Virus record (IMG/VR): IMGVR_UViG_3300045988_031779
Span: 1 to 37,395 of that record
Direction: 5' to 3' (one strand)
Source: a virus
Lineage: Duplodnaviria; Heunggongvirae; Uroviricota; Caudoviricetes
Length of the DNA stretch: 37,395 nt
In this document: positions 1 through 37,395 of the stretch, in pieces
How positions within the stretch are numbered: the first letter of the stretch is position 1
How the letters are laid out: each line of letters starts with the position of its first letter
Made by a program: the position numbers and the translations under genes
The notes under the pieces: model-generated
The model's input: only the letters and a program-made list of their open reading frames with translations
The model's database searches: none
What the model was told of the DNA's origin: nothing

Positions 1-753
1 AGCATTTTTAAATCGACTGACATCTGGAAGAGTTGATACTTTAAAAGTAAGCCCTAATCCGTCAATTTTATAACCTGGAGATGAGGCTTCAAGGCACGCG
101 CTTATTGCAGTGGAATCGTCATTTATACCATCACCAACAGCTCCAAAATCTTTGGGGCTAATAGCATCACGCATTTTATCCTGGAACGTTCGGTACACAG
201 CCCCAGAACCATACTGAATAAACCAACCAAAACCACCAACAACTCCGGCGATTGTAGCATCGACATAATTACGCATTGAGCGATTATTTACAGCGTCCTG
301 CTCAAATGATGGATCTGCAAGGTTAGAAATTTTGTTTTGCTTTGCATCGTAATATTTTGCAAGCAAAGATGGTTTCATCAATGCACGTCTGAACCACCCA
401 AAACATTGCTGGATCAGCATCGTCAGGTAGTCAAAGGCATCTTCATGCACTTCGGGGAAAAATTTTCCCTGATTGCGAAGGTCTGTGTCCTGCACTACAT
501 CAAGCACACGATCTATCGTAATTCGCCATCCAGTAGCAAGCGGAGACGGAAGAACCACAGAACCGCCACTATAAGTGCCCGCCCCAGTTACCGTATAACC
601 GGTATCCAGGACCAATTCTGTTACGTTCCCGTTCAGGTCAGACACCTGAACAACCAGGTCTGATTTTCTGAAAATTCGAAAAGTATACGGAAACGATGTC
701 GTAACGCCGTTACCGGTGTATTCGTTGTGGTCAACTTCGGTTGAGACCGTCAT
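1..753 (-). CDS. Tailspike/tail fibre protein, N-terminal ~251 aa; gene continues beyond window start
   Basis: Reverse-strand ORF starting ATG at 753..751 (GGAG upstream), no stop before position 1. N-terminus MTVSTEVDHNEYTGNGVTTSFPYTF... follows the spacing pattern of the T7 gp17-type virion-attachment domain; followed by FGAVGDGINDDSTAI, typical of the start of a pectate-lyase-like beta-helix. Not in the supplied ORF track because it is partial. Confidence 0.7.
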   Translation of the reverse strand, partial: MTVSTEVDHNEYTGNGVTTSFPYTFRIFRKSDLVVQVSDLNGNVTELVLDTGYTVTGAGTYSGGSVVLPSPLATGWRITIDRVLDVVQDTDLRNQGKFFPEVHEDAFDYLTMLIQQCFGWFRRALMKPSLLAKYYDAKQNKISNLADPSFEQDAVNNRSMRNYVDATIAGVVGGFGWFIQYGSGAVYRTFQDKMRDAISPKDFGAVGDGINDDSTAISACLEASSPGYKIDGLGLTFKVSTLPDVSRFKNA

Positions 754-856
754 GTTAAATCTCCAGATAGTCGCAGCACCCGTTGCGCCGCATATCTGGT
801 TATTCTATTACCTGAAAAACCATATATGGATAAAAAGACTATAAATACCAATAGAT

Positions 857-873
857 ATTACCTTTCGGGTAAT
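857..873. promoter_or_regulatory. Operator-like palindrome site 1: ATTACC-tttcg-GGTAAT
   Basis: Perfect 6-bp inverted half-sites with 5-bp spacer, in the intergenic region between the tailspike start and the small antirepressor-like gene. Confidence 0.5.
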
Positions 874-909
874 TTGCAAAACGTGCTGGATAGCAAACAA
901 ATTATTTGT

Positions 910-929
910 TACTGTATAAACATACAGTT
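910..929 (+). promoter_or_regulatory. LexA (SOS) box-like site TACTGTATAAACATACAGTT
   Basis: CTGT-N8-ACAG with 17 of 20 matches to the E. coli LexA consensus TACTGTATATATATACAGTA; ends 20 bp upstream of the ATG at 949. Confidence 0.6.
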
Positions 930-948
930 ATTGCATGGAGAAGATAAG

Positions 949-1206
949 ATGCAGCAGTATCACTATCCACTGGAAGACGGATTTACCGAAAGGATTCACA
1001 CGCCGGGAGGCGTCAGGTCACTGGTGGAGGGATCGCACTTGATGAAATTACTCCGGGATCTCGATAAGGATGGATTTAATGTCGATGGCCCACTTGCCGA
1101 ACTGACTGCACTGATTAACTACGTCACCAGCTCACAGATGTCTATGCAGGATCTGCAAACACATCTCGACTATTGTGCCGAACAATTACGAAAACAAACC
1201 CGGTAA
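949..1206 (+). CDS. Small antirepressor-like protein (Tum-like), 85 aa
   Basis: ATG at 949 preceded by GGAG with about 8-nt spacing. Track ORF 826..1206 is the same frame but would contain the operator-like site and LexA box, so the shorter start is preferred. Product is clearly similar (roughly 45 percent identity by eye) to the C-terminal domain of the Bro-N antirepressor at 2355..3065. Confidence 0.5.
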   Translation: MQQYHYPLEDGFTERIHTPGGVRSLVEGSHLMKLLRDLDKDGFNVDGPLAELTALINYVTSSQMSMQDLQTHLDYCAEQLRKQTR

Positions 1207-1210
1207 ATTT

Positions 1211-1232
1211 AAAGGCCGCAAGAGCGGCCTAT
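1211..1232. terminator. Candidate bidirectional intrinsic terminator (GGCCGC-aaga-GCGGCC)
   Basis: 6-bp GC stem between convergent genes 949..1206(+) and 1229..1957(-), T/A-rich flanks on both sides; overlaps the stop of the minus-strand gene. Confidence 0.45.
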
Positions 1233-1957
1233 CGTTTCGCTTTGTGCTCGTCCCAGCACGTTTTGCACCATGCCATTAAGCCGTCCGCATTTTGATTATT
1301 AGGGTAAAAGCTGGTCCGTTTTCTGCGGACATTACAAATTGGGCACCACTTCATATGGCGTGTATTCTTTGGGCCATCGAGGCACCTTGCACACCACTTA
1401 GTCAATCCATCTGGATTTTTTGACGATTTCCGGAATTTGTCATATGGAAGGTTTATTCTGCATCGCAAACACTGCTTGCGGCCACTTGAAACTCTGTTAG
1501 CTGATTCTTCTTTTGGCGGCGATACAGAAGGTATTCTTGCTGGCTCTGATACTGCCTGAGGTGCTTTTTTAGATGACTGAGACGATATGTCATCACCAGG
1601 GAATCTTCCATGATATGCCGGACGCGTTGACACTCCAGGTGGAAGCTCAGCTGTAAACGGCTTTGGCTGAATCAGTTGCCTCTCTTTTGCTAACTCCTGC
1701 TGTTTATAATATGTCTGGATTACCGCACTATCATAAGCAGGAGGTACGGAAATATCAGGCGCGTTACCTCCAGTTTTTTGAAACTGAGTAGATGTGTGTT
1801 CTATCACCTGTGTACGACTAATCGTTACCTCCCCATCTTCGGTCTTTATCGTTTTGTTCTGATTAACGACCGTACGATCAGAGATCTTAGTCTTGTTCTG
1901 GTTGATAACGTAAATAATCACCGCAACCACACCAACAACTATCCAGAAAACTTCCAT
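1229..1957 (-). CDS. Single-pass membrane protein with C-terminal tandem Cys-rich (zinc-ribbon-like) repeats, 242 aa
   Basis: ATG at 1957 with GAGGA upstream; hydrophobic N-terminal helix FWIVVGVVAVIIYVI; C-terminus has two similar units NPDGLTKWCARC and NADGLMAWCKTC plus further Cys pairs. No family recognised. Confidence 0.55.
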   Translation of the reverse strand: MEVFWIVVGVVAVIIYVINQNKTKISDRTVVNQNKTIKTEDGEVTISRTQVIEHTSTQFQKTGGNAPDISVPPAYDSAVIQTYYKQQELAKERQLIQPKPFTAELPPGVSTRPAYHGRFPGDDISSQSSKKAPQAVSEPARIPSVSPPKEESANRVSSGRKQCLRCRINLPYDKFRKSSKNPDGLTKWCARCLDGPKNTRHMKWCPICNVRRKRTSFYPNNQNADGLMAWCKTCWDEHKAKR

Positions 1958-1976
1958 TGCTTTTCCTCACAATAAC

Positions 1977-1993
1977 ATTACCTTAAAGGTAAT
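1977..1993. promoter_or_regulatory. Operator-like palindrome site 2: ATTACC-ttaaa-GGTAAT
   Basis: Perfect palindrome 20-36 nt upstream of the start codon of 1229..1957(-). Confidence 0.5.
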
Positions 1994-2069
1994 ATCTTGC
2001 TTTCAGGTGATCAAGCGTTAAACGCAATCAACCAAATACGGTTGATTTTAATATTTCTTCGCGTTTATC

Positions 2070-2086
2070 ATTACCTTTGCGGTAAA
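2070..2086. promoter_or_regulatory. Operator-like palindrome site 3: ATTACC-tttgc-GGTAAA, with candidate promoter just upstream
   Basis: One mismatch to the palindrome; TTGATT (2040..2045) and TTATCA (2065..2070) form a plausible -35/-10 immediately upstream, reading rightward. Confidence 0.4.
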
Positions 2087-2198
2087 TTTACATCGCACTC
2101 CTCTTGTGCCATAGTAATCGGGCACTGGCAAAATCCAGTGCCGGGATTGGCGTCCCGGGTTACTAAGTGGCGCATACCACGCCAGACGTGGTTTTTTT
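2087..2198 (+). ncRNA. Candidate structured leader or small RNA upstream of the Bro-N antirepressor, ending in an intrinsic terminator
   Basis: Stem-loops at 2121..2142 (GGCACTGG-caaaat-CCAGTGCC) and 2141..2158 (CCGGGA-ttggcg-TCCCGG), then terminator 2177..2198. No convincing ORF; track ORF 1997..2308 lacks a ribosome-binding site and crosses the terminator. Confidence 0.3.
2177..2198 (+). terminator. Intrinsic terminator (CCACG-ccaga-CGTGG followed by 7 T)
   Basis: 5-bp GC-rich stem followed by TTTTTTT on the plus strand, about 155 bp upstream of the Bro-N antirepressor start. Confidence 0.5.
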
Positions 2199-2354
2199 AT
2201 GCGTTAAGCACAGCTATATCCGAATTATGGTGGGCTGGGCAGGGGTCCGAAAGGACGCCGGTACCACTTAGGCCGGTACGCCAACCTTGTCCAGTTCACC
2301 ACCAGTAATTGGCGTTGCGGTGGTGATTAAAATCACTAAGTGGAGATAACCACC

Positions 2355-3065
2355 ATGGCTAATGCTCAAACTTCCATCTTCAAATTTGAATCTGTTAACC
2401 CTATCCGTTCCATCATTATCGATGGCCAACCATGGTTTGTAGCCCAAGACGTTTGTAGTGCGCTGCGTATCCAAAACGTCACCCAAGCACTTGAAAAACT
2501 GGATGATGATGAAAGGTCTATGTTCAACATAGGGCATGAACATCGTGCAATTTTTGACAGCCGAGTAAAAGAGATCAACATCATCTCCGAGTCAGGCCTC
2601 TACACACTGATCCTCCGCTGCCGCGACGCAGTGACACCAGGCACTATCCCCTACCGCTTTCGTAAATGGGTTACAGGTGAGGTTCTTCCTCAGATCCGCC
2701 GCACCGGAAGCTACATTAAAAACTCGCTCCCGCAGGAAGAACGCATAAAGATGGTTGCCGACCAGGTAGCCAACGCCACAGCATCAGCAGTGATGCAGGC
2801 AATGAAGATAGAGAACAAAACCTACAGCGCCCCACTGAAGCCCGGCTACCGCAGCCTGATTCATTCGCCGTCTGGTGTTCTCGGCCTGACGGAGCACTCA
2901 CTGCTGATGAATCTGCTGAACCAGTTACAGGACGACGGGCACGACGTATCGGGCGCGGCGGCGGAGCTGACCACCATGTTCTGCTACATCGTCGGTGTGA
3001 GCAAATGCCTGCGTGATATCCAGACCCACGCGGAGTACATCAACGACAAAGCAGGGTTCTTCTGA
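2355..3065 (+). CDS. Bro-N domain antirepressor with Ant/KilA-C-type C-terminal domain, 236 aa
   Basis: ATG at 2355 with GGAG 9 nt upstream (track ORF begins at GTG 2340 in the same frame). N-terminus IFKFESVNPIRSIIIDGQPWFVAQDVCSALRIQN matches the Bro-N signature; C-terminal domain is paralogous to 949..1206. Confidence 0.7.
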   Translation: MANAQTSIFKFESVNPIRSIIIDGQPWFVAQDVCSALRIQNVTQALEKLDDDERSMFNIGHEHRAIFDSRVKEINIISESGLYTLILRCRDAVTPGTIPYRFRKWVTGEVLPQIRRTGSYIKNSLPQEERIKMVADQVANATASAVMQAMKIENKTYSAPLKPGYRSLIHSPSGVLGLTEHSLLMNLLNQLQDDGHDVSGAAAELTTMFCYIVGVSKCLRDIQTHAEYINDKAGFF

Positions 3066-3136
3066 CGGGCGGCGGCACAGGGATGTGTCTTTAAATCATT
3101 CTGTACAGATTGCAGACTGGGAGTGAATAGCGTACT

Positions 3137-3153
3137 ATTACCCTAAAGGTAAA
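3137..3153. promoter_or_regulatory. Operator-like palindrome site 4: ATTACC-ctaaa-GGTAAA
   Basis: 26-42 nt upstream of the ATG at 3179. Confidence 0.45.
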
Positions 3154-3178
3154 CCATGTGTTTACATGAGGAGGAGAT

Positions 3179-3388
3179 ATGGGATTTTGGTTCGCTCGTA
3201 CAAAAACGAGGGATAATGCACCCAGCCCTCAGGCAAAAAATGCAGAAGTTCCGGCGTCAGCGCAGGTTAACAAGCGTGGTGGAGTATATATCTCATCACA
3301 GCAAATTTCTGAGCTTCCTGAGGTTAAAGAGATGCGTCGTCTCGCTGCTGCAATTGTTAAACAGGATCTTGCCACTGTAAGGAAATAG
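3179..3388 (+). CDS. Hypothetical small protein, 69 aa
   Basis: ATG at 3179 with strong GAGGAGGA upstream; ordinary GC content; stop overlaps the GTG start of the next gene (TAGTG). Confidence 0.45.
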   Translation: MGFWFARTKTRDNAPSPQAKNAEVPASAQVNKRGGVYISSQQISELPEVKEMRRLAAAIVKQDLATVRK

Positions 3389-4251
3389 TGTTGTTAGCTC
3401 TTCTAATTATCCCCATTCTGGTTAGTGGTTATATTATGATAACCGCTAACCAGTATCATTATTTCCGTTTATACCGACATGAAGGCCAGCTTCTTTATAT
3501 GAAAGTAGCTGCATTAGGTACATATTGCCTTGTTGCTTCAGTAATAATTGCCGCATTTATAAAATGTAAATATCCTGATTTTCACCTAGTTCACGACATG
3601 GTGGAAACTTTTAATGTAACGTCAAAACCAGAAACAGATAGAATTTACATGTGGCTACTTCTTCTGTCAGTCACATCAATTTGCTTCTCTTTGTGTTATG
3701 TATCTTTTGTTTGGCTAAAAGATCTTCTTTTAGGTTGTTTTTATAAACGTGATATTTATGACAAAATATCAGAGGCAATGAAAGCTAGAGTATTGCGAAA
3801 AACGTACTCCCAGGGTTCTTTAGATTTGCTATTGCTTGATGCAATCGAATCAGATCCTAAGAAACCAATGTTAATTACTTTATCATCAAATAAAGTATAC
3901 GTTGGAATAATAAATGGTTCTGGTGAGCCAACGGAAAATCAAGGGCCACACCAACACATATCTTTTGTTCCTTTAATGTCAGGGTACAGAAACAAAGAAA
4001 ATTTATCTGTTACATTTACAAACGCTTACCCAGGTGAAATCCAAATTAAGCGCAGTGCTGCGATAAAAGGGATAAGCAAAAAGAAAGTTCAAGGTCTAGA
4101 AATTATGGTATCTATAGACGAAATAAGTCATATATCATGGTTTGACTTTGAAGTATATAAGGCAACCAATAACAAAGTAGAAACAAAGGGTCATGTTGTT
4201 AATGTGACCAAAAATGGTCGCAACATATACTACAGAAGTGGCAGGAAATAA
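3388..4251 (+). CDS. Polytopic membrane protein (about 3 predicted TM helices plus ~170-aa soluble C-terminal domain), 287 aa, AT-rich cargo
   Basis: GTG start overlapping the upstream stop, GGAA 5 nt upstream. Hydrophobic segments LLALLIIPILVSGYIMI, VAALGTYCLVASVIIAAFI, MWLLLLSVTSICFSLCYVSFVW. Sequence visibly AT-rich compared with flanking phage genes (by eye, not computed). No family recognised. Confidence 0.6.
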   Translation: MLLALLIIPILVSGYIMITANQYHYFRLYRHEGQLLYMKVAALGTYCLVASVIIAAFIKCKYPDFHLVHDMVETFNVTSKPETDRIYMWLLLLSVTSICFSLCYVSFVWLKDLLLGCFYKRDIYDKISEAMKARVLRKTYSQGSLDLLLLDAIESDPKKPMLITLSSNKVYVGIINGSGEPTENQGPHQHISFVPLMSGYRNKENLSVTFTNAYPGEIQIKRSAAIKGISKKKVQGLEIMVSIDEISHISWFDFEVYKATNNKVETKGHVVNVTKNGRNIYYRSGRK

Positions 4252-4267
4252 TTTTTACGTAGTTTAG

Positions 4268-4780
4268 GTGGCTTATATGGATAATACTATCTTAGGCGCA
4301 TTGATAGGTGCAGTTATTGCTATAGTTTCTACTTACATAAGTGCAAGGCAAGGATACAAAAACAGCATAAAATTAGAGCGCGAAAAAATATTAAGAGATA
4401 AACGTGAGCAATTATTCACAAATTGCATACTTACTGAAAAAGTCATAGCTTCAAACAAAATGGCTATTCTCAATTTTGTTAACAATGCCAGTTACCACTC
4501 TGATAGTAAATTTGACACATCAAAAGTCAATCCGTTGCAAACGATGGAAATGCTAATAAACATATACCTTCCTGAGTATAAAAAAGACTTACAAGAACTC
4601 AATAATATGTATAACAAGTTTCACAATTACTACTCTCAATATACATGTGCACATACCTTCAAAAATATGCCTGATAATGAGAAGTTGAAGTTTATTGAGG
4701 AAGCTGATTTTTATGCAAAAAAGATATATGGCAAACTTAATGATATTAAGGACAAGATATCATTTAACTCAATAGTATAA
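4268..4780 (+). CDS. Membrane-anchored protein (one N-terminal TM helix, Lys/Asn-rich soluble domain), 170 aa, AT-rich cargo
   Basis: ATG at 4268, 16 nt after the previous stop, with AGGTGG upstream. TM helix ILGALIGAVIAIVSTYI. No family recognised. Confidence 0.6.
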   Translation: MAYMDNTILGALIGAVIAIVSTYISARQGYKNSIKLEREKILRDKREQLFTNCILTEKVIASNKMAILNFVNNASYHSDSKFDTSKVNPLQTMEMLINIYLPEYKKDLQELNNMYNKFHNYYSQYTCAHTFKNMPDNEKLKFIEEADFYAKKIYGKLNDIKDKISFNSIV

Positions 4781-4855
4781 CAGCGATACTGCCGCTGACG
4801 GCTCCCGCTGCGGTGGGCGTTCTGCGGATTCCCGCCCGGGCGGCGGTGGAATTCG

Positions 4856-5740
4856 TTAAAAACAAGGCCGCGAAAGCGGCCTGTTTGATAACTGTGCAGT
4901 TTTCGCTGATCGATTTTCAGCTCTAAATTCAAGAACCGTTTCAATATTTCTTTCCTTCAGCATATCAATAACATTTTTATTCATTTGACTATCACTGGTT
5001 AATAACTGGTAAACGTCGCTTCTCTCTTTATCAGAGTTTTCTTTAACAGCTGCTTTGCATGCCAAATGCTTATTGAAATTTTCTACATCGCTAGTACAGG
5101 AATTTACGGCTGCTGATGAAATATCAGACGCTGAAGAAACACCATCATCCAAACGTTTTATAGCATTTTCTATACATGAGTTAAGGGAATAAACGACAAC
5201 TGAGCGATACCCTTCAGACGCACACCATTCTAAATTTCTTGAAGGATCGAGTGGTTTTACTTCGCTGGATTGAATTAACTTGTCAAAAACTGACTTATAT
5301 TCAATCTGTTTTTTATCTATAGCCCATACTTCAGTAGCTGATTTATAATTCCCCGTATGCCTATTAACATCAAATCCATGTTTTATAAGCAAATCTGCCC
5401 ATGAAAGATTTATTGATTCATTGTTATGAGGCCATTTTCCTGTCAGAACCGCCCCCATAGACCCCATATATCCGCCATATGATGGTATAGCACCATGGCT
5501 CAGTAACTTCTCAGCAACCACAGGGCAATTAATTACATAAGAGGCGTAAAGCCCATTCCATAAAGCCCCTCTATAGTAATCGCCACGATTAGGTTCTTTT
5601 AAGTCGATAGCCTTTGATAATTGTTCACACGTTTTGCATGCATCAAAGTTATCCTTATTGCATTGCAATGAACTGGCAGCTGTAGGATTTACAGAGACTA
5701 TTGAAAGCACTATGCCAAAAAACAAATTTATTTTTTTCAT
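4856..5740 (-). CDS. Secreted protein with Sec-type signal peptide, AT-rich; weak ankyrin-repeat-like motifs, 294 aa
   Basis: ATG at 5740, 1 nt after the stop of the 1129-aa virion protein gene. N-terminus MKKINLFFGIVLSIVSVNPTAASS is signal-peptide-like; ADLLIKHGFDVN and AEKLLSHGA resemble ankyrin repeat ends (weak). Confidence 0.55.
   Translation of the reverse strand: MKKINLFFGIVLSIVSVNPTAASSLQCNKDNFDACKTCEQLSKAIDLKEPNRGDYYRGALWNGLYASYVINCPVVAEKLLSHGAIPSYGGYMGSMGAVLTGKWPHNNESINLSWADLLIKHGFDVNRHTGNYKSATEVWAIDKKQIEYKSVFDKLIQSSEVKPLDPSRNLEWCASEGYRSVVVYSLNSCIENAIKRLDDGVSSASDISSAAVNSCTSDVENFNKHLACKAAVKENSDKERSDVYQLLTSDSQMNKNVIDMLKERNIETVLEFRAENRSAKTAQLSNRPLSRPCF
4866..4883. terminator. Bidirectional intrinsic terminator candidate (AGGCCGC-gaaa-GCGGCCT)
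   Basis: 7-bp GC stem with GAAA loop, flanked by AAAAACA upstream and GTTTGAT downstream, at the convergence of the plus-strand module and the minus-strand late operon; overlaps the last codons of 4856..5740. Confidence 0.5.
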
Positions 5741-5741
5741 C

Positions 5742-8700
5742 CTATTTCATCTGCTCTTCAACTTTATTTAGTAATGGTGATATCGCCCACAGGTTCTGAA
5801 AAGGTAGCATTTTACGGACCGCGTGGGTTTGCTGGCTGTCAAATTCTCCGTTAAGTACACCATTCGCAACCGTCGCGGCATCACCGCCAAGATCAAAGGT
5901 AGGACCAAGTAAAGCACCAATAGCATTACGACTCTGAAACCTTGATACCGGAGGCGCACCAAACATCGCGCCAAGACCAAACCTACCACCGCTTATGTTC
6001 TCAACGGTATTCAGCGGCTCAGAGAGCCAGCCAAGCATTCCGCCCCGGTCGATCCCCTCTTTCACAAGGTTATTCCAGCTGTAGTCAATATCGCGACCGC
6101 TTAACTTCTGTTTCATCATATAGACCATTGAGCCAAGCGCAATCGTGCCAAGCGCACCAAGATAGAATGCAGCATCGCCCTGCTGGATACCAGATACCAG
6201 CACCCTGTTATGCTGTGCGAAGATAAACGTTTTGAACTGCGTGATCATCTTCCAGCCTTCTTTACTAAAAAACAGCGGTGTATCACCTACGCCAGGCGTT
6301 ACAATCACTGAGTCTACATCTTTCAGCACTGCAGACTGGAAAATCTCTCTAGCGAAACGGTCATCCCACAGATGACTATGCCCGGTTAACAGCCCGTCCA
6401 TATCCTCTCCGTGCTTCCCGAATTGCTCCCCGATTCGACGCAGAACATCTTCATTGATGCCGACCTGTGCCATCTTCCGCATTTCACTTTTGGAGAGCGT
6501 GCCACCAGCAGAAACTTGGCGAGCCGCGTCAAGTATCCTCGACTGCACTATCATCCCAGACCATGATTTAAGTGCGCTGTTCCACTGATTCATCAGCGTC
6601 CAGTTACCGAATTTCTGCGTCATCCAGTTCAGACCTCGCTCAGCGGCGCTTCTCCGGCTATAGGGGTCAGTAAGATCCGCTATAGCCTTTGTACGCGTAG
6701 ACAGGACATAATCAAGCCCAACGGCCATTTCTCGCAAATCCCTGGTTGCAATTTTCACTGAGTCCATATTTTTAAGCATGCTTACCATTGGTCCGAGAGA
6801 TTTTCTCAGGCCATGCTGCATCATCGGTCGCATCAGATCAGTTGCAGCGGAGACAGTCATTCCACCAAGCAAACGGAGGAAGTTAATATTCCTAGCAACT
6901 CGCCCGGCACGAACAAAGAAACTGCGTGGATCTTGAGGTGCACCGTAAGTACCAAGCAGTCGATCACGCATAGCCGTAATATCCCTAATATCAGCCTCCC
7001 GTTGCTTCTCAAGAACTGCACGTCGTTTAGGTGTTTTAGCCTCTTTTATTAGCCGGGTATATTCCTCACTAACCTGACGGATTTGCTCCCCCATATCTTT
7101 ACGGCCAAACTGCGCAGTCAGCTCAATTTCTGGTGCCACCTGCCGGAGATAACTTTCCATGATGTAGTTAACATCTGATTCAAGAAAATCTTCTATACGC
7201 TCATCAGGAATAAGCAGCGTTCTGCTTTTAGTGAAACCAGCCCGACCAACGAGTCTCTCTGGGATAATATCGGCTGGTACAAGCCCGGAAGGTGCGCCTA
7301 TTATTTTATTCACGATCTCGTCAGCAGCGTCCTCTGCTTCCTCTCGGGATAGAGGCTCCATCTGCTTCAGTGCTCGTTCGCGGCTTGCATTCAGCCTTGT
7401 GGTTGAATTTGCCCGTTTTTGCAGTCGGCGAAGCTCAGAACGATATTTCCGTGGATTATCCAGCAACTCCATATGGCGCTGATAGACAGGAAGCTCACTC
7501 TTTGCCTGCGCTATATCATCAAGGCGTGTTTTAAGGTCAGAGCTTTCTTTCATCATTCTTGCCTGAAGTTTTTCTGATGAAGTCTCGGCCAACTCTTTTT
7601 CTATTCTTGTAAGACGCGCCTGTGTGTCAGTCTCCTGAGATATAAGCTTATTTCGTTTATCCAGTTCTTCCATGAGTAGAATTTTTTTACCAGACCATTT
7701 CTCCGCTTCAGCGATTTCACTAGCGAGAGCATCAGCGCGCGGTGCCGATTCCTCTGCAGTTTTTAGCAATGAATTTATCCTTTCAATTCGCTGACCTGCC
7801 TTGTCAGCACCTTTGGCACTAATCCCTTGTATCCAGTTGGCAATTCGCCCTCTGAATTCAGTGCGGTCGGAAAGTATCTTATCGAACTTATAAATGCGGG
7901 GAAGATAACTTTTCGCCGTCACGACATCGATATCCTCAGGAAGGATCCCCAGTTCCTGCATACGGGCTTTTGTGATCTCGAAAATGGGGCGGATTCTGGC
8001 GGCTGCTTGTGAAACCTCAGGAATATCACTCTGATCACCACGGCGCATGGCCATGCCAACAGCTTCATTGAAATCAATAAAGTTCATCCTCTTCACGCCG
8101 CGGGCGCTAACAGATTTGCTGTACTGCTGATAAGCATCACGAGTGGCTTCCATCTGCTTATAAAGCATGGCGTCGTATTGCTTAATCTTAGTCTCGACTG
8201 CCGTAAACGTAGCCAACCCCTCATCATTTTTGGCGAAGAAATAGTTATTTTCGGCAAGCTGCTGGTTAATCTGACGGGAGACAAGAGATGGTGATTGCGC
8301 CAAGCGGCCAGCAGGAGTGACACTCAACGTTTTGTTAGCAAGTCCAAGTCCAGCGAGCTGTTCCTGATCGAGTGTGGTATTGAAAACCTGAGCTGCACCA
8401 ATGCTTTGAGGAGAATCCATACCTCGCAAATGATTACCTACTGAGTTAACCACTGCCTCGCGCGCGCTAGGTCCAGCAAGTAGCTGTGCACCAGCACCAA
8501 GGATCCCACCAACGAGAGCATCAACAACAACGTTCGATACGCTCTCCATCGGTGAGCGAGCTTCCTGAGTGGCCTGTAATGCGGCTTCTGATACTCCCCC
8601 ACCAGCAGCATTCGCCAGGGCAAAACGCCCTGCCGTCTCAGCAATACTTCCTCCACGCGCTACCGCCCCTACAGGGATGAACATTGCAGCCACATTAACC

Positions 8701-9131
8701 GGGTCTATCATTCCCATTGCTAAGCTTGAAATAGTACCAGCACCACCCATTTCAGATAGATATTCTCTATCTGTTCTTTGCTTATCGATTCGATGTTTAA
8801 TTGCCATTGTTTCTTCATGCGAACCGGAGTTGATAAACGAATCTGCAAAATCTTCATAGCCTTTAATATCTGCTGCATCGTTATCAAATGGGTTATATCC
8901 TTCAACCCTGTCAAACTGACTGAAAGGAGCACTGGCAATAAAGCTACCCAGCGTGTTATCTATACGAAATGCTGCTTGTCTAGACCTTTGAACGCGTTGA
9001 TCACTGGTAAATGGGTTCACAGCAGAAAGCAAAGAAGGTGTTTCCATATAGAAATTACTGTCATCAGGTGCTGCTATTTGCTGAATATCCTCGCCAAGCA
9101 ACTCTTTAGGATCCTGTTCATATATCGGCAT
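5742..9131 (-). CDS. Large internal virion/ejection protein (T7 gp16-like position), 1129 aa
   Basis: Size and position at the end of a tightly coupled structural operon just before the tailspike; long Gly/Ala-rich and coiled-coil-like segments. Assignment by gene order only. Confidence 0.55.
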   Translation of the reverse strand: MPIYEQDPKELLGEDIQQIAAPDDSNFYMETPSLLSAVNPFTSDQRVQRSRQAAFRIDNTLGSFIASAPFSQFDRVEGYNPFDNDAADIKGYEDFADSFINSGSHEETMAIKHRIDKQRTDREYLSEMGGAGTISSLAMGMIDPVNVAAMFIPVGAVARGGSIAETAGRFALANAAGGGVSEAALQATQEARSPMESVSNVVVDALVGGILGAGAQLLAGPSAREAVVNSVGNHLRGMDSPQSIGAAQVFNTTLDQEQLAGLGLANKTLSVTPAGRLAQSPSLVSRQINQQLAENNYFFAKNDEGLATFTAVETKIKQYDAMLYKQMEATRDAYQQYSKSVSARGVKRMNFIDFNEAVGMAMRRGDQSDIPEVSQAAARIRPIFEITKARMQELGILPEDIDVVTAKSYLPRIYKFDKILSDRTEFRGRIANWIQGISAKGADKAGQRIERINSLLKTAEESAPRADALASEIAEAEKWSGKKILLMEELDKRNKLISQETDTQARLTRIEKELAETSSEKLQARMMKESSDLKTRLDDIAQAKSELPVYQRHMELLDNPRKYRSELRRLQKRANSTTRLNASRERALKQMEPLSREEAEDAADEIVNKIIGAPSGLVPADIIPERLVGRAGFTKSRTLLIPDERIEDFLESDVNYIMESYLRQVAPEIELTAQFGRKDMGEQIRQVSEEYTRLIKEAKTPKRRAVLEKQREADIRDITAMRDRLLGTYGAPQDPRSFFVRAGRVARNINFLRLLGGMTVSAATDLMRPMMQHGLRKSLGPMVSMLKNMDSVKIATRDLREMAVGLDYVLSTRTKAIADLTDPYSRRSAAERGLNWMTQKFGNWTLMNQWNSALKSWSGMIVQSRILDAARQVSAGGTLSKSEMRKMAQVGINEDVLRRIGEQFGKHGEDMDGLLTGHSHLWDDRFAREIFQSAVLKDVDSVIVTPGVGDTPLFFSKEGWKMITQFKTFIFAQHNRVLVSGIQQGDAAFYLGALGTIALGSMVYMMKQKLSGRDIDYSWNNLVKEGIDRGGMLGWLSEPLNTVENISGGRFGLGAMFGAPPVSRFQSRNAIGALLGPTFDLGGDAATVANGVLNGEFDSQQTHAVRKMLPFQNLWAISPLLNKVEEQMK

Positions 9132-11878
9132 TATTTGCCCCCTGCGTATATATTGCTCGGAAGGTAATTGGCTGAACCATAACCGAATGGTTTGGTCAGA
9201 TCTGGAGGAGTATATCCATCTTTATTGCTGAACTGCGGCAGCGGATTGCCTTCTCTCCGCACTCTAGCCTCATCAACACGCTGTTGCTGGAACTGAATGG
9301 TTTGCCTGTACATTGGAGATGTCAGCTGATCCGGCTTGAAACGAACAGGGAGACCATTTTCTCCAATATAATTTCTCGGTTCTATCGCTCCGTTTGCGTC
9401 AGGCTGTAAAACCATAACAGCATAACTCCTATCCCTTGCCGTAAGGCCATCAGAAACAAGTATTAAGTCCGTATCACTGCGAGGACCGCCAAAGGATTTT
9501 GATTTAAGCTCGCGTTTTTCCTGCTCCCACTGCCCCTGTATCCAGTTACCAGCACCATTATTTACTCCGTACAATGCCTCAGGTGCATACTTCATAACCT
9601 CTGCTTTGCCATTAACCGTAGAAACTCCCCAAGTGGTTCTGATCATGGCATTGGTCATTTTCTCAGCCTGTTCTGCATCGCCACCTGTCTGTACAAAGTT
9701 AGCATCGTAAATTGTCTGGTAATCTCGCTGATAGGCCGCATTTGATTTTCCTGGATCGGTAATATCCGGAGACCACGAACCAAAGGAAGTCAGACTGCTG
9801 GCGTTATTTTGTGCAGCAGTTGCCCTCGCCGCGACATATTTTTTGTCTCGCATGGCAGTGGAAAGCATCTGTTTCATTCGGTCATCCTGTTGGAACACCT
9901 GGCTGTAAGCCATATCAACAGCCTTATCCTCCGGCACGCCAGCGCGGGAATAATCGTAAACCTTGCCGTAAAATGCCATCGTACTTTTATCAAGTGTTGC
10001 CGCTGCCGCCGGATTATTATCGAATAACTGACCGTAGAATTTTGCCATCGGGACAACCAGCGCAGGATCTCTTGATGTTGCTCCACTGTTAAGCATTGTT
10101 TTAACCTGAGTTGGTATCATGCCGCTTTTAGTTGTGACGGTGACCAGTGTATTGATGCTCTGCGGATCAGATATGGAAAACGAAGGCGCGATATCCTGCG
10201 CGAAATAACGGTCTACCGCTGCCTGATTGTTTTTGTCGTTCGGGTCCAGCGGGAAGTTATTTTGCATTGAAGACACGAACCTGTTTCTTCCCTGCTGAAT
10301 CTCCCACTCCCTATCCATCTCTTTAAATTTGGCCTGCATTTTCTCCCAGCGTTGCTGGTTAGCTGCAAATCCAGGAGCGTTTGGATCCTGTGGACGTAAA
10401 CGTTCAAGAATGTCTTGTCGTCCTTCTGGAGTGAGGTCTTTAGCGGCACCAATGACACCTCCATATTGTATCTGCGCCTGCATATCCTTCCACTTCATAG
10501 CGCCAATGCGCGGACCATTGGCCCGGATAAAATCGTCCTCAGAAGGTAACTGCTCAGGTTTCAATCCTTCATCAAGGGCTGAATATGCATCTTTAACTAC
10601 GGTGCTAAGCTGGTCCGCATACTGCTGGCGGTACTGATTTCTCAGCTCATTAGCCTGCCTCAATGCCTGTATTTGCATTTGAGGGCTCATAGCATCAAAT
10701 GCCGCATTGCCCGTATAACGCTTAGGTGAATCAAGGTTAGTTAGACCAAGGGCTGCCGAGATACCAGTTTCAAGCTGTTCGGTGCTATAAGGCATACTGC
10801 CATTTTCGTGTTTAATAATCCCAGCACATAAAGCAGCTAGTGTCTTTGGGTTAGAGATATCAAGCTGATCATTCTCCCCAACACCAAGCTCACCACACAA
10901 TGCCCTAATATAAGCATCAGTATTATTACCATCACTAGCCGGAGCATAACGATTAACAATCTCGCTAACGGTGTCATAGCCTTGACGCTGGTAAGACAAC
11001 ATATTTTTACCCAACGCGCGGATTCCATGCTCAGGGGTAGCAAACGTTGCAAAACGTCCATCGCTACCGATCTGACCTTCCCACGGGTTAGATTTGCTCG
11101 CTTCAATATTACCAGGATTATTATTACGTAAACCACGAGCATCCAATGAATTACCATGTGACATTGCACGGCTCACACCGTCAAGATCCCCTGGCTCTCC
11201 ATTAACCTGAAGAAACTCGTTGTATTTTTGAGCGATATTTCCTATCCATGCTTGCTGCCCCATTTGTTCCTTGAGCTGAGTTTTCTGCTGAACACGCCAC
11301 TCATCAGGAAGCCCATGCGCATCAGCGTATTGATCAATAGATTCAAATCGCTGCTTGGCTAAATCGACAAATGCTTGGTTATCGCTATATAGCCCCGCAG
11401 ACTGAGTGACAGCCAATGCATTTCCTGACAAATACGTTTGATCTTGGAATTGCTGAAACTGCCCAACTTCATATCGACGTGCCTGATTGTAATAAGACTG
11501 CATAGACTGCTGGAGTTGAAAGGATAATTTATTCCTTTCCTCACTTTCAGGAATTGAGCCTAATAATGCCTGAGCCCTTTCCTGCATATTTTTCATAACA
11601 GCGTCACTCTGACCAAGAGCGTTTTTACCCTGTTTAGAAATCAGCCCATTTTCTGGGTTGTTAATCTGGTCATCTGCAAATTGGTTAAATTGCAGTAACG
11701 CCTCCTGGGCCATAGCAACATTCGCTTTCTGCCTGGCTTCACCATATGCCACCGCATACTGATCTGCGACATTCGCCAGCACCTGACCTGCTTGAGGAAC
11801 ATCGAAGGTTTGAAAACCACCGGTTTGCACACCACGACTTTGCACCTGGCGTCCGGATGTAGTAGGAACAACAGGCAT
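9131..11878 (-). CDS. Internal virion/core protein (T7 gp15-like position), 915 aa
   Basis: 1-nt overlap with flanking genes. Contains a conserved-looking segment LRNNNPGNIEASKSNPWEGQ...GIRALGKNMLSYQRQGYDTVSEIVNRYAP of unknown function. Assignment by order and size. Confidence 0.55.
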   Translation of the reverse strand: MPVVPTTSGRQVQSRGVQTGGFQTFDVPQAGQVLANVADQYAVAYGEARQKANVAMAQEALLQFNQFADDQINNPENGLISKQGKNALGQSDAVMKNMQERAQALLGSIPESEERNKLSFQLQQSMQSYYNQARRYEVGQFQQFQDQTYLSGNALAVTQSAGLYSDNQAFVDLAKQRFESIDQYADAHGLPDEWRVQQKTQLKEQMGQQAWIGNIAQKYNEFLQVNGEPGDLDGVSRAMSHGNSLDARGLRNNNPGNIEASKSNPWEGQIGSDGRFATFATPEHGIRALGKNMLSYQRQGYDTVSEIVNRYAPASDGNNTDAYIRALCGELGVGENDQLDISNPKTLAALCAGIIKHENGSMPYSTEQLETGISAALGLTNLDSPKRYTGNAAFDAMSPQMQIQALRQANELRNQYRQQYADQLSTVVKDAYSALDEGLKPEQLPSEDDFIRANGPRIGAMKWKDMQAQIQYGGVIGAAKDLTPEGRQDILERLRPQDPNAPGFAANQQRWEKMQAKFKEMDREWEIQQGRNRFVSSMQNNFPLDPNDKNNQAAVDRYFAQDIAPSFSISDPQSINTLVTVTTKSGMIPTQVKTMLNSGATSRDPALVVPMAKFYGQLFDNNPAAAATLDKSTMAFYGKVYDYSRAGVPEDKAVDMAYSQVFQQDDRMKQMLSTAMRDKKYVAARATAAQNNASSLTSFGSWSPDITDPGKSNAAYQRDYQTIYDANFVQTGGDAEQAEKMTNAMIRTTWGVSTVNGKAEVMKYAPEALYGVNNGAGNWIQGQWEQEKRELKSKSFGGPRSDTDLILVSDGLTARDRSYAVMVLQPDANGAIEPRNYIGENGLPVRFKPDQLTSPMYRQTIQFQQQRVDEARVRREGNPLPQFSNKDGYTPPDLTKPFGYGSANYLPSNIYAGGK

Positions 11879-12453
11879 CAGTAACCTCCTATTTTGAATC
11901 GGGAGTCAGAATTCATAAAACCTGAGTTAGATAACATTGGCGTCCCACCACTAGATGTACTTCCTTTAGAGAACGGACTCCACGTCCCACCAAACATCTG
12001 GTACGCACCGTATGCCTTCAGAGGCGCAGTGAGCAATGTTGTTGCTGCTCCCACATTCCCCTGTTTACGGGCTGAACTGGCTTCTGCTTTATAGTTGGCA
12101 GCCTGAACCTGATAACCGTAAGCCTCGCGTTGCGCGTTATTCACCGTCGTCAGCGAATCAAGAGCGCCGAACTGAGCAGTGTCACCAAATATATCCAGCG
12201 CGTTACCTGTAGATAAATCAGCGCCGGTAGCCCCCATTGTCGCCGCCTGTGTACCAAGCCGCTGTCGGGTCTCTCTGCGTCGTTGCTCAGCTTCAGCGTT
12301 ACCTCTGTTTATTGCATCATTTGCCTGAGCTGTGGCTATATCTGCGTTCGCTTCTGCAACCTTCGAGGCATACTTTCCCTGTTGGTACTGGGTGTATGCC
12401 TGAATGCCACTCATGGCGAGCATTGCGCCACCAGCAATAACCGGATCGCACAT
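11878..12453 (-). CDS. Internal virion protein (T7 gp14-like position), 191 aa
   Basis: Ala/Gly/Gln-rich small protein between the tubular-protein-like genes and the large core proteins; translationally coupled. Confidence 0.45.
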   Translation of the reverse strand: MCDPVIAGGAMLAMSGIQAYTQYQQGKYASKVAEANADIATAQANDAINRGNAEAEQRRRETRQRLGTQAATMGATGADLSTGNALDIFGDTAQFGALDSLTTVNNAQREAYGYQVQAANYKAEASSARKQGNVGAATTLLTAPLKAYGAYQMFGGTWSPFSKGSTSSGGTPMLSNSGFMNSDSRFKIGGY

Positions 12454-12917
12454 TATTTTCTCTCCATGTGAAATCTGTGGAAATTAAGACCAAGAGCACC
12501 ATAAGGCGCGGCTTCTTCAAGCCTGAATCCAAGCCAGTGCAGCCATGCTTTGGCAACATGGTTTCGCTCGTCGACGTAGTTTTCCAGGCGCGGATAAACT
12601 GCCAGCATCTGCTGCAATACAGGGCGGCAGTGGCGAAGAAATGTCTTCTGATATTTTTCAATACGGCTGGTTCCTACCAGCCAGGGCGTACCATTGCCAC
12701 CGATCATTGACGCCGGAGATACGCCAAACATGGTTACCAGTTCTCCGTTCGCAAATCCTGACCAGGCCATAGTCGCAGTACGCAGACCAACACGCAGCGC
12801 ATCTTCGGTAGTCATCAGTGATACCGCATACAGTTCGTCAATATCAGCCTGACGAACATCCGGCAAAATCATCTGAAGATGCTCTTCGGTTGCGGGAATA
12901 ATTTGAACATCGATCAT
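12453..12917 (-). CDS. Virion-associated hypothetical protein, 154 aa
   Basis: Coupled ORF in the structural operon; no family recognised. Confidence 0.45.
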   Translation of the reverse strand: MIDVQIIPATEEHLQMILPDVRQADIDELYAVSLMTTEDALRVGLRTATMAWSGFANGELVTMFGVSPASMIGGNGTPWLVGTSRIEKYQKTFLRHCRPVLQQMLAVYPRLENYVDERNHVAKAWLHWLGFRLEEAAPYGALGLNFHRFHMERK

Positions 12918-15388
12918 CAGAACCCACCAACAGTAAGGCGAGGAATAACGGCAAGAACAGACAGCGGCAACGGATCAAGCTGACGGATTTTTACACGTCC
13001 GTTTTTGCCCCAGTTACTGTCCAGTTTCACTTCTACTTTTCCGGTAGCATCATCAACAGGATCATCGTAGAACTCGAATTCACGCTGTGGATATTCGTAC
13101 CATTTACCGCCGGGCGTAGTCGCCCAGATGCCGCGACTGGCATTCACAACCAGAGTAACGGACGGGATCACCTGTTTTTTGTCCAGCAGCGTTTCCTGTC
13201 CGTTAATGTTGATATCCAGTGTTTCGAATTCAGCAGTTATTGGCAGGCCGATGTGCACTACAGCCCCCGGTGATTCCAGCGTGACGGCACCTCCGGAAAC
13301 CACTTTCTGTGGTTCCACGTTCGCATCAGAGAGAATGTTTACGGTCTGGCCTTCAAGATGAGACAGGCCTCCAAATGTCCGGCGCGCCATCTGCCAGTTC
13401 GTGGTGGCCACATTCCTGAGGGATGGCGGGACGTTCCTGTTAGCACGAACCACTACAGCGGTATTGCTGGTTACAGAAATAATGTCGCAACGTAATTCTT
13501 TTGACACCTCATCGCCAGTATCAGGATCAGTTCCGGTATAAGGGAACTGTAGTTGCGCGCCGACATCACTACTGGTGAAGTACGCACCACCAGAAACACT
13601 GATTGTATATTCCGCGCGGTAATCCCATTCGCCAGAACCACCAGTGATGATCATCGTTCTGTCAGACGTATTTCTTCCATCATAGCTAAGGCCAGAATCA
13701 ACAAAGAAAGCATCTTCATCGCTGGTAAATAAACGGCTGGACAGTCGCTCGATGTATCTCACTGTTTGCCCGTTAACGGTTCGGTTAACGACGAAATACA
13801 CCGCATCTTCATTGCCTTCGCTGATACTGCATGTGCTTTCATATTTTCCGGTACTGGATTGTGGTGCCCATGCAAAAACCTGCTGATCACGCAAATAGGT
13901 CATCACCAGTAATTTACCGTCATCACGGATGCAGAAGGCGCTGGAGTAAGGGACTATTGAGAAGCACCAGTCAACAATGCTGTGCTTCTGAAAAAGATGA
14001 TTGGCAAGGATAGTAAGGTCGTTCCCCTGATAGCCGTCAACATCGAATGAGTAGGCCAGATCACGGACAACACTGCCTTTCTCCTGGACGAACAGAGCAA
14101 TATTCGCCACGGCAATTGGTGGGACATTGCTCGAGCCATTTGATCCCTGAGAGCTGAATGCAAATGATGATGGGGTAAGCACTTTGTTCTGGTCGCCAGT
14201 GATGACGTACTCACCTCCGGAAGTCAGCGCCACCAGCGAACCAACATCAATCAGGTGGCGGATCTCATTAACCTGACGCCCGGCATAGGTGTAGATAATT
14301 CTGTCGTCATCCTGCGTAGGATTGCTTTTGCCAAAATCCTTATAATCCCCGGTACGGCTGGCCCAGATAGTCTGAGGAAACGCAGTCGATGCGGCGAAGT
14401 AAAGACGTTGTTGATAATAAACAACAGTGCCAGGATAACCATTAACACTGTTCCAGGCATATTTAGCCCATTTATAGCTGGCATTATCCTCGCCAACTAC
14501 CTGCGAAGGGATATAGGAAATCACCTCGGCAGTTGCAGTAGTTCCATTTGCAGCAGAGATACGGGCAATGCCAAAACCACTGTGCAGATACTCCCACTCA
14601 ATGCCGGTATCATCATCACCGGATCCGCCCCAGCCATCCCATGATGTGCCTTCTGTATGCGAAGGGCGCAAAGTGCCTGTTTTGCCTACTGTAACGGCGC
14701 GATAGTAGTTACTGTCTGCACGGCGAATATCGCCAATTGACGTACTCTTACTGGTTTCCCATACCGGCACAGAATCCACTGCAGGCTGTTCCAGATAGAA
14801 CAATTTGCCTACCTGCTCCGCGCCAAAAATAGAGGCGCTTGCCGTTAACGTAATTGTCCCGGTGCTGGCGCTGGCATAAACCGTCACTGACTCGTCAATA
14901 TTGATATCTTCAAATGGTCCGTTCTTCGTTACCACATCAACCAGTTGCCAGTTGTCATGCGCATAGCGACGCAACTCTTTCGGCGGGTATGCCGGATGAA
15001 CAAGCGTAAGCACGTCGGCGCTTTGCGTGAATTTAATTCGGAACAGATCGGCTTCAGTATATGGCGTGGCAATTTCATAAATAACATTGCTGCTGTTCAG
15101 CACCAACGCACCATCTTTGATAACGCGCATGTACTGGTGTCCGAACTCCAGAGCATAGGTCTGAACCGTCGAGAACTGGAACGGGATCAGGCGGCATTTC
15201 CGATTTGGGTATTTGGCGGCACCGACAAAACGCGTACCTGGTCGATTCTCAACGCCGCCATACTGCCGCACGATAAAGTTATCGCACTTGCGCAATGCCA
15301 CCTGGTACTTCGCCATGTCAATACGCCCGTACAACGACGGTCCAATCTCACCACCGGCAAAGCTGGGCTGGATCCAACTGATAGCCAT
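12917..15388 (-). CDS. Tail tubular protein B-like (nozzle), 823 aa
   Basis: Size (T7 gp12 is about 794 aa) and position immediately after a ~200-aa tubular-A-like gene in a T7-like gene order. Confidence 0.5.
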   Translation of the reverse strand: MAISWIQPSFAGGEIGPSLYGRIDMAKYQVALRKCDNFIVRQYGGVENRPGTRFVGAAKYPNRKCRLIPFQFSTVQTYALEFGHQYMRVIKDGALVLNSSNVIYEIATPYTEADLFRIKFTQSADVLTLVHPAYPPKELRRYAHDNWQLVDVVTKNGPFEDINIDESVTVYASASTGTITLTASASIFGAEQVGKLFYLEQPAVDSVPVWETSKSTSIGDIRRADSNYYRAVTVGKTGTLRPSHTEGTSWDGWGGSGDDDTGIEWEYLHSGFGIARISAANGTTATAEVISYIPSQVVGEDNASYKWAKYAWNSVNGYPGTVVYYQQRLYFAASTAFPQTIWASRTGDYKDFGKSNPTQDDDRIIYTYAGRQVNEIRHLIDVGSLVALTSGGEYVITGDQNKVLTPSSFAFSSQGSNGSSNVPPIAVANIALFVQEKGSVVRDLAYSFDVDGYQGNDLTILANHLFQKHSIVDWCFSIVPYSSAFCIRDDGKLLVMTYLRDQQVFAWAPQSSTGKYESTCSISEGNEDAVYFVVNRTVNGQTVRYIERLSSRLFTSDEDAFFVDSGLSYDGRNTSDRTMIITGGSGEWDYRAEYTISVSGGAYFTSSDVGAQLQFPYTGTDPDTGDEVSKELRCDIISVTSNTAVVVRANRNVPPSLRNVATTNWQMARRTFGGLSHLEGQTVNILSDANVEPQKVVSGGAVTLESPGAVVHIGLPITAEFETLDININGQETLLDKKQVIPSVTLVVNASRGIWATTPGGKWYEYPQREFEFYDDPVDDATGKVEVKLDSNWGKNGRVKIRQLDPLPLSVLAVIPRLTVGGF

Positions 15389-15993
15389 CAGGACAACCTC
15401 GCAATGGTAAACTCGTCAACCGGTGGCTGTGGTTCCTGTGATTCATTCTGGCTATGCGAGCCAGCACTAAGAATCACGCGATTGTACATATTGAGAGCAA
15501 ATGTACCGAGATCCGCATTCCCAGTCAGCGCCATGTTAATGGCTGCCGCAAGACGCCAGGCCAGCGCCTCCATAAAAATGGCATCAAACATGTTTACATC
15601 TGAAACGCGAGAGACATACTTGAGCCATGCCTGCGGCTGGTCTGTGTAGATCAATTTTCCTGTTCCGTTGGTGTCTGCACCAACTTCGTACTGAACGCGC
15701 ATTGCTGCTGTTGGATTGCGTACACCAGGAAGCATAATTTCAGTAATGCGCAGACAATCTGACGGGTACTGGTACGCATATTCCCAGTCAGGCGGTGGAT
15801 TGCTCGTATCTGCAAGCGCCACGCGTTTGGTAGCAAAGTTCCAGTCAAAATCAGAAAGCACAGCATCACGGCAGGCCTCAAAGTGCAGCGAACATTCCCC
15901 CGCTTCCTTGCTGGCTTCCGTCAGGCTGTTAATGCTGCGGCTGTTGCCAATATTGGACAGCGCACGATTGCAGATCTCTACTACAGAGGCCAT
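15388..15993 (-). CDS. Tail tubular protein A-like (adaptor), 201 aa
   Basis: Size (T7 gp11 is about 196 aa) and position after the capsid-associated genes; 1-nt overlap with the next gene. Confidence 0.45.
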   Translation of the reverse strand: MASVVEICNRALSNIGNSRSINSLTEASKEAGECSLHFEACRDAVLSDFDWNFATKRVALADTSNPPPDWEYAYQYPSDCLRITEIMLPGVRNPTAAMRVQYEVGADTNGTGKLIYTDQPQAWLKYVSRVSDVNMFDAIFMEALAWRLAAAINMALTGNADLGTFALNMYNRVILSAGSHSQNESQEPQPPVDEFTIARLS

Positions 15994-16005
15994 AAGTTTC
16001 TATAC

Positions 16006-16023
16006 TCCTGCAATAAAGGGGCC
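16006..16023 (-). terminator. Candidate partial terminator between head and tail gene blocks (AAGGGGC-ttcg-GCCCCTT on the minus strand)
   Basis: 7-bp GC-rich stem followed on the minus strand by TATTG, in the 57-bp gap between 16050..16394 and 15388..15993. Confidence 0.35.
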
Positions 16024-16049
16024 GAAGCCCCTTGTCTGATTCGCGAGGC

Positions 16050-16394
16050 TTACACGCCCAGTTCTTTACGCTTATCTGCGATCTTCTCGCGTAGCGTTTC
16101 GGCTTTGGCGTTATGGTGTGGCTTCTCGTTAAAGAGCAATTCGTACTCTTCACGGAGCTTATCCAGTTCACCATCATCTGACACATCGTTGATGATTTTG
16201 GTGCTGGTTGCTGCCATTGACACCTTTCCTGCAACTTTTGCTTTTGCCTGTCTGGCTGCATCGTTAACAGGTTCCAGTGCGCTACCAGGCTCACCTTCGT
16301 ATTCGATTTCTGCCCCCTCCGGCCACAGAGTGTTATGGATATGAGAGAGGCGCAGAACGCGGTATCTTGGTTTCTCACCTGACATCGATATCAC
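16050..16394 (-). CDS. Hypothetical head-associated protein, 114 aa
   Basis: ORF in the capsid gene cluster, charged and Lys-rich; no family recognised. Confidence 0.45.
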   Translation of the reverse strand: MISMSGEKPRYRVLRLSHIHNTLWPEGAEIEYEGEPGSALEPVNDAARQAKAKVAGKVSMAATSTKIINDVSDDGELDKLREEYELLFNEKPHHNAKAETLREKIADKRKELGV

Positions 16395-16395
16395 C

Positions 16396-16833
16396 TTAAC
16401 CAGTTACTTTTGAGCGGATCGGGTACGGCGTATTGGCATCAACATCCAGACTGATACCCGCAGTGAATTTGCCAGCCGTTAGTGGGCCAGTTGCGACGGA
16501 GTAGTTAACACGCAGATATCGCTGAACACCGGCAGGCACCTTTGCAGAAACAACTCGTTTACCTGCTGTCAGGGCGGTCTTTGCCAGTGCGCCACTATCA
16601 TAAATAGTGGTCCATGAGCTGTTATTCTCACTCGTCTGCAACTGGATGTTTACAGTTGCATCACCGCTTGCCGCGGCGGCTGCGTTAACCAGCGCCCAAA
16701 ACTCAAGCGGGTAACCCACGCCGATATCACGACGTTTTCCGTCAATTGGACCGAGATCGATTACGTCAGTAGAAGCCGCGGTATTCGTAACCGCCTGAGC
16801 TTCGGAGAACATCAACAGTTTGTCGGTGATCAT
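16396..16833 (-). CDS. Candidate capsid decoration/minor capsid protein, 145 aa
   Basis: Directly downstream of the major capsid gene, Ala/Thr/Val-rich, consistent with beta-rich decoration proteins; order-based inference. Confidence 0.45.
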   Translation of the reverse strand: MITDKLLMFSEAQAVTNTAASTDVIDLGPIDGKRRDIGVGYPLEFWALVNAAAAASGDATVNIQLQTSENNSSWTTIYDSGALAKTALTAGKRVVSAKVPAGVQRYLRVNYSVATGPLTAGKFTAGISLDVDANTPYPIRSKVTG

Positions 16834-16884
16834 CTTCTTTCTCCATTGGTGGGTCTGTTACGACCCACAGGTTAATAACAGGCG

Positions 16885-17877
16885 TTACACCACGCGGGCT
16901 TCTGTTTCCAGAAGCGCATCAGTTTCACGGATTGGTACACCACGGAATGAAGTCCACCACTCGCCTTCTGTCTCTTTTACGCTGATAGCCAGAGATGTTT
17001 TCTCCAGAGACTGCAGATCAAGAGCCTGGCCTACAGTGCGGTTCATGTAGAACACCGGGCGGCCCATGCCACGGTTTGGAATGCGATGTAGTGCTTTAAC
17101 CATCAACTTCGCAATATTTGCGGCAGAGGATGGTTCTGAAAGATTGCTGACATCGATGTTTGCAATGCGAACAACATAACGCCAGTCACGCAGAGCAAGT
17201 CCGTTATCCCATTTGTAATGGGTGCGATAGCCTTCGTACTTGCCGCCATTAGCATCTTCCAGTGTCACCTGGCCTTTATCTTCCATCTGGATACCAGCCT
17301 TCTGCCCTTTCGGGAAGATGCCATGCACGGTGTTTTCGCCCCACACCACTAACCAGATTGAGGTGTTATCTGTACCCGTGCCACCAGCATCAATGATGTT
17401 CTGAGCATTACCCGCAGACAGGCTGGAATAGCGGGAGGACAGTCCCATAAACTGCTGAGGGTTAACGCTGGAATCACCATAAAACAGCGTCTGCGCCATC
17501 TGCTGATTCATCGCTTCAATAAATGCGCGGTCTTCAGACAGGCGGAATTCGGCGGTATTGCCGTTCAGATCAGCCAGTGACTTATCGACTTCAGCATAGG
17601 TTTCCAGCATGCCCACGGAATCGGTTACCTGCACTGTGGTTGATTTGCTTGGCTGTACGCCATAGTTCAGCAAACGCCAGGTAGCTGAAGGTAAACCAGA
17701 ACGAATGGTGGTTCGGTGTCCGGTAGGAAGGTTACCTTCGACAAAAGGCATATCCTGAAGGATCGGGTTAGTTTGACCGAGAAGCTCGATAATCTTATCG
17801 ACTTTCCCGTTTTGATCGACGCGCTTACCCCAGTCAGCCAGCGTCAGCGCAGTTAAGCCTTTAACAGCCATTGTCAT
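16885..17877 (-). CDS. Major capsid protein, 330 aa
   Basis: Position after the scaffold-like gene, typical size for an HK97-fold capsid protein, ordinary GC content. Confidence 0.7.
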   Translation of the reverse strand: MTMAVKGLTALTLADWGKRVDQNGKVDKIIELLGQTNPILQDMPFVEGNLPTGHRTTIRSGLPSATWRLLNYGVQPSKSTTVQVTDSVGMLETYAEVDKSLADLNGNTAEFRLSEDRAFIEAMNQQMAQTLFYGDSSVNPQQFMGLSSRYSSLSAGNAQNIIDAGGTGTDNTSIWLVVWGENTVHGIFPKGQKAGIQMEDKGQVTLEDANGGKYEGYRTHYKWDNGLALRDWRYVVRIANIDVSNLSEPSSAANIAKLMVKALHRIPNRGMGRPVFYMNRTVGQALDLQSLEKTSLAISVKETEGEWWTSFRGVPIRETDALLETEARVV

Positions 17878-17885
17878 TTCCTCTC

Positions 17886-18587
17886 TTATTTGCCATAGAG
17901 CACTTCGGCCGCACTACGCTGGCCTTCATTACCACCGGTGACCATGCCATCTTCAGACATCGCCTTTCCGATTTTCACGAACGTTTTGACCAGATCAGGG
18001 TGATTACCCAGCCCGGTGGTGTTCAGATATTCTTTGAGTTCAGGTGTCCCGAACTGGTCAAGCGCACGCTGTGCGGCGCTAAGGTTAGAAATCAACTTGT
18101 CGCCACCGATTTCTTTGTCGGCTTTTACATCCGCAGCCCACTGCTCGGTTGTTTTCTGCCAGGCTTCTGCCTGGCGCTGCTGAACACCTGCCAGAATCTT
18201 CGGATAAGCATCAACCAGCCTTTGCGCTTGCTCGTTGGTCAGGTTAAGTTCTCGCGCCACCGGCTCGAATTCCTTCAACGCTTCTGTATCCAGCTCTACG
18301 CCTTCGGCAGCCTGAAATTCGTACTTCTCCGGCGCACCCTCTGGTTTATCGCCGTCTTTTTTTTCACCCTGCTTATCGTTTTCAGATTTTTTTTCATCAT
18401 CAGGTTTATCGACATCAGCAACAGGTTGTGGCTTATCACCTTCCTGTTGTGATGGATCACCAACTGGAGCAGGGTTATCACCTGTAGGCGCTGACGGTTC
18501 TGACGCAGCCGGAGCTGCTCCACCATCGACTGGTTGCTCATTGCAAAGACGGCGATACAGCAAACGCTCAAATAAATTCATGATCAC
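17886..18587 (-). CDS. Scaffolding protein, 233 aa
   Basis: Highly acidic, Pro/Ala/Lys-rich low-complexity N-terminal half with a helical C-terminal half, between portal and capsid genes. Confidence 0.6.
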   Translation of the reverse strand: MIMNLFERLLYRRLCNEQPVDGGAAPAASEPSAPTGDNPAPVGDPSQQEGDKPQPVADVDKPDDEKKSENDKQGEKKDGDKPEGAPEKYEFQAAEGVELDTEALKEFEPVARELNLTNEQAQRLVDAYPKILAGVQQRQAEAWQKTTEQWAADVKADKEIGGDKLISNLSAAQRALDQFGTPELKEYLNTTGLGNHPDLVKTFVKIGKAMSEDGMVTGGNEGQRSAAEVLYGK

Positions 18588-18880
18588 TCCTGTTCACTGG
18601 CCTCTTTGGCCATCTTCAAATACTGTTCAGGGCAATGCGCCATAACGCGCTGAAACAGTTCCAGCGCCAGATTGCGTTGCCCCTCATTAAATGCCATTGC
18701 CATAGCGTCCATCGGTGAGATAGCGGAAAACACACGGCCTTTCTCCAGCACCGACCAGACAACGCGACGCCCCTGTTCACTGCTCATGACAAAGCGAATG
18801 TCATCAATTTCACGCTGCGCCATGTCACGTTGCTTACGGGCGTTTTCTTCTTTCAGTTGATCGTCTTCGTAATCTGTCAT
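18584..18880 (-). CDS. Hypothetical small head-assembly protein, 98 aa
   Basis: Coupled ORF between portal and scaffold genes (4-nt overlaps both sides). Confidence 0.45.
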   Translation of the reverse strand: MTDYEDDQLKEENARKQRDMAQREIDDIRFVMSSEQGRRVVWSVLEKGRVFSAISPMDAMAMAFNEGQRNLALELFQRVMAHCPEQYLKMAKEASEQE

Positions 18881-20556
18881 TGTGATTGCCCACCCTGACC
18901 ACTAACTGCATTCGCCATAGCTGACAAAACACTCGGATCCGAAGTTTTAGCTTCACTTAGCGTCTTGGCACCCTGTGCCGCCGCCATCCCCATCGCCATC
19001 ATTTGTTGCTGCTGTTGTTGCTGTGCCCGTTGCTGGCGAGCCTGCTCAACCTGTTCCTGCGGAACAATGACGGTTGGAGACACTCCGGACATATCAGCGA
19101 ATGCATCGATCGCCTGATCAACGTTGAGTTTGTCGAGAGCTTCTGGTTTCGCTTGCGCAAGTTGACCAATGAAGTTAACCGTGGACGCCAGACTGGACAG
19201 GCCGATAGACTTCTGCGCCTGAGCCATGACGGAAATGTATTCGACCTTCAGGGGCATGCCTTCCATCGCGTCAGGCGGTGGCGGCAGCATGTTTTTACGC
19301 ACCATCATCGAGAAAGAGCGATCAATGAGAGGATTAAGACATTCGTCGTTCAGGCGCTCCAGAACCGGCCCCAACATCAGAAGTTTTTCTTCTTTCATTT
19401 CGATCACCGCTTCCACAGGCATCGAGCGGGTATTGATGTTCTGCAACATCATGAACAGATCGACAAAGTAGGCGCTGTTAATGATTTGACGAGTGTCCTG
19501 AATGTCTGCCACCAAATCTGCTGTACTGGGGTTAACCAGATAAGCAGGCCTGAAACCATCCTGACCAGTAATCTGATCGATATACGTGATGTCGCCAGGA
19601 AGAAGGGAGGCACGCTGATTCTTGAGGGAAGTCGGAGCAACCATCGGCGGATTGGTAGCTTTATCAATCAACTGCGACTTGCGCTTCTGGAGAAGCTGCA
19701 ATGCCTTAACAGGTCCAAGCGCCAGCATACCCGGGCATGATGATCCATAAACATCTTCGCCGTTAACTTCCCAGCGCGGAGCCATAATTGGAAACTCATC
19801 GAATCCGGACTCACGCAACAACTTGTCGTTATCGCCACCAACCTCGTAATAAACCGATTTGAATGGCTTGTTCTTGCTATCCAGCTTCGATGTATCGCGG
19901 TCAATGTTCGGGTAAACCGAATGCATCACTTCAATCCACTTCTCGTAGGTGCCGCTTTCCCACATGCTTTTTACGGATTCGCTGACGTTATTTAGCCCGA
20001 ATTCCTGAACAAGCTGACGAACAGTCATAGAGAACTTGCGAAAACAGGTGTCCACACTGCCACGAGGTGAGTTAGCCAGGTAGTAACTGCCTATCGGGAA
20101 TGGCATTGTGCGAATGATGTCCTCGTCATCCTCCAGCACTGCCATTGCACCAGTGCTGTATGTGCCGAGGCTTCCGTATAACTGCGGCAGCGACTGATAG
20201 AGATTCGACTTATTGAACATATCGTTCATGCGGTTCTGCACCGCCTCAAGCCACAACTTAACAGGGCCATAATCCATCATTTCAGGATCTGGCGTAGCCA
20301 GGCGAAACCACGGACGCGCGGGGCTTGTGATGCCTGACATCATGCCGCTGGCGAGAGTGCGCGCCGCCATAGTCCCGGTCGAATCAATAATGCGTGTATT
20401 GCGTCGATCGTTACGGTTGACCTCAGAAGTCAGAAAGCGGGAACCACGCGGGTTGATGTAATCACTCAACTCGCGCCAGTGCGGCTCGAACGACTGACGC
20501 TCGCTTTCAAGTTGTGCGAACTGTTTGTTCAATCGCTCTTTAGTTGTTTCCGCCAT
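18877..20556 (-). CDS. Portal protein, 559 aa
   Basis: Size, position at the head of the structural block, Gln/Ala/Met-rich C-terminal tail typical of portal proteins. Confidence 0.7.
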   Translation of the reverse strand: MAETTKERLNKQFAQLESERQSFEPHWRELSDYINPRGSRFLTSEVNRNDRRNTRIIDSTGTMAARTLASGMMSGITSPARPWFRLATPDPEMMDYGPVKLWLEAVQNRMNDMFNKSNLYQSLPQLYGSLGTYSTGAMAVLEDDEDIIRTMPFPIGSYYLANSPRGSVDTCFRKFSMTVRQLVQEFGLNNVSESVKSMWESGTYEKWIEVMHSVYPNIDRDTSKLDSKNKPFKSVYYEVGGDNDKLLRESGFDEFPIMAPRWEVNGEDVYGSSCPGMLALGPVKALQLLQKRKSQLIDKATNPPMVAPTSLKNQRASLLPGDITYIDQITGQDGFRPAYLVNPSTADLVADIQDTRQIINSAYFVDLFMMLQNINTRSMPVEAVIEMKEEKLLMLGPVLERLNDECLNPLIDRSFSMMVRKNMLPPPPDAMEGMPLKVEYISVMAQAQKSIGLSSLASTVNFIGQLAQAKPEALDKLNVDQAIDAFADMSGVSPTVIVPQEQVEQARQQRAQQQQQQQMMAMGMAAAQGAKTLSEAKTSDPSVLSAMANAVSGQGGQSQ

Positions 20557-20570
20557 TTCAATGACTCCGG

Positions 20571-20777
20571 TTACTGACCAAGCAGCGTTTTACCGCTGGT
20601 ATTAGCGGTTGATGTGTCGCCCTGAGAACCGGTAAGCAGCGTAGAACTACGACCAGCAGCAGCGCGACGGCGACGAGTTTCTTCGTCGCGGGCATCAACA
20701 ACGGCGGCATCCTGCTCCTGTGGTGCTGCCTGAACTTCTGGTGTTGCAGGCACTGATGGTGAGCTACCCATGCACAT
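20571..20777 (-). CDS. Possible small acidic Ala-rich protein upstream of portal, 68 aa
   Basis: ATG at 20777 with GGAG about 9 nt upstream; low-complexity sequence; competing overlapping ORF 20558..20797 in another frame. Low confidence. Confidence 0.3.
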   Translation of the reverse strand: MCMGSSPSVPATPEVQAAPQEQDAAVVDARDEETRRRRAAAGRSSTLLTGSQGDTSTANTSGKTLLGQ

Positions 20778-20845
20778 ATCAATGACTCCGTACGCAATTA
20801 AATTACTACCAATTTAACCACATATGATTTATTTATCGTAGATAG

Positions 20846-20883
20846 TTGACATTTAACGCACAAATTATTACCTTTCAGGTAAC
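20846..20883 (+). promoter_or_regulatory. Rightward promoter candidate (TTGACA) overlapped by operator-like site 5 (ATTACC-tttca-GGTAAC, 20867..20883)
   Basis: Consensus -35 hexamer at 20846..20851; the palindrome sits where the -10 and transcript start would be; faces the tRNA and moron ORF. Confidence 0.4.
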
Positions 20884-21204
20884 CAAAGAGTTCATTCCGG
20901 TTACTAACCTGACTGGCTTGTCGTTAAATTGAACAGGTGGAGTGAGCTTTTATTTTGAGCAGTACGGCGTATGGCACATGCGCCGATAGCGGTCTGGATA
21001 CGTTTAAGGGGCACCCTCCCTGGCTGTGGCAAACGAACCAGGTAGCCGGAATGTGCAAGTCGAGCGGTTTTATTCCGCGCACGGGGATTCACCATCCCGG
21101 CGATTCGGTGTGACGCCTCGGAAGAGACGAGGGTACAACGATGAGAGCATTTATGGAGCCGCGACAAAGTGTGGCGCCTTAACAGGCTAAGTGCTCTCAG
21201 CGTT

Positions 21205-21281
21205 GTGGCATTAGCTCAGCTGGACAGAGCAACCGCTTTCTAAGCGGTTGGTCGCAGGTTCGAATCCTGCATGCCACGCCA
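21205..21281 (+). tRNA. tRNA-Arg (anticodon UCU)
   Basis: 77-nt cloverleaf folded by hand: 7-bp acceptor stem GTGGCAT/ATGCCAC, D arm GCTC/GAGC, anticodon stem ACCGC/GCGGT with loop TTTCTAA (anticodon TCT), T arm GCAGG-TTCGAAT-CCTGC, discriminator G, encoded CCA. Resembles enterobacterial argU-type tRNAs. Confidence 0.85.
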
Positions 21282-21324
21282 GAATCACGCCTAAGGACCG
21301 TGATGCCAGAAGTTCCAGGGGCTT

Positions 21325-21368
21325 GGCGGTGATGGTTTCCCTTGAAGGACTATCACCGCCCTTTTTAC
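21325..21368 (+). terminator. Intrinsic terminator after the tRNA (GGCGGTGAT ... ATCACCGCC followed by CTTTTT)
   Basis: 9-bp stem with a long loop followed by a T-run on the plus strand; a second GC hairpin plus T-run lies at 21445..21469 just before the ORF at 21479. Confidence 0.45.
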
Positions 21369-21478
21369 AGCATGACGCCATTGCGATGGCTTCATGCTGT
21401 AAACCAGTACAGCCACGGAAGGCATAACTCATTGCTTCCAGTTCGCCCGATTCGCCGGGCATTTTTTTTAGGTGAGAT

Positions 21479-21902
21479 CATGAAAACAGCCGACATGCTA
21501 GCTAAATATCTAAATGAATGGCCGTGCAAATATGTACGCATTGTTCAGGGTGATGACTCAATTTTTTATGGTGTTTTTGCAGGAAATGAAATGCTTTGTG
21601 AAGCAATTCCAGGTGAGCGACTTGCCGGGTTAACGCTTAGCGATGACCATGGAATAGGAGTTACTTGCCATGACTGGATTTCAGCGCAGAAAACTGAAAT
21701 GGAAAAAGGCAATGTGTTTGATATTTCTCGCGCTGTATACGCCAAAGAAAAAAGTGATGATGATTACATGCGCGAAAACTTATACAACATGAAGTTACAA
21801 TGCCTGGCTGAAGTGCTTAGTAAAAGATCTTTACTTGATGTGGTTGGTGCTGAGCAGGACGCCAAGGCAATCAACGCCGCATTCGATAAAATAACCTTCT
21901 AA
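21479..21902 (+). CDS. Hypothetical moron protein, 141 aa
   Basis: ATG at 21479 with GGTGAG 4 nt upstream (track ORF 21342..21902 is the same frame extended). Encoded on the strand opposite the flanking terminase and portal genes, downstream of the tRNA. No family recognised. Confidence 0.5.
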
Positions 21903-21905
21903 CGC

Positions 21906-21920
21906 CGTGACATGTCACAA
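21906..21920. repeat. 15-bp element CGTGACATGTCACAA (copy 1; contains the 12-bp palindrome GTGACATGTCAC)
   Basis: Exact second copy at 24171..24185; each copy is followed by a terminator-like hairpin. Confidence 0.6.
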
Positions 21921-21922
21921 AC

Positions 21923-21949
21923 AGCCAGCCTATGAGCTGGCTTTGTTTT
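21923..21949 (+). terminator. Intrinsic terminator (AGCCAGC-ctatga-GCTGGCT followed by TTGTTTT)
   Basis: 7-bp stem plus T-rich tail directly after the stop of 21479..21902 and the palindrome. Confidence 0.5.
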
Positions 21950-21992
21950 ATCCTCACCAGAGGATATCAACGACATTATCCCCACCAGCGGA

Positions 21993-23468
21993 TTAAGCAT
22001 AGGGATCGTAATCTGTGATGGCCTTGCCTTGCTGGTTCTGCTGACCGGGAATTCGCAGACGCTTAGACACAGGGAACGCAAACGTCAGCAGTAGCGCATC
22101 GCCTTTACCCGGTGAACGCCCAAGCCGCTCCTTGATATCTTCCTTCGGTTCGATAACGATTTTACCGTCCACTCGAACTTTGTACTCTGCCGCCGACAGG
22201 TCGTCTGCTGTTTCCTGGTCATCCAGCATGCCGCCCAGCCTCAGCCATGTCTTGCATGAATTGAACATCTCCCCACGCTTGTTGAGCATCTGCGGGTCAG
22301 TAGACGCGCCACCGAACGGAACAAGTTGCCATGTACGACCCCAGCCGTCACCGATTGACTTCAAACCGGTTCCGTAACCGAAGTCGATGAACACCGCGTC
22401 AGCCTGATACTGGTCTTCAAAGTCAGCGATACGCTTCGCCATAATCAGATCGTCGGTAGTCTTGTTGCCAGTCCACAGCACCTTACTGTGTAGCCCCTGC
22501 CGCAGGTATATCACAGCGTCATCAACGCCGGAGTATGCCGGGTCAACGCCGATTATCACCGGAGCATGTGCAACCTGCGCAGCGGTTACCACCCGTTTCA
22601 TTGCCTCGTCAGTAAGACCGGTAGGGATAAACTGCAATTCAGATGCATCAGGGAATATGCCACGCACACGGATTTTAACGAAGTCGCTGTCTTCCCCGTA
22701 GTCATCAACCCATTTCTGCAACTGCTGTTTGTTAGTGCCTTCCACCGTCCGGCTGTCAATCTGCGCAGTTTTCCAGCGGTGTTTATATTTGCGGAAACAT
22801 TCGCGAAAACGCCCGGTGTTACGTGTAGGGTTTCCGAACGCCACCCAAATAATCTCAGTGTCTTCGTCCGTAAGCGCACCCTCGGCAACTTCCCACACCA
22901 GATCCGCAATGTTCGACGCTTCATCAAACACCACGATGATGCGTTTGCGCTCGTTGTGTAGTCCGGCGAATGCCTCGGTGTTGTGCTCAGACCAGGGTAT
23001 TGCGTCAGCCCGCCACCGCTTGTCGTGCCCTAGGTCATTGCTGTACATCGCGGTAGCGGTACAGGTAAACCAGTCTTTCGTGATAGCAAGGTTCGACCAC
23101 TTGATAATTTCCGGCCAGGTCTTCGTTCGTAGCTGGTTGTCGGTGTTGGCGGTCACCACGACCTTACAATCCTCGCAAGTGGACATGCCCCAGTTGATCA
23201 GCATTGAGATGAATGCGGATTTACCAATACCGTGACCAGAAGCGCGTGCCAGCATAAGCGGCTGATAGCGCGTCTCTGGATTCTGCAGGTGATCACGTAT
23301 CTCTCGGAACGCATCAGCCTGCCACTGACGTGGGCCGGTGGCATGTGCCAGTTCAGTCCCCTCTTCCCCCCATGGGAACGCATAGAGGGCATAGCCAAGC
23401 GGATCGTGAGTGAACCCTGCAATATCCTCGATTAACTGCTCTTCAGGAGATAACGCTGTATCTGTCAC
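21993..23468 (-). CDS. Terminase large subunit, 491 aa
   Basis: Size, ATPase-like N-terminal region and acidic nuclease-like C-terminal region, 4-nt overlap with the small subunit gene upstream. Confidence 0.8.
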   Translation of the reverse strand: MTDTALSPEEQLIEDIAGFTHDPLGYALYAFPWGEEGTELAHATGPRQWQADAFREIRDHLQNPETRYQPLMLARASGHGIGKSAFISMLINWGMSTCEDCKVVVTANTDNQLRTKTWPEIIKWSNLAITKDWFTCTATAMYSNDLGHDKRWRADAIPWSEHNTEAFAGLHNERKRIIVVFDEASNIADLVWEVAEGALTDEDTEIIWVAFGNPTRNTGRFRECFRKYKHRWKTAQIDSRTVEGTNKQQLQKWVDDYGEDSDFVKIRVRGIFPDASELQFIPTGLTDEAMKRVVTAAQVAHAPVIIGVDPAYSGVDDAVIYLRQGLHSKVLWTGNKTTDDLIMAKRIADFEDQYQADAVFIDFGYGTGLKSIGDGWGRTWQLVPFGGASTDPQMLNKRGEMFNSCKTWLRLGGMLDDQETADDLSAAEYKVRVDGKIVIEPKEDIKERLGRSPGKGDALLLTFAFPVSKRLRIPGQQNQQGKAITDYDPYA

Positions 23469-24061
23469 TGATTGCCATCCTGACGTTCTTTCAGTCTCTT
23501 CCTGGCTGCCGCTATGCGATCAGCAATTGTCACATTCACATTAACATCCAGGCGTTCTTTGAATGCGTTGACGTCGACGTGCTTACCAATCAGTTCGAGG
23601 TTCTTCACCTTGTCAGGCCATTTAATTTTTTTGAGGATTGTCTCTATCGAATCCTCGTTCATGTTCATGATGGTCGATGACAGATCAAAGCCACTAAGCG
23701 TAGTGCGCCAGATTTTCGGCCACTCGCGGATTGGCTTAAGGCTCCCATCGTCGTTGAGGATGTCGATCACGTCCATCTGGTCGATCTCCACCAGGCGCAT
23801 GAGAACGTAATCAGCACTGACGCGCATTCGTTTGTTGCGCTCTTCCATCAGCTCGGCAATCCGTTTTTGAATGCGTTCATCGCGCATCATGAGACTGGCT
23901 TTAACTGCCGCTGTATTTGGGGAGAATCCTGCGTTAATCGCTGCCTGAGTCTGGTTTTCAGGCGTTTTGATGTATGACTGGCAATAAGCCTCCTGCATTG
24001 CTGTTAGTGGCTTAAATTGCGTTGATTTGCGTTTATAGGTTTTAGGTTCAGCAGGCATCAT
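23465..24061 (-). CDS. Terminase small subunit, about 198 aa
   Basis: Start preferred at the ATGATG at 24061; the track start at 24139 adds an N-terminal extension (TITTTVTITTVV) that is the translation of a direct DNA repeat and reads through a terminator. Motif PLTAMQEAYCQSYIKTPENQTQAAINAGFS resembles small-terminase N-terminal DNA-binding domains. Confidence 0.6.
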   Translation of the reverse strand: MMPAEPKTYKRKSTQFKPLTAMQEAYCQSYIKTPENQTQAAINAGFSPNTAAVKASLMMRDERIQKRIAELMEERNKRMRVSADYVLMRLVEIDQMDVIDILNDDGSLKPIREWPKIWRTTLSGFDLSSTIMNMNEDSIETILKKIKWPDKVKNLELIGKHVDVNAFKERLDVNVNVTIADRIAAARKRLKERQDGNQ

Positions 24062-24077
24062 AACCACCGTGGTAATA

Positions 24078-24094
24078 GTTACCGTTGTGGTAAT
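24078..24094. promoter_or_regulatory. Operator-like palindrome site 6: GTTACC-gttgt-GGTAAT, embedded in direct repeats GTGGTAATAGT
   Basis: 17-33 nt upstream of the small terminase start; direct repeats GTGGTAATAGT at 24069..24079 and 24087..24097. Confidence 0.4.
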
Positions 24095-24112
24095 AGTACC
24101 ATGCAAAATAAA

Positions 24113-24130
24113 GCCGCCATAGTTGGCGGC
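24113..24130 (-). terminator. Intrinsic terminator on the minus strand (GCCGCC-aactat-GGCGGC followed by TTTATTTTG)
   Basis: 6-bp GC stem with T-rich tail in the minus-strand sense, between the last early gene (24180..24518) and the terminase genes. Confidence 0.45.
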
Positions 24131-24170
24131 AGTATTCAAAACCCATCAAATTCATCATGCATAACCCACT

Positions 24171-24185
24171 CGTGACATGTCACAA
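24171..24185. repeat. 15-bp element CGTGACATGTCACAA (copy 2)
   Basis: Identical to 21906..21920; overlaps the stop of 24180..24518. Confidence 0.6.
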
Positions 24186-24518
24186 TATTAATTTCGTTTC
24201 ATGCCAGCCTTTAGTCACCCAGCATTGCGAGTCACCATTACACGGGCATGAATTCACAGGAACTCTCTCGCCGCACTTACCGCAACGTTTTCTGCTGATC
24301 GATTTTATACGCCCGTGCACGCGCGCATCATCCTGGCGGATCAGTAACGCTATATACTCACCAAATTCGTAAGGCGCACGCCCGGGGCGACGTGTGGCAC
24401 AGTTACGCTCCAGCATTTCAATTTCCTGAGCATCAAGCACAATCTCCAGCTTACGCACACCAGATGCAGCTTGTCTGGCTCCCTGAGCGGCTTTGCGCTC
24501 TGCTGCTGATTTAGCCAT
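24180..24518 (-). CDS. Zinc-ribbon protein, candidate late-gene regulator, 112 aa
   Basis: Basic N-terminal half and C-terminal Cys cluster RKRCGKCGERVPVNSCPCNGDSQC; last gene before the terminator and terminase block. Function inferred from position only. Confidence 0.5.
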   Translation of the reverse strand: MAKSAAERKAAQGARQAASGVRKLEIVLDAQEIEMLERNCATRRPGRAPYEFGEYIALLIRQDDARVHGRIKSISRKRCGKCGERVPVNSCPCNGDSQCWVTKGWHETKLIL

Positions 24519-24873
24519 TCTGATTTTCCTGCATCATGAGAAATACAATCATGGCGGCGCGGAGAACATTTTCATGCTCATGCTCCCAAATAGGGTTGGC
24601 AGAAGCACCGTGCAAACCGCTTTCGTTCCAGTCCCAGAGAATGTTAACTCCGTTATCAGCAATAATCGGCCATGCATCTGCTGGGTTTGCGCATGGGTTA
24701 AAGGATCCGCGCTCAACTTCTACTTCAACTGCGTCTCCGTTTACAATGTCTCCCTCAAATGAGATAAACACCATCGCGCCATTCTCACCTTCTTTGTAAT
24801 CCGGTGATCCGTTATGAATGGCTTCGAATACCGCCGCGTTAATTTCAAAATCACTTAACTGTGAATAGTCCAT
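24511..24873 (-). CDS. Hypothetical acidic protein, 120 aa
   Basis: Start preferred at ATG 24873 (AGGAGG 7 nt upstream, ATGA overlap with the upstream stop) rather than the track start at 25020. Confidence 0.5.
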   Translation of the reverse strand: MDYSQLSDFEINAAVFEAIHNGSPDYKEGENGAMVFISFEGDIVNGDAVEVEVERGSFNPCANPADAWPIIADNGVNILWDWNESGLHGASANPIWEHEHENVLRAAMIVFLMMQENQNG

Positions 24874-25754
24874 CACTTCACCTCCTGCGGCGGTTCTGGC
24901 AGCGGCATCCAGTACAAGGCGTTCCCTAACCACGATAAAGTGCCGTCGCTCAACTCCACGTATTCCCCTTGTACCTGTCCTGCCATATACTCGCCGTGCT
25001 TTGAATAAATTAAAATCCAATCATCTTGAGCGGGCATTCGCTCACTACAGCTTATCCAACCATCCGGAGTTACCGGAACTTGTGGAATGGCTGTCTGCTC
25101 TCGAACGTCATTAGGCGCTATAGGTTCTGCTGCCAACTGACTGGCATATTTGTTAATGGTAACGATAAGCTCTTGCTCAGCCTCATCCAGACAATCACCG
25201 ATACCTCGCCTGTCACCGTCAAAATCATCGAAATCGGCACGAATCCTGGCAACCTTCAGGATTGCGGACAACACCTCACTAGGAATTGCCGGATAGTTGG
25301 TTGACGTTTCCGCGATTTCCCGAAAATTATTGGTTGACGAATTCTTGTTTTCCCGAAAGTTTCCGGACTGAAGCATGGCGGCGCGGCAGGCGTTCCAGGC
25401 AAATAGTGCGGCTTCTTCCACTGAAGGCGGAGAGTATCGCTCGATAAACGCCTGTGCATTTGACAGCCTCCACTCATGAGGCAATACCGGCGCTGGCGGG
25501 GCGATGCGTCCAAGCAACTTATTTACCTCTTTCGCCATCGCGTCATATTTATCTAAATAGCGATTAGCTTCTAAGCAGACTCGGTGCATCTGATCTGAGT
25601 TAACTCGTTTAACGGGATCTGCTTCCAGCGATGCCAGTGCAATCCGTGCCAGTTCTTCCGCTTCTTCTGCTGGCAGTACAACGTTGCTACCCGGTCCGTA
25701 TGTTTCGCGCCACTGCTTGATTGTCAGCAGTCGCCCTTTGGTAATAGTGATCAT
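24873..25754 (-). CDS. Phage protein with DUF551-like C-terminal domain, 293 aa
   Basis: C-terminal WISCSERMP...LYWMPLPEPP matches the DUF551 signature common in enterobacterial prophages. Confidence 0.55.
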   Translation of the reverse strand: MITITKGRLLTIKQWRETYGPGSNVVLPAEEAEELARIALASLEADPVKRVNSDQMHRVCLEANRYLDKYDAMAKEVNKLLGRIAPPAPVLPHEWRLSNAQAFIERYSPPSVEEAALFAWNACRAAMLQSGNFRENKNSSTNNFREIAETSTNYPAIPSEVLSAILKVARIRADFDDFDGDRRGIGDCLDEAEQELIVTINKYASQLAAEPIAPNDVREQTAIPQVPVTPDGWISCSERMPAQDDWILIYSKHGEYMAGQVQGEYVELSDGTLSWLGNALYWMPLPEPPQEVK

Positions 25755-26266
25755 GCCGCGTTTCCTTCTTTCTTATTAACAATCACACCGTCATATATTT
25801 CATTAAGGTGCCCTCTCAACTCCATGCGCCTTAATGCAGATAACATGTAATCGCATTCAACCTGCTTATTCCCGGTAAATGGCTTATCGTCAGGATTACC
25901 CCAACAGCAATTACCCCTGGGCCATCCATGTACTTTCCGTACTCTTCCGTTAACAACGTGAAGTAATCCCCAGCCGGGAGGTAAATCCTCAACTGAAATA
26001 ATTTCCGGCTCACTAATAAAGAATCGCCAGTCGCCCATGCCAAGTGAGGGATTTTTACGGAAACGCTTTTTTCTATCTGCCAACAAGTCAGCACGAGAAC
26101 ACTTCGCCTCTATCAGGCATGATGCTGAATTTCTGAATCCCATAGCATCTGGCTGTTCTCCGGTACTGGTTACAGCAACAAAGCGGTCATGAAAGCAAAC
26201 CTTGAACCCGTTGCGCTTAAGGAACTTGTACGCAATCTGACAGAGTTCGTGGTGTGTTAACGCCAT
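25751..26266 (-). CDS. Putative PD-(D/E)XK-fold nuclease, 171 aa
   Basis: Motif QPD...CLIEAKCS consistent with a PD-x(n)-E-x-K active site; 4-nt overlap with the next gene. Fold assignment is inference. Confidence 0.4.
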   Translation of the reverse strand: MALTHHELCQIAYKFLKRNGFKVCFHDRFVAVTSTGEQPDAMGFRNSASCLIEAKCSRADLLADRKKRFRKNPSLGMGDWRFFISEPEIISVEDLPPGWGLLHVVNGRVRKVHGWPRGNCCWGNPDDKPFTGNKQVECDYMLSALRRMELRGHLNEIYDGVIVNKKEGNAA

Positions 26267-26267
26267 A

Positions 26268-26843
26268 TCACTCTCCTTTGATGCGAATGTCAGCGACGCG
26301 TAATGCGTGTTCTAGGTCAATCAGGTAAAGCCAACTGCCATTTTCTTTAGGTATCATGACTTGTCGCTCATCTGCATTTATGGGGTGTCCATATCGAAGG
26401 TCGTAGCGAGTCGGTAATTGAACTTCCCGCGCTTCCAGTTCAGCAATACGCTTGCACCCATCAGAGATAACTCCCTCGTAATACTCGCGCTGCTCGTTGA
26501 GTTTTGATTTTGTCTCCTCAAGCTCAACGCGCAGCTTCCCAACCGTAAGCGCAATATCCTCGTTCTCCTGGTCGCGGGATTTGATGTATTGCTGGTTTCT
26601 TTCCCGTTCTTCCAGAAGCGCCTGCACTACTTCAGGGTTGAAAGCTGCGATATAACGAGCGTTGTTCTCTGCGTTTTTCTGTTCGTCGAATCCTGGCCAG
26701 TCGACAATATCTCCGTGATGATTATCACCTGGTGTGTGCACGGCGTACGTGCCGTATTTGCCCGGCGAAATAAATGCGACCCATTCGCCTTGTGTTGCCT
26801 GTTTTGCTATCTCACGCAGTGCCTGGTAATTAATTTCGCTCAC
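26268..26843 (-). CDS. Ead/Ea22-like protein, 191 aa
   Basis: N-terminus MSEINYQALREIAKQATQGEWVA typical of Ead/Ea22-like proteins; coiled-coil centre. Confidence 0.6.
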   Translation of the reverse strand: MSEINYQALREIAKQATQGEWVAFISPGKYGTYAVHTPGDNHHGDIVDWPGFDEQKNAENNARYIAAFNPEVVQALLEERERNQQYIKSRDQENEDIALTVGKLRVELEETKSKLNEQREYYEGVISDGCKRIAELEAREVQLPTRYDLRYGHPINADERQVMIPKENGSWLYLIDLEHALRVADIRIKGE

Positions 26844-27643
26844 TGGTTGCCTCCTTTGCGAAGCTCTGCGGCAAAATCAGTCGCATGCTCACCGAGTAGT
26901 TTCCAGTTATCGCGTATATCAGATGCAAGCGACTGTTCGGATTTTGAGTTACATTTCTGTGCAAACATCTCCAATCCCTGCGCCCGCACTTCAGCCAGGC
27001 ATTTGCGAAACTCGGAAACGTACTGTTCGACGCTCATTCCCCAGCTAAGTGGACATTCATTGAATGTTTCGCCTTCGTGCTCTTCATCAGGTAGCTCTTT
27101 GGTAAAGAACTCACGTTCAATGGCGTGGAGTGTGTCAGCAAAACGACGTAAGTTACTCAAACCTGTCGTAATGGAGAATTCAGGAGCATCACATCCGACG
27201 CCCATCTGCTGATAAACGGCGGTTTTGAAGGCCTTAAGCCCCGCATTCTCCGCTGCCAGCGCCGTGAAATTACCCTCCAGCTCTGCAATGCGCTGTTTTG
27301 CGGTATCAAGTTCAATCGATAATTTTTCCAACTGCTCTTTATGCTTCTTGTATTCCTGATATGCGTGCCAGGACTGACCTTTGCGCACACTATCAGTAAT
27401 ATCAGTAATCTGTTCTGGTGTTAGCGTGGTCAGTGGCTGTGCTGGGAAAATCAGCACTTTCCCGGAATCCCAATCAAAACCAGCGTGAATTGACTGAACC
27501 TCAACTGAGGGTGTTGAACCAATGCTGCCAGGCGAATGAACAACGATCGTTACATCCATATCGCGACGATGGCTGTGGTTGTTGGACAAAATACGATTCA
27601 ACAAAATACGATTCACCAACTCAGAAAATTTGGAGAATTTCAT
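26840..27643 (-). CDS. Ead/Ea22-like coiled-coil protein, about 267 aa
   Basis: Shares the ALAAENAGLKA coiled-coil motif with 28059..28775. Start preferred at ATG 27643 (GAGG 7 nt upstream); track start 27655 is TTG. Confidence 0.5.
   Translation of the reverse strand: MKFSKFSELVNRILLNRILSNNHSHRRDMDVTIVVHSPGSIGSTPSVEVQSIHAGFDWDSGKVLIFPAQPLTTLTPEQITDITDSVRKGQSWHAYQEYKKHKEQLEKLSIELDTAKQRIAELEGNFTALAAENAGLKAFKTAVYQQMGVGCDAPEFSITTGLSNLRRFADTLHAIEREFFTKELPDEEHEGETFNECPLSWGMSVEQYVSEFRKCLAEVRAQGLEMFAQKCNSKSEQSLASDIRDNWKLLGEHATDFAAELRKGGNQ
27586..27615. repeat. Perfect tandem duplication of 15 bp (ACAAAATACGATTCA x2)
   Basis: Direct read; lies in the 5' end of the ORF 26840..27643 and encodes NRILLNRIL. 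Confidence 0.8.
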
Positions 27644-27651
27644 GCGGAGCC

Positions 27652-28062
27652 TCAATATGCAAAATAGACCGTTGCCACGCCGTTATAGTGATCAAACGAT
27701 ACGGCGTTTACTTCATAACTGGCCGGGAGCTTCGAGCCAAGAACGTATCCGGGCCACGTTTTCCATGGAATTTCTCTATTCTCACTACCCCCATATACCG
27801 TACATCCAAGTGAACCTACAGCTTCATTAGAACGCGTGCCGCACGTTATGAATCCCAGATTTTGCTTACTGCTCTTAATGGTGATTGAGTGAACGCTGGC
27901 TGATGCATTAGCAGCACGCTGTGCCTGTTGGTTTGCGATATTCGCAGAGTTCGCAGCAGCTACAGCAGCCGTAGTCGCGGCGGTAGAGGCTACAATAGCT
28001 GCTGAAGCATGCACTTGTTGGATATTCACCAACAATGCCGCGATAAAAATCATCTTCTTCAC
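27652..28062 (-). CDS. Secreted protein with signal peptide and Ala/Thr/Asn-rich low-complexity region, 136 aa
   Basis: N-terminus MKKMIFIAALLVNIQQVHA is Sec-signal-like; C-terminal domain with two Cys; no family recognised. Confidence 0.5.
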   Translation of the reverse strand: MKKMIFIAALLVNIQQVHASAAIVASTAATTAAVAAANSANIANQQAQRAANASASVHSITIKSSKQNLGFITCGTRSNEAVGSLGCTVYGGSENREIPWKTWPGYVLGSKLPASYEVNAVSFDHYNGVATVYFAY

Positions 28063-28775
28063 TTGTCAGCTCCTTTGCGAATCTGTTCCGCCCATTCTTC
28101 AAGGGATTTCTCCGCATATTCACCAGACAGGCCATCAATCGGATGCGCTTCATTAGCCAACTCTTCTTTCGCTGACAAAATCATGCGTGTAACGTCGAAA
28201 ACTTCACGCAAAGACTTATTGATAAATCCGTGATTGAACGCAGCAGCAAGACGGCTGGCGGTATAGTTAACTCCCTCGTTGCGTGCTTCCGCACGAATTT
28301 CAGCCATGAAAGCGTCGGTGGCTGGGGTTTCGATATTAGGCAGAAGCGCATAATCGCAAATCGTATCGATCGCAGGATCACAACAGTCATCCTCGTTGCG
28401 TGGTCGTTCGCCAACCTTCGTTGACGATTGCATGATGATTCCCCAGCAAATACTATCGACCTCTTCGCTCCATCCATCGCAAGCATCACCGCGATAGTCG
28501 TCGATTGCAGCCTCAGCCGATTCGATAGCTTCCTCAGCAGTTTTGTGCCATTCGAAATTATGCTCAGAGCCATATGAGAAATATGAATGTCCCGCCTTCA
28601 GCCCCGCATTCTCCGCCGCCAGCGCATTAGCACGCACCAGTTGCACTTCCAGTTGCGTTGCCAAATCGCTGATCAGCTTTGCCACACTGCGCATATCAAC
28701 GGCACCACATTCTGCTTTCAGTTCCGAAGCCATCTCATGCCCGGCGGAAACTAACCCTTTGATATTACTTTCCAT
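28059..28775 (-). CDS. Ead/Ea22-like protein, 238 aa
   Basis: Coiled-coil ALAAENAGLKA motif shared with 26840..27643; acidic and Trp-rich C-terminal region. Confidence 0.55.
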   Translation of the reverse strand: MESNIKGLVSAGHEMASELKAECGAVDMRSVAKLISDLATQLEVQLVRANALAAENAGLKAGHSYFSYGSEHNFEWHKTAEEAIESAEAAIDDYRGDACDGWSEEVDSICWGIIMQSSTKVGERPRNEDDCCDPAIDTICDYALLPNIETPATDAFMAEIRAEARNEGVNYTASRLAAAFNHGFINKSLREVFDVTRMILSAKEELANEAHPIDGLSGEYAEKSLEEWAEQIRKGADK

Positions 28776-28836
28776 CTTTACCCTCGCTTATCCACATAAC
28801 TTATTGATTACATTGATAACTAAAAAGATCGTCGAT

Positions 28837-29184
28837 TCAGAACTCTTCGATGTTCCAGCCACCACCTGCTTTCTTTGGCTTAACCGTTACCCCGATGATT
28901 CGGAACGGATACTGATCTGCGGCGACTTTGGTTTTCACTCTGGCGTCATCGGTCCAGAATCCCCCTTTCACTTCGTGCAGTTCCACCTCGCCGGTGGCGA
29001 GCATCACAGCAAAATCTGGCGTATAGAACGTGTTGTCAGCTAACCGCAGCTTGATACCCTCAAATCGATACCAGACGATTTCTCCTGCACGTTTACGCAG
29101 CTCAAGGTGCTGGCAATACGCAGATTCTGTTTTGTTCATCTGGCCTGTTTTGAGTCGACCAAGAGCCTGCATCTGTTTTCTCAT
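28837..29184 (-). CDS. DUF1064-like putative PD-(D/E)XK nuclease, 115 aa
   Basis: Motifs YTPDF and ELHEVKG fit a D...E-x-K nuclease core; first gene downstream of the replication genes. Confidence 0.45.
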   Translation of the reverse strand: MRKQMQALGRLKTGQMNKTESAYCQHLELRKRAGEIVWYRFEGIKLRLADNTFYTPDFAVMLATGEVELHEVKGGFWTDDARVKTKVAADQYPFRIIGVTVKPKKAGGGWNIEEF

Positions 29185-29186
29185 GA

Positions 29187-29203
29187 TTTACCCCTTAGGT
29201 AAT
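29187..29203. promoter_or_regulatory. Operator-like palindrome site 7: TTTACC-cctta-GGTAAT
   Basis: 4-20 nt upstream of the start codon at 29184. Confidence 0.45.
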
Positions 29204-29248
29204 TAAAAACCACATAAGACACGAAATCAATAGATTTTAGAATATTTT

Positions 29249-29265
29249 ATTACCCCTAAGGTAAT
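29249..29265. promoter_or_regulatory. Operator-like palindrome site 8: ATTACC-cctaa-GGTAAT
   Basis: Perfect palindrome about 45 bp from site 7, in the gap between the P-like gene and the DUF1064-like gene. Confidence 0.5.
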
Positions 29266-29302
29266 TATCGAGACGTAAAAAAAATGCGCTATCGCGCTGG
29301 TA

Positions 29303-30103
29303 TTACTTGATAAATCCTGACGCCTTTCCCCGCCTGTATTCCTCCATCAGCCACTGCGCCGGTGTTATTCCCCCAAGGGTGGCGGCGTTAGGCATGCACC
29401 CGAAACTTCGCCCTGGTGGATGGTAAACGTCTCTCCCTGTGTCCGGAGGCGTACTCATGGGTTCTGGCTTTGCCTGTATGCTGATCACCGGATCGGGTAT
29501 CTGCTGTCCGGAAGCCACCTTTTTCGCCCAATCATCGAGCAGCCTGCGCGCGTGTTTCTCAACCTCAATCTCGCTAAGCTGGCGCTGATACATTGCACGG
29601 CGGGTATCACATACGACCCAGTACATAACCGGATGTCGCCACGGGAATCTTTCGGGACCACCAGGATATAAACTTTTTTCCTTGCTGTACCGGTGAAACT
29701 CCGCCATCACATCGTCAATGGTGACGCCAAGAACCATCTTGCTGTCTTTACACCACTTGATGAATTGCCCTGGCGACGGCCAGAACGGAGACTCACTGGC
29801 GCGGGCGTGGCGCATACCAGCAGAAACCTGTTCACGGGTTCGGATCCCACCTTCGGCAAACGCAGCAATCCACTGCTGTTTTGCAGCAACTTCCTGCTCT
29901 GGCGTCTTCAGGTTGGTTACCACTGCCGCCGGAAACAGTTGTTTCAGCTGTTTGAAAAGGGCATCAACAAGCCTCTCTGCTGACATGTTCACCACGTTGT
30001 CATTGTTGGTGTACTGATGCTCATAACCTGACATGCGAGAAAGGGCTTCTCCGTCACGGTTTTGTATCGCGGTAAAAACGTTGTTCACAAGAAATCCTCC
30101 CAT
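29303..30103 (-). CDS. Replication protein P-like helicase loader, 266 aa
   Basis: Segment KQQWIAAFAEGGIRTREQVSAGMRHARASESPFWPSPGQFIKWC aligns by eye with lambda P (RRQWVLAFRENGITTMEQVNAGMRVARRQNRPFLPSPGQFVAWC); directly follows the O-like gene. The start overlaps the O-like gene by 19 nt and may be downstream. Confidence 0.7.
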   Translation of the reverse strand: MGGFLVNNVFTAIQNRDGEALSRMSGYEHQYTNNDNVVNMSAERLVDALFKQLKQLFPAAVVTNLKTPEQEVAAKQQWIAAFAEGGIRTREQVSAGMRHARASESPFWPSPGQFIKWCKDSKMVLGVTIDDVMAEFHRYSKEKSLYPGGPERFPWRHPVMYWVVCDTRRAMYQRQLSEIEVEKHARRLLDDWAKKVASGQQIPDPVISIQAKPEPMSTPPDTGRDVYHPPGRSFGCMPNAATLGGITPAQWLMEEYRRGKASGFIK

Positions 30104-30924
30104 GCTTCAGGGCTGTTCCAGTGCGGAACGTTGTTATCAGGTAATGTTGATTGCTTCTGTCTGCTAATCTGCAGCCGCCTTGCCAGCTTCTGCTCCCACT
30201 GTGCCTGATGGTATGCCTTACCCTCAGCCATCCAGTAAATTCTGAACTCTGCAAGTTCCTGTGCCGTTGGCAGACTGTCCAGGTAGATCCCCTGCAATGA
30301 GCTTTTCCGAAGAAAGTCATCTGATGGCTGCCATTGTTCATGCATGACAAATTTGCCTAATTGCCCTGGCCCACCAGGAGGAACAAAGTTATTCATCACG
30401 GCGTTGTTTGCGCCGGGGTCATGATGCACAGAATCCCCGTTTTTTGTCCTGCTCTCCCTCTCTTGGTTAAATGACTGGTTATATGACTGGTTCTGGATCC
30501 CGTTTTTGGGATCATTCAACATCCCGTTTTTGGGATCATTCAACATCCCGTTTTTGGGATCATTCAACATCCCGTTTTTGGGTATATTCCCGTTTTCGGT
30601 AACATTACCGTTTTCGGGTTCATTGCCCCCCTCTCGGTTGCCTTTAATGTTCCCGTTTTTGGTTATATTAAGAGAGAAAACCCGCACTCTTTTTGTCGCT
30701 CCCTTTCTCTCCCCGGTATCTGAAATAAGCCCCATTTTCATGAGCGATATAAGTCCGGCCTGCACGGTTTTTTTATTCAGGCAAGTGTCTTTAACGAGGC
30801 GTTCTATGCTGGGGTAGCAGAGGTTATATTCATCGGCTCTGTCAGCCATCGAGAGCAGTATGAGCTTTAATGACGAGCTACCTGGATCTGTCTCCCAGGC
30901 CCAATCTGTTGCATGTCTGCTCAT
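30085..30924 (-). CDS. Replication initiator (lambda O-like, helix-turn-helix N-terminus) containing origin iterons, 279 aa
   Basis: ATG at 30924 with GGAG 8 nt upstream; N-terminal DNA-binding-like region; internal peptide repeats PKNGMLND encoded by the DNA iterons; position upstream of the P-like gene. Confidence 0.65.
   Translation of the reverse strand: MSRHATDWAWETDPGSSSLKLILLSMADRADEYNLCYPSIERLVKDTCLNKKTVQAGLISLMKMGLISDTGERKGATKRVRVFSLNITKNGNIKGNREGGNEPENGNVTENGNIPKNGMLNDPKNGMLNDPKNGMLNDPKNGIQNQSYNQSFNQERESRTKNGDSVHHDPGANNAVMNNFVPPGGPGQLGKFVMHEQWQPSDDFLRKSSLQGIYLDSLPTAQELAEFRIYWMAEGKAYHQAQWEQKLARRLQISRQKQSTLPDNNVPHWNSPEAWEDFL
30496..30664. repeat. Origin-like iteron array: core CCGTTTT(T/C)GG, four copies at 24-bp period plus three degenerate copies
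   Basis: Direct read: ATCCCGTTTTTGGGATCATTCAAC repeated with 24-bp periodicity from about 30498, then copies at about 30591, 30609 and 30653; A/T-rich segment follows. Confidence 0.7.
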
Positions 30925-30939
30925 GATTAATCTCCGCTA

Positions 30940-31140
30940 TCAGCTTGAATGTTGTGGGGAGGAATTAATCATGATCTGCTTAATCTCTGCCCTGATACGA
31001 CGGTTTGATTCCATGGTGCACTCAACACAGTGTCCGTTGTAAACCCAGCGTTCACTGTCATGTCCGTGCTTACATGTTTTTCCGGTGTAGTAGCGTTTAA
31101 GTCCGCGCTTTGCGGCATCAATACGTGTAATGATTTCCAT
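30940..31140 (-). CDS. Small zinc-ribbon protein, about 66 aa
   Basis: Start preferred at ATG 31140 (AGGG upstream) rather than the track start 31203; Cys/His cluster CKHGHDSERWVYNGHCVEC; sits between the cro-like and O-like genes where lambdoid phages carry cII. Confidence 0.4.
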   Translation of the reverse strand: MEIITRIDAAKRGLKRYYTGKTCKHGHDSERWVYNGHCVECTMESNRRIRAEIKQIMINSSPQHSS

Positions 31141-31219
31141 GGTAAGCCCTGTTATTAGTATTGGGATTACGGTCATTTTGTGCTGACACAAAAAAAAGAT
31201 CAACCAGATTTGGTTTTTT

Positions 31220-31236
31220 ATTACCTTTGAGGTACG
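31220..31236. promoter_or_regulatory. Operator-like palindrome site 9: ATTACC-tttga-GGTACG
   Basis: One mismatched half-site; in the gap between the cro-like gene end and the zinc-ribbon gene. Confidence 0.35.
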
Positions 31237-31290
31237 AATAGATATGAAAAGACCGCCGGATGGCGGTCTACAGAGGGTTGTGGCTGGATA

Positions 31291-31521
31291 TCATGAGTAG
31301 AAGAAGTATGCCAATTCTGCTTTTGAGCGCAGCCATTGTCTTGTTTTACAGGCTTTAAAAAGCCCATTCATCAATACCTTACCTGGCATTTTGCGCTTAC
31401 CTGTTAAGTGAGTCTGGATATAGTGACTCGTCGTTCCGGCTTCCTGTGCGAAGGCTTCACGCTCATCCGGAGTAAGTGCAAGCCAGTGCTTTTTGAAATC
31501 GAAATGTCCGTTATCGCTCAT
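31291..31521 (-). CDS. Cro/CII-like small helix-turn-helix regulator, 76 aa
   Basis: Divergent from the repressor gene across the operator cluster; HTH-like segment EREAFAQEAGTTSHYIQTHLTGKR. Confidence 0.5.
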   Translation of the reverse strand: MSDNGHFDFKKHWLALTPDEREAFAQEAGTTSHYIQTHLTGKRKMPGKVLMNGLFKACKTRQWLRSKAELAYFFYS

Positions 31522-31556
31522 AGCTATTGCCTGATATTTATTTCAGATAATAAATA

Positions 31557-31621
31557 TTCACCCATAAGGTAACAAAAATCAAGGATAGTTACCTATGAGG
31601 TGCATTTACCTGTTGGGTAAT
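31557..31621. promoter_or_regulatory. Cluster of three operator-like sites in the repressor/cro divergent region
   Basis: TTCACC-cataa-GGTAAC (31557..31573), GTTACC-tatga-GGTGCA (31588..31604, weakest), TTTACC-tgttg-GGTAAT (31605..31621). Confidence 0.55.
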
Positions 31622-31675
31622 ATTGCTTTAAATTGAATCATCTACTGATTCATATATGAGGCGATTTTCCAGAAA

Positions 31676-32260
31676 ATGAAAAGTATCCAGGACGTCCGCA
31701 GGCAAAATCTCAACGACTTGATCGACCGTGAATTCAATGGTGTTCAGACGCGGATGGCAGAAAAACTTGGAACTCAGGCAAATCTGGTAAACCGCTGGGC
31801 TCTTGGCAAGAAGGTTATCGGCGACCAGGTTGCACGAAAAATTGAAGCTGCCGCCAATAAACCCCGTAACTGGCTTGATATCGATCGCTCGCTTTCTCAG
31901 GAAGGTTTTCAGCCTGTCGGCCCAAGCGACATTGGTCAGCTGGCGGCTCACAACCTGGAACGCTGGATGAGCGAAAGCCGCGACCTTTCAACGCAGGGAA
32001 AACTTCACCGCGCATCCGGCGTCGCCCAGGTGACAATCAGTCGCCTGTTAAACAATGAGGTCAGCGTTTCCATTTCCACCCTGGAGAATGTTGCATCCGC
32101 ATTCGGGCGTCACGGCTATGAATTACTGATTCACCCGCACGACCCTGCGACCATCAACTATGACCGCTCGCGCTACGCATTGTTACCCGAAACCGAGAAA
32201 GCAAAGATCGAAAGTTACATTGAATTTGTCATCAACCAGAACGAAAAAAACAAACAATAA
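31676..32260 (+). CDS. Prophage repressor, tandem helix-turn-helix type, no recognisable LexA-like peptidase domain, 194 aa
   Basis: Two HTH-like segments (VQTRMAEKLGTQANLVNRW and ASGVAQVTISRLLNNE); no Ala-Gly cleavage site or Ser/Lys dyad region seen; divergent from the cro-like gene; followed by a strong terminator. Confidence 0.6.
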   Translation: MKSIQDVRRQNLNDLIDREFNGVQTRMAEKLGTQANLVNRWALGKKVIGDQVARKIEAAANKPRNWLDIDRSLSQEGFQPVGPSDIGQLAAHNLERWMSESRDLSTQGKLHRASGVAQVTISRLLNNEVSVSISTLENVASAFGRHGYELLIHPHDPATINYDRSRYALLPETEKAKIESYIEFVINQNEKNKQ

Positions 32261-32281
32261 AATCATACTTTTCAGTAAGTA

Positions 32282-32304
32282 AGCCGCCTTCTGGCGGCTT
32301 TTTT
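32282..32304 (+). terminator. Intrinsic terminator (AGCCGCC-ttct-GGCGGCT followed by TTTTTT)
   Basis: 7-bp GC stem with a 6-T tail immediately downstream of the repressor gene. Confidence 0.65.
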
Positions 32305-32316
32305 ATTGCCTATACT

Positions 32317-32333
32317 ATTACCTAATGGGTAAT
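32317..32333. promoter_or_regulatory. Operator-like palindrome site 13: ATTACC-taatg-GGTAAT
   Basis: Perfect palindrome between the repressor terminator and the rightward early promoter. Confidence 0.5.
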
Positions 32334-32351
32334 TTTTTTAACTCATATCTA

Positions 32352-32395
32352 TTGACATCAAACCAAATACGCATAATTATTACCTCAACGGTAAC
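32352..32395 (+). promoter_or_regulatory. Rightward early promoter candidate (TTGACA, 17 bp, AATTAT) overlapped by operator-like site 14 (ATTACC-tcaac-GGTAAC, 32379..32395)
   Basis: Consensus -35 at 32352..32357, -10-like AATTAT at 32375..32380, palindrome overlapping the -10 and start region. Confidence 0.5.
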
Positions 32396-32413
32396 AGACC
32401 GAGGTAGCAAGTT

Positions 32414-32566
32414 ATGCAGTGGAAAATCATCAACGGTTGGTACTGCGTTACTGCATGCGGATTCATGAGCTGGAAGTTCCGCACCTTACAGGAAGGCATT
32501 AAGTGGGCTTTCGTCAGCAAAGAAGCTCGCGATGTAGCCAACGATAACGAGATATGGGAGGGCTGA
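32414..32566 (+). CDS. Possible small protein, 50 aa, first ORF of the rightward early operon
   Basis: ATG at 32414 (translation MQWKIINGWYCVTACGF...), weak GAGG upstream; below the ORF-track size cutoff. Low confidence. Confidence 0.3.
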   Translation: MQWKIINGWYCVTACGFMSWKFRTLQEGIKWAFVSKEARDVANDNEIWEG

Positions 32567-32568
32567 TA

Positions 32569-32868
32569 ATGAACGTTAATCAGCAGAAAAATCTTCAAAA
32601 AATCATGCTGGCATTCGACAAGGACTACCGCCTGTCAGAACAGCTATATGACCGACAAGTTGAACTGATTGAGAGCATCCGACTTCATCAACTGTCCTCA
32701 ACTTTCGACGTTGTAACAGGCAAAGGCGTTCGTCAGGAAGTACTGGAGGCTGCTAAAGACAGCCCTGAGTTCGAAGAACTGATGGATGCCTATCGGCGAG
32801 AGGCAATGGCAATTATCGCCCGCTGGGATCTGGCGGATCAGCTTGATGGACAGAGGGACGCGGCATGA
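32569..32868 (+). CDS. Hypothetical protein, 99 aa
   Basis: ATG at 32569 with GGGAGGG 8 nt upstream (track ORF starts earlier in the same frame); ATGA-coupled to the exonuclease gene. Confidence 0.5.
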   Translation: MNVNQQKNLQKIMLAFDKDYRLSEQLYDRQVELIESIRLHQLSSTFDVVTGKGVRQEVLEAAKDSPEFEELMDAYRREAMAIIARWDLADQLDGQRDAA

Positions 32869-33686
32869 AACCGGGAATTTATTTCGACATCAGCAACGAA
32901 GACTACCACGCCGGTGACGGCGTGAGTAAGTCGCAACTGGACATGGTTGCCAAGAATCCGGCGCTTCTTAAATGGGTTCAGGCAGCACCAGAAGACGAAG
33001 AGAAAAAGTCTGCACTGGATATGGGAACCGCATTGCACTGTCTGCTTCTGGAGCCTGGAGAGTTCGACAAACGCTTCATTGTTTCACCGAAATTCGATCG
33101 TCGGACGAAACAAGGTAAAGCTGACGAAGAGGCATTTCTTCGTGATGTGGCGGATATGGGGATTACGGTACTTGATGCCGAGCAGTGGCGGAAACTGGAG
33201 CTGATGCGTGATAGCGCAATGGCTCACCCGGCGGCACGCTGGATGCTGGAAGCACCTGGTTACTGCGAAGCATCAATGTACTGGAACGATGAAGATACTG
33301 GTGAGTTGTGCCGCATTCGTCCAGACAAATGGCTGAACGAGCACAACGTGATCGTCGACGTGAAAAAGGTTGCAGATATGGACCGTTTTGCACGCCACAT
33401 CGAGGAATTCCGCTACCACGTGCAGGACGCAATGTACCGCGAAGGCGCAATGAGGGTTACTGGTCAGCCGCATGGTTTTTTCTTTCTTGCCGTGAGCGAA
33501 AGCATTGATTGTGGTCGATATCCGGTACGCGTGTTCGAGCTGGATGCGCCGGATGTCGATGCCGGGCACGCTCTGTTCCGCCGGGATCTGAATACCTATC
33601 ACGAATGCCGCATCAACGATGAATGGGGCGGCGTGGAAATTATTAAACGCCCTGAGTGGGCACGCAAACAGGATATGTACGTATGA
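32865..33686 (+). CDS. Putative recombination exonuclease (RecE/exodeoxyribonuclease VIII-like PD-(D/E)XK family), 273 aa
   Basis: N-terminal GIYFDISNEDYHAGDGVSKSQLD and a D...IVDVKK core; ATGA-coupled to the downstream annealing protein gene. Confidence 0.55.
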   Translation: MKPGIYFDISNEDYHAGDGVSKSQLDMVAKNPALLKWVQAAPEDEEKKSALDMGTALHCLLLEPGEFDKRFIVSPKFDRRTKQGKADEEAFLRDVADMGITVLDAEQWRKLELMRDSAMAHPAARWMLEAPGYCEASMYWNDEDTGELCRIRPDKWLNEHNVIVDVKKVADMDRFARHIEEFRYHVQDAMYREGAMRVTGQPHGFFFLAVSESIDCGRYPVRVFELDAPDVDAGHALFRRDLNTYHECRINDEWGGVEIIKRPEWARKQDMYV

Positions 33687-34600
33687 GCAACGAAATTGCA
33701 ATCACCAATGATGTGTTGGCTATTCGGGGAATCGATGAAGTTACATGGAGCGCTCTGAAAAACAGTATTTACCCTGGGGCAAAAGATGAATCGGTAATGA
33801 TGGCAGTCGATTACTGCCGGGCGCGTCAACTCGATCCTCTTCTTAAGCCGGTACACCTGGTACCAATGAGTGTTAAAGACTCGAAGAGTGGAAAGAATGA
33901 ATGGCGCGACGTGGTCATGCCTGGCATTGGACTTTATCGCATTCAGGCCTACCGTTCCGGCGATTACGCAGGCGCTAATGAACCTGAGTTCGGTCCAGAT
34001 GTAACACAAACGCTTTCAGGCGTGGAGGTTACCTTCCCTCAGTGGTGTAAGTACACCGTCAGCAAGCGAATGGCAAGCGGGGAAATCGTAGAGTTTAGCG
34101 CCAAAGAATACTGGATTGAGAACTATGCAACTGGGGGGCGTGACACATCGGCACCAAATGCCATGTGGAAAAAGCGCCCTTATGCGCAGTTGGCAAAATG
34201 CGCAGAGGCACAGGCATTACGTAAAGCATGGCCGGAGATTGGTCAACAAGCCACAGCTGAGGAAATGGAAGGTAAATATATCGACTCACCTGACATTATT
34301 GAACGTGACGTAACTCCAAGAAGTCAGGCAAAGCACGGCACAGCATCCAGCATGAACAGTCTGATCAACGCTAAAACAGTGAAAAAGCCTGATGAGCAAA
34401 CGCGTAAAGCGGATAGCCGTGATCCAGAAGAAATGCTGATGGCCTTTACCAGCGCAGCGATGAATTACAGCACTGTCTCCGAACTGGATAAGGCTTACAA
34501 ATACATTGCACAAAAACTTTCAGATGATGACGAACTGCTGGCAAAAGCCACCGACGTTTACAGCGTTCGTCGGGAAGAATTAAACGAAACATCTATGTAA
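33683..34600 (+). CDS. Single-strand annealing protein of the Bet(Red-beta)/RecT superfamily, about 305 aa
   Basis: By-eye alignment with lambda Bet: DPLLKPVHLVP vs NPWTKEIYAFP and WKKRPYAQLAKCAEAQALRKAWPEIG vs WQSHPKRMLRHKAMIQCARLAFGFAG. ATG at 33683 overlaps the upstream stop. Confidence 0.7.
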   Translation: MSNEIAITNDVLAIRGIDEVTWSALKNSIYPGAKDESVMMAVDYCRARQLDPLLKPVHLVPMSVKDSKSGKNEWRDVVMPGIGLYRIQAYRSGDYAGANEPEFGPDVTQTLSGVEVTFPQWCKYTVSKRMASGEIVEFSAKEYWIENYATGGRDTSAPNAMWKKRPYAQLAKCAEAQALRKAWPEIGQQATAEEMEGKYIDSPDIIERDVTPRSQAKHGTASSMNSLINAKTVKKPDEQTRKADSRDPEEMLMAFTSAAMNYSTVSELDKAYKYIAQKLSDDDELLAKATDVYSVRREELNETSM

Positions 34601-34649
34601 CCACCACCGCGGCGCCACGCGCGCCGCACTGCAACCAAGAGAGGTATTT

Positions 34650-34898
34650 ATGAAAGGTGCATTAGGTAAGAAGGAACTCCTGGCGGTGGTGCCACTGTCA
34701 TGGAGCACTATCGACCGTATGGAGCGCGCAGGGGAATTTCCTAAACGCTGGTATATCACCGATAAACGCTGCGCATGGAACCGTGACGAAGTTGAGCGTT
34801 GGCTTGATGAACGTCAGGCAGCAAGCCCGGCAGAGTTCCAGGGTAAAAAACCTCCTGTTCAGCAACGTGTATATCGTCCCGTGAGCAACGCTGCATGA
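34650..34898 (+). CDS. AlpA-like DNA-binding protein, candidate excisionase, 82 aa
   Basis: Pattern LSWSTIDRMERAGEFPKRWYITDKRCAWNRDEVERWL matches the AlpA/Xis-type winged-helix family; located near the integrase. Confidence 0.6.
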   Translation: MKGALGKKELLAVVPLSWSTIDRMERAGEFPKRWYITDKRCAWNRDEVERWLDERQAASPAEFQGKKPPVQQRVYRPVSNAA

Positions 34899-35007
34899 GT
34901 GCGCTGCTAAGGCACTGGATCAAATGGTCAGGATGGTACTTATTCCTGGCCTCTGTTTCAGCATGGCTTTATCTGCTGGCATTAATTTTCAGAGAGGGTT
35001 GGATTAA

Positions 35008-35307
35008 GTGAGAAAGTTAAGCCGACTTGAAAAATACCACATGAATAAGGTTTCAATGCGCAGTCCGTCAAAGATTGTCGCCGTTACTCCTGCGGCGATA
35101 GAGATCGAAAAACGCGCGATTGAAAGAGAGAAAAAAGGGCAGTTCCGCATTGCCGCTCACCTTTGGCTTCAGTGTATGGATGTTGCTTCTGGTGATGTTG
35201 AACGTGCAAGGATCGCGGTTCGCAGGGACCAATGTATCACAAAAGGTAACGGCCTTCGCCGTGGCGACTATAGCGGCATAGGATGTTGTGGGGTGGTTTA
35301 TGACTAA
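35008..35307 (+). CDS. Hypothetical protein, 99 aa (start uncertain)
   Basis: Track ORF from GTG 35008; alternative ATG at 35041; overlaps the methyltransferase start by 8 nt. Confidence 0.4.
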   Translation: MRKLSRLEKYHMNKVSMRSPSKIVAVTPAAIEIEKRAIEREKKGQFRIAAHLWLQCMDVASGDVERARIAVRRDQCITKGNGLRRGDYSGIGCCGVVYD

Positions 35308-35950
35308 GAAATACACACTAATCTATGCAGATCCACCCTGGGTATACCGGGACAAAGCCGCAGATGGTAATCGCGGTGCCGGTTTTAAATATCCAGTTAT
35401 GAGTGTGCTGGATATCTGCCGCCTTCCTGTGTGGGATTTGACCGCTGAAAACTGTCTGTTGGCCATGTGGTGGGTGCCAACACAACCACTCGAAGCACTA
35501 AAAGTTGTTGAAGCCTGGGGATTCCGTCTGATGACGATGAAGGGCTTCACGTGGATAAAATGTGGTAGTCGACAACCAGATAAACTGGTTATGGGTATGG
35601 GACACATGACTCGCGCCAATAGTGAAGATTGCCTGTTTGCGGTAAAGGGAAAACTACCTACGCGCATTAATGCAGGGATCGTTCAGTCATTTACCGCACC
35701 GCGGCTTGAGCATTCAAGAAAGCCAGATATCGTTCGTGAAAAACTTGTGCAATTATTAGGCGATGTTTCTCGCATTGAACTGTTCGCCCGCCAGACGTCT
35801 CATGGCTTTGATGTTTGGGGTAATCAGTGCGAAGACCCGGCAGTGCAACTACACCCTGGATACGCGTTGGATATTGGCGGATTAACAAATGCATTCAGCA
35901 ATGCTCCGCTGTCACCAACAGACATCCAGGGGCGGGAGCGTGCTGCATGA
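35300..35950 (+). CDS. MT-A70-like DNA N6-adenine methyltransferase (orphan), 216 aa
   Basis: Hallmark LIYADPPW motif near the N-terminus; start preferred at ATG 35300; no adjacent restriction endonuclease gene. Confidence 0.7.
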   Translation: MTKKYTLIYADPPWVYRDKAADGNRGAGFKYPVMSVLDICRLPVWDLTAENCLLAMWWVPTQPLEALKVVEAWGFRLMTMKGFTWIKCGSRQPDKLVMGMGHMTRANSEDCLFAVKGKLPTRINAGIVQSFTAPRLEHSRKPDIVREKLVQLLGDVSRIELFARQTSHGFDVWGNQCEDPAVQLHPGYALDIGGLTNAFSNAPLSPTDIQGRERAA

Positions 35951-36141
35951 ACAGGGCATCACCAGCAGATTTAAGAAAATGCCTTGAAACTGCAAACATG
36001 CTTGCACACAGCGGGATCAGGTTTGTTCCAATTCCCGCTGTCACTGATGCTGAATTTGCAACACTGTCAGCAATATTCGAAAACAAAATTGAATCACTGG
36101 CAGCAGAAGCAGAGATGGAAGAAAATCAGCAGAACTATTAA
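35947..36141 (+). CDS. Hypothetical small protein, 64 aa
   Basis: ATG at 35947 in ATGA overlap with the methyltransferase stop; track ORF 35827..36141 is the same frame extended into the methyltransferase gene. Confidence 0.4.
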   Translation: MNRASPADLRKCLETANMLAHSGIRFVPIPAVTDAEFATLSAIFENKIESLAAEAEMEENQQNY

Positions 36142-36144
36142 ACG

Positions 36145-37395
36145 TTATTCCCCCGCCATCCACTTCTCAAACTTCGACGGGGAGAACGGAATCAGATCCG
36201 TATGCTCCCCGTCAATCCATGAATCAATCATATCGGCCCACTGCTGCAACATGTAGGCGCGCTGTCTGGCGTATTCCGCTTTGTTATATACGGCGCGCAC
36301 ACCTTTCTGCTCATGTGCCAGAGCCTTTTCAATCCAGTCTGAAGGATAACCAGCCTCATGCAACAACGTACTGGCTGTACGGCGCATATCATGTACAGTG
36401 AAGTCCTGAATATGCTCACCATCTTCATTTATTATTTTCACCGTTCTGTCGATCAGAGAGTTCAGCGCGGCATTAGATAATGGCTTCCGGAAATTGTAAC
36501 GACCAGGAACCAGATATTCACTTCCACCAGCGCACATCTGCAACCCGACCAATATATCCTGTGCCTGTTTAGGCAGGTAAATAACGTGCGCCCGGCTTCC
36601 CTTCATGCGGTCTGGAGGAATTGTCCATGTCCATTTTTTAAAATCTATTTCATCCCACGTTGCATTGGTGAATTCGCCCTTACGAACCATAGTGATAAGC
36701 ACCAGTTTTAAAGCCATTTTCATAGTGCCCATAGCACCAATGGCATCCAGCGTGCGGAAGAACAGGCCAATTTCTTCTGGTGTCAGTGTTCGCTCTCGTG
36801 GTTTAAATATGGCGATAGACGAAGGTTTAATGTCAGCCGCAGGATTAAACAAACCATGACCACGGTCATTGGCGTGACGGTATACGCTACTGATGATCTC
36901 CCTGGCCTGCACTGCTGTTGCCCGACCACCGCGTTCGACAATCCGGTCACACAAATCACGAACCATCGATGTGGTAATTTCAGCCATCATTTTGTTGCCA
37001 AGAACCGGAAGTATGTCACGGTCGATCACCGCCTGCTTCATTGCGCGGGTACTGTCAGCCAGGATGACGTGTTTCATATAACTGTCGGTATGTACCGCAA
37101 ACGTCTCGGCACCACGAATCTTTTTGATACCGTCACGTTTAGCCGCAGCCGGTGACTGGCCTGCTTTAAGCAGCTTCTTTGCAGCAATCAGTTCTTCTCG
37201 CGCTTCTGCCAGGCTGATACCGTCACGCCCATACTGCCCGATTACCAGTGTTTCGCGGCGACCGTTGATACGGTAGTCATAGCGAAACGAGACCGTGCCT
37301 GACGTAAGCACAGCTACATACAGCCCGTCACGATCGGAGACCTTGTACAGTTTGTCCTGCGGCTTGAGGTTTTTTAATTTTGTATCGGTAAGCAC
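36145..37395 (-). CDS. int: Tyrosine integrase (P4-type), N-terminus at window edge
   Basis: N-terminus (V/M)LTDTKLKNLKPQDKLYKVSDRDGLYVAV typical of P4-family integrases; C-terminal catalytic HDMRRT and conserved Tyr region. First codon is GTG at the last window bases, so the true start may lie just outside. Confidence 0.85.
   Translation of the reverse strand: MLTDTKLKNLKPQDKLYKVSDRDGLYVAVLTSGTVSFRYDYRINGRRETLVIGQYGRDGISLAEAREELIAAKKLLKAGQSPAAAKRDGIKKIRGAETFAVHTDSYMKHVILADSTRAMKQAVIDRDILPVLGNKMMAEITTSMVRDLCDRIVERGGRATAVQAREIISSVYRHANDRGHGLFNPAADIKPSSIAIFKPRERTLTPEEIGLFFRTLDAIGAMGTMKMALKLVLITMVRKGEFTNATWDEIDFKKWTWTIPPDRMKGSRAHVIYLPKQAQDILVGLQMCAGGSEYLVPGRYNFRKPLSNAALNSLIDRTVKIINEDGEHIQDFTVHDMRRTASTLLHEAGYPSDWIEKALAHEQKGVRAVYNKAEYARQRAYMLQQWADMIDSWIDGEHTDLIPFSPSKFEKWMAGE

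Follow-up and report, generated by a model that had tools for sequence, protein, structure and literature searches.

The window analyzed here, the whole 37,395-nt stretch of DNA, comes from a prophage of the phiV10/epsilon15 type (Uetakevirus), and its positions 20780-21480 are 98% identical to phage phiV10 by BLAST. At this locus, a plus-strand insert is flanked by minus-strand genes, namely the portal gene (18877-20556) and a small gp3-like gene (20571-20777) on one side and the large terminase gene (21993-23468) on the other. The insert opens with a putative early promoter and operator (20846-20882, plus strand), recognized from the sequence, relaxed promoter scoring, and a palindrome count. 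The -35 element TTGACA (20846-20851) and the -10 element TACCTT (20869-20874) are separated by a 17-nt spacer; both were identified from the sequence and by relaxed scoring, and a stricter consensus scan reported no promoter in 20700-21600. The -10 element lies inside the palindrome TTACCTTTCAGGTAA (20868-20882), which occurs 14 times in the window, compared with 0.64 expected occurrences, making the original prediction of an operator-controlled promoter a reasonable one. At the corresponding position, the epsilon15 record annotates a “repressor” site. Transcription would start at about 20881-20884.

Further downstream on the same strand, we found a tRNA-Arg(UCU) with an encoded CCA (21205-21281; ARAGORN, and 71.1 bits with Rfam), followed by a short hairpin, AUCACG-CCUAAGGAC-CGUGAU (21284-21304), which a comparison of the corresponding segments showed to be kept in most other copies of the unit. 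A terminator scan then placed the intrinsic terminator of the unit at 21325-21366 (GGCGGUGAU...AUCACCGCC followed by CUUUUU), and this terminator is conserved with the mobile module described below, appearing in other units as GGCGG...CCGCC with a U-run. A second plus-strand terminator with a T-run (21445-21460) was detected by the same scan. Since it ends about 10 nt before the next plus-strand ORF (21480-21902, 140 aa, PHROG 4846), that ORF has no room for a promoter of its own. The whole unit, about 480 nt long, would thus comprise, in order, the promoter/operator, a leader hairpin (P0), a core of about 170 nt (helices P1 to P5), a long hairpin (P6), tRNA-Arg(UCU), the 3′ hairpin, and the terminator. 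By this arrangement, 20884-21204 appears to account for the 5′ two-thirds of an early transcription unit under repressor control, with RNAs and not protein as its products.

The description of 20884-21204 as non-coding DNA with a promoter upstream and a tRNA downstream was borne out by ARAGORN, Rfam, the ORF comparison, and the promoter sequence, and both ARAGORN and the Rfam tRNA model start the tRNA at 21205, placing the end of the region at the tRNA 5′ end as proposed. Its label as GC-rich holds as a moderate enrichment only: 53.6% for the region and 60.4% for the core, compared with 48.2% for the window. The minus-strand ORF at 20904-21167 (87 aa, TTG start), which had been judged not credible, is present and unconserved in homologues. 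In all 35 of 35 aligned homologues, the stretch overlapping the ORF contains indels whose lengths are not divisible by three, and the longest open reading frame switches strand and frame between copies. The suggestion of a degraded second tRNA found no support, as ARAGORN detected a single tRNA (21205-21281), the Rfam tRNA model was silent in 20884-21204 at E ≤ 10, and the fold backed by covariation does not have a cloverleaf shape. The plus strand of the region folds to -102.1 kcal/mol (z = -3.7 relative to shuffled sequences) and the minus strand to -88.1 kcal/mol.

Infernal/Rfam scanning and a search for tRNA pseudogenes, two of the checks named with the original prediction, recovered no family and no pseudogene in 20884-21204. 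Specifically, the 4227 models of Rfam 15, which include GOLLD, ROOL, C4, isrK, STnc100, riboswitches, and ribozymes, gave no match over the element when the window was scanned at the gathering threshold, and only chance-level matches over it at E ≤ 10 on 20700-21500. The same was true of homologous DNA: nothing covered the element in 32 further loci at the gathering threshold or in positions 2950-3540 of one of the loci (L001) at E ≤ 10. Elsewhere in the window, Rfam detected a C4-type RNA and isrK (2122-2306), the C4 model matching only 2223-2306. A resemblance to 5S rRNA and to RNase P conserved region CR-I, seen by eye, was dropped for want of Rfam support. No description of the core, or of the type A RNA introduced below, was found in Rfam 15 or, by sequence string, in the papers outside subscription journals that were searched, and literature searches by topic returned analogies only.

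BLAST searches showed that 20884-21204 is shared in full only among phiV10-like phages, and that parts of it recur in other phages. Positions 20964-21204 are about 81% identical to unannotated DNA following cI in mEp460, cdtI, Stx2c, and Stx2a phages, and 20964-21126 match the trnI-ban interval of P1, P7, D6, SJ46, and RCS47 at about 79-81% identity. Shorter cores were found by BLAST in Klebsiella, Enterobacter, and Salmonella, and in one Stenotrophomonas phage record. The 5′ border of similarity lies at about 20964 in every context, and only the epsilon15/phiV10 group has the first 80 nt (20884-20963). Backbones that otherwise share nothing retain invariant stretches as long as 19 nt. Overall, 1064 of 5426 complete E. 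coli genomes (~20%) contained BLAST matches, and none of the E. coli matches listed had an annotated feature under the element. An exact 19-mer from the core was found on 24 contigs, 22 of them from Enterobacterales genomes, in about 20 Enterobacterales species, and pattern scans of IMG/VR gave at least 120 matches for each pattern. Judging from these sharp borders, the core plus P6 clearly behaves as a mobile module.

The conserved core (20964-21132, plus strand, about 170 nt) was delineated from two alignments (A1 and A2), RNAalifold, pair counts, and a covariance model. It starts with helix P1 (20965-20973 paired with 20977-20985), followed by an invariant long-range helix (20990-20993 with 21045-21048) that leads into P2 (20994-20996 with 21039-21041), whose tip is variable. 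P3 (21059-21061 with 21099-21101) encloses a variable hairpin. The inverted repeat that had been noticed near 21081-21100 is genuine: GGGGATTCACCATCCC forms helix P4 (21084-21087 with 21095-21098), which covaries, with GGGA/TCCC, ACGA/TCGT, and ACGC/GCGT among its variants in homologues. The P4 loop CACC (21090-21093) pairs with GGUG (21107-21110) to form a pseudoknot, and P5 (21116-21120 with 21128-21132, loop GAAGAGA) closes the core. The invariant blocks of the core, AUGGCACAUG, AGCGGUC, and GGUAGCCGGAAUGUGCAAG, are located in loops and junctions.

Comparative alignment for covariation, a further check named with the original prediction, supported this fold. For the 36 copies of alignment A1, which share less than 90% mutual identity, RNAalifold predicted 48 pairs, 24 of them with compensatory changes. 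Counting these 48 pairs together with the four of the pseudoknot, we found standard pairs in 95.7% of the cells (52 pairs, 36 copies), compared with 32-44% when the 3′ partners were slid by one to three columns. Changes on both sides were seen in 25 pairs (147 cells), a level reached by none of 500 shuffles. Many positions alternate between G-C and G-U or between A-U and G-U. Since the opposite strand would have A-C mismatches at these positions, the RNA must be that of the plus strand, which also carries the promoter and the tRNA and is the better-folding strand. In the pseudoknot, AACC always occurs with GGUU and CACC always with GGUG, without exception in about 190 instances. A second candidate pseudoknot, between the P1 loop GGCACAU and AUGUGC, is not supported: its two sides are invariant apart from rare GGAACAU variants, which no change on the other side compensates.

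A covariance model of the core (R1, 160 positions) matched the window at 20962-21135 with 144.2 bits (E = 1.9e-43), a score that is partly circular as the window copy belongs to the seed alignment. Elsewhere, R1 found exactly one copy per locus, with scores of 122-164 bits, and in epsilon15 it found only a 33-bit remnant of the core. Beyond its R1 match, the window copy has the invariant blocks and the CACC:GGUG pseudoknot that we propose as marks of the family, and the BLAST identity to other phages and the pair counts support the family independently of the R1 score. We found no complementarity of at least 14 nt to the element elsewhere in the window, and thus no antisense target there. The prediction that the region could be an independent structured RNA agreed with these results, as the fold is conserved, covarying, and pseudoknotted and is also present in phages where no tRNA follows it. 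Likewise, the simple explanation as a remnant of a recombination junction does not hold for the RNA itself.

The core is bordered by two hairpins. The leader hairpin P0 (20886-20951, plus strand; basal helix 20888-20897 with 20940-20949) was defined from the minimum free energy fold and RNAalifold on 29 leaders. In a third alignment (A3), 96.7% of its pairings were standard, compared with 22-58% when slid, and two pairs changed on both sides. P6 (21134-21207, plus strand) is a long hairpin in which UACAACGAUGAGAGCA (21134-21153) pairs with UGCUCUCAGCGUUGUG (21188-21207). Both partners have changed in ten of its 17 pairs, and the tip of the hairpin (V1, about 21154-21187) is hypervariable. The 3′ strand of P6 ends in the junction GUUGUGG and includes tRNA nucleotides G1, U2, and G3 (21205-21207); the nucleotide preceding the tRNA is U (21204). 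GTTGTGG was present at the junction in 108 of 147 unique copies and absent from the other 39. At the base of P6, GUUGUG pairs with an upstream YRYAAC, whose three 5′ positions vary only to pairing-compatible bases. The two hairpins resemble each other in the Klebsiella-type relatives, where the P0 sequence CACAAC-AUGAAAGCGCAC ... GUGCGCUUCCAG-GUGUG is similar to that of P6. P6-like hairpins also stand upstream of type A RNAs that lack the core, phage P1 lacks P6, and there are tandem arrangements of a P5-like hairpin, CACAAC, a P6-like hairpin, GUUGUGG, and a slot RNA. P0 and P6 may therefore be punctuation between RNA modules. We also considered reading P5 and the 3′ strand of P6 (UGCUCUUU..GUUGUGG) as a boxA/boxB/boxC-like arrangement and take it to be a coincidence, because the variants GAGCUAC, GCGCUCC, and GUCAUCU preserve the pairing and lose the boxA sequence, and no N-like protein follows pL.

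In most other copies, the slot after P6 is occupied not by a tRNA but by another RNA of 75-200 nt, closed by GUUGUGG...CCACAAC. Since the contents of the slot differ between copies, tRNA-Arg occupies an exchangeable slot of a conserved unit, with the short repeats CACAAC and GTTGTGG at the borders of the exchangeable parts. The commonest class of slot RNA, which we term type A, has the form GUGGUGAAU-GCGCA-GGCUGA-UGCGC ... variable ... GCCGG-AGAUCAGCA-CCGGC-CACCAC. Both of its hairpins covary, and its loops are mutually complementary (GCUGAU:AUCAGC), with a compensatory variant ACUGA:UCAGU; we read type A as a tRNA-shaped RNA. A search for its conserved ends matched 124 phage records, among them HK620 and virulent phages of Klebsiella and E. 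coli, and none of these 124 records annotates it as an RNA. Long slot inserts in three loci (L016, L026, and L041) contain repeated GGAAAGAC hairpins.

The core and the slot RNA also occur apart. No core motifs were found upstream of type A in 63 of the 112 instances with enough upstream sequence, and 65 of 87 further loci with the type A pattern had no R1 match, with no intermediate scores; what stands ahead of type A is often a lone P6-like hairpin, tRNAs, or a promoter with nothing in between. Conversely, P1 and P7 carry the core through P5 and then run straight into ban. The coupling between core and slot is therefore not obligatory. These observations also bear on the suggestion that the region is a tRNA precursor leader. 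Its position between promoter and tRNA and the extension of P6 into tRNA nucleotides 1-3 agree with such a role, but the same core lies upstream of non-tRNA RNAs elsewhere and directly upstream of ban in P1, and it is therefore not a leader specific to tRNA-Arg.

The genomic contexts of the element point to early expression. In mEp460, cI ends with a terminator (2868-2888), followed by two operator-like TTGCAnnnnnnGCAA sites over a -35/-10 pair. These sites are similar to the ones found between cI and cro, the start of the element lies about 40 nt beyond, and the region after cI is oL/pL-like; in lambdoid and Stx phages, the element lies just after pL. Within the flanking DNA that could be compared, only copies of the mEp460-type lambdoid group were linked to an isrK/C4 immunity module. 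Of 90 distinct upstream contexts, many have an operator-covered early promoter 5-120 nt ahead of the element, and in a few the -10 element ends only 4-5 nt before helix P1. P1-like phages are the only exception to the rule that the core is the first module after the promoter: there, the element starts 12 nt after trnI, in an operon annotated as C1-controlled in the P7 record, and the unit is found among tRNAs. The orientation of the element matches that of the transcription unit in every context, and the genes downstream of the unit have no visible promoters. Given the operator-covered early promoters and the C1-controlled operon, we would expect synthesis of the RNA to begin soon after infection or induction and to be absent from the lysogen.

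At the 3′ end of the unit, we compared its tail with the prophage Pas sRNAs (bioRxiv 10.64898/2026.05.13.724894). The two are probably not the same: the tail occurs only in 504 phiV10-type genomes, with a median of one per genome, PasA has 2105 matches, often with several copies per genome, and the sequence strings were not found in the supplement searched.

By its alignments and fold, the core together with P6 is assigned to a conserved, structured phage RNA family outside Rfam 15, and we consider it highly probable that 20884-21204 holds a functional structured RNA of a real family. The best explanation as a whole, to which we assign a probability of roughly 0.55, is that this structured RNA is made early, is cut from its transcript where the tRNA begins, and persists as a stable product. 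More tentatively, and at somewhat less than even odds, we propose a specific course of processing and action in trans. The unit would be transcribed on infection or induction, and RNase P would cut at U21204/G21205, freeing the tRNA and fixing where the upstream RNA ends. P0 and P6 would act as punctuation, processing, or protective hairpins, and the released core would persist as a stable RNA and use its invariant junctions to bind a conserved host component, for host takeover or for counter-defence. The YRYAAC:GUUGUG pairing at the base of P6 would compete with the closing stem of the slot RNA, in view of which the two domains would probably fold or mature in a set order.

Several features are compatible with maturation by RNase P, namely the U at position -1, the conserved GUUGUGG junction, and the real tRNA in the slot. 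The arrangement in P1-like phages, with the core among tRNAs inside an operon and, in one copy (L092), no terminator after the slot, also fits a processed stable RNA. Counting against this explanation, cleavage by RNase P or RNase III and stability of the core are read from the sequence, the coupling of core and slot is not obligatory, and the P1 operon that holds a truncated copy is dispensable for plaque formation (PMC10695390). Moreover, the promoter-proximal position of the core and the terminators ahead of promoter-less genes would also fit a role in cis in transcription.

A bolder possibility, which we regard as unlikely in its entirety, is that the element belongs to a modular, RNA-only early-gene system of enterobacterial phages. 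The core would act on polymerase or sense a signal, P0 and P6 would punctuate the transcript, and the exchangeable slot would deliver either a real tRNA or a tRNA-shaped type A scaffold displaying a hypervariable insert. Phages in an arms race with host defences that target tRNAs or sense RNA would be well served by this arrangement; if it is real, the core and type A would be new functional RNA classes in textbook phages (P1, Stx phages, HK620).

The main rival to a processed stable RNA is a cis-acting antiterminator like HK022 put, whereby the nascent core would bind its own RNA polymerase and permit read-through of the following terminators, and the promoter-less early genes (the ORF at 21480-21902 here, the early-left operon in lambdoid phages) would thereby be expressed. 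HK022 putL does sit just downstream of PL and acts without a protein (PMC9378689). The placement of the core shortly after operator-covered early promoters in many backbones suits this idea, as do the position of the mEp460 copy after the cI terminator and an oL/pL-like region, and the one or two terminators between the core and genes that lack visible promoters. In addition, no N-like protein comes first in the early-left operon of mEp460, leaving a gap that an RNA-based mechanism would fill. However, R1 found nothing above 4.5 bits in HK022 positions 23000-30000 with filters off, a stretch expected to hold putL and putR by gene order, and put measures about 70 nt with two stem-loops, compared with about 170 nt and a pseudoknot for the core. 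The element is also present in a single copy per phage, with no second one in a pR-type operon. Its terminator travels with the module, which would be odd for a built-in antiterminator, the P1-like copy in L092 lacks a terminator after the unit, and epsilon15 retains the terminator-plus-ORF layout with only a remnant of the core. We thus consider a put-like role improbable, a little more so than the modular system.

Still less probable is a sensor resembling a riboswitch or T-box, in which the core junctions would bind a small molecule or RNA and the alternative pairing of GUUGUG, with the YRYAAC of P6 or with the stem of the slot RNA, would serve as a switch that gates slot RNA maturation or read-through. 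Long invariant junction stretches beside hairpins of variable length, together with a pseudoknot, are reminiscent of large aptamers; both of the mutually exclusive six-base pairings are conserved, and the element is located at the 5′ end of an operon. Nevertheless, there is no ligand candidate and no expression platform conserved across contexts, phage P1 lacks P6 entirely, a tRNA in the slot leaves no 3′ CACAAC competitor, and no Rfam riboswitch model matches.

It is very unlikely that the unit is a sponge that titrates a host RNA-binding protein such as CsrA through looped GGA motifs. Conserved GGA-containing loops are indeed present (GCCGGAAUG, the P5 loop GGAAGAGA, the 3′ hairpin loop UAAGGAC, and the terminator loop GAAGGAC), and the repeated hairpins in the long slot inserts could be counted in its favor, but GGA triplets appear no more numerous than chance would produce in about 500 nt, and conservation reaches far beyond these motifs. 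The two best-conserved motifs also have a C before GGA, a poor fit to the CsrA consensus, which we take to be A or G in that position.

Marginally weaker still is the view that the DNA has no role at the RNA level and represents an ordinary tRNA 5′ leader, a recombination scar, or a DNA site (origin, att, or pac). Its sharp borders, mosaic distribution, and flanking CACAAC and GTTGTGG repeats do suggest a segment that moves by recombination, but the compensatory changes in at least 25 pairs and the strand-specific G-U pairs indicate selection on the RNA fold, and both the constant orientation relative to the transcription unit and the long invariant stretches in unrelated backbones speak against this view. 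Finally, we practically discount a protein-coding gene or a decayed second tRNA: there is an 87-codon open frame, and hypothetical ORFs are annotated over the homologous DNA in mEp460 and Tyrion, but the frame is broken in every aligned homologue and no tRNA signal was detected at E ≤ 10.

If confirmed, the element would represent a well-supported new structured RNA family in P1/P7, Stx-converting, and phiV10/epsilon15-group phages. About 20% of complete E. coli genomes carry it, in DNA that annotation pipelines either pass over or fill with spurious ORFs. As the first RNA from repressor-controlled early promoters, coupled to a tRNA or a tRNA mimic, it would point to an undescribed early step based on RNA. 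The analysis also corrects the annotation of several “hypothetical proteins” and makes a second unannotated RNA, type A, accessible through its 124 phage records. P1 and E. coli lysogens offer easy test systems for the element.

Several known phage RNAs and related systems share some of these features. C4 of P1/P7 and CI of P4 are small stable phage RNAs cut by RNase P from the leader of a repressor-related operon. These are antisense regulators of about 70-90 nt with known targets, whereas the element has no complementarity of this kind in the window. In the MALAT1-mascRNA type of arrangement, a downstream tRNA or tRNA-like structure lets RNase P set the 3′ end of the upstream RNA, and in the tRNA cluster of T4, “species 1 and 2” are stable non-tRNA RNAs co-transcribed with phage tRNAs. 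Both are analogies of mechanism only, with no sequence relation to the element. HK022 put is an RNA at the start of a lambdoid early operon, behind a repressor-controlled promoter and with terminators downstream, and is protein-independent (PMC9378689). The element shares its promoter-proximal position in an early operon and its downstream terminators, and differs from it as a larger, pseudoknotted, single-copy core, put being present in both early operons.

The closest known kind comprises the large tRNA-associated phage RNAs GOLLD and ROOL, which lie near tRNA islands; tRNAs are sometimes found inside the GOLLD linker, and ROOL was reported to be non-essential (PMC12286853). Neither Rfam model matches the element, and the unit, at about 480 nt (core plus P6 about 170-245 nt), is much smaller than the approximately 580-800 nt of GOLLD and ROOL. 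The element also differs from them in its Enterobacterales hosts and in its position directly after repressor-controlled early promoters. Like GOLLD and ROOL, however, it is phage-borne, has an elaborate, covarying, and pseudoknotted fold, is encoded beside a tRNA, and accommodates variable inserts.

Type A RNA, the tRNA-shaped RNA that in most other copies of the element occupies the slot 3' of hairpin P6 (taken by tRNA-Arg in the window), is a widespread phage RNA. We found it in 124 phage records, none with an RNA annotation at that position, and Rfam contained no match to it. Its layout is GUGGUGAAU-GCGCA-GGCUGA-UGCGC, a variable stretch of 30-140 nt, and GCCGG-AGAUCAGCA-CCGGC-CACCAC; the hairpins covary, and their loops are complementary to each other. 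Examples outside the window include mEp460 (comparison locus L001:3238-3372) and loci L197, L188, and L208. Carriers of type A RNAs also include virulent phages of Klebsiella and E. coli as well as GC-rich contigs. The RNAs frequently lie in tRNA clusters or immediately 3' of promoters, some beside the core (P1-P5 with the pseudoknot) and others with the core missing. One IMG/VR contig additionally encodes the Rfam RNA STnc100 (L192:6865-7071), approximately 6 kb from a type A RNA.

In some units the slot region is long or tandem (L016:1719-2300, L026, L041); P5-like hairpins with the loop GGAAAGAC recur there, as do CACAAC ... GUUGUGG modules. Within these regions, the stretch GAGGAAAGACCGGGC resembles the RNase P CR-I sequence, a likeness that we took as coincidence.

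Partial copies of the element were also observed. In epsilon15 (L003 1453-1619), the element is reduced to the leader hairpin P0 and the initial ~60 nt of the core, a remnant scoring 32.8 bits with R1, our covariance model of the core; in the epsilon15 record, the P0 stretch carries an "RNaseIII" processing-site annotation, placed on the opposite (late) strand. A 3'-truncated core copy, unannotated in both records, lies between trnI and ban in P1 (L006 1499-1678) and P7 (L002 2999-3177), and some P1-like elements (L092, L147, L168) carry the full unit, including the slot RNA. A CRISPRi screen classed the genes flanking the P1 copy, tciA-C, trnI, and ban, as non-essential (PMC10695390).

On one strand or the other, several ORFs deposited as "hypothetical proteins" run across part of the element or the tRNA and are probably mis-annotations: mEp460_037 (L001:2943-3311), L005:1711-1872, L013:1511-1753, and phiV10p04 (L004:2828-3079). 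Enterobacter phage Tyrion also encodes an Rfam int-alpA RNA (L005:2708-2772).

Downstream in the window, a hairpin at about 21372-21403 and a terminator (21445-21460 plus a T-run) lie ahead of a 140-aa ORF (21480-21902; PHROG 4846, with no Pfam family), the terminator ending ~10 nt 5' of the start codon. Terminator read-through from the promoter at 20846 seems to be required for expression of this ORF.

The window also encodes, on the plus strand, adjoining isrK (2122-2198; Rfam, 67.7 bits) and C4 antisense (2223-2306; Rfam, 66 bits) RNAs, an immI-type immunity/antirepressor RNA module of like kind to that of P1/P7; in mEp460, such a pair (L001 706-894) lies ~2.2 kb from the element. The palindrome TTACCnnnnnGGTAA occurs 14 times, versus 0.64 expected, across the whole prophage (858, 1978, 2071, 3138, 20868, 24061, 24079, 29188, 29250, 31221, 31558, 31606, 32318, and 32380). 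These copies look like scattered operators of a single repressor, comparable to the operators of P1 C1, which are likewise dispersed.

Follow-up and report, generated by a model that had tools for sequence, protein, structure and literature searches.

A 12-bp dyad bracketing the terminase genes of a phiV10-like prophage is a putative binding site of the RHH and zinc-ribbon protein encoded beside it

The terminase genes of a phiV10/epsilon15-like (Uetakevirus) prophage lie between two exact copies of a short palindrome. This palindrome travels with the adjoining gene for a 112-aa DNA-binding protein through many temperate phages, and hence is most likely that protein's site. From these comparisons of sequence, we put at about 0.6 the probability that the dyad is the putative binding site of this RHH and zinc-ribbon protein, and an element of operon boundaries, rather than a promoter for the terminase genes or a loading site for an antiterminator. 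Neither the dyad nor its probable cognate protein was described in the literature searched.

The repeated element and its neighbours

The window, the whole stretch of 37,395 nucleotides that was analysed, contains the 15-mer CGTGACATGTCACAA at exactly two positions (copies A and B in Table 1), and these bracket terS and terL, confirming the original prediction. A search of both strands for further copies found no other match with at most one mismatch, the leftover matches being palindromic self-matches and two sites with three mismatches. The core of the element is a perfect 12-bp palindrome, GTGACATGTCAC, of the formula GTGAC-N2-GTCAC, and both copies read TTGTGACATGTCACG on the minus, or late-gene, strand. 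The statistics of the window alone are modest: Markov simulations yielded a 15-mer direct repeat in 133/300 cases, and a perfect palindrome of 12 bp in two identical copies in 5/300. The significance of the element comes instead from its comparative conservation.

Table 1. Positions of the two copies of the element and of the surrounding features in the window
Feature	Position	Strand	Remarks
Convergent accessory ("moron"-type) gene, 186 aa	21342..21902	+	phrog_4846, hypothetical
Copy B	21906..21920	.	core 21907-21918; flanked by the stop codon of the convergent + strand gene and by the bidirectional terminator
Bidirectional intrinsic terminator, terL / convergent gene	21923..21949	.	T-run serves the + strand gene
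terL, large terminase subunit, 491 aa	21993..23468	-	annotated terL in phiV10, epsilon15 and other relatives
terS, small terminase subunit, 198 aa from the ATG at 24061	23465..24061	-	Pfam Terminase_2, 7.5e-30
Two operator-type dyads, TTACC-N5-GGTAA	24061..24093	.	24061-24075 (1 mismatch), 24079-24093
Intrinsic terminator, end of early-right operon	24105..24130	-	stem-loop 24130-24113 and T-run
Mini-ORF MHDEFDGF*	24136..24162	-	3' remnant of a 70-aa gene
Copy A	24171..24185	.	core 24172-24183; overlaps the TGA (24180-24182) of the 112-aa gene; "home" site
RHH and 4-Cys zinc-ribbon protein gene, 112 aa	24180..24518	-	phiV10p55, epsilon15 gp49, N15 gp46 family; phrog_536

The terminator hairpins that had been proposed beside each copy proved real by scanning and folding, both being GC-rich stem-loops followed by a T-run (folding z about -2 to -2.4), and the terminase genes do lie between them. 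On the minus strand, GCCGCCAACTATGGCGGC and TTTATTTT form the terminator at 24130-24113, the homologue of which is annotated as rho-independent in the epsilon15 record. On the plus strand, AGCCAGCCTATGAGCTGGCT and TTGTTTTAT form that from 21923-21942 onwards, which is bidirectional because an A-run flanks the hairpin. On the terL side, what comes after this hairpin is the palindrome, as TGTTTGTGACATG, and the phiV10 record annotates its equivalent as a terminator after terL. Copy B begins 3 nt past the TAA (21900-21902) of the convergent gene. Other genes replace this one in relatives, with a different gene in phiV10 and epsilon15, while the palindrome is kept; in TL-2011b, the terminator, palindrome and gene at this position were exchanged together.

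The spacer of about 40 nt between copy A and its terminator is a deletion remnant of a 70-aa gene (MPKIRYDLEDM...YDEFDGL*), which is intact between palindrome and terminator in relatives (as in a comparison of locus L063 with the window). The adjacency of copy A to a terminator in the window is the result of that deletion. The mini-ORF in the spacer was considered as the leader peptide of an attenuator, and rejected as the remnant of this gene. Beyond the terminator come the two operator-type dyads, which lie directly before the start of terS and overlap it; they belong to a motif that occurs at 14 window sites, these two and 12 other places, against 0.64 expected. A homologous site is labelled as "repressor" binding in the epsilon15 record, and the pair is probably the control region of the terS-terL unit. 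The repeated palindrome differs in sequence from this Uetakevirus repressor operator, and the two are separate elements.

Conservation of the dyad with one gene family

The 112-aa protein has the N-terminal strand and two helices of the RHH fold, and its N-terminus, AERKAAQRARQ, is basic and invariant. Its family comprises 210 clusters at 50% identity among 1.84 billion representatives. For a census of sites, 495,149 bp were collected by protein homology only, namely 52 loci with 46-80% identity, together with N15 and with Vibrio, Yersinia, Aeromonas and Pantoea phages. GTGAC-N2-GTCAC was present at 55 sites in 45/52 loci, against a chance expectation of about 0.5. The same 495,149 bp held two sites with N0 spacing, two with N6, one with N8, and none with N1, N3, N4, N5 or N7; six composition-matched control dyads had no sites at all. 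About 7/52 loci had no dyad within 5 kb of the gene, and none was found across 7 kb in Aeromonas phage 3.

The ten bases of the half-sites were invariant in the 55 census sites, whereas the central dinucleotide varied (AT 41, AC 5, CT 3, GT 3, others 3), and not one compensatory stem change was seen in about 100 sites. Invariant half-sites around a variable centre point to duplex DNA read by a dimer. Covariation of the centre with the lineage of the protein is not supported, as close Pantoea proteins have AT, AC, GT or CT centres; N15, with TG/CA at 3/3 sites, had looked suggestive, and K303 has AC at 2/3 and GC at the third.

The position of the dyad is also conserved. It lies at, or within 30 nt of, the stop codon of the homologous gene in about 37/47 species-level loci, and this home-site placement extends to epsilon15, Pantoea phage AH07 and N15, in which CGTGACTGGTCACG is at or near the stop codon of gp46 (33% identity). 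In Vibrio and Yersinia phages, the dyad is present but away from the gene's stop. Beyond the home site, each genome has one to three further copies. In total, N15, K303 and epsilon15 have three dyads each, TL-2011b has two, a Yersinia phage has one and a near-copy, and lambda, which does not have the gene, has none. These counts exclude the idea of an obligatory looping pair, with exactly two sites per genome. An identical 14-mer occurs in epsilon15 after gp49, after terL and at the gp18 stop, and at two places in phiV10; the element is conserved although its flanks are unalignable.

Scans of viral contigs returned at least 120 loci for each of two spacings, and the contexts of these matches, not their totals, were compared. 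Among the N2 14-mer matches listed, 46/120 loci carry the gene; among the control matches listed with the N3 spacing of matS, 0/120 do. The dyads in loci in which the gene was not seen, which are partial contigs, lie between cro-like and replication genes, or inside Q-like genes. Several in-gene 14-mer matches translate as R-D-M-S-(Q/H) or V-T-C-H, and some of these are plain chance.

Gene and site are inherited as one unit in the temperate phages of Enterobacterales and Vibrio, their carriers being Uetakeviruses and N15-like, lambdoid and P2-like temperate phages. The original prediction had connected the palindrome with a regulator, and this part endures in a modified form: a perfectly symmetric, conserved dyad of the protein-binding type is genetically linked to a predicted RHH protein gene, and we propose the 112-aa zinc-ribbon protein as its putative binder, by association.

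Roles of the element and competing explanations

In Uetakeviruses, the further copies of the dyad are placed at the ends of transcription units. A bidirectional intrinsic terminator has the base of its hairpin 0-4 nt away from them, and they lie on its side without the T-run. The arrangement at copy B recurs in phiV10, epsilon15, L125-L133 and many viral contigs. Across 181 unique sites, a GC hairpin begins 0-8 nt from the core at 45, and 36 of these 45 have a T-rich tail on the hairpin's far side. The offsets group around 0-1 or 4 nt, the hairpins comprise at least six different sequences, and at all B-type sites the hairpin base is 4 nt from the core. Many home sites have no adjacent terminator; what comes directly after them is the start of a gene, a promoter with a LexA box or a gene for an excisionase.

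This geometry suggests a mechanism. The 112-aa protein would bind the dyad as a dimer, and a dimer bound beside a hairpin could stall RNA polymerase coming from the side without the U-tract. Such stalling would reinforce termination, and insulate terS-terL from convergent transcription of accessory genes; in relatives, the structural operon would be insulated likewise. Placed at the 3' end of the gene that encodes the protein, the dyad could also limit read-through out of the early operon. Whether as roadblock, insulator or bridge, the role of the element is something we only infer, the first two from geometry, and RHH repressors do not usually have a site at the 3' end of the gene that encodes them.

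The original prediction envisaged instead that the palindrome serves the late genes. The 112-aa protein at this site would then activate a late promoter, or load onto RNA polymerase in the manner of Q or N, such that the polymerase reads through the terminator at 24113-24130 into terS-terL. The layout is indeed like lambda Q/qut-pR'-tR' and N/nut: the early-right operon ends with the regulator gene, after which come a short signal, a terminator and then the late genes. A sigma-70-like GTGACA-N18-CATGAT overlaps copy A and precedes the terminator, as in lambda pR'-tR', and epsilon15 has GTGACA-N17-TAAATT. The related phage TL-2011b is without an annotated Q homologue, and in some relatives among the lambdoid prophages the dyad is at the position of lambda nutR, between cro-like and replication genes. 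Nevertheless, we consider this explanation unlikely. Firstly, two repressor-operator dyads are directly upstream of the terS start, and terS is apparently under their control. Secondly, the hexamers are not kept in relatives, judging by flanks read by eye, and the spacer to the terminator is a deletion remnant; in relatives, the next gene begins 9-20 nt past the palindrome, or the palindrome is followed by a LexA-box promoter or an excisionase gene. Thirdly, N15 has the gene and three dyads, yet has its own true Q (gp40), with the late promoter and terminator elsewhere. Fourthly, the further copies (B and C) follow late genes or precede the final terminator, where antitermination would be purposeless. 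Unlike the lambda modules, this one has neither a Q nor an N family protein, nor a conserved promoter, pause signal or RNA hairpin loop, and no Pfam family of Q gave a match. The proposal of a late promoter or antitermination signal at the palindrome is therefore not supported, given the operators before terS, the remnant spacer and the Q of N15. Of the two routes offered for late transcription, a start in the interval between terminator and terS is the better alternative, because the two TTACC-N5-GGTAA dyads are there, while antiterminated read-through via the palindrome is disfavoured.

A second possibility, also unlikely, is that the protein and its sites are the phage counterpart and evolutionary relative of MatP/matS, the organiser of the Ter macrodomain in E. 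coli. This reading could take either of two forms: two or three phage sites might be looped together, with the ends of the loops as operon boundaries, or SMC/MukBEF- or MatP-dependent processes of the host might be manipulated on phage DNA. The half-sites equal those of matS, which is the 13-bp GTGAC[AG]N[TC]GTCAC (PMC3603311, citing Mercier 2008), in contrast to the 12 bp of the phage site, with N3 in the former and N2 in the latter. Likewise, MatP is an RHH protein (PMC12756933), but the phage protein is without its N-terminal four-helix bundle and C-terminal coiled coil, and has a 4-Cys zinc ribbon. Kinship of the two proteins is not shown: no sequence homology to MatP was detected by HMMER searches of PDB, by Pfam with a lax E or in two runs of hhalign, the protein belongs to neither MatP (PF06303) nor MatP_C (PF17414) in Pfam, and the search for MatP homologues returned near-identical sequences only. 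The phage dyads are at gene ends in phage genomes, whereas matS is in the chromosome terminus. Were this reading true, the change of one base in spacing would keep the phage and host systems orthogonal.

Quite improbable is the view that the palindrome and terminator are purely a boundary for module exchange, a short recombination linker without a binding protein. The observations behind it are nonetheless sound, and the suggestion that the palindrome coincides with junctions is upheld. The window matches phiV10 exactly as far as ...TGTGACATGTCACGG, and the two are unrelated directly beyond it. At a third type of site, the palindrome adjoins one of at least six different cassettes, always at the same nucleotide, and the copy in the window is broken within the palindrome, cut to TGT at the cassette junction. 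The phage group also encodes RecT-type recombination functions. However, homologous exchange by RecA or Red requires more than 12-14 bp. That ten bases are invariant in phages as far apart as those of E. coli and Vibrio, despite drift at the centre, indicates a sequence-specific constraint rather than mere shared ancestry. Nor does an exchange boundary explain why the spacing is strictly N2, or why the dyad is so tightly linked to a single gene family. Such boundaries are to be expected at whatever cis element is retained; the dyad marks mosaic junctions because it was retained while neighbouring cassettes were swapped.

That the host's own MatP binds these prophage dyads is very unlikely. The half-sites are identical to those of matS, MatP itself has the RHH fold, and the phages with the dyad infect Enterobacterales and Vibrio, which is the range of MatP. 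Yet the centre is 2 nt in both window copies and in 55/55 dyads around homologous genes, whereas sites with a 3-nt centre are absent from the window, from TL-2011b and from the 495 kb surrounding the gene, and do not co-occur with the gene among the viral-contig matches listed. A change of 1 bp in spacing turns the half-sites by about 36 degrees relative to one another, and the dyad tracks the phage gene, not chromosomal position. Furthermore, true matS is reported as absent from prophages, with avoidance in 500 of them from Escherichia and Salmonella (PMC3603311).

Least likely is an RNA element, a boxB-like nut, processing or stability hairpin in the transcript bound by the arginine-rich N-terminus: it would fit the position just past stop codons and before terminators, as in lambda nutR, the invariant basic N-terminus, and a possible U-G pair from the flanking T...G in late-strand RNA, but the hairpin (-4.2 kcal/mol, z = -0.78) is no better than those of shuffles, the "loop" centre varies on an invariant stem, the flanks do not keep their orientation (L110), and the protein has an RHH DNA-binding fold.

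Three further candidates were rejected. A cos or pac site is excluded as the epsilon15 record begins after the terminator, and Pantoea phages have an excisionase gene after the element; the phiV10 record starts inside copy A because its depositors cut the circular map at the p55 stop codon. A CRP/FNR-type site is excluded as the spacing of GTGA and TCAC is 4, not 6, and a toxin-antitoxin pair as the downstream gene is not conserved.

Relation to known regulators and implications

With the dyad as the putative site of the RHH and zinc-ribbon protein, the module differs from familiar phage and bacterial systems. The operators of phage RHH repressors (P22 Arc and Mnt) and of CopG and the antitoxins TacA and ParD overlap the promoters that they repress, whereas here it is the 3' end of the gene for the protein itself that has the constant site, and the other copies adjoin terminators. 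These repressors and antitoxins also do not have the extra zinc-ribbon domain, and here there is no conserved partner toxin gene downstream. Closer in organisation are the P1 C1 operators and the N15 SopB centromere sites, in which identical short palindromes for one protein are dispersed over separate functional regions, and partition modules, in which the site comes directly after the gene of its binder. Nevertheless, the sequence and the family of the protein are different, a ParA-type partner is absent, and the module is also found in integrating phages.

The dyad occurs in well-studied phages, including epsilon15, phiV10, N15, phiKO2-type, P2-like Yersinia and Vibrio phages, and a family labelled so far just "hypothetical protein" or "transcriptional regulator" now has a testable function. 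The presence of matS half-sites one base closer together, in elements that avoid true matS, may reflect either a shared origin with MatP/matS, or an orthogonal look-alike site. For annotation, the dyad can serve as a landmark of module junctions in enterobacterial prophages. The layout of transcription units in Uetakeviruses also becomes clearer, combining repressor-operator dyads at their starts with bidirectional terminators and this dyad at their ends.

The repeated element and its conservation

The original prediction that an identical 15-mer, CGTGACATGTCACAA, brackets the terminase genes was borne out for both copies (see table), and the window held no other copy with up to one mismatch. 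Its core is a perfect palindrome, GTGACATGTCAC; the TGA stop of the gene encoding a 112-aa protein sits inside copy A, and copy B lies 3 nt past the TAA of the convergent gene. The neighbouring hairpins, also proposed as terminators, qualify as intrinsic terminators at both copies. On its own the repeat stands out only mildly: some 15-mer repeat was present in 133 of 300 simulated windows, and two identical perfect 12-bp palindromes in five of the 300. The window's late genes are carried on the minus strand. Across 21300-24600 the window shares 95-98% identity with phiV10-like E. coli podoviruses, and this region is present as a prophage in 710 of the 5426 complete genomes of E. coli; the terminase genes are about 80% identical to those of Salmonella phage epsilon15.

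Features of the window relevant to the palindrome and the terminase genes
Feature	Position	Strand	Context
NinX-like gene, then 112-aa gene	24518..24180 (112-aa gene)	minus	end of early-right operon; first in late-gene order
Copy A	24171..24185
Mini-ORF MHDEFDGF*	24136-24162	minus	end of 70-aa gene MPKIRYDLEDM...YDEFDGL*
Terminator	24130-24113	minus	after 112-aa gene, before terS
terS	24061..23465	minus
terL	23468..21993	minus	after terS
Bidirectional terminator	21923-21949	both	after terL
Copy B	21906..21920
Convergent accessory gene	21342..21902	plus	between terL terminator and head genes
Head genes			beyond convergent accessory gene in late-gene reading order
Third-site remnant	4780-4885
Bidirectional terminator AAAAACAAGGCCGCGAAAGCGGCC	4858-4882		in third-site remnant
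TTACC-N5-GGTAA, 15 bp each	858, 1978, 2071, 3138, 20868, 24061, 24079, 29188, 29250, 31221, 31558, 31606, 32318, 32380

The whole genome of epsilon15 has three dyads, with TGTGACATGTCACG lying across the gp49 stop codon (gp49 being homologous to the 112-aa protein), past the terminator of terL, and over the gp18 stop, 2 nt ahead of the terminator closing the structural operon; the surrounding intergenic DNA is unalignable with the window. In phiV10 the copy after terL is exact and that at p55 has one mismatch; the start of the phiV10 record inside the palindrome is merely the annotator's cut at a stop codon. Scanning viral contigs with the 14-mer gave at least 120 matches, and among those listed the palindrome recurrently occupied the 3' end of 112-aa gene homologues, followed by wholly different DNA according to lineage (type A), the position directly past the terL terminator, opposite differing convergent genes (type B), or that between the last late- or ant-operon gene and a bidirectional terminator, opposite a small secreted-peptide gene (type C), with lambdoid prophages supplying a few more contexts. 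The element is real and conserved, and the observation stands.

Linkage of the dyad to a putative regulator

Linkage was assessed without bias using loci picked by protein homology alone, with one genome per species, comprising 47 loci (46-80% identity) from Citrobacter, Klebsiella, Pantoea, Erwinia, Pectobacterium, Rahnella, Serratia, Morganella and others. A GTGAC-N2-GTCAC dyad was at the stop codon, or no more than 30 nt away, in about 37 of the 47. As it was shifted by 26 nt in Pectobacterium, and present as tandem copies 27 bp apart in two of the 47 loci, its conservation does not reflect coding constraint. Adding five phages with 33-62% identical proteins gave 52 loci, spanning 495 kb, in which 55 N2 dyads were found at 45 of the loci; by comparison, there were two sites with N0 spacing, two with N6, one with N8, and none with N1, N3, N4, N5 or N7, nor any for each of six composition-matched control dyads. 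The protein was encoded at 46 of 120 loci among the N2-scan matches listed, and at 0 of 120 among those listed for a matS-type control with a 3-nt centre in viral contigs. The whole genomes of N15 and Vibrio phage K303 each contain three dyads, identical to one another in N15, and that of TL-2011b two, while lambda, which is without the gene, has zero. Even at 33% identity, N15 gp46 has CGTGACTGGTCACG over its stop codon. The N15 dyads (28550, 33237 and 39269) are all the 12-mer GTGACTGGTCAC, one being inverted. Of the three, one is within repA (gene 37), the replication gene, and one between gene 33 and the terminator ahead of genes 32-30.

All ten half-site bases were invariant across the 55 dyads in 495 kb, with a varying central dinucleotide (AT 41, AC 5, CT 3, GT 3, AG 1, GC 1, TG 1). 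No compensatory stem changes were found among the dyads, and the RNA hairpin they could form is weak (-4.2 kcal/mol, not above shuffles). Together these properties are the signature of duplex DNA bound by a symmetric dimer, rather than of an RNA structure. The 112-aa protein falls in phrog_536, labelled 'transcriptional regulator', a small family of 210 clusters among 1.84 billion representatives, and has no match to a family in Pfam or NCBIfam. It has four invariant cysteines (C79, C82, C91 and C99), and a confident AlphaFold model (pLDDT 93.2, from a 72-sequence alignment) consists of a basic helix at the N-terminus, an extended stretch (19-29), two helices (30-42, 52-74), a ribbon rich in Cys and a final helix. 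It is a ribbon-helix-helix (RHH) protein, a putative regulator with the dyads as its candidate sites, and no description of the element was found in the searchable literature.

Terminators, mosaic junctions and terminase transcription

A GC-rich hairpin begins 0-8 nt from the core at 45 of 181 unique dyads, with a T-run on its far side in 36 of the 45; the offsets are 0-1 nt at type C sites and 4 nt at type B, and at least six different hairpin sequences are involved. These hairpins are bidirectional, because an A-run flanks the other side, and for polymerases arriving from the opposite direction the dyad stands where a U-tract would be; coming from terL at copy B, the sequence past the hairpin is UGUUUGUGACAUG. 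Our best guess is that bound protein would stall polymerase at the dyad, so completing termination, which would insulate convergent units from one another and, at the end of the 112-aa gene itself, may limit early-operon read-through. An alternative to stalling is that the protein might bridge DNA between sites.

The palindrome had also been suggested as a module-exchange boundary, which holds as a description, since junctions coincide with it; we read this as following from the retention of a cis element, not as the element's function. The window is identical to phiV10 through ...TGTGACATGTCACGG and is unrelated past that point; in TL-2011b, terminator, palindrome and accessory gene are exchanged as a single block; and at least six cassettes adjoin at one same base of the type C palindrome. 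The window itself keeps a type C hairpin (4866-4882), ahead of which a small secreted-peptide gene ends (...GGRSADSRPGGGGIR*), with the palindrome reduced to TGT where it was cut at the junction with a 294-aa gene (4856..5740); the palindrome follows this terminator in one compared locus (L079), TL-2011b and epsilon15. In a Citrobacter braakii relative (L126:6036-8486), the large terminase is 816 aa rather than 491 aa, possibly owing to an intein or another insertion, and the second palindrome is still found past it.

The proposal that the palindrome is a late-promoter or antiterminator signal for the terminase genes was not supported, on the evidence of repressor dyads before terS, a remnant spacer, differing downstream DNA and N15's own Q; as a whole, the original interpretation holds in part. 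Between the terminator and the start of terS are two TTACC-N5-GGTAA dyads. The window has 14 of these dyads, where 0.64 would be expected; they cluster round the immunity gene, precede terS, the head operon and left-end genes, and are found at other operon starts, and homologous sites are marked 'repressor' in the epsilon15 record. The set resembles a P1-C1-type regulon, with repressor sites dispersed along the DNA. The terminase unit would thus seem to start under repressor control of its own, although no canonical promoter was definable between terminator and terS start. The 40 nt from copy A to the terminator represent the final eight codons of a gene for 70 aa, which relatives have kept whole (in L063, between regulator gene and terminator), indicating a deletion of about 190 bp in the window. 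What comes after the dyad in other lineages is the next ORF, 9-20 nt away, a LexA-box promoter or xis, and in N15 there are a separate Q, late promoter and terminator.

Five relatives (L125, L006, L007, L131 and L116) have a strong sigma-70 promoter just downstream of the palindrome, its -10 overlapping a LexA-box-like TACTGT-N8-ACAGTA. The promoter drives an inserted gene of 85-119 aa ahead of terS, which looks like an accessory gene under SOS control. In lambdoid prophages (L073:1238, L114:5267, L011, L016, L021, L123) the dyad covers codons 2-6 in the gene for a QuuD-like antiterminator (MRDMSQVLERW), and in a second, unrelated Q-like family (L107:1256, L077) it is inside zinc-finger codons (VTCH); such sites may serve to control Q or may be accidents of the coding sequence. 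In L073 the RHH protein is encoded as well, 12 kb away. L027, L038, L107 and L112 carry the dyad across the stop codon of a Cro/YdaS-like HTH gene that directly precedes the replication initiator gene, the position matching that of nutR-tR1 in lambda.

Likeness to the MatP-matS system

The 13-bp matS site, GTGAC[AG]N[TC]GTCAC (PMC3603311), is bound by MatP through an RHH domain (PMC12756933), and 500 enterobacterial prophages were without a true matS (PMC3603311). K303 has a 13-mer fitting the true matS consensus (GTGACACCGTCAC, 19491-19503) as well as its three N2 dyads (21342, 33227 and 35942). Other matS-spaced 13-mers, TGTGACAATGTCACG, adjoin CTCTATCT repeat arrays and extra GTGAC half-sites in viral contigs of 34-37% GC (L190, L206, L247, L255, L258, L266 and similar), this iteron-like region belonging to an unrelated low-GC phage group. 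The half-sites of matS and the phage dyad are identical, whereas the phage centre is one base shorter, and the strictness of this spacing makes it unlikely that host MatP binds the dyad. MatP and the phage protein show no homology by sequence methods, and are alike at the fold level only; the phage pair may act in the manner of MatP/matS, or may be akin to it. The dyad's likeness to matS is intriguing.

Follow-up and report, generated by a model that had tools for sequence, protein, structure and literature searches.

A small phage protein family with a predicted ribbon-helix-helix and zinc-ribbon fold, and the 14-bp symmetric element at its stop codon

Ribbon-helix-helix (RHH) regulators such as Arc, Mnt, CopG/RepA, AmrZ and ParD/TacA share a strand-helix-helix core. 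As obligate dimers they insert a two-stranded sheet into the major groove of a palindromic or pseudo-palindromic operator, typically 12-14 bp long. Among the phage proteins tied to late-gene control are the lambda-type Q proteins (Q-lambda, Q21, Q82), which are products of the last early gene and have a DNA site near the end of that gene, and the Ogr/Delta proteins of P2 and P4, which are small and bind zinc. Ogr displays the cysteine spacing C-x2-C-x22-C-x4-C, contains no RHH domain, and is associated with TGT-N12-ACA sites at about -55. YbiI and TraR belong to the RNA-polymerase-binding C4 zinc fingers of the DksA/TraR type. To our knowledge, it is not known how late genes are controlled in epsilon15/phiV10-like phages and in many siphoviruses that lack Q. 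Phages of the Uetakevirus type and other Q-less phages include engineered reporter phages as well as serotype-converting prophages of E. coli O157 and Salmonella. A further point of reference is MatP, an RHH protein with a preceding basic helix; the consensus of matS is GTGAC-RNY-GTCAC, and true matS sites are reported to be avoided by prophages (PMC3603311).

The family gene and its protein

The window, by which is meant the whole stretch of 37,395 nucleotides that was analysed, is a Uetakevirus prophage resembling epsilon15 and phiV10. The early operon on its minus strand, which includes Cro-like, O-like, P-like, DUF1064, Ea22/Eae-type accessory, DUF551 and DUF2591 genes, is closed by a gene with an ATG start at positions 24180-24518 (minus strand). 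The translated ORF is a 112-aa protein, MAKSAAERKAAQGARQAASGVRKLEIVLDAQEIEMLERNCATRRPGRAPYEFGEYIALLIRQDDARVHGRIKSISRKRCGKCGERVPVNSCPCNGDSQCWVTKGWHETKLIL, homologous to epsilon15 gp49 and phiV10 gp55 and assigned to PHROG 536. An earlier note, made from the letters of the sequence, had described this ORF as the last gene of a leftward early operon, ending inside a palindrome and directly preceding a terminator and the terminase genes, and all of this is seen: the TGA stop lies within the perfect palindrome GTGACATGTCAC (24172-24183), and on the minus strand there follow, in order, the intrinsic terminator T1 (24103-24130), the sequence TGGTACTAT (24093-24101), two TTACC-N5-GGTAA operators (24061-24093), the small terminase subunit gene terS (23465-24058) and the large terminase subunit gene terL (21993-23468). 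The early/late-boundary position that the note proposed recurs in several unrelated phage lineages. As the first gene past the boundary, terS is identified by its match to Pfam Terminase_2 (8e-30) and by the annotation of TL-2011b, and the terL ORF is annotated as such in relatives.

The frame at 24180-24518 is not a chance one, because it matches the PHROG 536 profile with an E-value of 4.4e-53 (residues 1-111 on positions 2-114 of 115), has 601 homologues in a set of 5.8 billion proteins, and matches 154 phage records. The first 8 nt of the gene are shared with the preceding ORF (ATGGCTAA, 24511-24518), whose stop lies inside the overlap. Exactly this overlap is present in loci L001, L002, L003, L004, L087 and L091, and it is the same whether the gene upstream is DUF2591, ASCH, gp48, phiKO2 Gp44, P2 gpA or HNH. 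Since the overlap is constant whatever gene lies upstream, the gene behaves as a cassette with fixed junctions at both ends.

The family is small, comprising only 180 clusters at E <= 1e-3 in a profile search of 1.84 billion representative proteins; a single scan of genome contigs yielded only two loci. PHROG 536, which is labelled 'transcriptional regulator' without experimental basis, contains epsilon15 gp49, phiV10 gp55, phiKO2 gp45, ZF40 gp22 and the N15 gp46 group, and the window protein shares 98% identity with phiV10 gp55 and about 77% with epsilon15 gp49. Where the sources could be identified, they are phages and prophages of Enterobacterales, Vibrio, Aeromonas and Alteromonadales. Literature searches returned no study of the protein family and no mention of the palindrome.

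In the structural model, the protein adopts an RHH fold with a strand-helix-helix core joined to a zinc ribbon. The predicted architecture consists of a basic N-terminal helix, the RHH domain at about residues 20-66, a linker helix and the C-terminal ribbon, in which C79, C82 and C99 are the likely zinc ligands together with C91 or C93 as the fourth. The earlier note had called it a zinc-ribbon protein, which the predicted fold upholds for the C-terminal module while placing it in fusion with an RHH domain that the note had not anticipated. The basic N-terminal half that it described is present (K3, R8, K9, R15, R22, K23), and its C-x2-C-x8-C-x-C cluster is found as C79, C82, C91 and C93, the complete pattern of the window protein being C-x2-C-x8-C-x-C-x5-C with C99 as the last member. 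In a 65-sequence alignment reaching down to about 27% identity, M1, C79, C82 and C99 never change, and R8, R13, E54, L59, P87 and G95 hardly vary. DNA binding is predicted, and the protein is probably a small, dimeric, sequence-specific DNA-binding protein.

Searches with the 112-aa protein gave little else: no Pfam or NCBIfam model reached threshold, phmmer against the PDB produced no matches, and Foldseek against the PDB and BFVD produced no meaningful full-length match. One marginal lead concerns the zinc module, which may resemble the DksA/TraR C4 zinc finger (PF01258). PDB profile searches matched residues 46-106 to TraR and YbiI at E-values of 0.014-0.05, and in hhalign the family scored P 2e-4 with the TraR sequence and 4e-5 with an alignment of TraR (probability 70%); neither TraR nor DksA came up in the structure searches.

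A symmetric element at the stop codon

The palindrome in which the gene ends is part of a 14-bp symmetric element, T-GTGAC-AT-GTCAC-G (site A, 24171-24184), with the TGA stop residing in the left arm. The 12-mer GTGACATGTCAC is present exactly twice in the 37-kb window, about 0.002 further exact copies being expected by calculation (37,395 / 4^12). The second copy, site B (21907-21918), has the terL terminator on one side and the end of a plus-strand moron on the other. Two plus-strand features lie in this region, antisense between terL and the structural genes: a tRNA-Arg(TCT) at 21205-21281 and a 186-aa moron ORF at 21342-21902 that has no Pfam match. Site B and a bidirectional terminator delimit this region.

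Gene and palindrome are linked throughout much of the family. With the gene located by HMM in each fetched locus and the palindrome start accepted from -15 to +40 of the stop, GTGAC-NN-GTCAC was found at the stop codon for 88 of the 101 distinct family proteins, mostly in the identical register, in which the TGA stop occupies the left arm and the last sense codon ends in G. An exact palindrome with 10 specified bases is expected by chance about once per megabase (calculated as 1/4^10 per position). The pairing persists to about 30% protein identity and across podo-, sipho- and myovirus backgrounds. It is seen in epsilon15, Klebsiella Kp4865-1, Pectobacterium ZF40 and Pantoea AH07 (GTGACCTGTCAC), in phiKO2 (gp45, 37% identity; GTGACTGGTCAC) and a P2-like Yersinia myovirus (41% identity; GTGACGCGTCAC), and also in marine and Aeromonas/Paraglaciecola lineages at about 30-35% identity.

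The arms of the palindrome are invariant, and the two central bases vary freely (AT, AG, GC, AC, CA, CC and CG). Of 232 half-sites, 228 have a pyrimidine just outside the arm. Symmetric flanks and fixed arms together define a 14-bp two-fold site, Y-GTGAC-NN-GTCAC-R, the pattern expected of a symmetric dimer bound to duplex DNA. When 11 diverse loci were compared all against all, the only gene common to all was the 112-aa family gene; the binder, if phage-encoded, should therefore be the family protein. The near-invariant R8 and R13 of the N-terminal helix parallel the invariant arms. Judged from these sequence patterns, Y-GTGAC-NN-GTCAC-R is most likely the cognate site of the 112-aa protein and site A its probable operator.

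Two other roles were considered for the palindrome itself. An RNA hairpin is unlikely, as a loop of 2 nt cannot form, no covariation is seen between the arms and the C...A flanks cannot pair. A cos or pac function was rejected, given that the position of the palindrome relative to the terminase genes varies among lineages.

The linkage is not absolute. One subclade, with the C-terminus ...KLSA, retains the gene and the downstream terminator and has no palindrome. The loci concerned are L126, L098, L112, L093, L104, L122 and L148, in which the terminator lies about 25 nt after the stop; the same seven carry a LexA-box promoter for a umuD-like gene, and LexA boxes also occur in Kp4865-1 and the Yersinia phage. 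A scan of IMG/VR with the 14-mer TGTGACATGTCACG is uninformative on the exclusivity of the pairing because of chance matches and unrelated GTCACG iterons. The latter form GTCACG/CGTGAC arrays (L193, about 10700-10900; L241, about 1880-1960; L212, about 740-800; L222, about 3120-3190) inside replication-initiator-like ORFs of high-GC phage contigs that are unrelated to the 112-aa family, and are probably origin iterons.

Additional copies of the site occupy recurrent positions. Equivalents of site B reside 2.2-2.9 kb downstream of site A in epsilon15, Kp4865-1 and many IMG/VR relatives; TL-2011b, which carries a different moron there, has no site B. A third position, in relatives, lies between variable tailspike modules and a conserved terminator. 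Within the window, the terminator AGGCCGC-TTTC-GCGGCCTT occurs at 4864-4882 and 1212-1230 (both minus strand), at the ends of late/conversion units, and the first of these is preceded by GTGACATGTCAC in relatives but not in the window. Vibrio phage K233 has three 12-bp copies, one upstream of its late promoter, one 31 nt before terS and one 31 nt before another gene, the copy nearest to the family gene being 226 nt downstream of it. This phage also contains one 13-bp sequence fitting the matS consensus, GTGACACCGTCAC (L166, 19491-19503), which overlaps the stop codon of a small gene. The P2-like Yersinia phage has a single copy, at the stop of the gene and the end of the early operon.

These positions bear on a reading in which the palindrome is not bound by the 112-aa protein at all and is instead a junction element that travels with the gene cassette, an account that we regard as quite improbable. 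Conceivably, such an element could be a recombination hot spot, a sequence recognised by some other factor of phage or host, or a piece of a terminator; these variants share the same low standing. All three Uetakevirus site positions border hypervariable cassettes (inserted ORFs, morons and tailspike variants), the 5' end of the gene cassette is fixed as well by the 8-nt overlap, and invariance of the arms down to 30% protein identity is unusual for a co-evolving operator. In L171, moreover, 22 nt separate the two arms, which make a stem like that of a terminator. However, the diverse loci have no other protein family in common, the N-terminal arginines are as invariant as the site, and the 14-bp consensus, symmetric about an unconstrained centre, has the form usual for a protein operator, while the 2-nt loop excludes a simple RNA hairpin. 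The L171 locus (43-2302) derives from a distant prophage in which the family gene is downstream of two Tad2-like genes and a Sequestin gene (anti-defence).

Terminators, promoters and late control

Both sites in the window are next to terminators. T1, whose stem (24113-24130; GCCGCCA-ACTA-TGGCGGC, then TTTATTTT) is 41 nt downstream of site A, is conserved in TL-2011b, epsilon15 and IMG/VR relatives. Site B abuts the bidirectional hairpin after terL (GCCAGC-TCATAG-GCTGGC, 21919-21941), an arrangement that also appears in epsilon15 and L016. Among distinct palindrome contexts from gene-carrying loci, 72 of 131 (55%) have a terminator-like structure within 60 nt, compared with 106 of 1310 random positions (8%), a contrast that is descriptive rather than a clean test because the contexts are dominated by related Uetakeviruses. 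The palindrome precedes the terminator in 70 of the 72 terminator-associated contexts, with a spacing that is usually 1-60 nt, at boundaries between transcription units. In several phages the palindrome is positioned directly ahead of the ribosome-binding site of the next gene. The boundary regions contain no Rfam family.

An association of this kind could reflect a roadblock or insulator, in which protein bound to these palindromes would block RNA polymerase or help to terminate it. Such an activity, which we consider unlikely though less so than the junction element, would make boundaries sharper where units converge and where the early operon ends, and read-through would be shut off after early expression; this elaboration is unlikely to the same extent. 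The sites do fall at gene ends and convergent junctions (site B in the window and the tailspike-terminator sites in relatives), the sole site of the P2-like phage marks the end of its early operon, and where the palindrome lies just before the ribosome-binding site of the next gene in an operon, bound protein would be polar. An RHH protein that lacks a known activation domain is, in addition, typically a repressor. Yet a roadblock would be redundant, since most sites have an efficient intrinsic terminator 1-60 nt downstream, and in K233, where a site is 31 nt upstream of terS, blocking would oppose lytic growth unless it were later relieved.

A different arrangement is found in K233 and five other loci (L172, L168, L173, L174 and L164), where the family gene is again the last early gene. 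It is followed by the palindrome, phage-specific operator-like repeats, a sigma-70 promoter, a leader, terminators, holin/lysis genes and the terminase, and this order corresponds to the lambda Q-PR'-tR' layout. The promoters are near-consensus (10 of 12) and are located 57-103 nt from the palindrome, a leader motif, CGTGGTGTTG, starts 10 nt after the -10 hexamer, and one to three strong terminators precede the holin/lysis genes. No Q-like gene was detected among the neighbours in these phages. The late control cassettes extend over L166 33336-33495, L172 3450-3646, L168 3467-3575, L173 about 3930-4050, L174 about 3905-4005 and L164 3494-3608, and none matched an Rfam family. Their leader motif, CGTGGTG(T/A)TTG, often pairs with a downstream GCCAC, and the repeats at -35 differ from phage to phage (ACAC-N5-GTGT, TGACCAC, ACCACAAAA and ATGCAAAA). 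In L164 a hairpin insertion separates the gene from the late cassette, and the palindrome is present on both sides of the insertion.

The presence of the palindrome upstream of the late promoter in K233-like phages is what would be expected of a conventional late-promoter activator like Ogr/Delta or Mor/C, for which the palindrome would be an upstream activating site. A sigma-70-like sequence, GTGACA-N18-CATGAT, also overlaps site A, and epsilon15 has GTGACA-N17-TAAATT. However, the K233-like promoters, at 10 of 12 consensus positions and 57-103 nt away, need neither an activator nor a fixed geometry, and many sites leave no room for a promoter before the next gene. The match overlapping site A is weak and is not conserved in Kp4865-1 or ZF40, and its transcript would stop at T1 after about 45 nt. 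With similarity to Ogr/Delta likewise not found among the Pfam matches listed, a conventional activator seems highly doubtful. As a general function, a promoter overlapping the palindrome, with GTGACA as the -35 element, was rejected, the -10 element not being conserved beyond close relatives.

The terminase genes of the window probably have a repressor-controlled promoter of their own, as judged from the sequence between T1 and the start of terS. The element TGGTACTAT is a candidate extended -10 for terS, and its form, TGnTA(C/T)TAT, is kept in relatives and epsilon15 between T1 and the operators; a -35/-10 scan did not detect it. The two operators belong to a set of 14 TTACC-N5-GGTAA copies in the window, where 0.64 would be expected (858-872, 1978-1992, 2071-2085, 3138-3152, 20868-20882, 24061-24093, 29188-29264, 31221-31235, 31558-31620 and 32318-32394). 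Copies flank the repressor gene, follow cro and fall midway through the early operon; others precede terS and the structural operon (at 20868) or belong to the lysis/conversion end, and most transcription units have a copy in front of them. In the epsilon15 record their equivalents are annotated as sites of repressor binding, and the genome-wide set resembles the 'stoperators' of mycobacteriophages. Because terS has a conserved candidate extended -10 element of its own, overlapped by repressor-type operators, late expression need not depend on the 112-aa gene, and the case that the protein must switch the terminase on is correspondingly weaker.

Other lineages set a further bound on its role. 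In phiKO2, gp38 is a true Q (PF06323, 2e-82; 245 aa) alongside the family homologue, which is 1.9 kb from the annotated late promoter, and in ZF40 a Q-like protein (PHROG 753, 1e-62; 201 aa) is encoded two genes beyond the family gene. The family gene follows gpA in the early operon of the P2-like myovirus, and it precedes xis/int in AH07 and L083. Since it coexists with Q, and occurs in a P2-like myovirus and beside xis/int, the protein is not a general stand-in for Q or Ogr. The earlier note had put it forward as a candidate late-gene activator or antiterminator. Its predicted DNA binding, its position at the boundary, the terminators that follow the palindrome and the Q-like layout in K233-like phages are in keeping with that candidacy, and the coexistence with Q in phiKO2 and ZF40 and the candidate -10 element of terS count against it.

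Proposed role and comparison with known systems

It is plausible that the 112-aa protein controls transcription across the early/late boundary. Our leading suggestion, advanced tentatively and with somewhat less than even confidence, is that it regulates termination at the borders of transcription units while tethered to a DNA site. As the final product of the early operon, released next to site A, the protein would bind Y-GTGAC-NN-GTCAC-R sites as a dimer and act on RNA polymerase crossing them, which the TraR/DksA-like zinc module could contact. The most likely effect would be less termination at the adjacent terminator, such that early transcription extends into terS/terL and beyond, and the result would be a site-tethered, Q-like switch assembled from unrelated parts. 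Reduced termination is favoured as the direction because a site just before an efficient terminator is an antiterminator-loading arrangement and is redundant for a roadblock, because the K233-like cassettes need an antiterminator for which the 112-aa protein is the sole candidate nearby, and because the zinc module faintly resembles an RNA-polymerase-binding finger.

A bolder version, which we hold to be rather unlikely although not as much so as the roadblock, is that the family constitutes a new, independently evolved class of elongation regulator, in which an RHH dimer on a matS-like 14-bp element uses a TraR-like module to switch termination off. That an independently evolved Q-like switch of this sort is common to podo-, sipho- and myoviruses of Enterobacterales, Vibrio and Aeromonas is doubtful in equal measure. 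If termination were indeed modulated from a DNA tether, the family would join N, Q, RfaH and put RNA as a further mechanistic class. The conserved cassette of gene and site beside terminators supplies a concrete, testable hypothesis for late control in Q-less phages, and, whatever its function, the 14-bp element is useful in annotation as a marker of the borders of transcription units and mosaic segments in these phages.

Similar arms occur in matS, which are identical to those of the palindrome, and since prophages reportedly avoid true matS (PMC3603311), the near-identity of the 14-bp element to it deserves attention. A MatP/matS-like role, whether in organising DNA (positioning or compaction of phage DNA) or directed at the host (the Ter macrodomain, MukBEF or cell division), would accord with this likeness and with the basic helix that precedes the RHH domain in both proteins. 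Yet matS is 13 bp long with a 3-bp spacer, and every gene-linked site has a spacer of 2 bp. The likeness between the proteins is confined to the RHH fold: hhalign against MatP was not significant (E 0.21), and the model of the 112-aa protein has neither the four-helix bundle nor the coiled coil of MatP. Such a role would also leave the association with terminators and gene ends unexplained, and it appears very unlikely.

The zinc module may also be compared with TraR/DksA. Over about 60 residues, the two align on a helix and the pattern C-x2-C-G-x-x-(L/I)-P ... G-x-x-x-C that comes after it, with marginal statistics. In the TraR/DksA finger, however, the cysteines are spaced C-x2-C-x17-C-x2-C and there is an acidic tip, whereas in the 112-aa protein the fourth cysteine is displaced, the tip is absent, and the aligned helix is helix B of the predicted RHH domain.

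From the two families of late regulators to which the earlier note had seen no evident homology, the protein stands apart. Among the Pfam matches listed for the 65 family members (the best 25 of 42 families), there is none to Ogr/Delta (PF04606) or to the Q families (PF03589, PF06530 and PF06323), and the predicted RHH and zinc-ribbon fold is unlike either, which speaks against placing it with them. On this sequence evidence the protein belongs to neither family. It shares with Ogr/Delta its small size, its predicted zinc binding and a tie to late-gene control, but differs in the C-x2-C-x8-C-x-C-x5-C spacing and in having an RHH domain. With lambda-type Q it shares the last-early-gene position and a DNA site near the end of the gene. 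It has no sequence or fold similarity to Q, it is shorter (112 aa, against 201 aa in ZF40 and 245 aa in phiKO2), and its site is 57-103 nt upstream of the -35 element, or far from any promoter, whereas the element bound by Q lies in or beside a constitutive promoter with a promoter-proximal pause and a terminator after it.

The closest correspondence is with the RHH regulators. The predicted strand-helix-helix core is that of Arc, Mnt, CopG/RepA, AmrZ and ParD/TacA, an N-terminal arm precedes the strand as it does in AmrZ, and the symmetric 14-bp element is of the size and form typical for the class, although no Pfam RHH model reached threshold for the 112-aa protein or the 65 family members (best 25 of 42 families). 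Unlike these regulators, the protein adds a C-terminal cysteine zinc ribbon and a conserved basic N-terminal helix, and its putative operator overlaps the stop codon of its own gene rather than the promoter. What appears to be new is thus the unusual fusion of a predicted RHH regulator to a zinc ribbon and the probable placement of its operator at its own stop codon. Overall, the 112-aa protein is most like an RHH operator-binding regulator and, in its position, like Q.

Follow-up and report, generated by a model that had tools for sequence, protein, structure and literature searches.

A predicted exported accessory protein encoded in the early operon of an epsilon15-type phage and distributed among unrelated phages of enterobacteria

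Early small exported proteins are among the few tools with which a phage can change the cell envelope from within. Few of them have been characterised (Imm, Sp, RI, Llp, Cor and Sim), and each of these revealed a distinct entry or lysis checkpoint. The exported accessory early phage proteins Imm, Sp, Llp, Cor and P1 Sim are exclusion or envelope-protection factors. Spackle (Sp) and Imm are the early superinfection-exclusion proteins of T-even phages, and Cor (of phi80, N15 and T1-like phages) and T5 Llp are FhuA-blocking lipoproteins of the outer membrane. T4 Imm and Sp are established as early periplasmic phage proteins blocking entry, according to PMC13128918, which cites Lu & Henning (1994) for this point. 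On the bacterial side, HxsA, the periplasmic effector of the HXS anti-phage system, is reported to block phage DNA entry from the periplasm (PMC13128918), and the DUF1471/YhcN proteins (BhsA, McbA, YdgH and others) form a group of small enterobacterial periplasmic stress and biofilm proteins.

Here we analyse a 136-residue protein encoded in a phage genome segment of 37,395 nucleotides (the whole stretch examined, hereinafter designated the window). The protein resembles T4 Sp and Imm in being small, early and accessory, in carrying an N-terminal envelope-targeting signal and in its predicted action in the periplasm or membrane during lytic growth. Cor and Llp share with it the character of small envelope-targeted accessory phage proteins, in T1-like phages too, and one subfamily of the present family bears a lipobox. 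By contrast, the 136-residue protein itself is without a lipobox Cys, the phages that carry it share no receptor, and no homology to Cor or Llp was detected. HxsA is likewise exported and contains a low-complexity region, but it is encoded by the host, depends on rSAM maturases and contains both His-x-Ser repeats and a peptidoglycan-binding domain, none of which is present here (PMC13128918). HxS triplets in one subfamily (HLSHAS) were considered as a link to HXS and dismissed, being residues of the signal-peptide c-region near the cleavage site. Sequence comparison gave no support for membership of DUF1471/YhcN either, with no PF07338 match and an hhalign probability of 2.4% against nine E. 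coli K-12 DUF1471 domains. Compared with DUF1471, the 136-residue protein has an extra beta-hairpin with a putative disulfide, and it ends in YFxY where DUF1471 ends in IYK.

Early operon and recombination flanks

By its sequence, the window is an almost complete temperate podovirus of the epsilon15/phiV10 type (Uetakevirus); PAS61, phiv142-3, TL-2011b and ZX5 match 74-81% of 23 kb at ~97-98% identity. The early-right operon, on the minus strand, starts with a Cro-like gene, an O-like gene with iterons, a lambda P-like gene (29303-30103) and a DUF1064 gene. It continues with an Ead-like gene (28059-28775), the gene for the 136-residue protein, a phrog_6026/Ead-like fusion (26840-27643) and an Ead/Ea22 gene (26268-26843), and ends with further small genes followed by the small terminase. 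The preliminary description of this DNA had placed the gene in a nin-like early block among Ead/Ea22-like neighbours, a setting borne out by its position downstream of the lambda P-like and DUF1064 genes and among Ead/Ea22-type mosaic genes.

The nin-like block leads directly into the small terminase (23465-24139 to 24180-25754) with no lysis cassette between them, in the window as in the related prophage L001, an organisation in keeping with the epsilon15 type and not with the lambda type. Within the O-like gene (30085-30924, minus strand), positions 30473-30670 hold at least four repeats spaced 24 bp apart, each containing the palindrome ATCCCGTTTTTGGGAT, followed by at least three degenerate copies; the array resembles the iterons of a lambdoid replication origin that lies within the initiator gene. 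A tRNA-Arg gene (anticodon TCT; 21205-21281, plus strand) is situated between the terminase region and the portal region and is encoded on the other strand from the structural genes, and the same feature is found in a related prophage of E. coli CUVET20-PYO2.

The gene and its immediate surroundings comprise the following features.

27652..28062, minus strand: open reading frame of 136 aa plus TGA stop
28070..28075, minus strand: Shine-Dalgarno sequence AAGGAG, 7 nt 5' of the GTG start codon
28059..28062, minus strand: GTGA, in which the stop of the Ead-like gene upstream overlaps the GTG start
26840..27643, minus strand: gene downstream, encoding 267 aa counted from the ATG, in which a phrog_6026 N-domain is joined to a C-terminal part of Ead-like type

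The reading frame, which occupies exactly the interval first proposed for it, runs from the GTG at 28062-28060 to the TGA at 27654-27652, and its GC content (0.482) equals that of the window. The GTGA overlap indicates translational coupling to the upstream gene and, together with the ATG of the downstream gene 8 nt past the stop codon, wires the gene into a translationally coupled operon. A scan for consensus sites alone, over 26800-29200 of the minus strand, found nothing resembling a sigma-70 promoter or a terminator. Judged by possession of a promoter and terminator of its own, the gene is not an autonomous moron cassette, and it is predicted to be translated with the early lytic genes as part of the post-O/P, nin-like operon.

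At every inspected locus the homologue lies within a tightly packed array of small phage genes. A phrog_6026-type gene (by its N-terminal 115 residues) follows directly in 40 of the 65 loci compared, including that of the virulent phage Av-05, and where the gap was checked directly, in the window, L001 and Av-05, it measures ~8-9 nt. The remaining 25 loci, three of which are too short to show the neighbour, carry the gene without an adjacent phrog_6026 gene; they include the Mu-like and T1-like loci and a subfamily with MAKFQR N-termini (hereinafter designated the MAKFQR subfamily). We considered the phrog_6026-type gene as an obligatory partner and rejected this, given the 25 of 65 loci without it, in favour of linkage by a common module. 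On the upstream side, most loci have the same C-terminal 80-95 residues of an Ead-like gene in front of the homologue.

Comparison over loci L001-L062 delimits the co-travelling flanks. The homologue is accompanied, at 91-100% identity, by the C-terminal 80-95 residues of the gene upstream and the N-terminal 115 of the gene downstream, while the remainder of each flanking gene is swapped, and in the window these flanks correspond to 28059-28340 and 27299-27643. The pattern places recombination junctions inside the flanking coding sequences, and we read the gene with its flanks as a probable recombination module, not as a functional pair.

Protein architecture, family and carriers

The protein can be divided into three parts.

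28006..28062, minus strand: signal peptide, residues 1-19, MKKMIFIAALLVNIQQVHA, with predicted signal peptidase I cleavage after VHA
27892..28005, minus strand: spacer, residues 20-57, SAAIVASTAATTAAVAAANSANIANQQAQRAANASASV, Ala/Thr/Asn/Gln-rich with a single charged residue
27655..27891, minus strand: C-terminal domain, residues 58-136, HSITIKSSKQNLGFITCGTRSNEAVGSLGCTVYGGSENREIPWKTWPGYVLGSKLPASYEVNAVSFDHYNGVATVYFAY, conserved, with the folded part at ~68-136
27841..27843, minus strand: codon of Cys74, invariant, the putative disulfide partner of Cys87
27802..27804, minus strand: codon of Cys87, invariant

This division agrees with the preliminary description, which had claimed a signal peptide, an Ala/Thr/Asn/Gln-rich region and a C-terminal domain with two Cys. 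The signal peptide has the canonical n/h/c form, with K2 and K3 in the n-region, a 9-residue core (MIFIAALLV; Kyte-Doolittle mean 3.2) and V-H-A at positions -3 to -1. Under a rule-based test (positive n-region, hydrophobic core of 7-15 residues, small neutral residues at -3/-1), the protein and 101 of 106 full-length family members pass. The VHA of the cleavage site reads AQA in most relatives and the Ala at -1 is invariant in the family alignment; the signal-peptide sequences diverge between subfamilies (MKKMIF.., MAKFQR.., MKHAIIAL.., MKLKAAIM..) with their form kept. Two independent public annotations of homologues, 'Prophage exported protein' for one UniRef cluster and 'signal peptide domain' from a depositor, point the same way, and the invariant Cys pair fits an oxidising compartment and was counted for export. 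The protein is very probably exported to the periplasm, with signal peptidase I cleavage predicted after A19.

The protein contains no lipobox ([LVI][ASTVI][GAS]C) and no Cys in its first 73 residues. Of the family's 109 clusters, 28 from the MAKFQR subfamily (P0056, P0071-P0099; loci L056-L061) carry LSAC or LSSC (MLSAC/MLSSC), and sister alleles read LSAS (MLSAS). Some members of this subfamily are probably lipoproteins, which the 136-residue protein is not, and a single Cys/Ser change would be expected to switch between a lipoprotein and a soluble periplasmic form. The lipobox clusters argue that members of the family act on the periplasmic side of a membrane. Other small open reading frames with signal-peptide-like or lipobox-like N-termini occur within 1-2 kb of the homologue in L044 (7211-7687) and L057 (6952-7161 and 7956-8228), and exported accessory proteins may be clustered in the variable regions of these Mu-like and phage-plasmid loci.

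The spacer consists of 38 residues (17 Ala, 5 Ser, 4 Asn, 3 Thr, 3 Gln, 3 Val, 2 Ile and 1 Arg). The motifs of the C-terminal domain are GF[IV]TCG, GSLGC, IPW..WPGY.LG, ASY.V and the C-terminal FD.YN.VAT[VI]YF.Y. The alignment shows G70, T73, C74, G75, C87, P104, Y116, V118, D124, T131, Y133, F134 and Y136 to be invariant, and the conserved sequence is rich in aromatic residues (W100, W103, Y106, Y116, F123 and Y126). C74 and C87 are the only Cys of the domain; exactly two Cys occur past residue 25, outside the signal peptide, in 105 of 109 family members.

In the full-length AlphaFold2 model the C-terminal domain is predicted with confidence (pLDDT ~90). A domain-only model of residues 58-136 (79 aa; 17-sequence alignment; pLDDT 87.6, pTM 0.75) gives the order beta-beta-beta-beta-alpha-beta-beta, with C74 at the end of strand 1 and C87 at the start of strand 3, so that a C74-C87 disulfide stapling the hairpin is plausible in the model. 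A Foldseek search against BFVD returned the protein's own homologue as its sole match. The modelled fold appears, on current evidence, to be an orphan, and any kinship with small periplasmic alpha/beta domains would be very remote. The C-terminal YF-x-Y was also considered as an outer-membrane-protein beta-signal or a DegS-activating tail; both were rejected, since this strand belongs to the modelled sheet and several homologues run 1-5 residues past YF-x-Y.

The protein is identical to RefSeq WP_000738190.1, a 'hypothetical protein' of E. coli chromosomes and phage-plasmids, and matches the HMM of phrog_8805 ('unknown function') end to end (residues 1-136 on profile positions 1-136 of 136; E 1e-85). 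These entries are the same family without any difference; they supply a name and no mechanism. The only further PHROG match is a weak, low-complexity one to a tail-fibre family (E 0.007). The protein and 20 family members tested have no Pfam match at E<=10, and the protein has none in NCBIfam, PADLOC or PDB sequences. Across Pfam, PHROGs, NCBIfam, PADLOC and PDB sequences there is no homology to a characterised superinfection-exclusion, immunity, conversion or defence family, nor did the fold match any characterised exclusion protein. The Ead_Ea22 domain (PF13935) is not found in it, though the neighbour at 26268-26843 matches at 1.9e-40, and neither a Pfam family nor a fold match connects it with the periplasmic lysozyme inhibitors (Ivy, PliC/MliC, PliG and PliI). 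A literature search found no published mention of any family member. Of the homology and structure searches proposed at the outset, the former thus recovered a phage family, phrog_8805, and neither yielded a characterised homologue or fold. The family is already catalogued in PHROG and RefSeq and is uncharacterised; it is familiar in kind, as a small exported phage accessory protein, and shows no relationship to the characterised examples in either sequence family or fold.

An exhaustive HMMER scan, which covered 1.84 billion representatives, yielded ~10 true clusters at 50% identity, and a profile search yielded 107 clusters at 90% identity; the family numbers ~110 clusters. The proteins in the clusters of the profile search are all standalone, 109-142 aa long and unnamed, with no domain fusion. 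Family sources are Escherichia, Salmonella, Shigella, Citrobacter, Cronobacter, Rahnella and metagenomes. The matches P0063-P0065, P0068 and P0070 of the HMMER scan are long eukaryotic-type repetitive proteins (BRCA2, Ig repeats) aligned over many short stretches at E 1e-5 to 1e-9; they are spurious, and such false positives are to be ignored in automated family expansion.

As DNA sequence, the gene is present in 64 of the 5426 complete E. coli genomes, 47 times on a chromosome and 20 times on a plasmid. All 66 carrier plasmids in PLSDB are non-mobilizable and roughly 85-110 kb long, and the one examined has P1-type phd/doc and humD genes. A tblastn search of 50,697 phage records matched only five: two belong to Av-05, a virulent phage of the Vequintavirinae (71% identity, full length), and the others to three siphoviruses of ~45 kb (46-52% identity over the C-terminal domain), one of which, KW1E_UTAR, has a T1-like gene order and no annotated integrase. 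PAS61, phiv142-3 and TL-2011b, close relatives of the window phage, are not among the five, indicating that the gene is accessory. In the Mu-like context of L044 the homologue lies between a DUF2786 gene and gemA/mor. Carriers therefore include epsilon15-like (the window), Mu-like and T1-like phages, P1-like phage-plasmids and the virulent rV5-like Av-05. As judged from these comparisons, the family is phage-restricted and accessory and moves between unrelated phage lineages that share only enterobacterial hosts.

A scan of species-representative genomes returned a single locus and thus carries no host-range information. One 3.2-kb contig labelled 'MAG: Actinomycetes bacterium' (JAFAFN010000164.1; L062) carries the gene at 87% identity amid the same neighbours from E. 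coli phages, and is almost certainly a mis-binned or contaminating enterobacterial phage fragment.

Possible roles in the cell envelope

A domain of 70 residues with no catalytic motif and many conserved aromatics is much likelier to be a module that binds a ligand or a protein than an enzyme, for which it is too small, and there is a good chance that the protein acts by binding and not by catalysis. In the mechanism that we put forward, the protein would be exported through Sec and cleaved by signal peptidase I after residue 19, which would release to the periplasm a 117-aa mature protein made of a flexible or helical Ala/Thr/Gln-rich spacer and the compact 70-aa domain, probably disulfide-stapled. 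The domain would most likely bind either a component that the envelopes of Enterobacteriaceae have in common or the entry machinery that an incoming phage uses in the periplasm, and the outcome would be superinfection exclusion or envelope protection of the infected cell, as with T4 Sp/Imm, T5 Llp, Cor and P1 Sim.

The protein would probably alter the cell envelope during infection. Exclusion or protection is ranked first among its roles because characterised early, exported, accessory phage proteins have those roles, and on that analogy the assignment is at best tentative. Taken as a whole, the description of the protein as an accessory early periplasmic binding protein for superinfection exclusion or envelope protection is a working proposal, somewhat short of an even chance.

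The preliminary description had suggested exclusion or conversion, and the timing of such a role can be narrowed. The lack of an own promoter or terminator and the translational coupling in an early operon favour a role in lytic growth over classical lysogenic conversion, as do the homologues in the virulent Av-05 and the T1-like KW1E_UTAR. Without its own promoter the gene may not be expressed in the lysogen, and the classical form of exclusion, in which a prophage protects its host, is ruled out unless there is read-through.

The carriers also bear on what might be bound. They differ greatly in receptors and tail types, which makes a receptor-specific block of the Cor/Llp kind unlikely and implies that whatever is bound should be generic. 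A compact, confidently predicted fold in a phage-restricted family common to very different temperate and virulent coliphages likewise suggests something common to enterobacterial envelopes. Tail enzymes that degrade peptidoglycan, the transit of DNA through the periplasm and a common envelope protein are candidates. A bolder version of the exclusion proposal, which we consider rather unlikely, is that the family is a new class of phage periplasmic effector with an orphan fold, swapped among epsilon15-, Mu-, P1-, T1- and rV5-like phages and blocking a generic step of envelope penetration. Such an effector would, for example, inhibit tail-associated muralytic enzymes or DNA transit across the periplasm, and the variable Ala/Thr spacer, or the lipid anchor of one subfamily, would set the position of the domain relative to the membranes. 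If a generic entry step is blocked, the family would be relevant to the design of phage-therapy cocktails and to the understanding of phage-phage competition, and would provide a new periplasmic binding scaffold; should no phenotype appear, it would stay among the many accessory genes known only as conserved hypotheticals. It is a reasonable candidate for a phenotype screen and would not surprise a specialist.

Binding in the periplasm could also serve a purpose other than competition between phages. The protein might manipulate the host envelope to aid phage development or as a conversion factor, an explanation we regard as doubtful. Its partner might then be a protease, a peptidoglycan enzyme, a stress sensor or a biofilm or stress protein, bound or inhibited, and in this the protein would be comparable to the small enterobacterial periplasmic DUF1471 proteins.

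It is improbable that the protein is instead a periplasmic regulator of the phage's own lysis, whether as an antiholin in the style of T4 RI or by modulating endolysin or spanin, so as to set the timing of lysis or lysis inhibition. A small protein exported early, encoded in virulent and temperate phages alike, would suit that function, as would the segment that follows the signal peptide, which is rich in Ala/Thr/Ser, weakly hydrophobic (Kyte-Doolittle 1.5 over 19 residues) and similar in composition to signal-anchor-release segments. However, this Ala-rich segment is absent from the T1-like homologues, and the gene is never next to lysis genes: in KW1E_UTAR the holin and endolysin genes are 11 kb off, and in the window the gene lies in the nin-like block. 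Moreover, the carrier phages have unrelated lysis systems and no PHROG lysis family was matched.

N-terminal segment, selection and spacer length

That the N-terminus stays uncleaved, so that residues 4-37 would serve as the hydrophobic segment of an inner-membrane protein, type II membrane-anchored or re-entrant, is very improbable. These residues are uncharged and mildly hydrophobic overall, AlphaFold2 gives one continuous helix over residues 5-55, spacer included, and one depositor's note lists 'transmembrane domain and a signal peptide domain'. Against this, the helix is predicted at low confidence (pLDDT 51-62), and the strongly hydrophobic core extends over only ~10 residues before it is broken by N13, Q15, Q16 and H18, which is too short for a membrane anchor. 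The small-x-small site with its invariant Ala at -1 is kept family-wide, and the T1-like homologues, which have no Ala-rich stretch, pass from an A-N-A site directly into a short polar DYTPE segment.

Among 27 distinct full-length alleles retrieved from related loci, dN/dS over the reading frame is 0.23, and by region it is 0.17 for the domain, 0.32 for the spacer and 0.45 for the signal peptide. The gene is under purifying selection, and its conservation is seen in this ratio and in the motifs kept across the family. The term 'low-complexity' used there holds for the composition of the spacer, yet in the close family the spacer is itself under purifying selection. Given the strong Shine-Dalgarno sequence, the GTGA coupling and the dN/dS of 0.23, this is a real coding gene, and the other open reading frames listed over the same stretch, on either strand, are unnecessary for explaining the conservation. 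That the frame is a non-functional chance product or a decaying remnant, as the highly mosaic surrounding block and the truncated or frameshifted Ead-like genes of related loci might suggest, is effectively refuted by the conservation data, with length and motifs kept to ~40% identity in unrelated phages and with a confident predicted fold besides.

Across the wider family the spacer varies from almost none to ~50 aa, and the distance from the N-terminus to GF[IV]TCG ranges from 44 to 78 residues, which marks the spacer as apparently dispensable and variable in length. An alanine zipper or coiled coil in the Ala-rich region was considered and set aside, the one Pfam match (E 0.29) and the tail-fibre low-complexity matches (E 0.007-6.6) being not significant. 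In loci L052-L055 of the MAKFQR subfamily the spacer contains an (Ala-Ala-Ala-Thr)n tract, (AAAT)n, encoded by a 12-bp tandem repeat (proteins P0088, P0096, P0100 and P0118), which is present in 5.5 copies in L054 (5931-5996). The copy number of this repeat varies among otherwise near-identical MAKFQR-subfamily loci, suggesting that slippage drives variation in spacer length.

Follow-up and report, generated by a model that had tools for sequence, protein, structure and literature searches.

In bacteriophage lambda, the annotated iterons lie inside gene O, at nucleotides 349 to 433 of the gene. The Stx-converting phages have six iterons instead of the four of lambda, and in the lambdoid phages 933W and P27 of this group the two extra iterons add 13 residues to the O linker (PMC7466680). 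We analyzed a window of 37,395 nucleotides of DNA that belongs to a phiV10-like (Uetakevirus), temperate E. coli phage, and compared the region of its replication genes with these systems. Repeated cores occupy nucleotides 263 to 425 of one gene, likewise between the regions coding for the N- and C-terminal domains of the product, here HTH_36 (aa 18-67) and a DnaT domain (aa 192-260). By analogy with lambda, the array that they form (30497-30665) is likely to represent the iterons of the vegetative (theta-type) origin of this phage, located inside the gene of its own initiator. An origin within the initiator gene is an arrangement of the expected type that is unannotated in this phage. In the full-text literature we found no description of a phiV10 or epsilon15 origin, nor of the 12-mer element presented below, in a search that did not reach the publications of these two genomes. 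The variation in iteron number with matching linker insertions described for 933W and P27 is also seen in the family of the window phage. Yet, the Stx phages have a true lambda O and lambda iterons whose binding and replication have been tested, whereas the window phage is known here from its sequence. The initial annotation had proposed iterons inside an O-like initiator gene accompanied by a P-like gene, as in lambda, and this predicted function fits every computational test that we ran. The features of the locus are collected in Table 1.

Table 1. Features of the putative replication origin region and its surroundings in the window
Feature	Coordinates	Strand	Basis and remarks
Helicase loader gene of the lambda P family; overlaps the initiator gene at its end	29303..30103	-	Pfam, PHROG, phiV10 p44 annotation
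Gene of the replication initiator (279 aa), with an HTH_36 wHTH domain, a linker encoded by the repeats and a DnaT-type C-terminal domain	30085..30924	-	ORF, Pfam, PHROG
Region coding for the DnaT-type C-terminal three-helix domain (aa 192-260)	30145..30351	-	Pfam PF17948
Polypurine tract; the gene strand is 83% purine	30433..30468	-	99.97th percentile of purine asymmetry in the window
Triple 12-mer, GAACCAGTCATA TAACCAGTCATT TAACC, immediately following the last iteron; candidate element for unwinding or for capture of ssDNA	30465..30493	-	Tandem Repeats Finder, period 12
Distal sub-array, iterons 4-7, 24-bp spacing	30497..30584	-	Tandem Repeats Finder, period 24, 100%
Proximal sub-array, iterons 2 and 3: AACCCGAAAACGGTAA, TTACCGAAAACGGGAA	30587..30620	-	Tandem Repeats Finder, core scan
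Iteron 1, isolated, TAACCAAAAACGGGAA on the gene strand	30650..30665	-	Core 30653-30662; 12/16 identical to the perfect iteron
Region coding for the N-terminal winged-helix DNA-binding domain (aa 1-87), presumed iteron reader	30664..30924	-	HTH_36 match, alignments
Promoter-like site, upstream of the early leftward operon reading through the origin	31547..31575	-	Consensus scan, 9/12 matches; site number not above chance; weak evidence

The product of the array-bearing gene matched HTH_36 (E 1.9e-10) and the DnaT domain PF17948 (E 1.2e-15) in Pfam, as well as phrog_1032 'replication initiation protein' over aa 1-277 with an E value of 3.9e-113. On these profile matches it can be assigned to the HTH_36-type phage initiators (phrog_1032 and relatives). 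It is 98% identical to phiV10 p43, and its gene was present in 424 of 5,426 complete E. coli genomes (~8%). The neighboring gene product matched Phage_lambda_P PF06992 (E 1.5e-56) and phrog_109 'P-like helicase loader' (E 3.7e-92); from the comparison with phiV10, the true start of this P-like gene is probably near 30088. Lambda and the window are thus alike in having a P-family gene next to O or its counterpart and an early operon transcribing through the site. The promoter-like site lies between a divergent repressor-like gene (31676..32260, + strand) and a cro-like gene (31291..31521, - strand). One complete phiV10-like genome has been deposited as a 41-kb circular plasmid in which the initiator and P-like pair are the sole replication genes. 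An 8.6-kb Klebsiella 'plasmid' was discarded as evidence of autonomous replication because its record is linear and resembles a prophage fragment. A single-sequence AlphaFold2 model of the initiator, with a mean pLDDT of 38, was not used for inference.

In spite of these parallels, the initiator is O-like by architecture and is not a member of Pfam Phage_rep_O. PF04492 (Phage_rep_O) gave no match in the window initiator even at E values up to 10, HTH_36 being the only one found, whereas lambda O itself matched it with 5.7e-36. A BLASTP comparison between the initiator and lambda O found nothing, and hhalign of an N-domain alignment against lambda O was not significant (E 0.028, probability 1.8%). 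The sole sequence link between the two proteins is that both match the phrog_678 and phrog_345 profiles. The N-domain is therefore HTH_36 here and Phage_rep_O in lambda, while the C-domain is DnaT-type here and lambda-O-type there.

Concerning the C-terminal domain, residues 188-273 of the initiator align with aa 85-170 of E. coli DnaT, or primosomal protein I (E 7e-21; PDB 9zbt, 4ou6 and 2ru8), so that both proteins have its ssDNA-binding three-helix domain. GenBank and PGAP name the protein accordingly, 'primosomal protein' or 'DnaT-like ssDNA-binding domain-containing protein'. The names and the strong match could indicate that the gene encodes a DnaT-type primosomal (replication-restart) factor acting at recombination intermediates or forks, with no sequence-specific origin and with repeats that are irrelevant to its function. 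We regard this as extremely unlikely since the likeness to DnaT is limited to the three-helix domain: the PDB alignments span DnaT 85-170 only and the N-terminal part of DnaT, whose importance for PriB binding and trimerisation has been proposed (PMC5778457), is absent, its place being taken by a sequence-specific wHTH domain followed by the iteron-encoded linker. The partner gene is of the lambda-P type, not dnaC. Moreover, the DnaT domain was found in just 3 of 45 homologues that share the N-domain and the repeat cassette, and the N-terminal wHTH domain was kept in all 45 of the diverse homologues scanned.

The array read by this presumed origin-binding initiator consists of seven copies of the core CCGTTTTYGG, all on the + strand between 30500 and 30662 and the only ones in the 37 kb; shuffled windows held 0.17 copies on average and never more than two. 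Four copies are spaced by 24 bp and three are located at 30590, 30608 and 30653. Tandem Repeats Finder reported 30497-30582 with a period of 24, 3.6 copies and 100% matches, which bears out the four 24-bp direct repeats of the initial annotation, although the last bases of the fourth unit diverge, GGGTATATTC in place of GGGATCATTC. The same program detected a second array at 30570-30624 (period 18, 3.1 copies, 78%). The three remaining copies, initially taken as degenerate versions of CCGTTTT(T/C)GG, are indeed present, but they are not decayed and correspond to a conserved sub-array with tighter spacing. Centre-to-centre distances are 18 and 18 bp from iteron 2 to iteron 4 and then 24, 24 and 24 bp, as compared to 20, 24 and 23 bp in lambda, both series being close to two helical turns; iteron 1 stands 45 bp from the next copy. 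The 24-bp unit holds a perfect dyad, ATCCC-GTTTTT-GGGAT, that is found in the distal sub-array as ATCCCAAAAACGGGAT at 30497-30512, 30521-30536 and 30545-30560, with TACCCAAAAACGGGAT at 30569-30584. The arms ATCCC/GGGAT are complementary at 5/5 positions in three copies and at 2-4/5 in the other four. The lambda iteron TCCCTC-AAAAC-GAGGGA and the window iteron ATCCC-AAAAAC-GGGAT are both dyads around an A-tract, in the same orientation to the coding strand, and they differ in that the window has seven sites in two spacing classes and lambda has four. Terminator-like matches on the + strand at 30507-30574 were rejected as terminators, being a trivial product of neighboring dyad iterons. No DnaA boxes were found near the array, the sole perfect box of the window being 1.7 kb off, at 28788-28796.

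All sites of the window phage are in one reading frame, whereas those of lambda are in three, and every spacing is a multiple of three, so that the repeat is also a peptide repeat. The protein reads ...ITKNGN...PENGNVTENGNIPKNGMLNDPKNGMLNDPKNGMLNDPKNGIQ... and contains PKNGMLND three times plus one variant; the peptide repeats initially noted in ORF 30085..30924 hence hold for three copies, the fourth being altered. With such spacings, the window alone cannot separate selection at the DNA level from selection at the peptide level. The repeat might accordingly be a slippage-prone low-complexity linker, (PKNGMLND)n, with any selection acting on the protein and the DNA repeat as a by-product without a role in cis, and the drift of copy number among near-identical alleles would suit this explanation. 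The dyad symmetry of the repeats, by contrast, belongs to DNA sites rather than to peptides. The decision comes from the relatives, where the recurrence, conservation and co-variation of the array could be established by computation, as were its anatomy, significance and copy-number polymorphism in the phiV10 type.

In 80 phiV10-type contigs, a sample restricted to phiV10-type loci and obtained by an alignment search of viral contigs, core number ranged from 4 to 9, always in frame, and the proteins from 263 to 311 aa, each 24-bp unit adding 8 residues. The part that varies in copy number among relatives is the distal sub-array, and the proximal one with its 17-18 bp spacing is typical of the family. 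The records of O157 typing phages 9 and 10 end or are cut at the array. Among 44 colinear alleles, the cores are nearly invariant, synonymous sites included, in tests that are just marginally significant: 1/60 core sites were variable as compared to 72/756 elsewhere (Fisher p = 0.034), and third codon positions never varied in the cores (0/18) against 46/254, or about 18%, elsewhere (p = 0.05). The array was at the same gene position in all eight distant phage homologues inspected (8/8). We then scanned blindly 61 loci of different species for the densest cluster of a 10-mer with one mismatch allowed, since a scan with exact 8-mers was too strict and overlooked the degenerate arrays of AP22 and PPompW. 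The densest cluster fell at about nucleotides 260-520 of the gene in 50 of the 61 loci (binomial p = 2e-20, in samples that are phylogenetically non-independent, with many loci from Acinetobacter prophages). Absence of the repeats from homologous initiator genes, which the initial annotation had named as an observation that would speak against an origin, is thus not what was found. In 36 of these 50 positioned arrays, as in lambda, the core falls in two or three different codon phases and yields no peptide repeat, which argues that the repeats are DNA elements. The density of window-type cores was 100-fold higher within the arrays than in the flanks, and their number dropped as the N-terminal domain diverged (Spearman rho 0.53, p = 2e-6); at about 24-29% identity, the repeats of the homologues were unrelated. 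The repeat sequence, then, co-varies with the DNA-binding domain, in agreement with the relation between repeat and initiator specificity that the initial annotation had suggested comparing across relatives. Given the reading frames, the invariant third positions, the dyads and this co-variation, we find a purely peptide-level origin of the repeat very improbable.

The segment adjoining the iterons is where the window departs most from lambda. The initial annotation had described an A/T-rich segment after the repeats, mirroring that of lambda. The AT-richest 40 nt of the initiator gene reach only 70% AT, lie at gene nucleotide 243 (about 30643-30682 on the + strand) and overlap iteron 1, that is, they are on the N-terminal, upstream side of the array, at about the 95th-97th percentile of the window. 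Downstream of the array, on the side of the lambda tract, AT content is at most 60% (79th percentile of the locus) versus 80% over 40 nt in lambda. The A/T-rich segment is therefore weak, and the parallel with lambda does not hold: instead of an 80%-AT block, the window has at this position the triple 12-mer and the G+A-rich polypurine tract. Even so, the AT-rich tract of lambda is the purine-richest part of O and has the same relative position as the polypurine tract of the window. A doubtful half-iteron inside the latter (30434-30449, GGACAAAAAACGGGGA) is identical to the perfect iteron at 10/16 positions; the commonest 271-aa allele has AAAAAGCGG there, and several of its positions vary among the 44 alleles.

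The 12-mers, detected by Tandem Repeats Finder as a 12-bp repeat at 30464-30492, are GAACCAGTCAT-like and constitute the sole match to [GT]AAYC-N6-8 x3 in the whole window. They lie within the coding region and are only 60-62% AT in the window phage. Of 71 related loci, 53 have the element in the corresponding position, with one match elsewhere against 0.25 expected from shuffles, and it is in more than one codon phase in 49 of the 53. Since it is kept across lineages with differing iterons and C-terminal adaptors, and in differing codon phases, it might be recognized as DNA or ssDNA by some common factor, for which a conserved surface of the HTH_36 domain and a host replication factor are candidates. 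A 13-mer of the oriC and RK2 type reads GATCTnTTnTTTT. As in oriC and in plasmid RK2 oriV, three tandem repeats of 12-13 nt adjoin an array of putative initiator-binding sites in the window (PMC5043065), yet the sequence of its repeats (GAAYCwnnCAnn) is unrelated and their location is in a coding region. Among the features of the locus, only the 12-mer element may be new, and its position would be that of a DNA unwinding element. We tentatively propose that the triple 12/13-mer (GAAYCwnnCAnn x3) might be an undescribed cis element that a large class of origins in proteobacterial prophages has in common, where it would replace the AT-rich tract of lambda as a sequence-specific site of unwinding or helicase loading.

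Plasmid iterons are documented in control as well as in initiation (PMC5043065). Hence, the repeats could be initiator-binding sites for autoregulation by roadblock, for copy-number control or handcuffing, or for titration, with the origin elsewhere, for example in AT-rich intergenic DNA, either downstream of the P-like gene (about 29185-29300) or at about 31190-31250. The intergenic GC fraction is 0.27-0.30 at 29180-29270 and 31190-31250, whereas the array region is only 57-60% AT. We nevertheless consider this unlikely, because there is nothing unusual in intergenic DNA that is AT-rich and carries terminators and promoters, and because the location of the arrays within the gene stays constant in very diverse neighborhoods, while the flanks are not conserved. 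Furthermore, an origin core would be expected directly beside the arrays, which is where the conserved 12-mer and purine-rich module lies, and lambda has a proven origin that is arranged in this way.

If the array is the origin, binding, unwinding and helicase loading may be envisaged by analogy with lambda O and P. Dimers of the N-terminal winged-helix domain would bind the dyad sites (ATCCC-N6-GGGAT and weaker variants), and the seven sites, all of which contain an A5 tract, would build a bent nucleoprotein complex akin to the lambda O-some. This complex would destabilise the adjoining 12-mers and polypurine tract, located where lambda has its AT-rich unwinding element. The DnaT-type C-terminal domain could then capture ssDNA, dock the P-like loader or both, and the loader would deliver host DnaB, while early operon transcription would pass through the origin. 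Because the sites would encode an unstructured linker between domains, whole units of 24 or 18 bp (8 or 6 residues) could be gained or lost without harm.

The C-terminal domain seems to be an exchangeable part of the system. The 'O' protein of Edwardsiella GF-2 shares the N-terminal domain of the window initiator with 57% identity, and both GF-2 and the HTH_36 'replication initiation O-like' proteins (PHROGs 1032, 391 and 6643) show, as the window does, CCC-A-rich-GGG iterons at 17-24 bp, the 12-mer element and an adjacent P gene. However, the C-terminal domain and the right-hand origin of GF-2 are lambda-like (phrog_277/2357; palindrome GAGAATTCTGACGAATCCTC) and not DnaT-like. GF-2 thus combines a window-type N-domain and iterons with P, a C-domain of the lambda O type and a right half of ori that is of lambda type, a hybrid layout from which it follows that window-type and lambda systems swap modules at this site.

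These results locate the probable origin of the phiV10/epsilon15-type phages, which are used in O157 typing and detection. The database name 'primosomal protein' or 'DnaT-like' is misleading for a gene that, judged from its sequence, appears to encode an O-type origin-binding initiator. The number of iterons offers a convenient strain marker, and the array probably breaks short-read assemblies. The lambda design is common to the much larger family of HTH_36 initiators, in which the wHTH domain, an iteron array in two tiers and the three 12-mers form a single cassette that is fused to C-terminal adaptors of interchangeable type. This cassette can be used for annotating prophage origins, and its 12-mer is a testable candidate for the opening of origins without an AT-rich tract.

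The 37 kb contain the core CCGTTTTYGG at seven sites, always between 30500 and 30662, compared with 0.17 occurrences in shuffled sequence, and the repeats are real. In gene orientation the copies (iterons 1 to 7) are spaced 45, 18, 18, 24, 24 and 24 bp from centre to centre. Three of them have the full dyad, the 16-mer ATCCCGTTTTTGGGAT with 5-bp arms that are inverted repeats without mismatch, and the remaining four match it at 12 to 14 of 16 positions. Tandem Repeats Finder recovered the 24-bp direct repeats described in the initial annotation, and the peptide repeat ascribed to them was also found, as the minus-strand ORF of the initiator gene reads the array as ...TKNGN...PENGNVTENGNIPKNGMLNDPKNGMLNDPKNGMLNDPKNGIQ... 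between the N-terminal HTH_36 winged helix (residues 18-67) and the C-terminal DnaT DNA-binding domain (residues 192-260). Terminator-like matches within the array, on the antisense strand, were rejected as terminators; they are a by-product of neighbouring dyad iterons.

Features of the replication region, in window coordinates
Feature	Position	Strand	Remarks
Initiator gene	30085..30924	-	279 aa
24-bp repeat	30497-30582		3.6 copies, 100% matches (Tandem Repeats Finder)
18-bp-period array	30570-30624		3.1 copies, 78% (Tandem Repeats Finder)
12-bp repeat	30464-30492		Tandem Repeats Finder
Terminator-like matches	30507-30574	+	three; TGGGATCATTCAACATCCCG then TTTTT
12-mer element	30465-30493	-	GAACCAGTCATA TAACCAGTCATT TAACC; directly after last iteron
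Polypurine tract	30433-30468		83% purine on coding strand; 99.97th percentile of window
Doubtful eighth half-iteron	30434-30449		within polypurine tract
P-like helicase loader gene	29303..30103		next to initiator gene; lambda P family (PF06992, E 1.5e-56)
DUF1064 gene	28837-29184	-	directly downstream of P-like gene; phrog_190 (annotated Holliday junction resolvase), E 1.5e-43
Perfect DnaA box	28788-28796	+	TTATCCACA; between genes 28059..28775 and 28837..29184; 1.7 kb from iterons

Over 29303-30924 the replication region shares 98% identity with that of Escherichia phage phiV10, of the genus Uetakevirus (the epsilon15-like group), and 96-98% with those of several further E. coli phages. The phiV10 RefSeq record names the gene pair 'replication initiation protein' and 'putative replication protein p' and annotates no origin or repeat feature; likewise, no origin feature stands in the annotation tables of the database homologues examined. 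The DUF1064 gene may belong to the same replication/recombination module as the P-like gene. No DnaA box was found near the iteron array in a scan of the window, and the only perfect one may be without meaning; chance alone would give about 0.3 such boxes in 37 kb. Of 5,426 complete E. coli genomes, 424 contain the initiator gene, which GenBank and PGAP call 'primosomal protein', 'DnaT' or 'DnaT-like ssDNA-binding domain-containing protein'. Such names are misleading, because only the C-terminal ~85 residues are DnaT-like (aligning with residues 85-170 of E. coli DnaT, E 7e-21) and the initiator lacks the N-terminal part of DnaT, for which an important role in PriB binding and in trimerisation has been proposed (PMC5778457). 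A complete phiV10-like genome has been deposited as the 41-kb circular plasmid pHL15EC-2 (NZ_CP079771.1); this record and NZ_CP079768.1 are 41,027-bp circular E. coli 'plasmid' entries with the identical N-terminal initiator domain. pHL15EC-2 gives no more than circumstantial evidence that a phiV10-like element can exist as an episome, and the two records may represent episomal or induced phage put together as plasmids in assembly.

We looked for repeats in homologous initiators, a comparison suggested in the initial annotation, using the N-terminal 87 residues as a tblastn query, which matched 124 phage records. A direct-repeat array was present at gene nt ~230-480 in all eight diverse homologues inspected (Edwardsiella, Vibrio, Acinetobacter, E. 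coli PPompW, Burkholderia, Stx2a, Aeromonas and Pseudomonas phages). One genome per species was then sampled, giving 65 further loci with 36-87% N-domain identity, and each locus of ~3.2 kb was searched blindly for the densest 10-mer cluster with one mismatch allowed; this cluster fell at the same gene position, nt ~260-520, in 50 of 61 loci (binomial p = 2e-20). Since 36 of the 50 arrays have their copies in two or more codon phases, as lambda does (phases 1, 0, 0 and 2), the family repeats are DNA elements that are incidentally translated. Typical spacings were 17 and 22, the family layout being proximal copies 17-18 bp apart followed by distal copies 22-24 bp apart, and the window spacing of 18, 18, 24, 24 and 24 is the all-in-frame version of it. 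The three copies initially described as degenerate do exist, but as the proximal 17-18 bp sub-array is common in the family they are a regular part of the design. A core of CCC/CCG, an A-rich centre and GGG/CGG is kept in homologues whose N-domain identity is ~45% or higher; at ~24-29% identity the repeats are unrelated (GGGCAGGAGCTGCCC in Stx2a_F403, CCCCGCAG... in the Aeromonas and Pseudomonas phages). Matches to the 12-nt window core reach 4.69 per kb in arrays versus 0.045 in flanks (100x), and they are more numerous where N-domain identity is higher (Spearman rho 0.53, p = 2e-6, a p-value that is optimistic because the loci are phylogenetically non-independent). The Arsenophonus nasoniae locus carries four extra core matches outside the initiator gene that may form a second array; other loci have at most one.

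Near-identical relatives differ by whole repeat units. Cores spaced by 24 bp number two in phage BP9, three in phiV10 and phiv142-3, four in the window and eight in one E. coli protein (311 aa). Among 80 phiV10-type viral contigs the total ranges from four to nine, the 18-bp units varying too; the commonest allele (271 aa, six cores) accounts for 45 and the window allele (seven cores) is rare, with 2. A comparable variation is known in Stx phages, which have six lambda-type iterons versus four in lambda and an O longer by 13 residues (PMC7466680). In 44 distinct colinear alleles, 1 of 60 core sites was variable versus 72 of 756 elsewhere (Fisher p = 0.034), and for third-codon positions 0 of 18 versus 46 of 254 (p = 0.05); core conservation thus has the expected direction and is only marginally significant. 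Several database records deserve mention. In those of O157 typing phages 9 and 10 (KP869107.1 and KP869108.1) the match ends within the array and the 'dnaT' CDS is shortened to 474 nt; the phage 10 record stops at the array, with the N-terminal part at its opposite end. The repeats probably broke or set these assembly ends. BP9 (PP488543.1, 138 kb), classified as a large virulent Vequintavirus, has a phiV10-type replication module at 134937-136510, near the record end, and phage PH444 (PP350014.1, 115 kb) likewise carries one, which suggests assembly chimeras or contamination by induced prophage. In phage YDC107_2 (CP025713.1, 1283-2100) frameshifts and stop codons abound in the initiator gene, whose annotation is split into several small CDSs; sequencing error or prophage decay is the likely cause.

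The element that follows the iterons consists of three tandem 12/13-mers with the consensus GAAYCwnnCAnn. Of 71 related loci, 53 carry at the corresponding site the pattern [GT]AAYC-N6-8 in three tandem copies (the window, Edwardsiella phage GF-2 (L006), loci L007 and L013, and 49 of loci L095-L159). Elsewhere it matched once on both strands of all loci together (0.25 in shuffles), and it occurs nowhere else in the window. Its units lie in different codon phases in 49 of the 53 loci; for example, the same DNA is translated as QNQS... in the window phage and as QNQSLEPVIEP in Vibrio phage Her. Pseudomonas phage phi2, with iterons of unrelated sequence, has the strict pattern, and looser versions occur in Stx2a and Aeromonas phages. 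The element co-occurs with differing iterons and differing C-terminal domains. Because HTH_36 was found in all 45 initiators scanned and the DnaT domain in only 3, the 12-mers belong to the N-domain/origin cassette and not to the C-terminal adaptor. An A-rich run follows them in many loci, e.g. TCTAAAAATAAAAAA, and in the window they are followed by the polypurine tract. The half-iteron site within this tract reads AAAAAGCGG in the commonest 271-aa allele, and several of its positions vary among alleles. In lambda, too, the part of O richest in purines is the AT-rich tract, which has the same relative position, and the strand asymmetry of the lambda tract has been reported (PMC5043065). The 12-mers plus polypurine segment would be the putative counterpart of the lambda unwinding element. 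No description of the triple 12-mer or the cassette was found in full-text literature searches, among whose results the original phiV10 and epsilon15 genome papers did not figure; the family-wide cassette, the triple 12-mer especially, may be new.

The likeness to the lambda origin put forward in the initial annotation holds for array position, dyads and P gene. The annotated lambda iterons lie at nt 349-433 of O and the window cores at nt 263-425 of the initiator gene, and lambda ATCCCTCAAAACGAGGGA and window ATCCCAAAAACGGGAT are both dyads around an A-tract in the same coding-strand orientation. The strand of the initiator gene also bears, upstream, a small gene and a cro-like gene, which diverge from a repressor-like gene; the early operon therefore transcribes through the array, as in lambda. 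However, lambda has an 80%-AT block downstream of its array, where the window phage reaches only 60% AT; the A/T-rich segment of the initial annotation is thus not borne out, and the richest 40 nt of the initiator gene (70% AT) overlap iteron 1, on the N-terminal-domain side. We infer, by analogy with lambda and with good support from the comparisons, that the repeats are origin iterons and that the region is a new member, as yet unannotated, of a textbook class of origin. The initiator did not match PF04492, and against lambda O BLASTP gave nothing and hhalign an E of 0.028, so that by sequence the two proteins are not demonstrably homologous. Both match the intermediate 'O-like' profiles phrog_678 and phrog_345. 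Edwardsiella phage GF-2 (1801-3326) combines a window-type N-domain, CCCAAAATTGGG iterons and 12-mers with a downstream part comprising an ori palindrome (GAGAATTCTGACGAATCCTC) that resembles the one of lambda, a C-domain of the lambda-O type and P, the chimera junction falling inside the origin. GF-2 is a natural hybrid, which makes the two systems interchangeable modules that meet at the origin.

Follow-up and report, generated by a model that had tools for sequence, protein, structure and literature searches.

Introduction

The best described relatives of the methyltransferase analysed here are encoded by Stx phages. Gong, Chakraborty and Koudelka (Nucleic Acids Res 52:856; PMC10810198) studied M.EcoPA8orf6770P, an MT-A70 protein with a DPPW motif whose gene lies near the integrase gene. 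The enzyme purified alone was almost inactive on DNA, including dam− DNA, and on RNA. It co-purified 1:1 with gp6, the product of the upstream gene, designated PNB-2, and in a SAM-consumption assay this complex preferred 16S rRNA or the 30S subunit; the modified base of 16S rRNA was not mapped. A C-terminal tail of approximately 27 residues was suggested to be possibly needed for binding of PNB-2. The methyltransferase gene increased spontaneous induction and virulence, which was not the case for a DPPW→APPA mutant, and it was reportedly transcribed in lysogens near the stationary phase (PMC10810198).

A different specificity has been assigned to M.EcoGV of Escherichia coli O104:H4. Forde et al. 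(PMC6602927) describe this enzyme as GATC-specific by PacBio sequencing. According to PMC10810198, overproduced M.EcoGV is said to methylate GATC in vivo, is highly similar to M.EcoPA8orf6770P and has relatives that are entered in REBASE as GATC methylases. The substrate of prophage MT-A70 enzymes is disputed, with GATC in DNA on one side and 16S rRNA, reached via a partner protein, on the other.

Two further relatives, encoded by phage phiV10 and Salmonella phage epsilon15, are annotated, and the records and literature examined contained no experimental characterization of either enzyme. Here we describe the counterpart in a 37,395-nucleotide stretch of Caudoviricetes DNA (IMG/VR record IMGVR_UViG_3300045988_031779, positions 1 to 37,395), referred to below as the window.

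Results

The methyltransferase gene belongs to a phiV10/epsilon15-type prophage

The open reading frame encoding the methyltransferase extends from position 35288 to 35950 on the plus strand. The ATG at 35300 was taken as the start codon, as annotated in phiV10 and RefSeq and backed by the alignment of homologues. The deduced protein matches the whole Pfam MT-A70 model, in agreement with the preliminary description of this DNA as encoding a DPPW-bearing N6-adenine methyltransferase. Coordinates of this gene, its neighbours and the putative regulatory sites are compiled in Table 1.

Table 1. Features of the methyltransferase gene, its operon and the adjacent immunity region (window coordinates)
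Feature	Position	Strand	Basis or remark
cro-like gene	31291-31521	-	divergent from repressor gene, common intergenic region
Prophage repressor candidate, 194 aa	31676..32260	+	two HTH motifs per phiV10 annotation
Terminator-like hairpin and T-run	32281..32300	+	directly 3′ of repressor gene; phiV10 terminator annotated at the same place
Two operator-like palindromes TTACC-N5-GGTAA	32318-32332, 32380-32394	+	bracket the promoter-like site; second abuts the -10 hexamer
Promoter-like site TTGACA-17-AATTAT	32352..32380	+	10/12 consensus matches; candidate PL-type early promoter
RecE-like exonuclease	32865-33686	+	Pfam DUF3799; PHROG 412 and 2449 (with RecT)
RecT annealing protein	33683-34600	+	Pfam RecT; PHROG 412 and 2449 (with RecE-like gene)
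AlpA-family excisionase/regulator	34650..34898	+	Pfam Phage_AlpA 3.1e-05; PHROG 66
Predicted membrane peptide, 38 aa	34895..35011	+	counterpart of phiV10 p35
PerC-family small protein, 88 aa	35041..35307	+	Pfam PerC 6e-07; PHROG 868 5.7e-62; alternative GTG start 35008
MT-A70 family N6-adenine methyltransferase CDS	35300..35950	+	216 aa plus stop; phiV10 gp33 orthologue
Motif IV codons, D11-P-P-W14 (catalytic, adenine-binding)	35330..35341	+	sequence; residues 11-14
Variable loop, residues 85-103 (IKCGSRQPDKLVMGMGHMT)	35552..35608	+	alignment; same type as Stx-phage enzymes
C-terminal cofactor-binding segment, residues 158-176 (RIELFARQTSHGFDVWGNQ)	35771..35827	+	conservation in 109 homologues
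Lineage-specific C-terminal tail, residues 188-216	35861..35947	+	unalignable to Stx-phage enzyme tail
DUF1382 protein, 64 aa	35947..36141	+	Pfam DUF1382 1.8e-30; 51% identical to PA8 gp4
P4-type tyrosine integrase	36145..37395	-	convergent with early operon; window ends at int start codon

Over the 2.8 kb around the gene, identity amounts to 98–99.5% with phiV10-type phages (genus Uetakevirus) and to approximately 80% with epsilon15, and the window is collinear with phiV10 except for three replaced blocks. The encoded enzyme shares 96.8% amino acid identity with phiV10 gp33 (PhiV10p33, ‘DNA methyltransferase’), from which it differs in nothing material, and the order alpA, membrane peptide, perC, methyltransferase, DUF1382 and convergent int is the same in both. 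The enzyme of epsilon15 (epsilon15_p10; also Uetakevirus) is 77.6% identical and encoded in the same operon; it ends in a short tail (192 aa), a further small open reading frame lies between perC and the methyltransferase gene, and the downstream gene is a different one.

Among 5426 complete E. coli genomes the gene is found in 538 (about 10%), annotated as ‘MT-A70 family methyltransferase’ and flanked by a ‘PerC family transcriptional regulator’ and a ‘DUF1382 family protein’; the reading frame is full length in 537 genomes. Since both the phiV10 gp33 record and these 538 genomes annotate the gene, the feature is already known. An E. coli prophage of the phiV10/epsilon15 type carries it as an intact, previously annotated adenine methyltransferase gene; with close homologues that have been studied experimentally, it adds little as a finding in itself.

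Family, conserved motifs and selection

The protein matched Pfam MT-A70 (PF05063) over profile positions 1–172 of 172 with an E value of 3.9e-22 and 79.4 bits, the curated cut-off being 23.9 bits. MT-A70 was its sole Pfam match. It also matched PHROG 359 ‘DNA methyltransferase’ (1.3e-119) and the PADLOC model MTase_II for Type II methyltransferases (2.1e-78), and no model of NCBIfam matched it. Judged by sequence comparison, these family matches lie far beyond chance. Searches of PDB sequences returned Tetrahymena MTA1 (6e-13) and human METTL3 (3e-5); the DPPW of the window enzyme aligned to the DPPW of MTA1 and its RIELFAR stretch to the equivalent MTA1 segment.

In an alignment of 109 homologues G174 does not vary, and conservation reaches at least 90% at DPPW as well as at R158, E160, L161, F162, R164, G169 and W173. 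The motifs follow the permuted order, with DPPW near the N-terminus and ELFAR...WGN later at residues 160–175. Incomplete catalytic motifs on alignment had been named beforehand as a reason to give up the assignment; they proved to be complete. Comparison of the core with the copies of phage PA8, epsilon15 and a Serratia prophage gave dN/dS values of 0.057, 0.070 and 0.079, respectively, which indicates that it is under strong purifying selection.

Predicted fold, variable loop and C-terminal tail

A first AlphaFold2 model, built on a 22-sequence alignment, reached a pLDDT of 57 and was discarded in favour of a model built on the 109-sequence alignment. The latter had a pLDDT of 83.1 and a pTM of 0.81, with the last approximately 25 residues uncertain. 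The best matches of this model in a Foldseek search of the PDB were METTL3 (E 1.6e-13, TM 0.66–0.72) and Tetrahymena MTA1, with TM scores of 0.6–0.72 overall. We are confident that the predicted fold is METTL3/MTA1-like. Both alignment and model describe a bare catalytic core of approximately 190 residues that has no separate target-recognition domain.

Residues 85–103 form a variable loop that is a candidate for substrate contact. In the window enzyme this loop (KCGSRQPDKLVMGMG) is of the Stx-phage type, and epsilon15 and the copies of the nin region carry another loop, HKTNKxKGNSAIGMG. Model confidence is lower around residues 91–110 (block mean pLDDT 75 and 65). It also drops in the tail, from about 66 to 43 over residues 190–216.

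Comparison with the Stx-phage enzymes

For comparison we used the phages PA8, PA28, P13771 and the O104:H4 phage P13374. Over residues 1–187 the window enzyme is 83.4% identical to PA8 gp5 (M.EcoPA8orf6770P; Stx2a phage) and 82.9% identical to the methylase of P13374. M.EcoPA8orf6770P and M.EcoGV share with it DPPW, the cofactor motifs and the type of loop 85–103, and their genes are likewise proximal to int and followed by a DUF1382 gene. The preliminary description had left the target motif open; these enzymes with an 83% identical core provide two candidates for it, GATC, as recorded for M.EcoGV, and 16S rRNA, as reported for M.EcoPA8orf6770P with its partner (PMC10810198, PMC6602927).

The Stx-phage enzymes belong to Sepvirinae Stx phages, whereas the window enzyme belongs to a Uetakevirus-type phage, and two differences concern the very elements implicated in the rRNA activity. 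First, the BLASTP alignments with the Stx-phage enzymes end at residue 187, and the C-terminal tails beyond this point are unrelated, so that the window enzyme does not possess the approximately 27-residue tail of the PNB-2 complex. Second, PA8 carries upstream of the methylase gene PNB-2, a predicted winged-helix protein preceded by a terminator and a promoter of its own, while in the window the upstream gene encodes a PerC-family protein and no terminator is present there. No homologue of PNB-2 was found in the window. PerC was examined as an equivalent of PNB-2 and rejected, as BLASTP between the two returned nothing.

An RNA target was not among the possibilities considered in the preliminary description.

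Gene neighbourhood and orphan status

The preliminary description had placed the gene next to the integrase gene and had seen no restriction gene adjacent to it. The first is essentially right: between the methyltransferase gene and convergent int there is just the 64-codon DUF1382 gene (35947-36141), whose stop codon is 3 nt from that of int. The second holds as well. The neighbours encode PerC, DUF1382, AlpA, RecT, the RecE-like exonuclease and Int, and neither these nor the scanned open reading frames not shared with phiV10 matched a restriction nuclease or defence model of Pfam, PHROG or PADLOC. The remainder of the window is collinear with phiV10, in whose record no restriction enzyme is annotated. 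Among the reading frames scanned, a hidden restriction or defence partner was thus rejected, and no cognate endonuclease gene of a Type II restriction-modification system lies beside the methyltransferase gene.

Elsewhere, homologues were found in four kinds of phage surroundings. In a P22-like nin region the gene is flanked by NinB and NinD, and in prophages of Serratia and Salmonella it follows the replication genes and precedes Q. In Klebsiella it comes behind DnaB and a ParB-HTH gene and adjoins a PARIS-like RloB/AAA_21 pair, and in the fourth setting it lies 3′ of a lysis cassette. No restriction-modification nuclease was present beside the homologues in any of them. The methyltransferase gene forms an orphan cassette, complete in itself, which moves among the early regions of temperate phages.

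The two small neighbours were considered as partners. PerC as a dedicated partner was rejected, because other genes separate perC from the methyltransferase gene in epsilon15 and in Cedecea and Enterobacter prophages. The DUF1382 family also has a match in the exo-xis region of lambda, probably orf61. DUF1382 as an obligate partner was likewise rejected, since lambda, 434 and BP-4795 carry it with no methyltransferase listed beside it and it is missing next to many homologues of the enzyme.

Operon structure and predicted timing of expression

The methyltransferase gene is the penultimate gene in a series that abut or overlap (recE/recT-like, alpA/xis, perC, methyltransferase, DUF1382). The overlaps amount to 8 nt between perC and the methyltransferase gene and 4 nt between the latter and the DUF1382 gene, where the sequence ATGA places the start codon of DUF1382 in the methyltransferase stop codon.

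The only strong promoter-like site upstream of this operon is located at 32352-32380, and between it and position 36141 no terminator-like site was found on the plus strand. The hairpin between this site and the repressor gene would shield the operon from transcripts of the repressor gene. The palindrome TTACC-N5-GGTAA that brackets the promoter-like site occurs 14 times in the window compared with an expectation of 0.64; of these copies, 11 are intergenic. The interval that separates the repressor gene from the cro-like gene holds copies at 31558 and 31606.

Because the operon has the orientation of the repressor gene and includes genes of recombination and excision (recE/recT, xis-like), we regard it as the counterpart of the leftward PL operon of lambda. 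The replication genes are on the cro side of the immunity region. The preliminary description as a rightward early operon thus applies to the plus strand of the window coordinates but not to the lambda sense of the word, in which the operon is leftward and PL-type. It had further left the timing of expression open, for which the promoter-like site flanked by immunity-region palindromes permits a prediction. From a PL-type promoter with operators matching those of the immunity region, the methyltransferase gene would be silent in the lysogen, and its product would appear early upon induction or infection. The promoter and the operators are consensus matches only, and the reported transcription of the Stx-phage homologue in lysogens near the stationary phase (PMC10810198) speaks against this timing.

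Comparison with other adenine methyltransferases

METTL3, an RNA m6A writer, and Tetrahymena MTA1, a DNA 6mA methyltransferase acting on ApT, have the permuted Rossmann fold and the DPPW site in common with the window enzyme. The Foldseek matches (E approximately 1e-13, TM 0.6–0.7) go along with only 17–26% identity. Both are obligate heterodimers with an inactive paralogue and have nucleic-acid-binding subunits; the window encodes no such paralogue.

The Dam methylases of E. coli and T4 and M.EcoVT2Dam possibly form the same product, G-m6A-TC, if the assignment of M.EcoGV carries over to the window enzyme. All of them are orphans, as is the window enzyme, and are carried by enterobacterial phages. 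Dam enzymes belong to the alpha class, a different family with a different motif order, and the window enzyme, with MT-A70 as its sole Pfam match and its catalytic motif at the N-terminus, is not a member of this family; beyond the Rossmann core it is analogous rather than homologous to them.

M.EcoGII resembles the window enzyme in being a prophage-borne orphan adenine methylase and is silent in the lysogen (PMC5778455). Identity with M.EcoGII was rejected. That enzyme, of 349 aa with DPPY and FxGxG motifs, is a beta-class methylase with a central target-recognition domain (PMC5778455), in contrast to the window enzyme with its 216 aa and DPPW.

Discussion

A proposed Dam-like orphan methylase used in lytic growth

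By analogy with M.EcoGV, we give somewhat better than even chances to the reading that a functional orphan N6-adenine methyltransferase is made in lytic growth and methylates DNA at GATC in a Dam-like manner. The product would be a SAM-dependent enzyme with the MT-A70 (class beta, permuted) fold, encoded by an autonomous orphan cassette and not by half of a restriction-modification system. It would be synthesized from the second-to-last gene of a translationally coupled early operon of approximately 3.8 kb under a PL-type promoter. The enzyme would flip out the target adenine and methylate it at N6; most likely its substrate is DNA, with GATC as the probable site as for M.EcoGV. In this way the DNA of the rapidly replicating phage could be kept fully methylated. 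The benefit might consist in protection against restriction enzymes cleaving GATC or in effects on replication, mismatch repair or packaging. The sequence comparisons establish the family, the intact motifs, the purifying selection, the lack of a restriction partner, the place in the operon and the homology to the enzymes studied before; when the enzyme is made, what it methylates and what the phage gains are inferred from them.

We favour GATC in DNA as the target because an 83% identical enzyme with the same type of loop has a clean motif call, and because this phage lacks both the partner and the tail on which the rRNA activity reportedly depended. Several observations weigh on the other side. 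The purified M.EcoPA8orf6770P was nearly inactive on DNA and, bound to PNB-2, preferred 16S rRNA and the 30S subunit (PMC10810198). All solved relatives, namely METTL3 and MTA1, need a partner subunit. Moreover, a GATC methylase seems redundant in a Dam+ host.

RNA as a possible substrate

An alternative view takes the protein as catalytic subunit of an RNA methyltransferase, in which a small phage protein guides the MT-A70 core to the 16S rRNA of the 30S subunit. We consider this unlikely for the window enzyme, and equally so the effect that belongs to it, namely that the modification alters translation and increases spontaneous induction of the prophage. It is nevertheless kept in play by the dependence of all structural relatives on a partner and by the inactivity of the homologue when purified by itself. 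The 83% identity of the core to M.EcoPA8orf6770P agrees with it, as do the substrate preference of the 1:1 complex, the loss of the effect on induction and virulence upon exchange of DPPW for APPA (PMC10810198), the place of the RNA writer METTL3 and the partner-dependent MTA1 as nearest folds and the translational coupling of the upstream perC to the methyltransferase gene. In the window, however, no PNB-2 homologue is encoded, PerC is dissimilar to PNB-2 and the tail suggested for PNB-2 binding is unalignable. The separation of perC from the methyltransferase gene in epsilon15 and in the Cedecea and Enterobacter prophages, the many homologues with neither PerC nor DUF1382, and the occurrence of DUF1382 in lambda and other phages with no methyltransferase listed beside it also argue against this view. 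In addition, the evidence for the homologue stops short of the modified rRNA base (PMC10810198).

Possible DNA targets other than GATC

We think it quite unlikely that the enzyme methylates adenine in DNA at a target other than GATC, or at a short or relaxed one, and thereby masks many host restriction sites on progeny DNA. A bare catalytic core of approximately 190 residues that has no separate target-recognition domain would fit such a specificity, 17% of the core residues differ from M.EcoGV, and non-specific prophage adenine methylases do exist, for example M.EcoGII (PMC5778455). M.EcoGII, however, comes from a different family, as its length and its DPPY and FxGxG motifs show, while the window protein is MT-A70 only in Pfam. 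Further, loop 85–103 is of the M.EcoGV type, and the REBASE relatives are entered as GATC-specific.

A possible portable catalytic module

Decidedly improbable, in our estimation, is a more general arrangement in which the approximately 190-residue MT-A70 core serves as a portable catalytic module, with an adjacent small phage protein determining the substrate. This would be PNB-2 in Stx phages, leading to 16S rRNA, and another adaptor here, PerC-like or the orf61-like DUF1382 protein, together with the lineage-specific tail. If this were true, the prophage would write m6A on host RNA or on specific DNA sites and so tune its own induction instead of evading restriction. Irrespective of the reading, the window variant is a natural comparator for the Stx-phage enzymes: the core is kept, and the reported partner gene and the interaction tail are both missing. 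It could tell whether the MT-A70 core by itself acts as a Dam-like DNA methylase, which bears on the control of induction and virulence in Stx phages.

That the gene is an inactive or decaying remnant, be it a METTL14-like pseudoenzyme or the remaining half of a restriction-modification system since lost, is scarcely credible: inactive eukaryotic MT-A70 paralogues such as METTL14 and MTA9 exist (PMC7544214) and the homologue showed hardly any activity when purified by itself (PMC10810198), but the enzyme retains DPPW and the cofactor-binding residues, all of them intact and conserved, dN/dS is approximately 0.06, the reading frame is maintained at full length across the E. coli genomes and no nuclease relic is adjacent.

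Occurrence of GATC in the window

GATC occurs 145 times in the window, compared with 145 expected from base composition, and reaches 0.77 of the Markov expectation. The site is neither enriched nor strongly avoided, and the counts do not discriminate between the substrate readings. The sole cluster of GATC sites in the window coincides with an origin-like iteron array.

Repeated sites in the window

The 15-bp palindrome TTACC-N5-GGTAA, with up to one mismatch allowed, occurs 14 times in the window compared with 0.64 copies expected, and 11 of these copies are intergenic. Sites were found in the immunity region, on both sides of a Bro-N gene and between replication-side genes, and the small terminase gene contains a neighbouring pair within its 5′ end. 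Such a distribution suggests that many promoters are controlled by one regulator, or that the palindrome also functions at the packaging site.

A second kind of repeat, an origin-like iteron array, is built from the 24-bp unit ATCCCGTTTTTGGGATCATTCAAC, which is present in 3.6 perfect copies. Every full copy contains one GATC, and the array is the sole GATC cluster in the window, which would be relevant if the methyltransferase is Dam-like.

Coordinates of repeated sites and the associated gene in the window
Feature	Position	Strand	Remarks
Origin-like iteron array	30497-30582		degenerate copies to 30624; within replication-initiator gene
Replication-initiator gene	30085-30924	minus	houses the iteron array
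TTACC-N5-GGTAA copies	858, 1978, 2071, 3138, 20868, 24061, 24079, 29188, 29250, 31221, 31558, 31606, 32318, 32380

Organization of the early operon

The RecE-like exonuclease and RecT are encoded by two separate, overlapping ORFs (32865-34600), as is also the case in a Cedecea prophage (L021). In contrast, the phiV10 record (L002, 29722-31482) annotates one fused protein of 586 aa, and positions 33708-34352 of the window showed no alignment to phiV10. The PerC-family protein (35041-35307) is kept in the early operon of epsilon15-like prophages of E. coli, Salmonella, Cedecea and Enterobacter. It belongs to the same family as PerC and Pch, which activate virulence genes in EPEC/EHEC, and could mediate cross-talk with host virulence regulation.

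At the end of the operon, 3 nt separate the stop codons of DUF1382 and the integrase, which lie on opposite strands (36141-36145). No terminator-like site was found, and transcription of the early operon would read through antisense into int. In epsilon15, unlike at this junction, an RNase III site is annotated in the corresponding gap.

Neighbours of related methyltransferases

In an Enterobacter hormaechei prophage (L023, 3498-4717), the MT-A70 variant P0074 carries an insertion of approximately 24 residues in the variable loop, and an overlapping upstream gene of 175 aa shows a weak PD-(D/E)XK (PDDEXK_5) match; in this lineage the two may form a nuclease–methylase pair. In a Klebsiella prophage (L011, 6656-8415), a RloB-like and AAA_15/AAA_21 ATPase gene pair, resembling PARIS defence, directly follows the MT-A70 gene on the opposite strand. 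The Stx phages PA28 and PA8 have nearly identical methyltransferases but different proteins encoded upstream (L018, 2851-3081, in PA28 and L020, 2851-3282, in PA8), which share only their last approximately 21 residues (...LYIDEFENAL). This common C-terminus could reflect a recombination joint, or it could be a short peptide that binds the methyltransferase.
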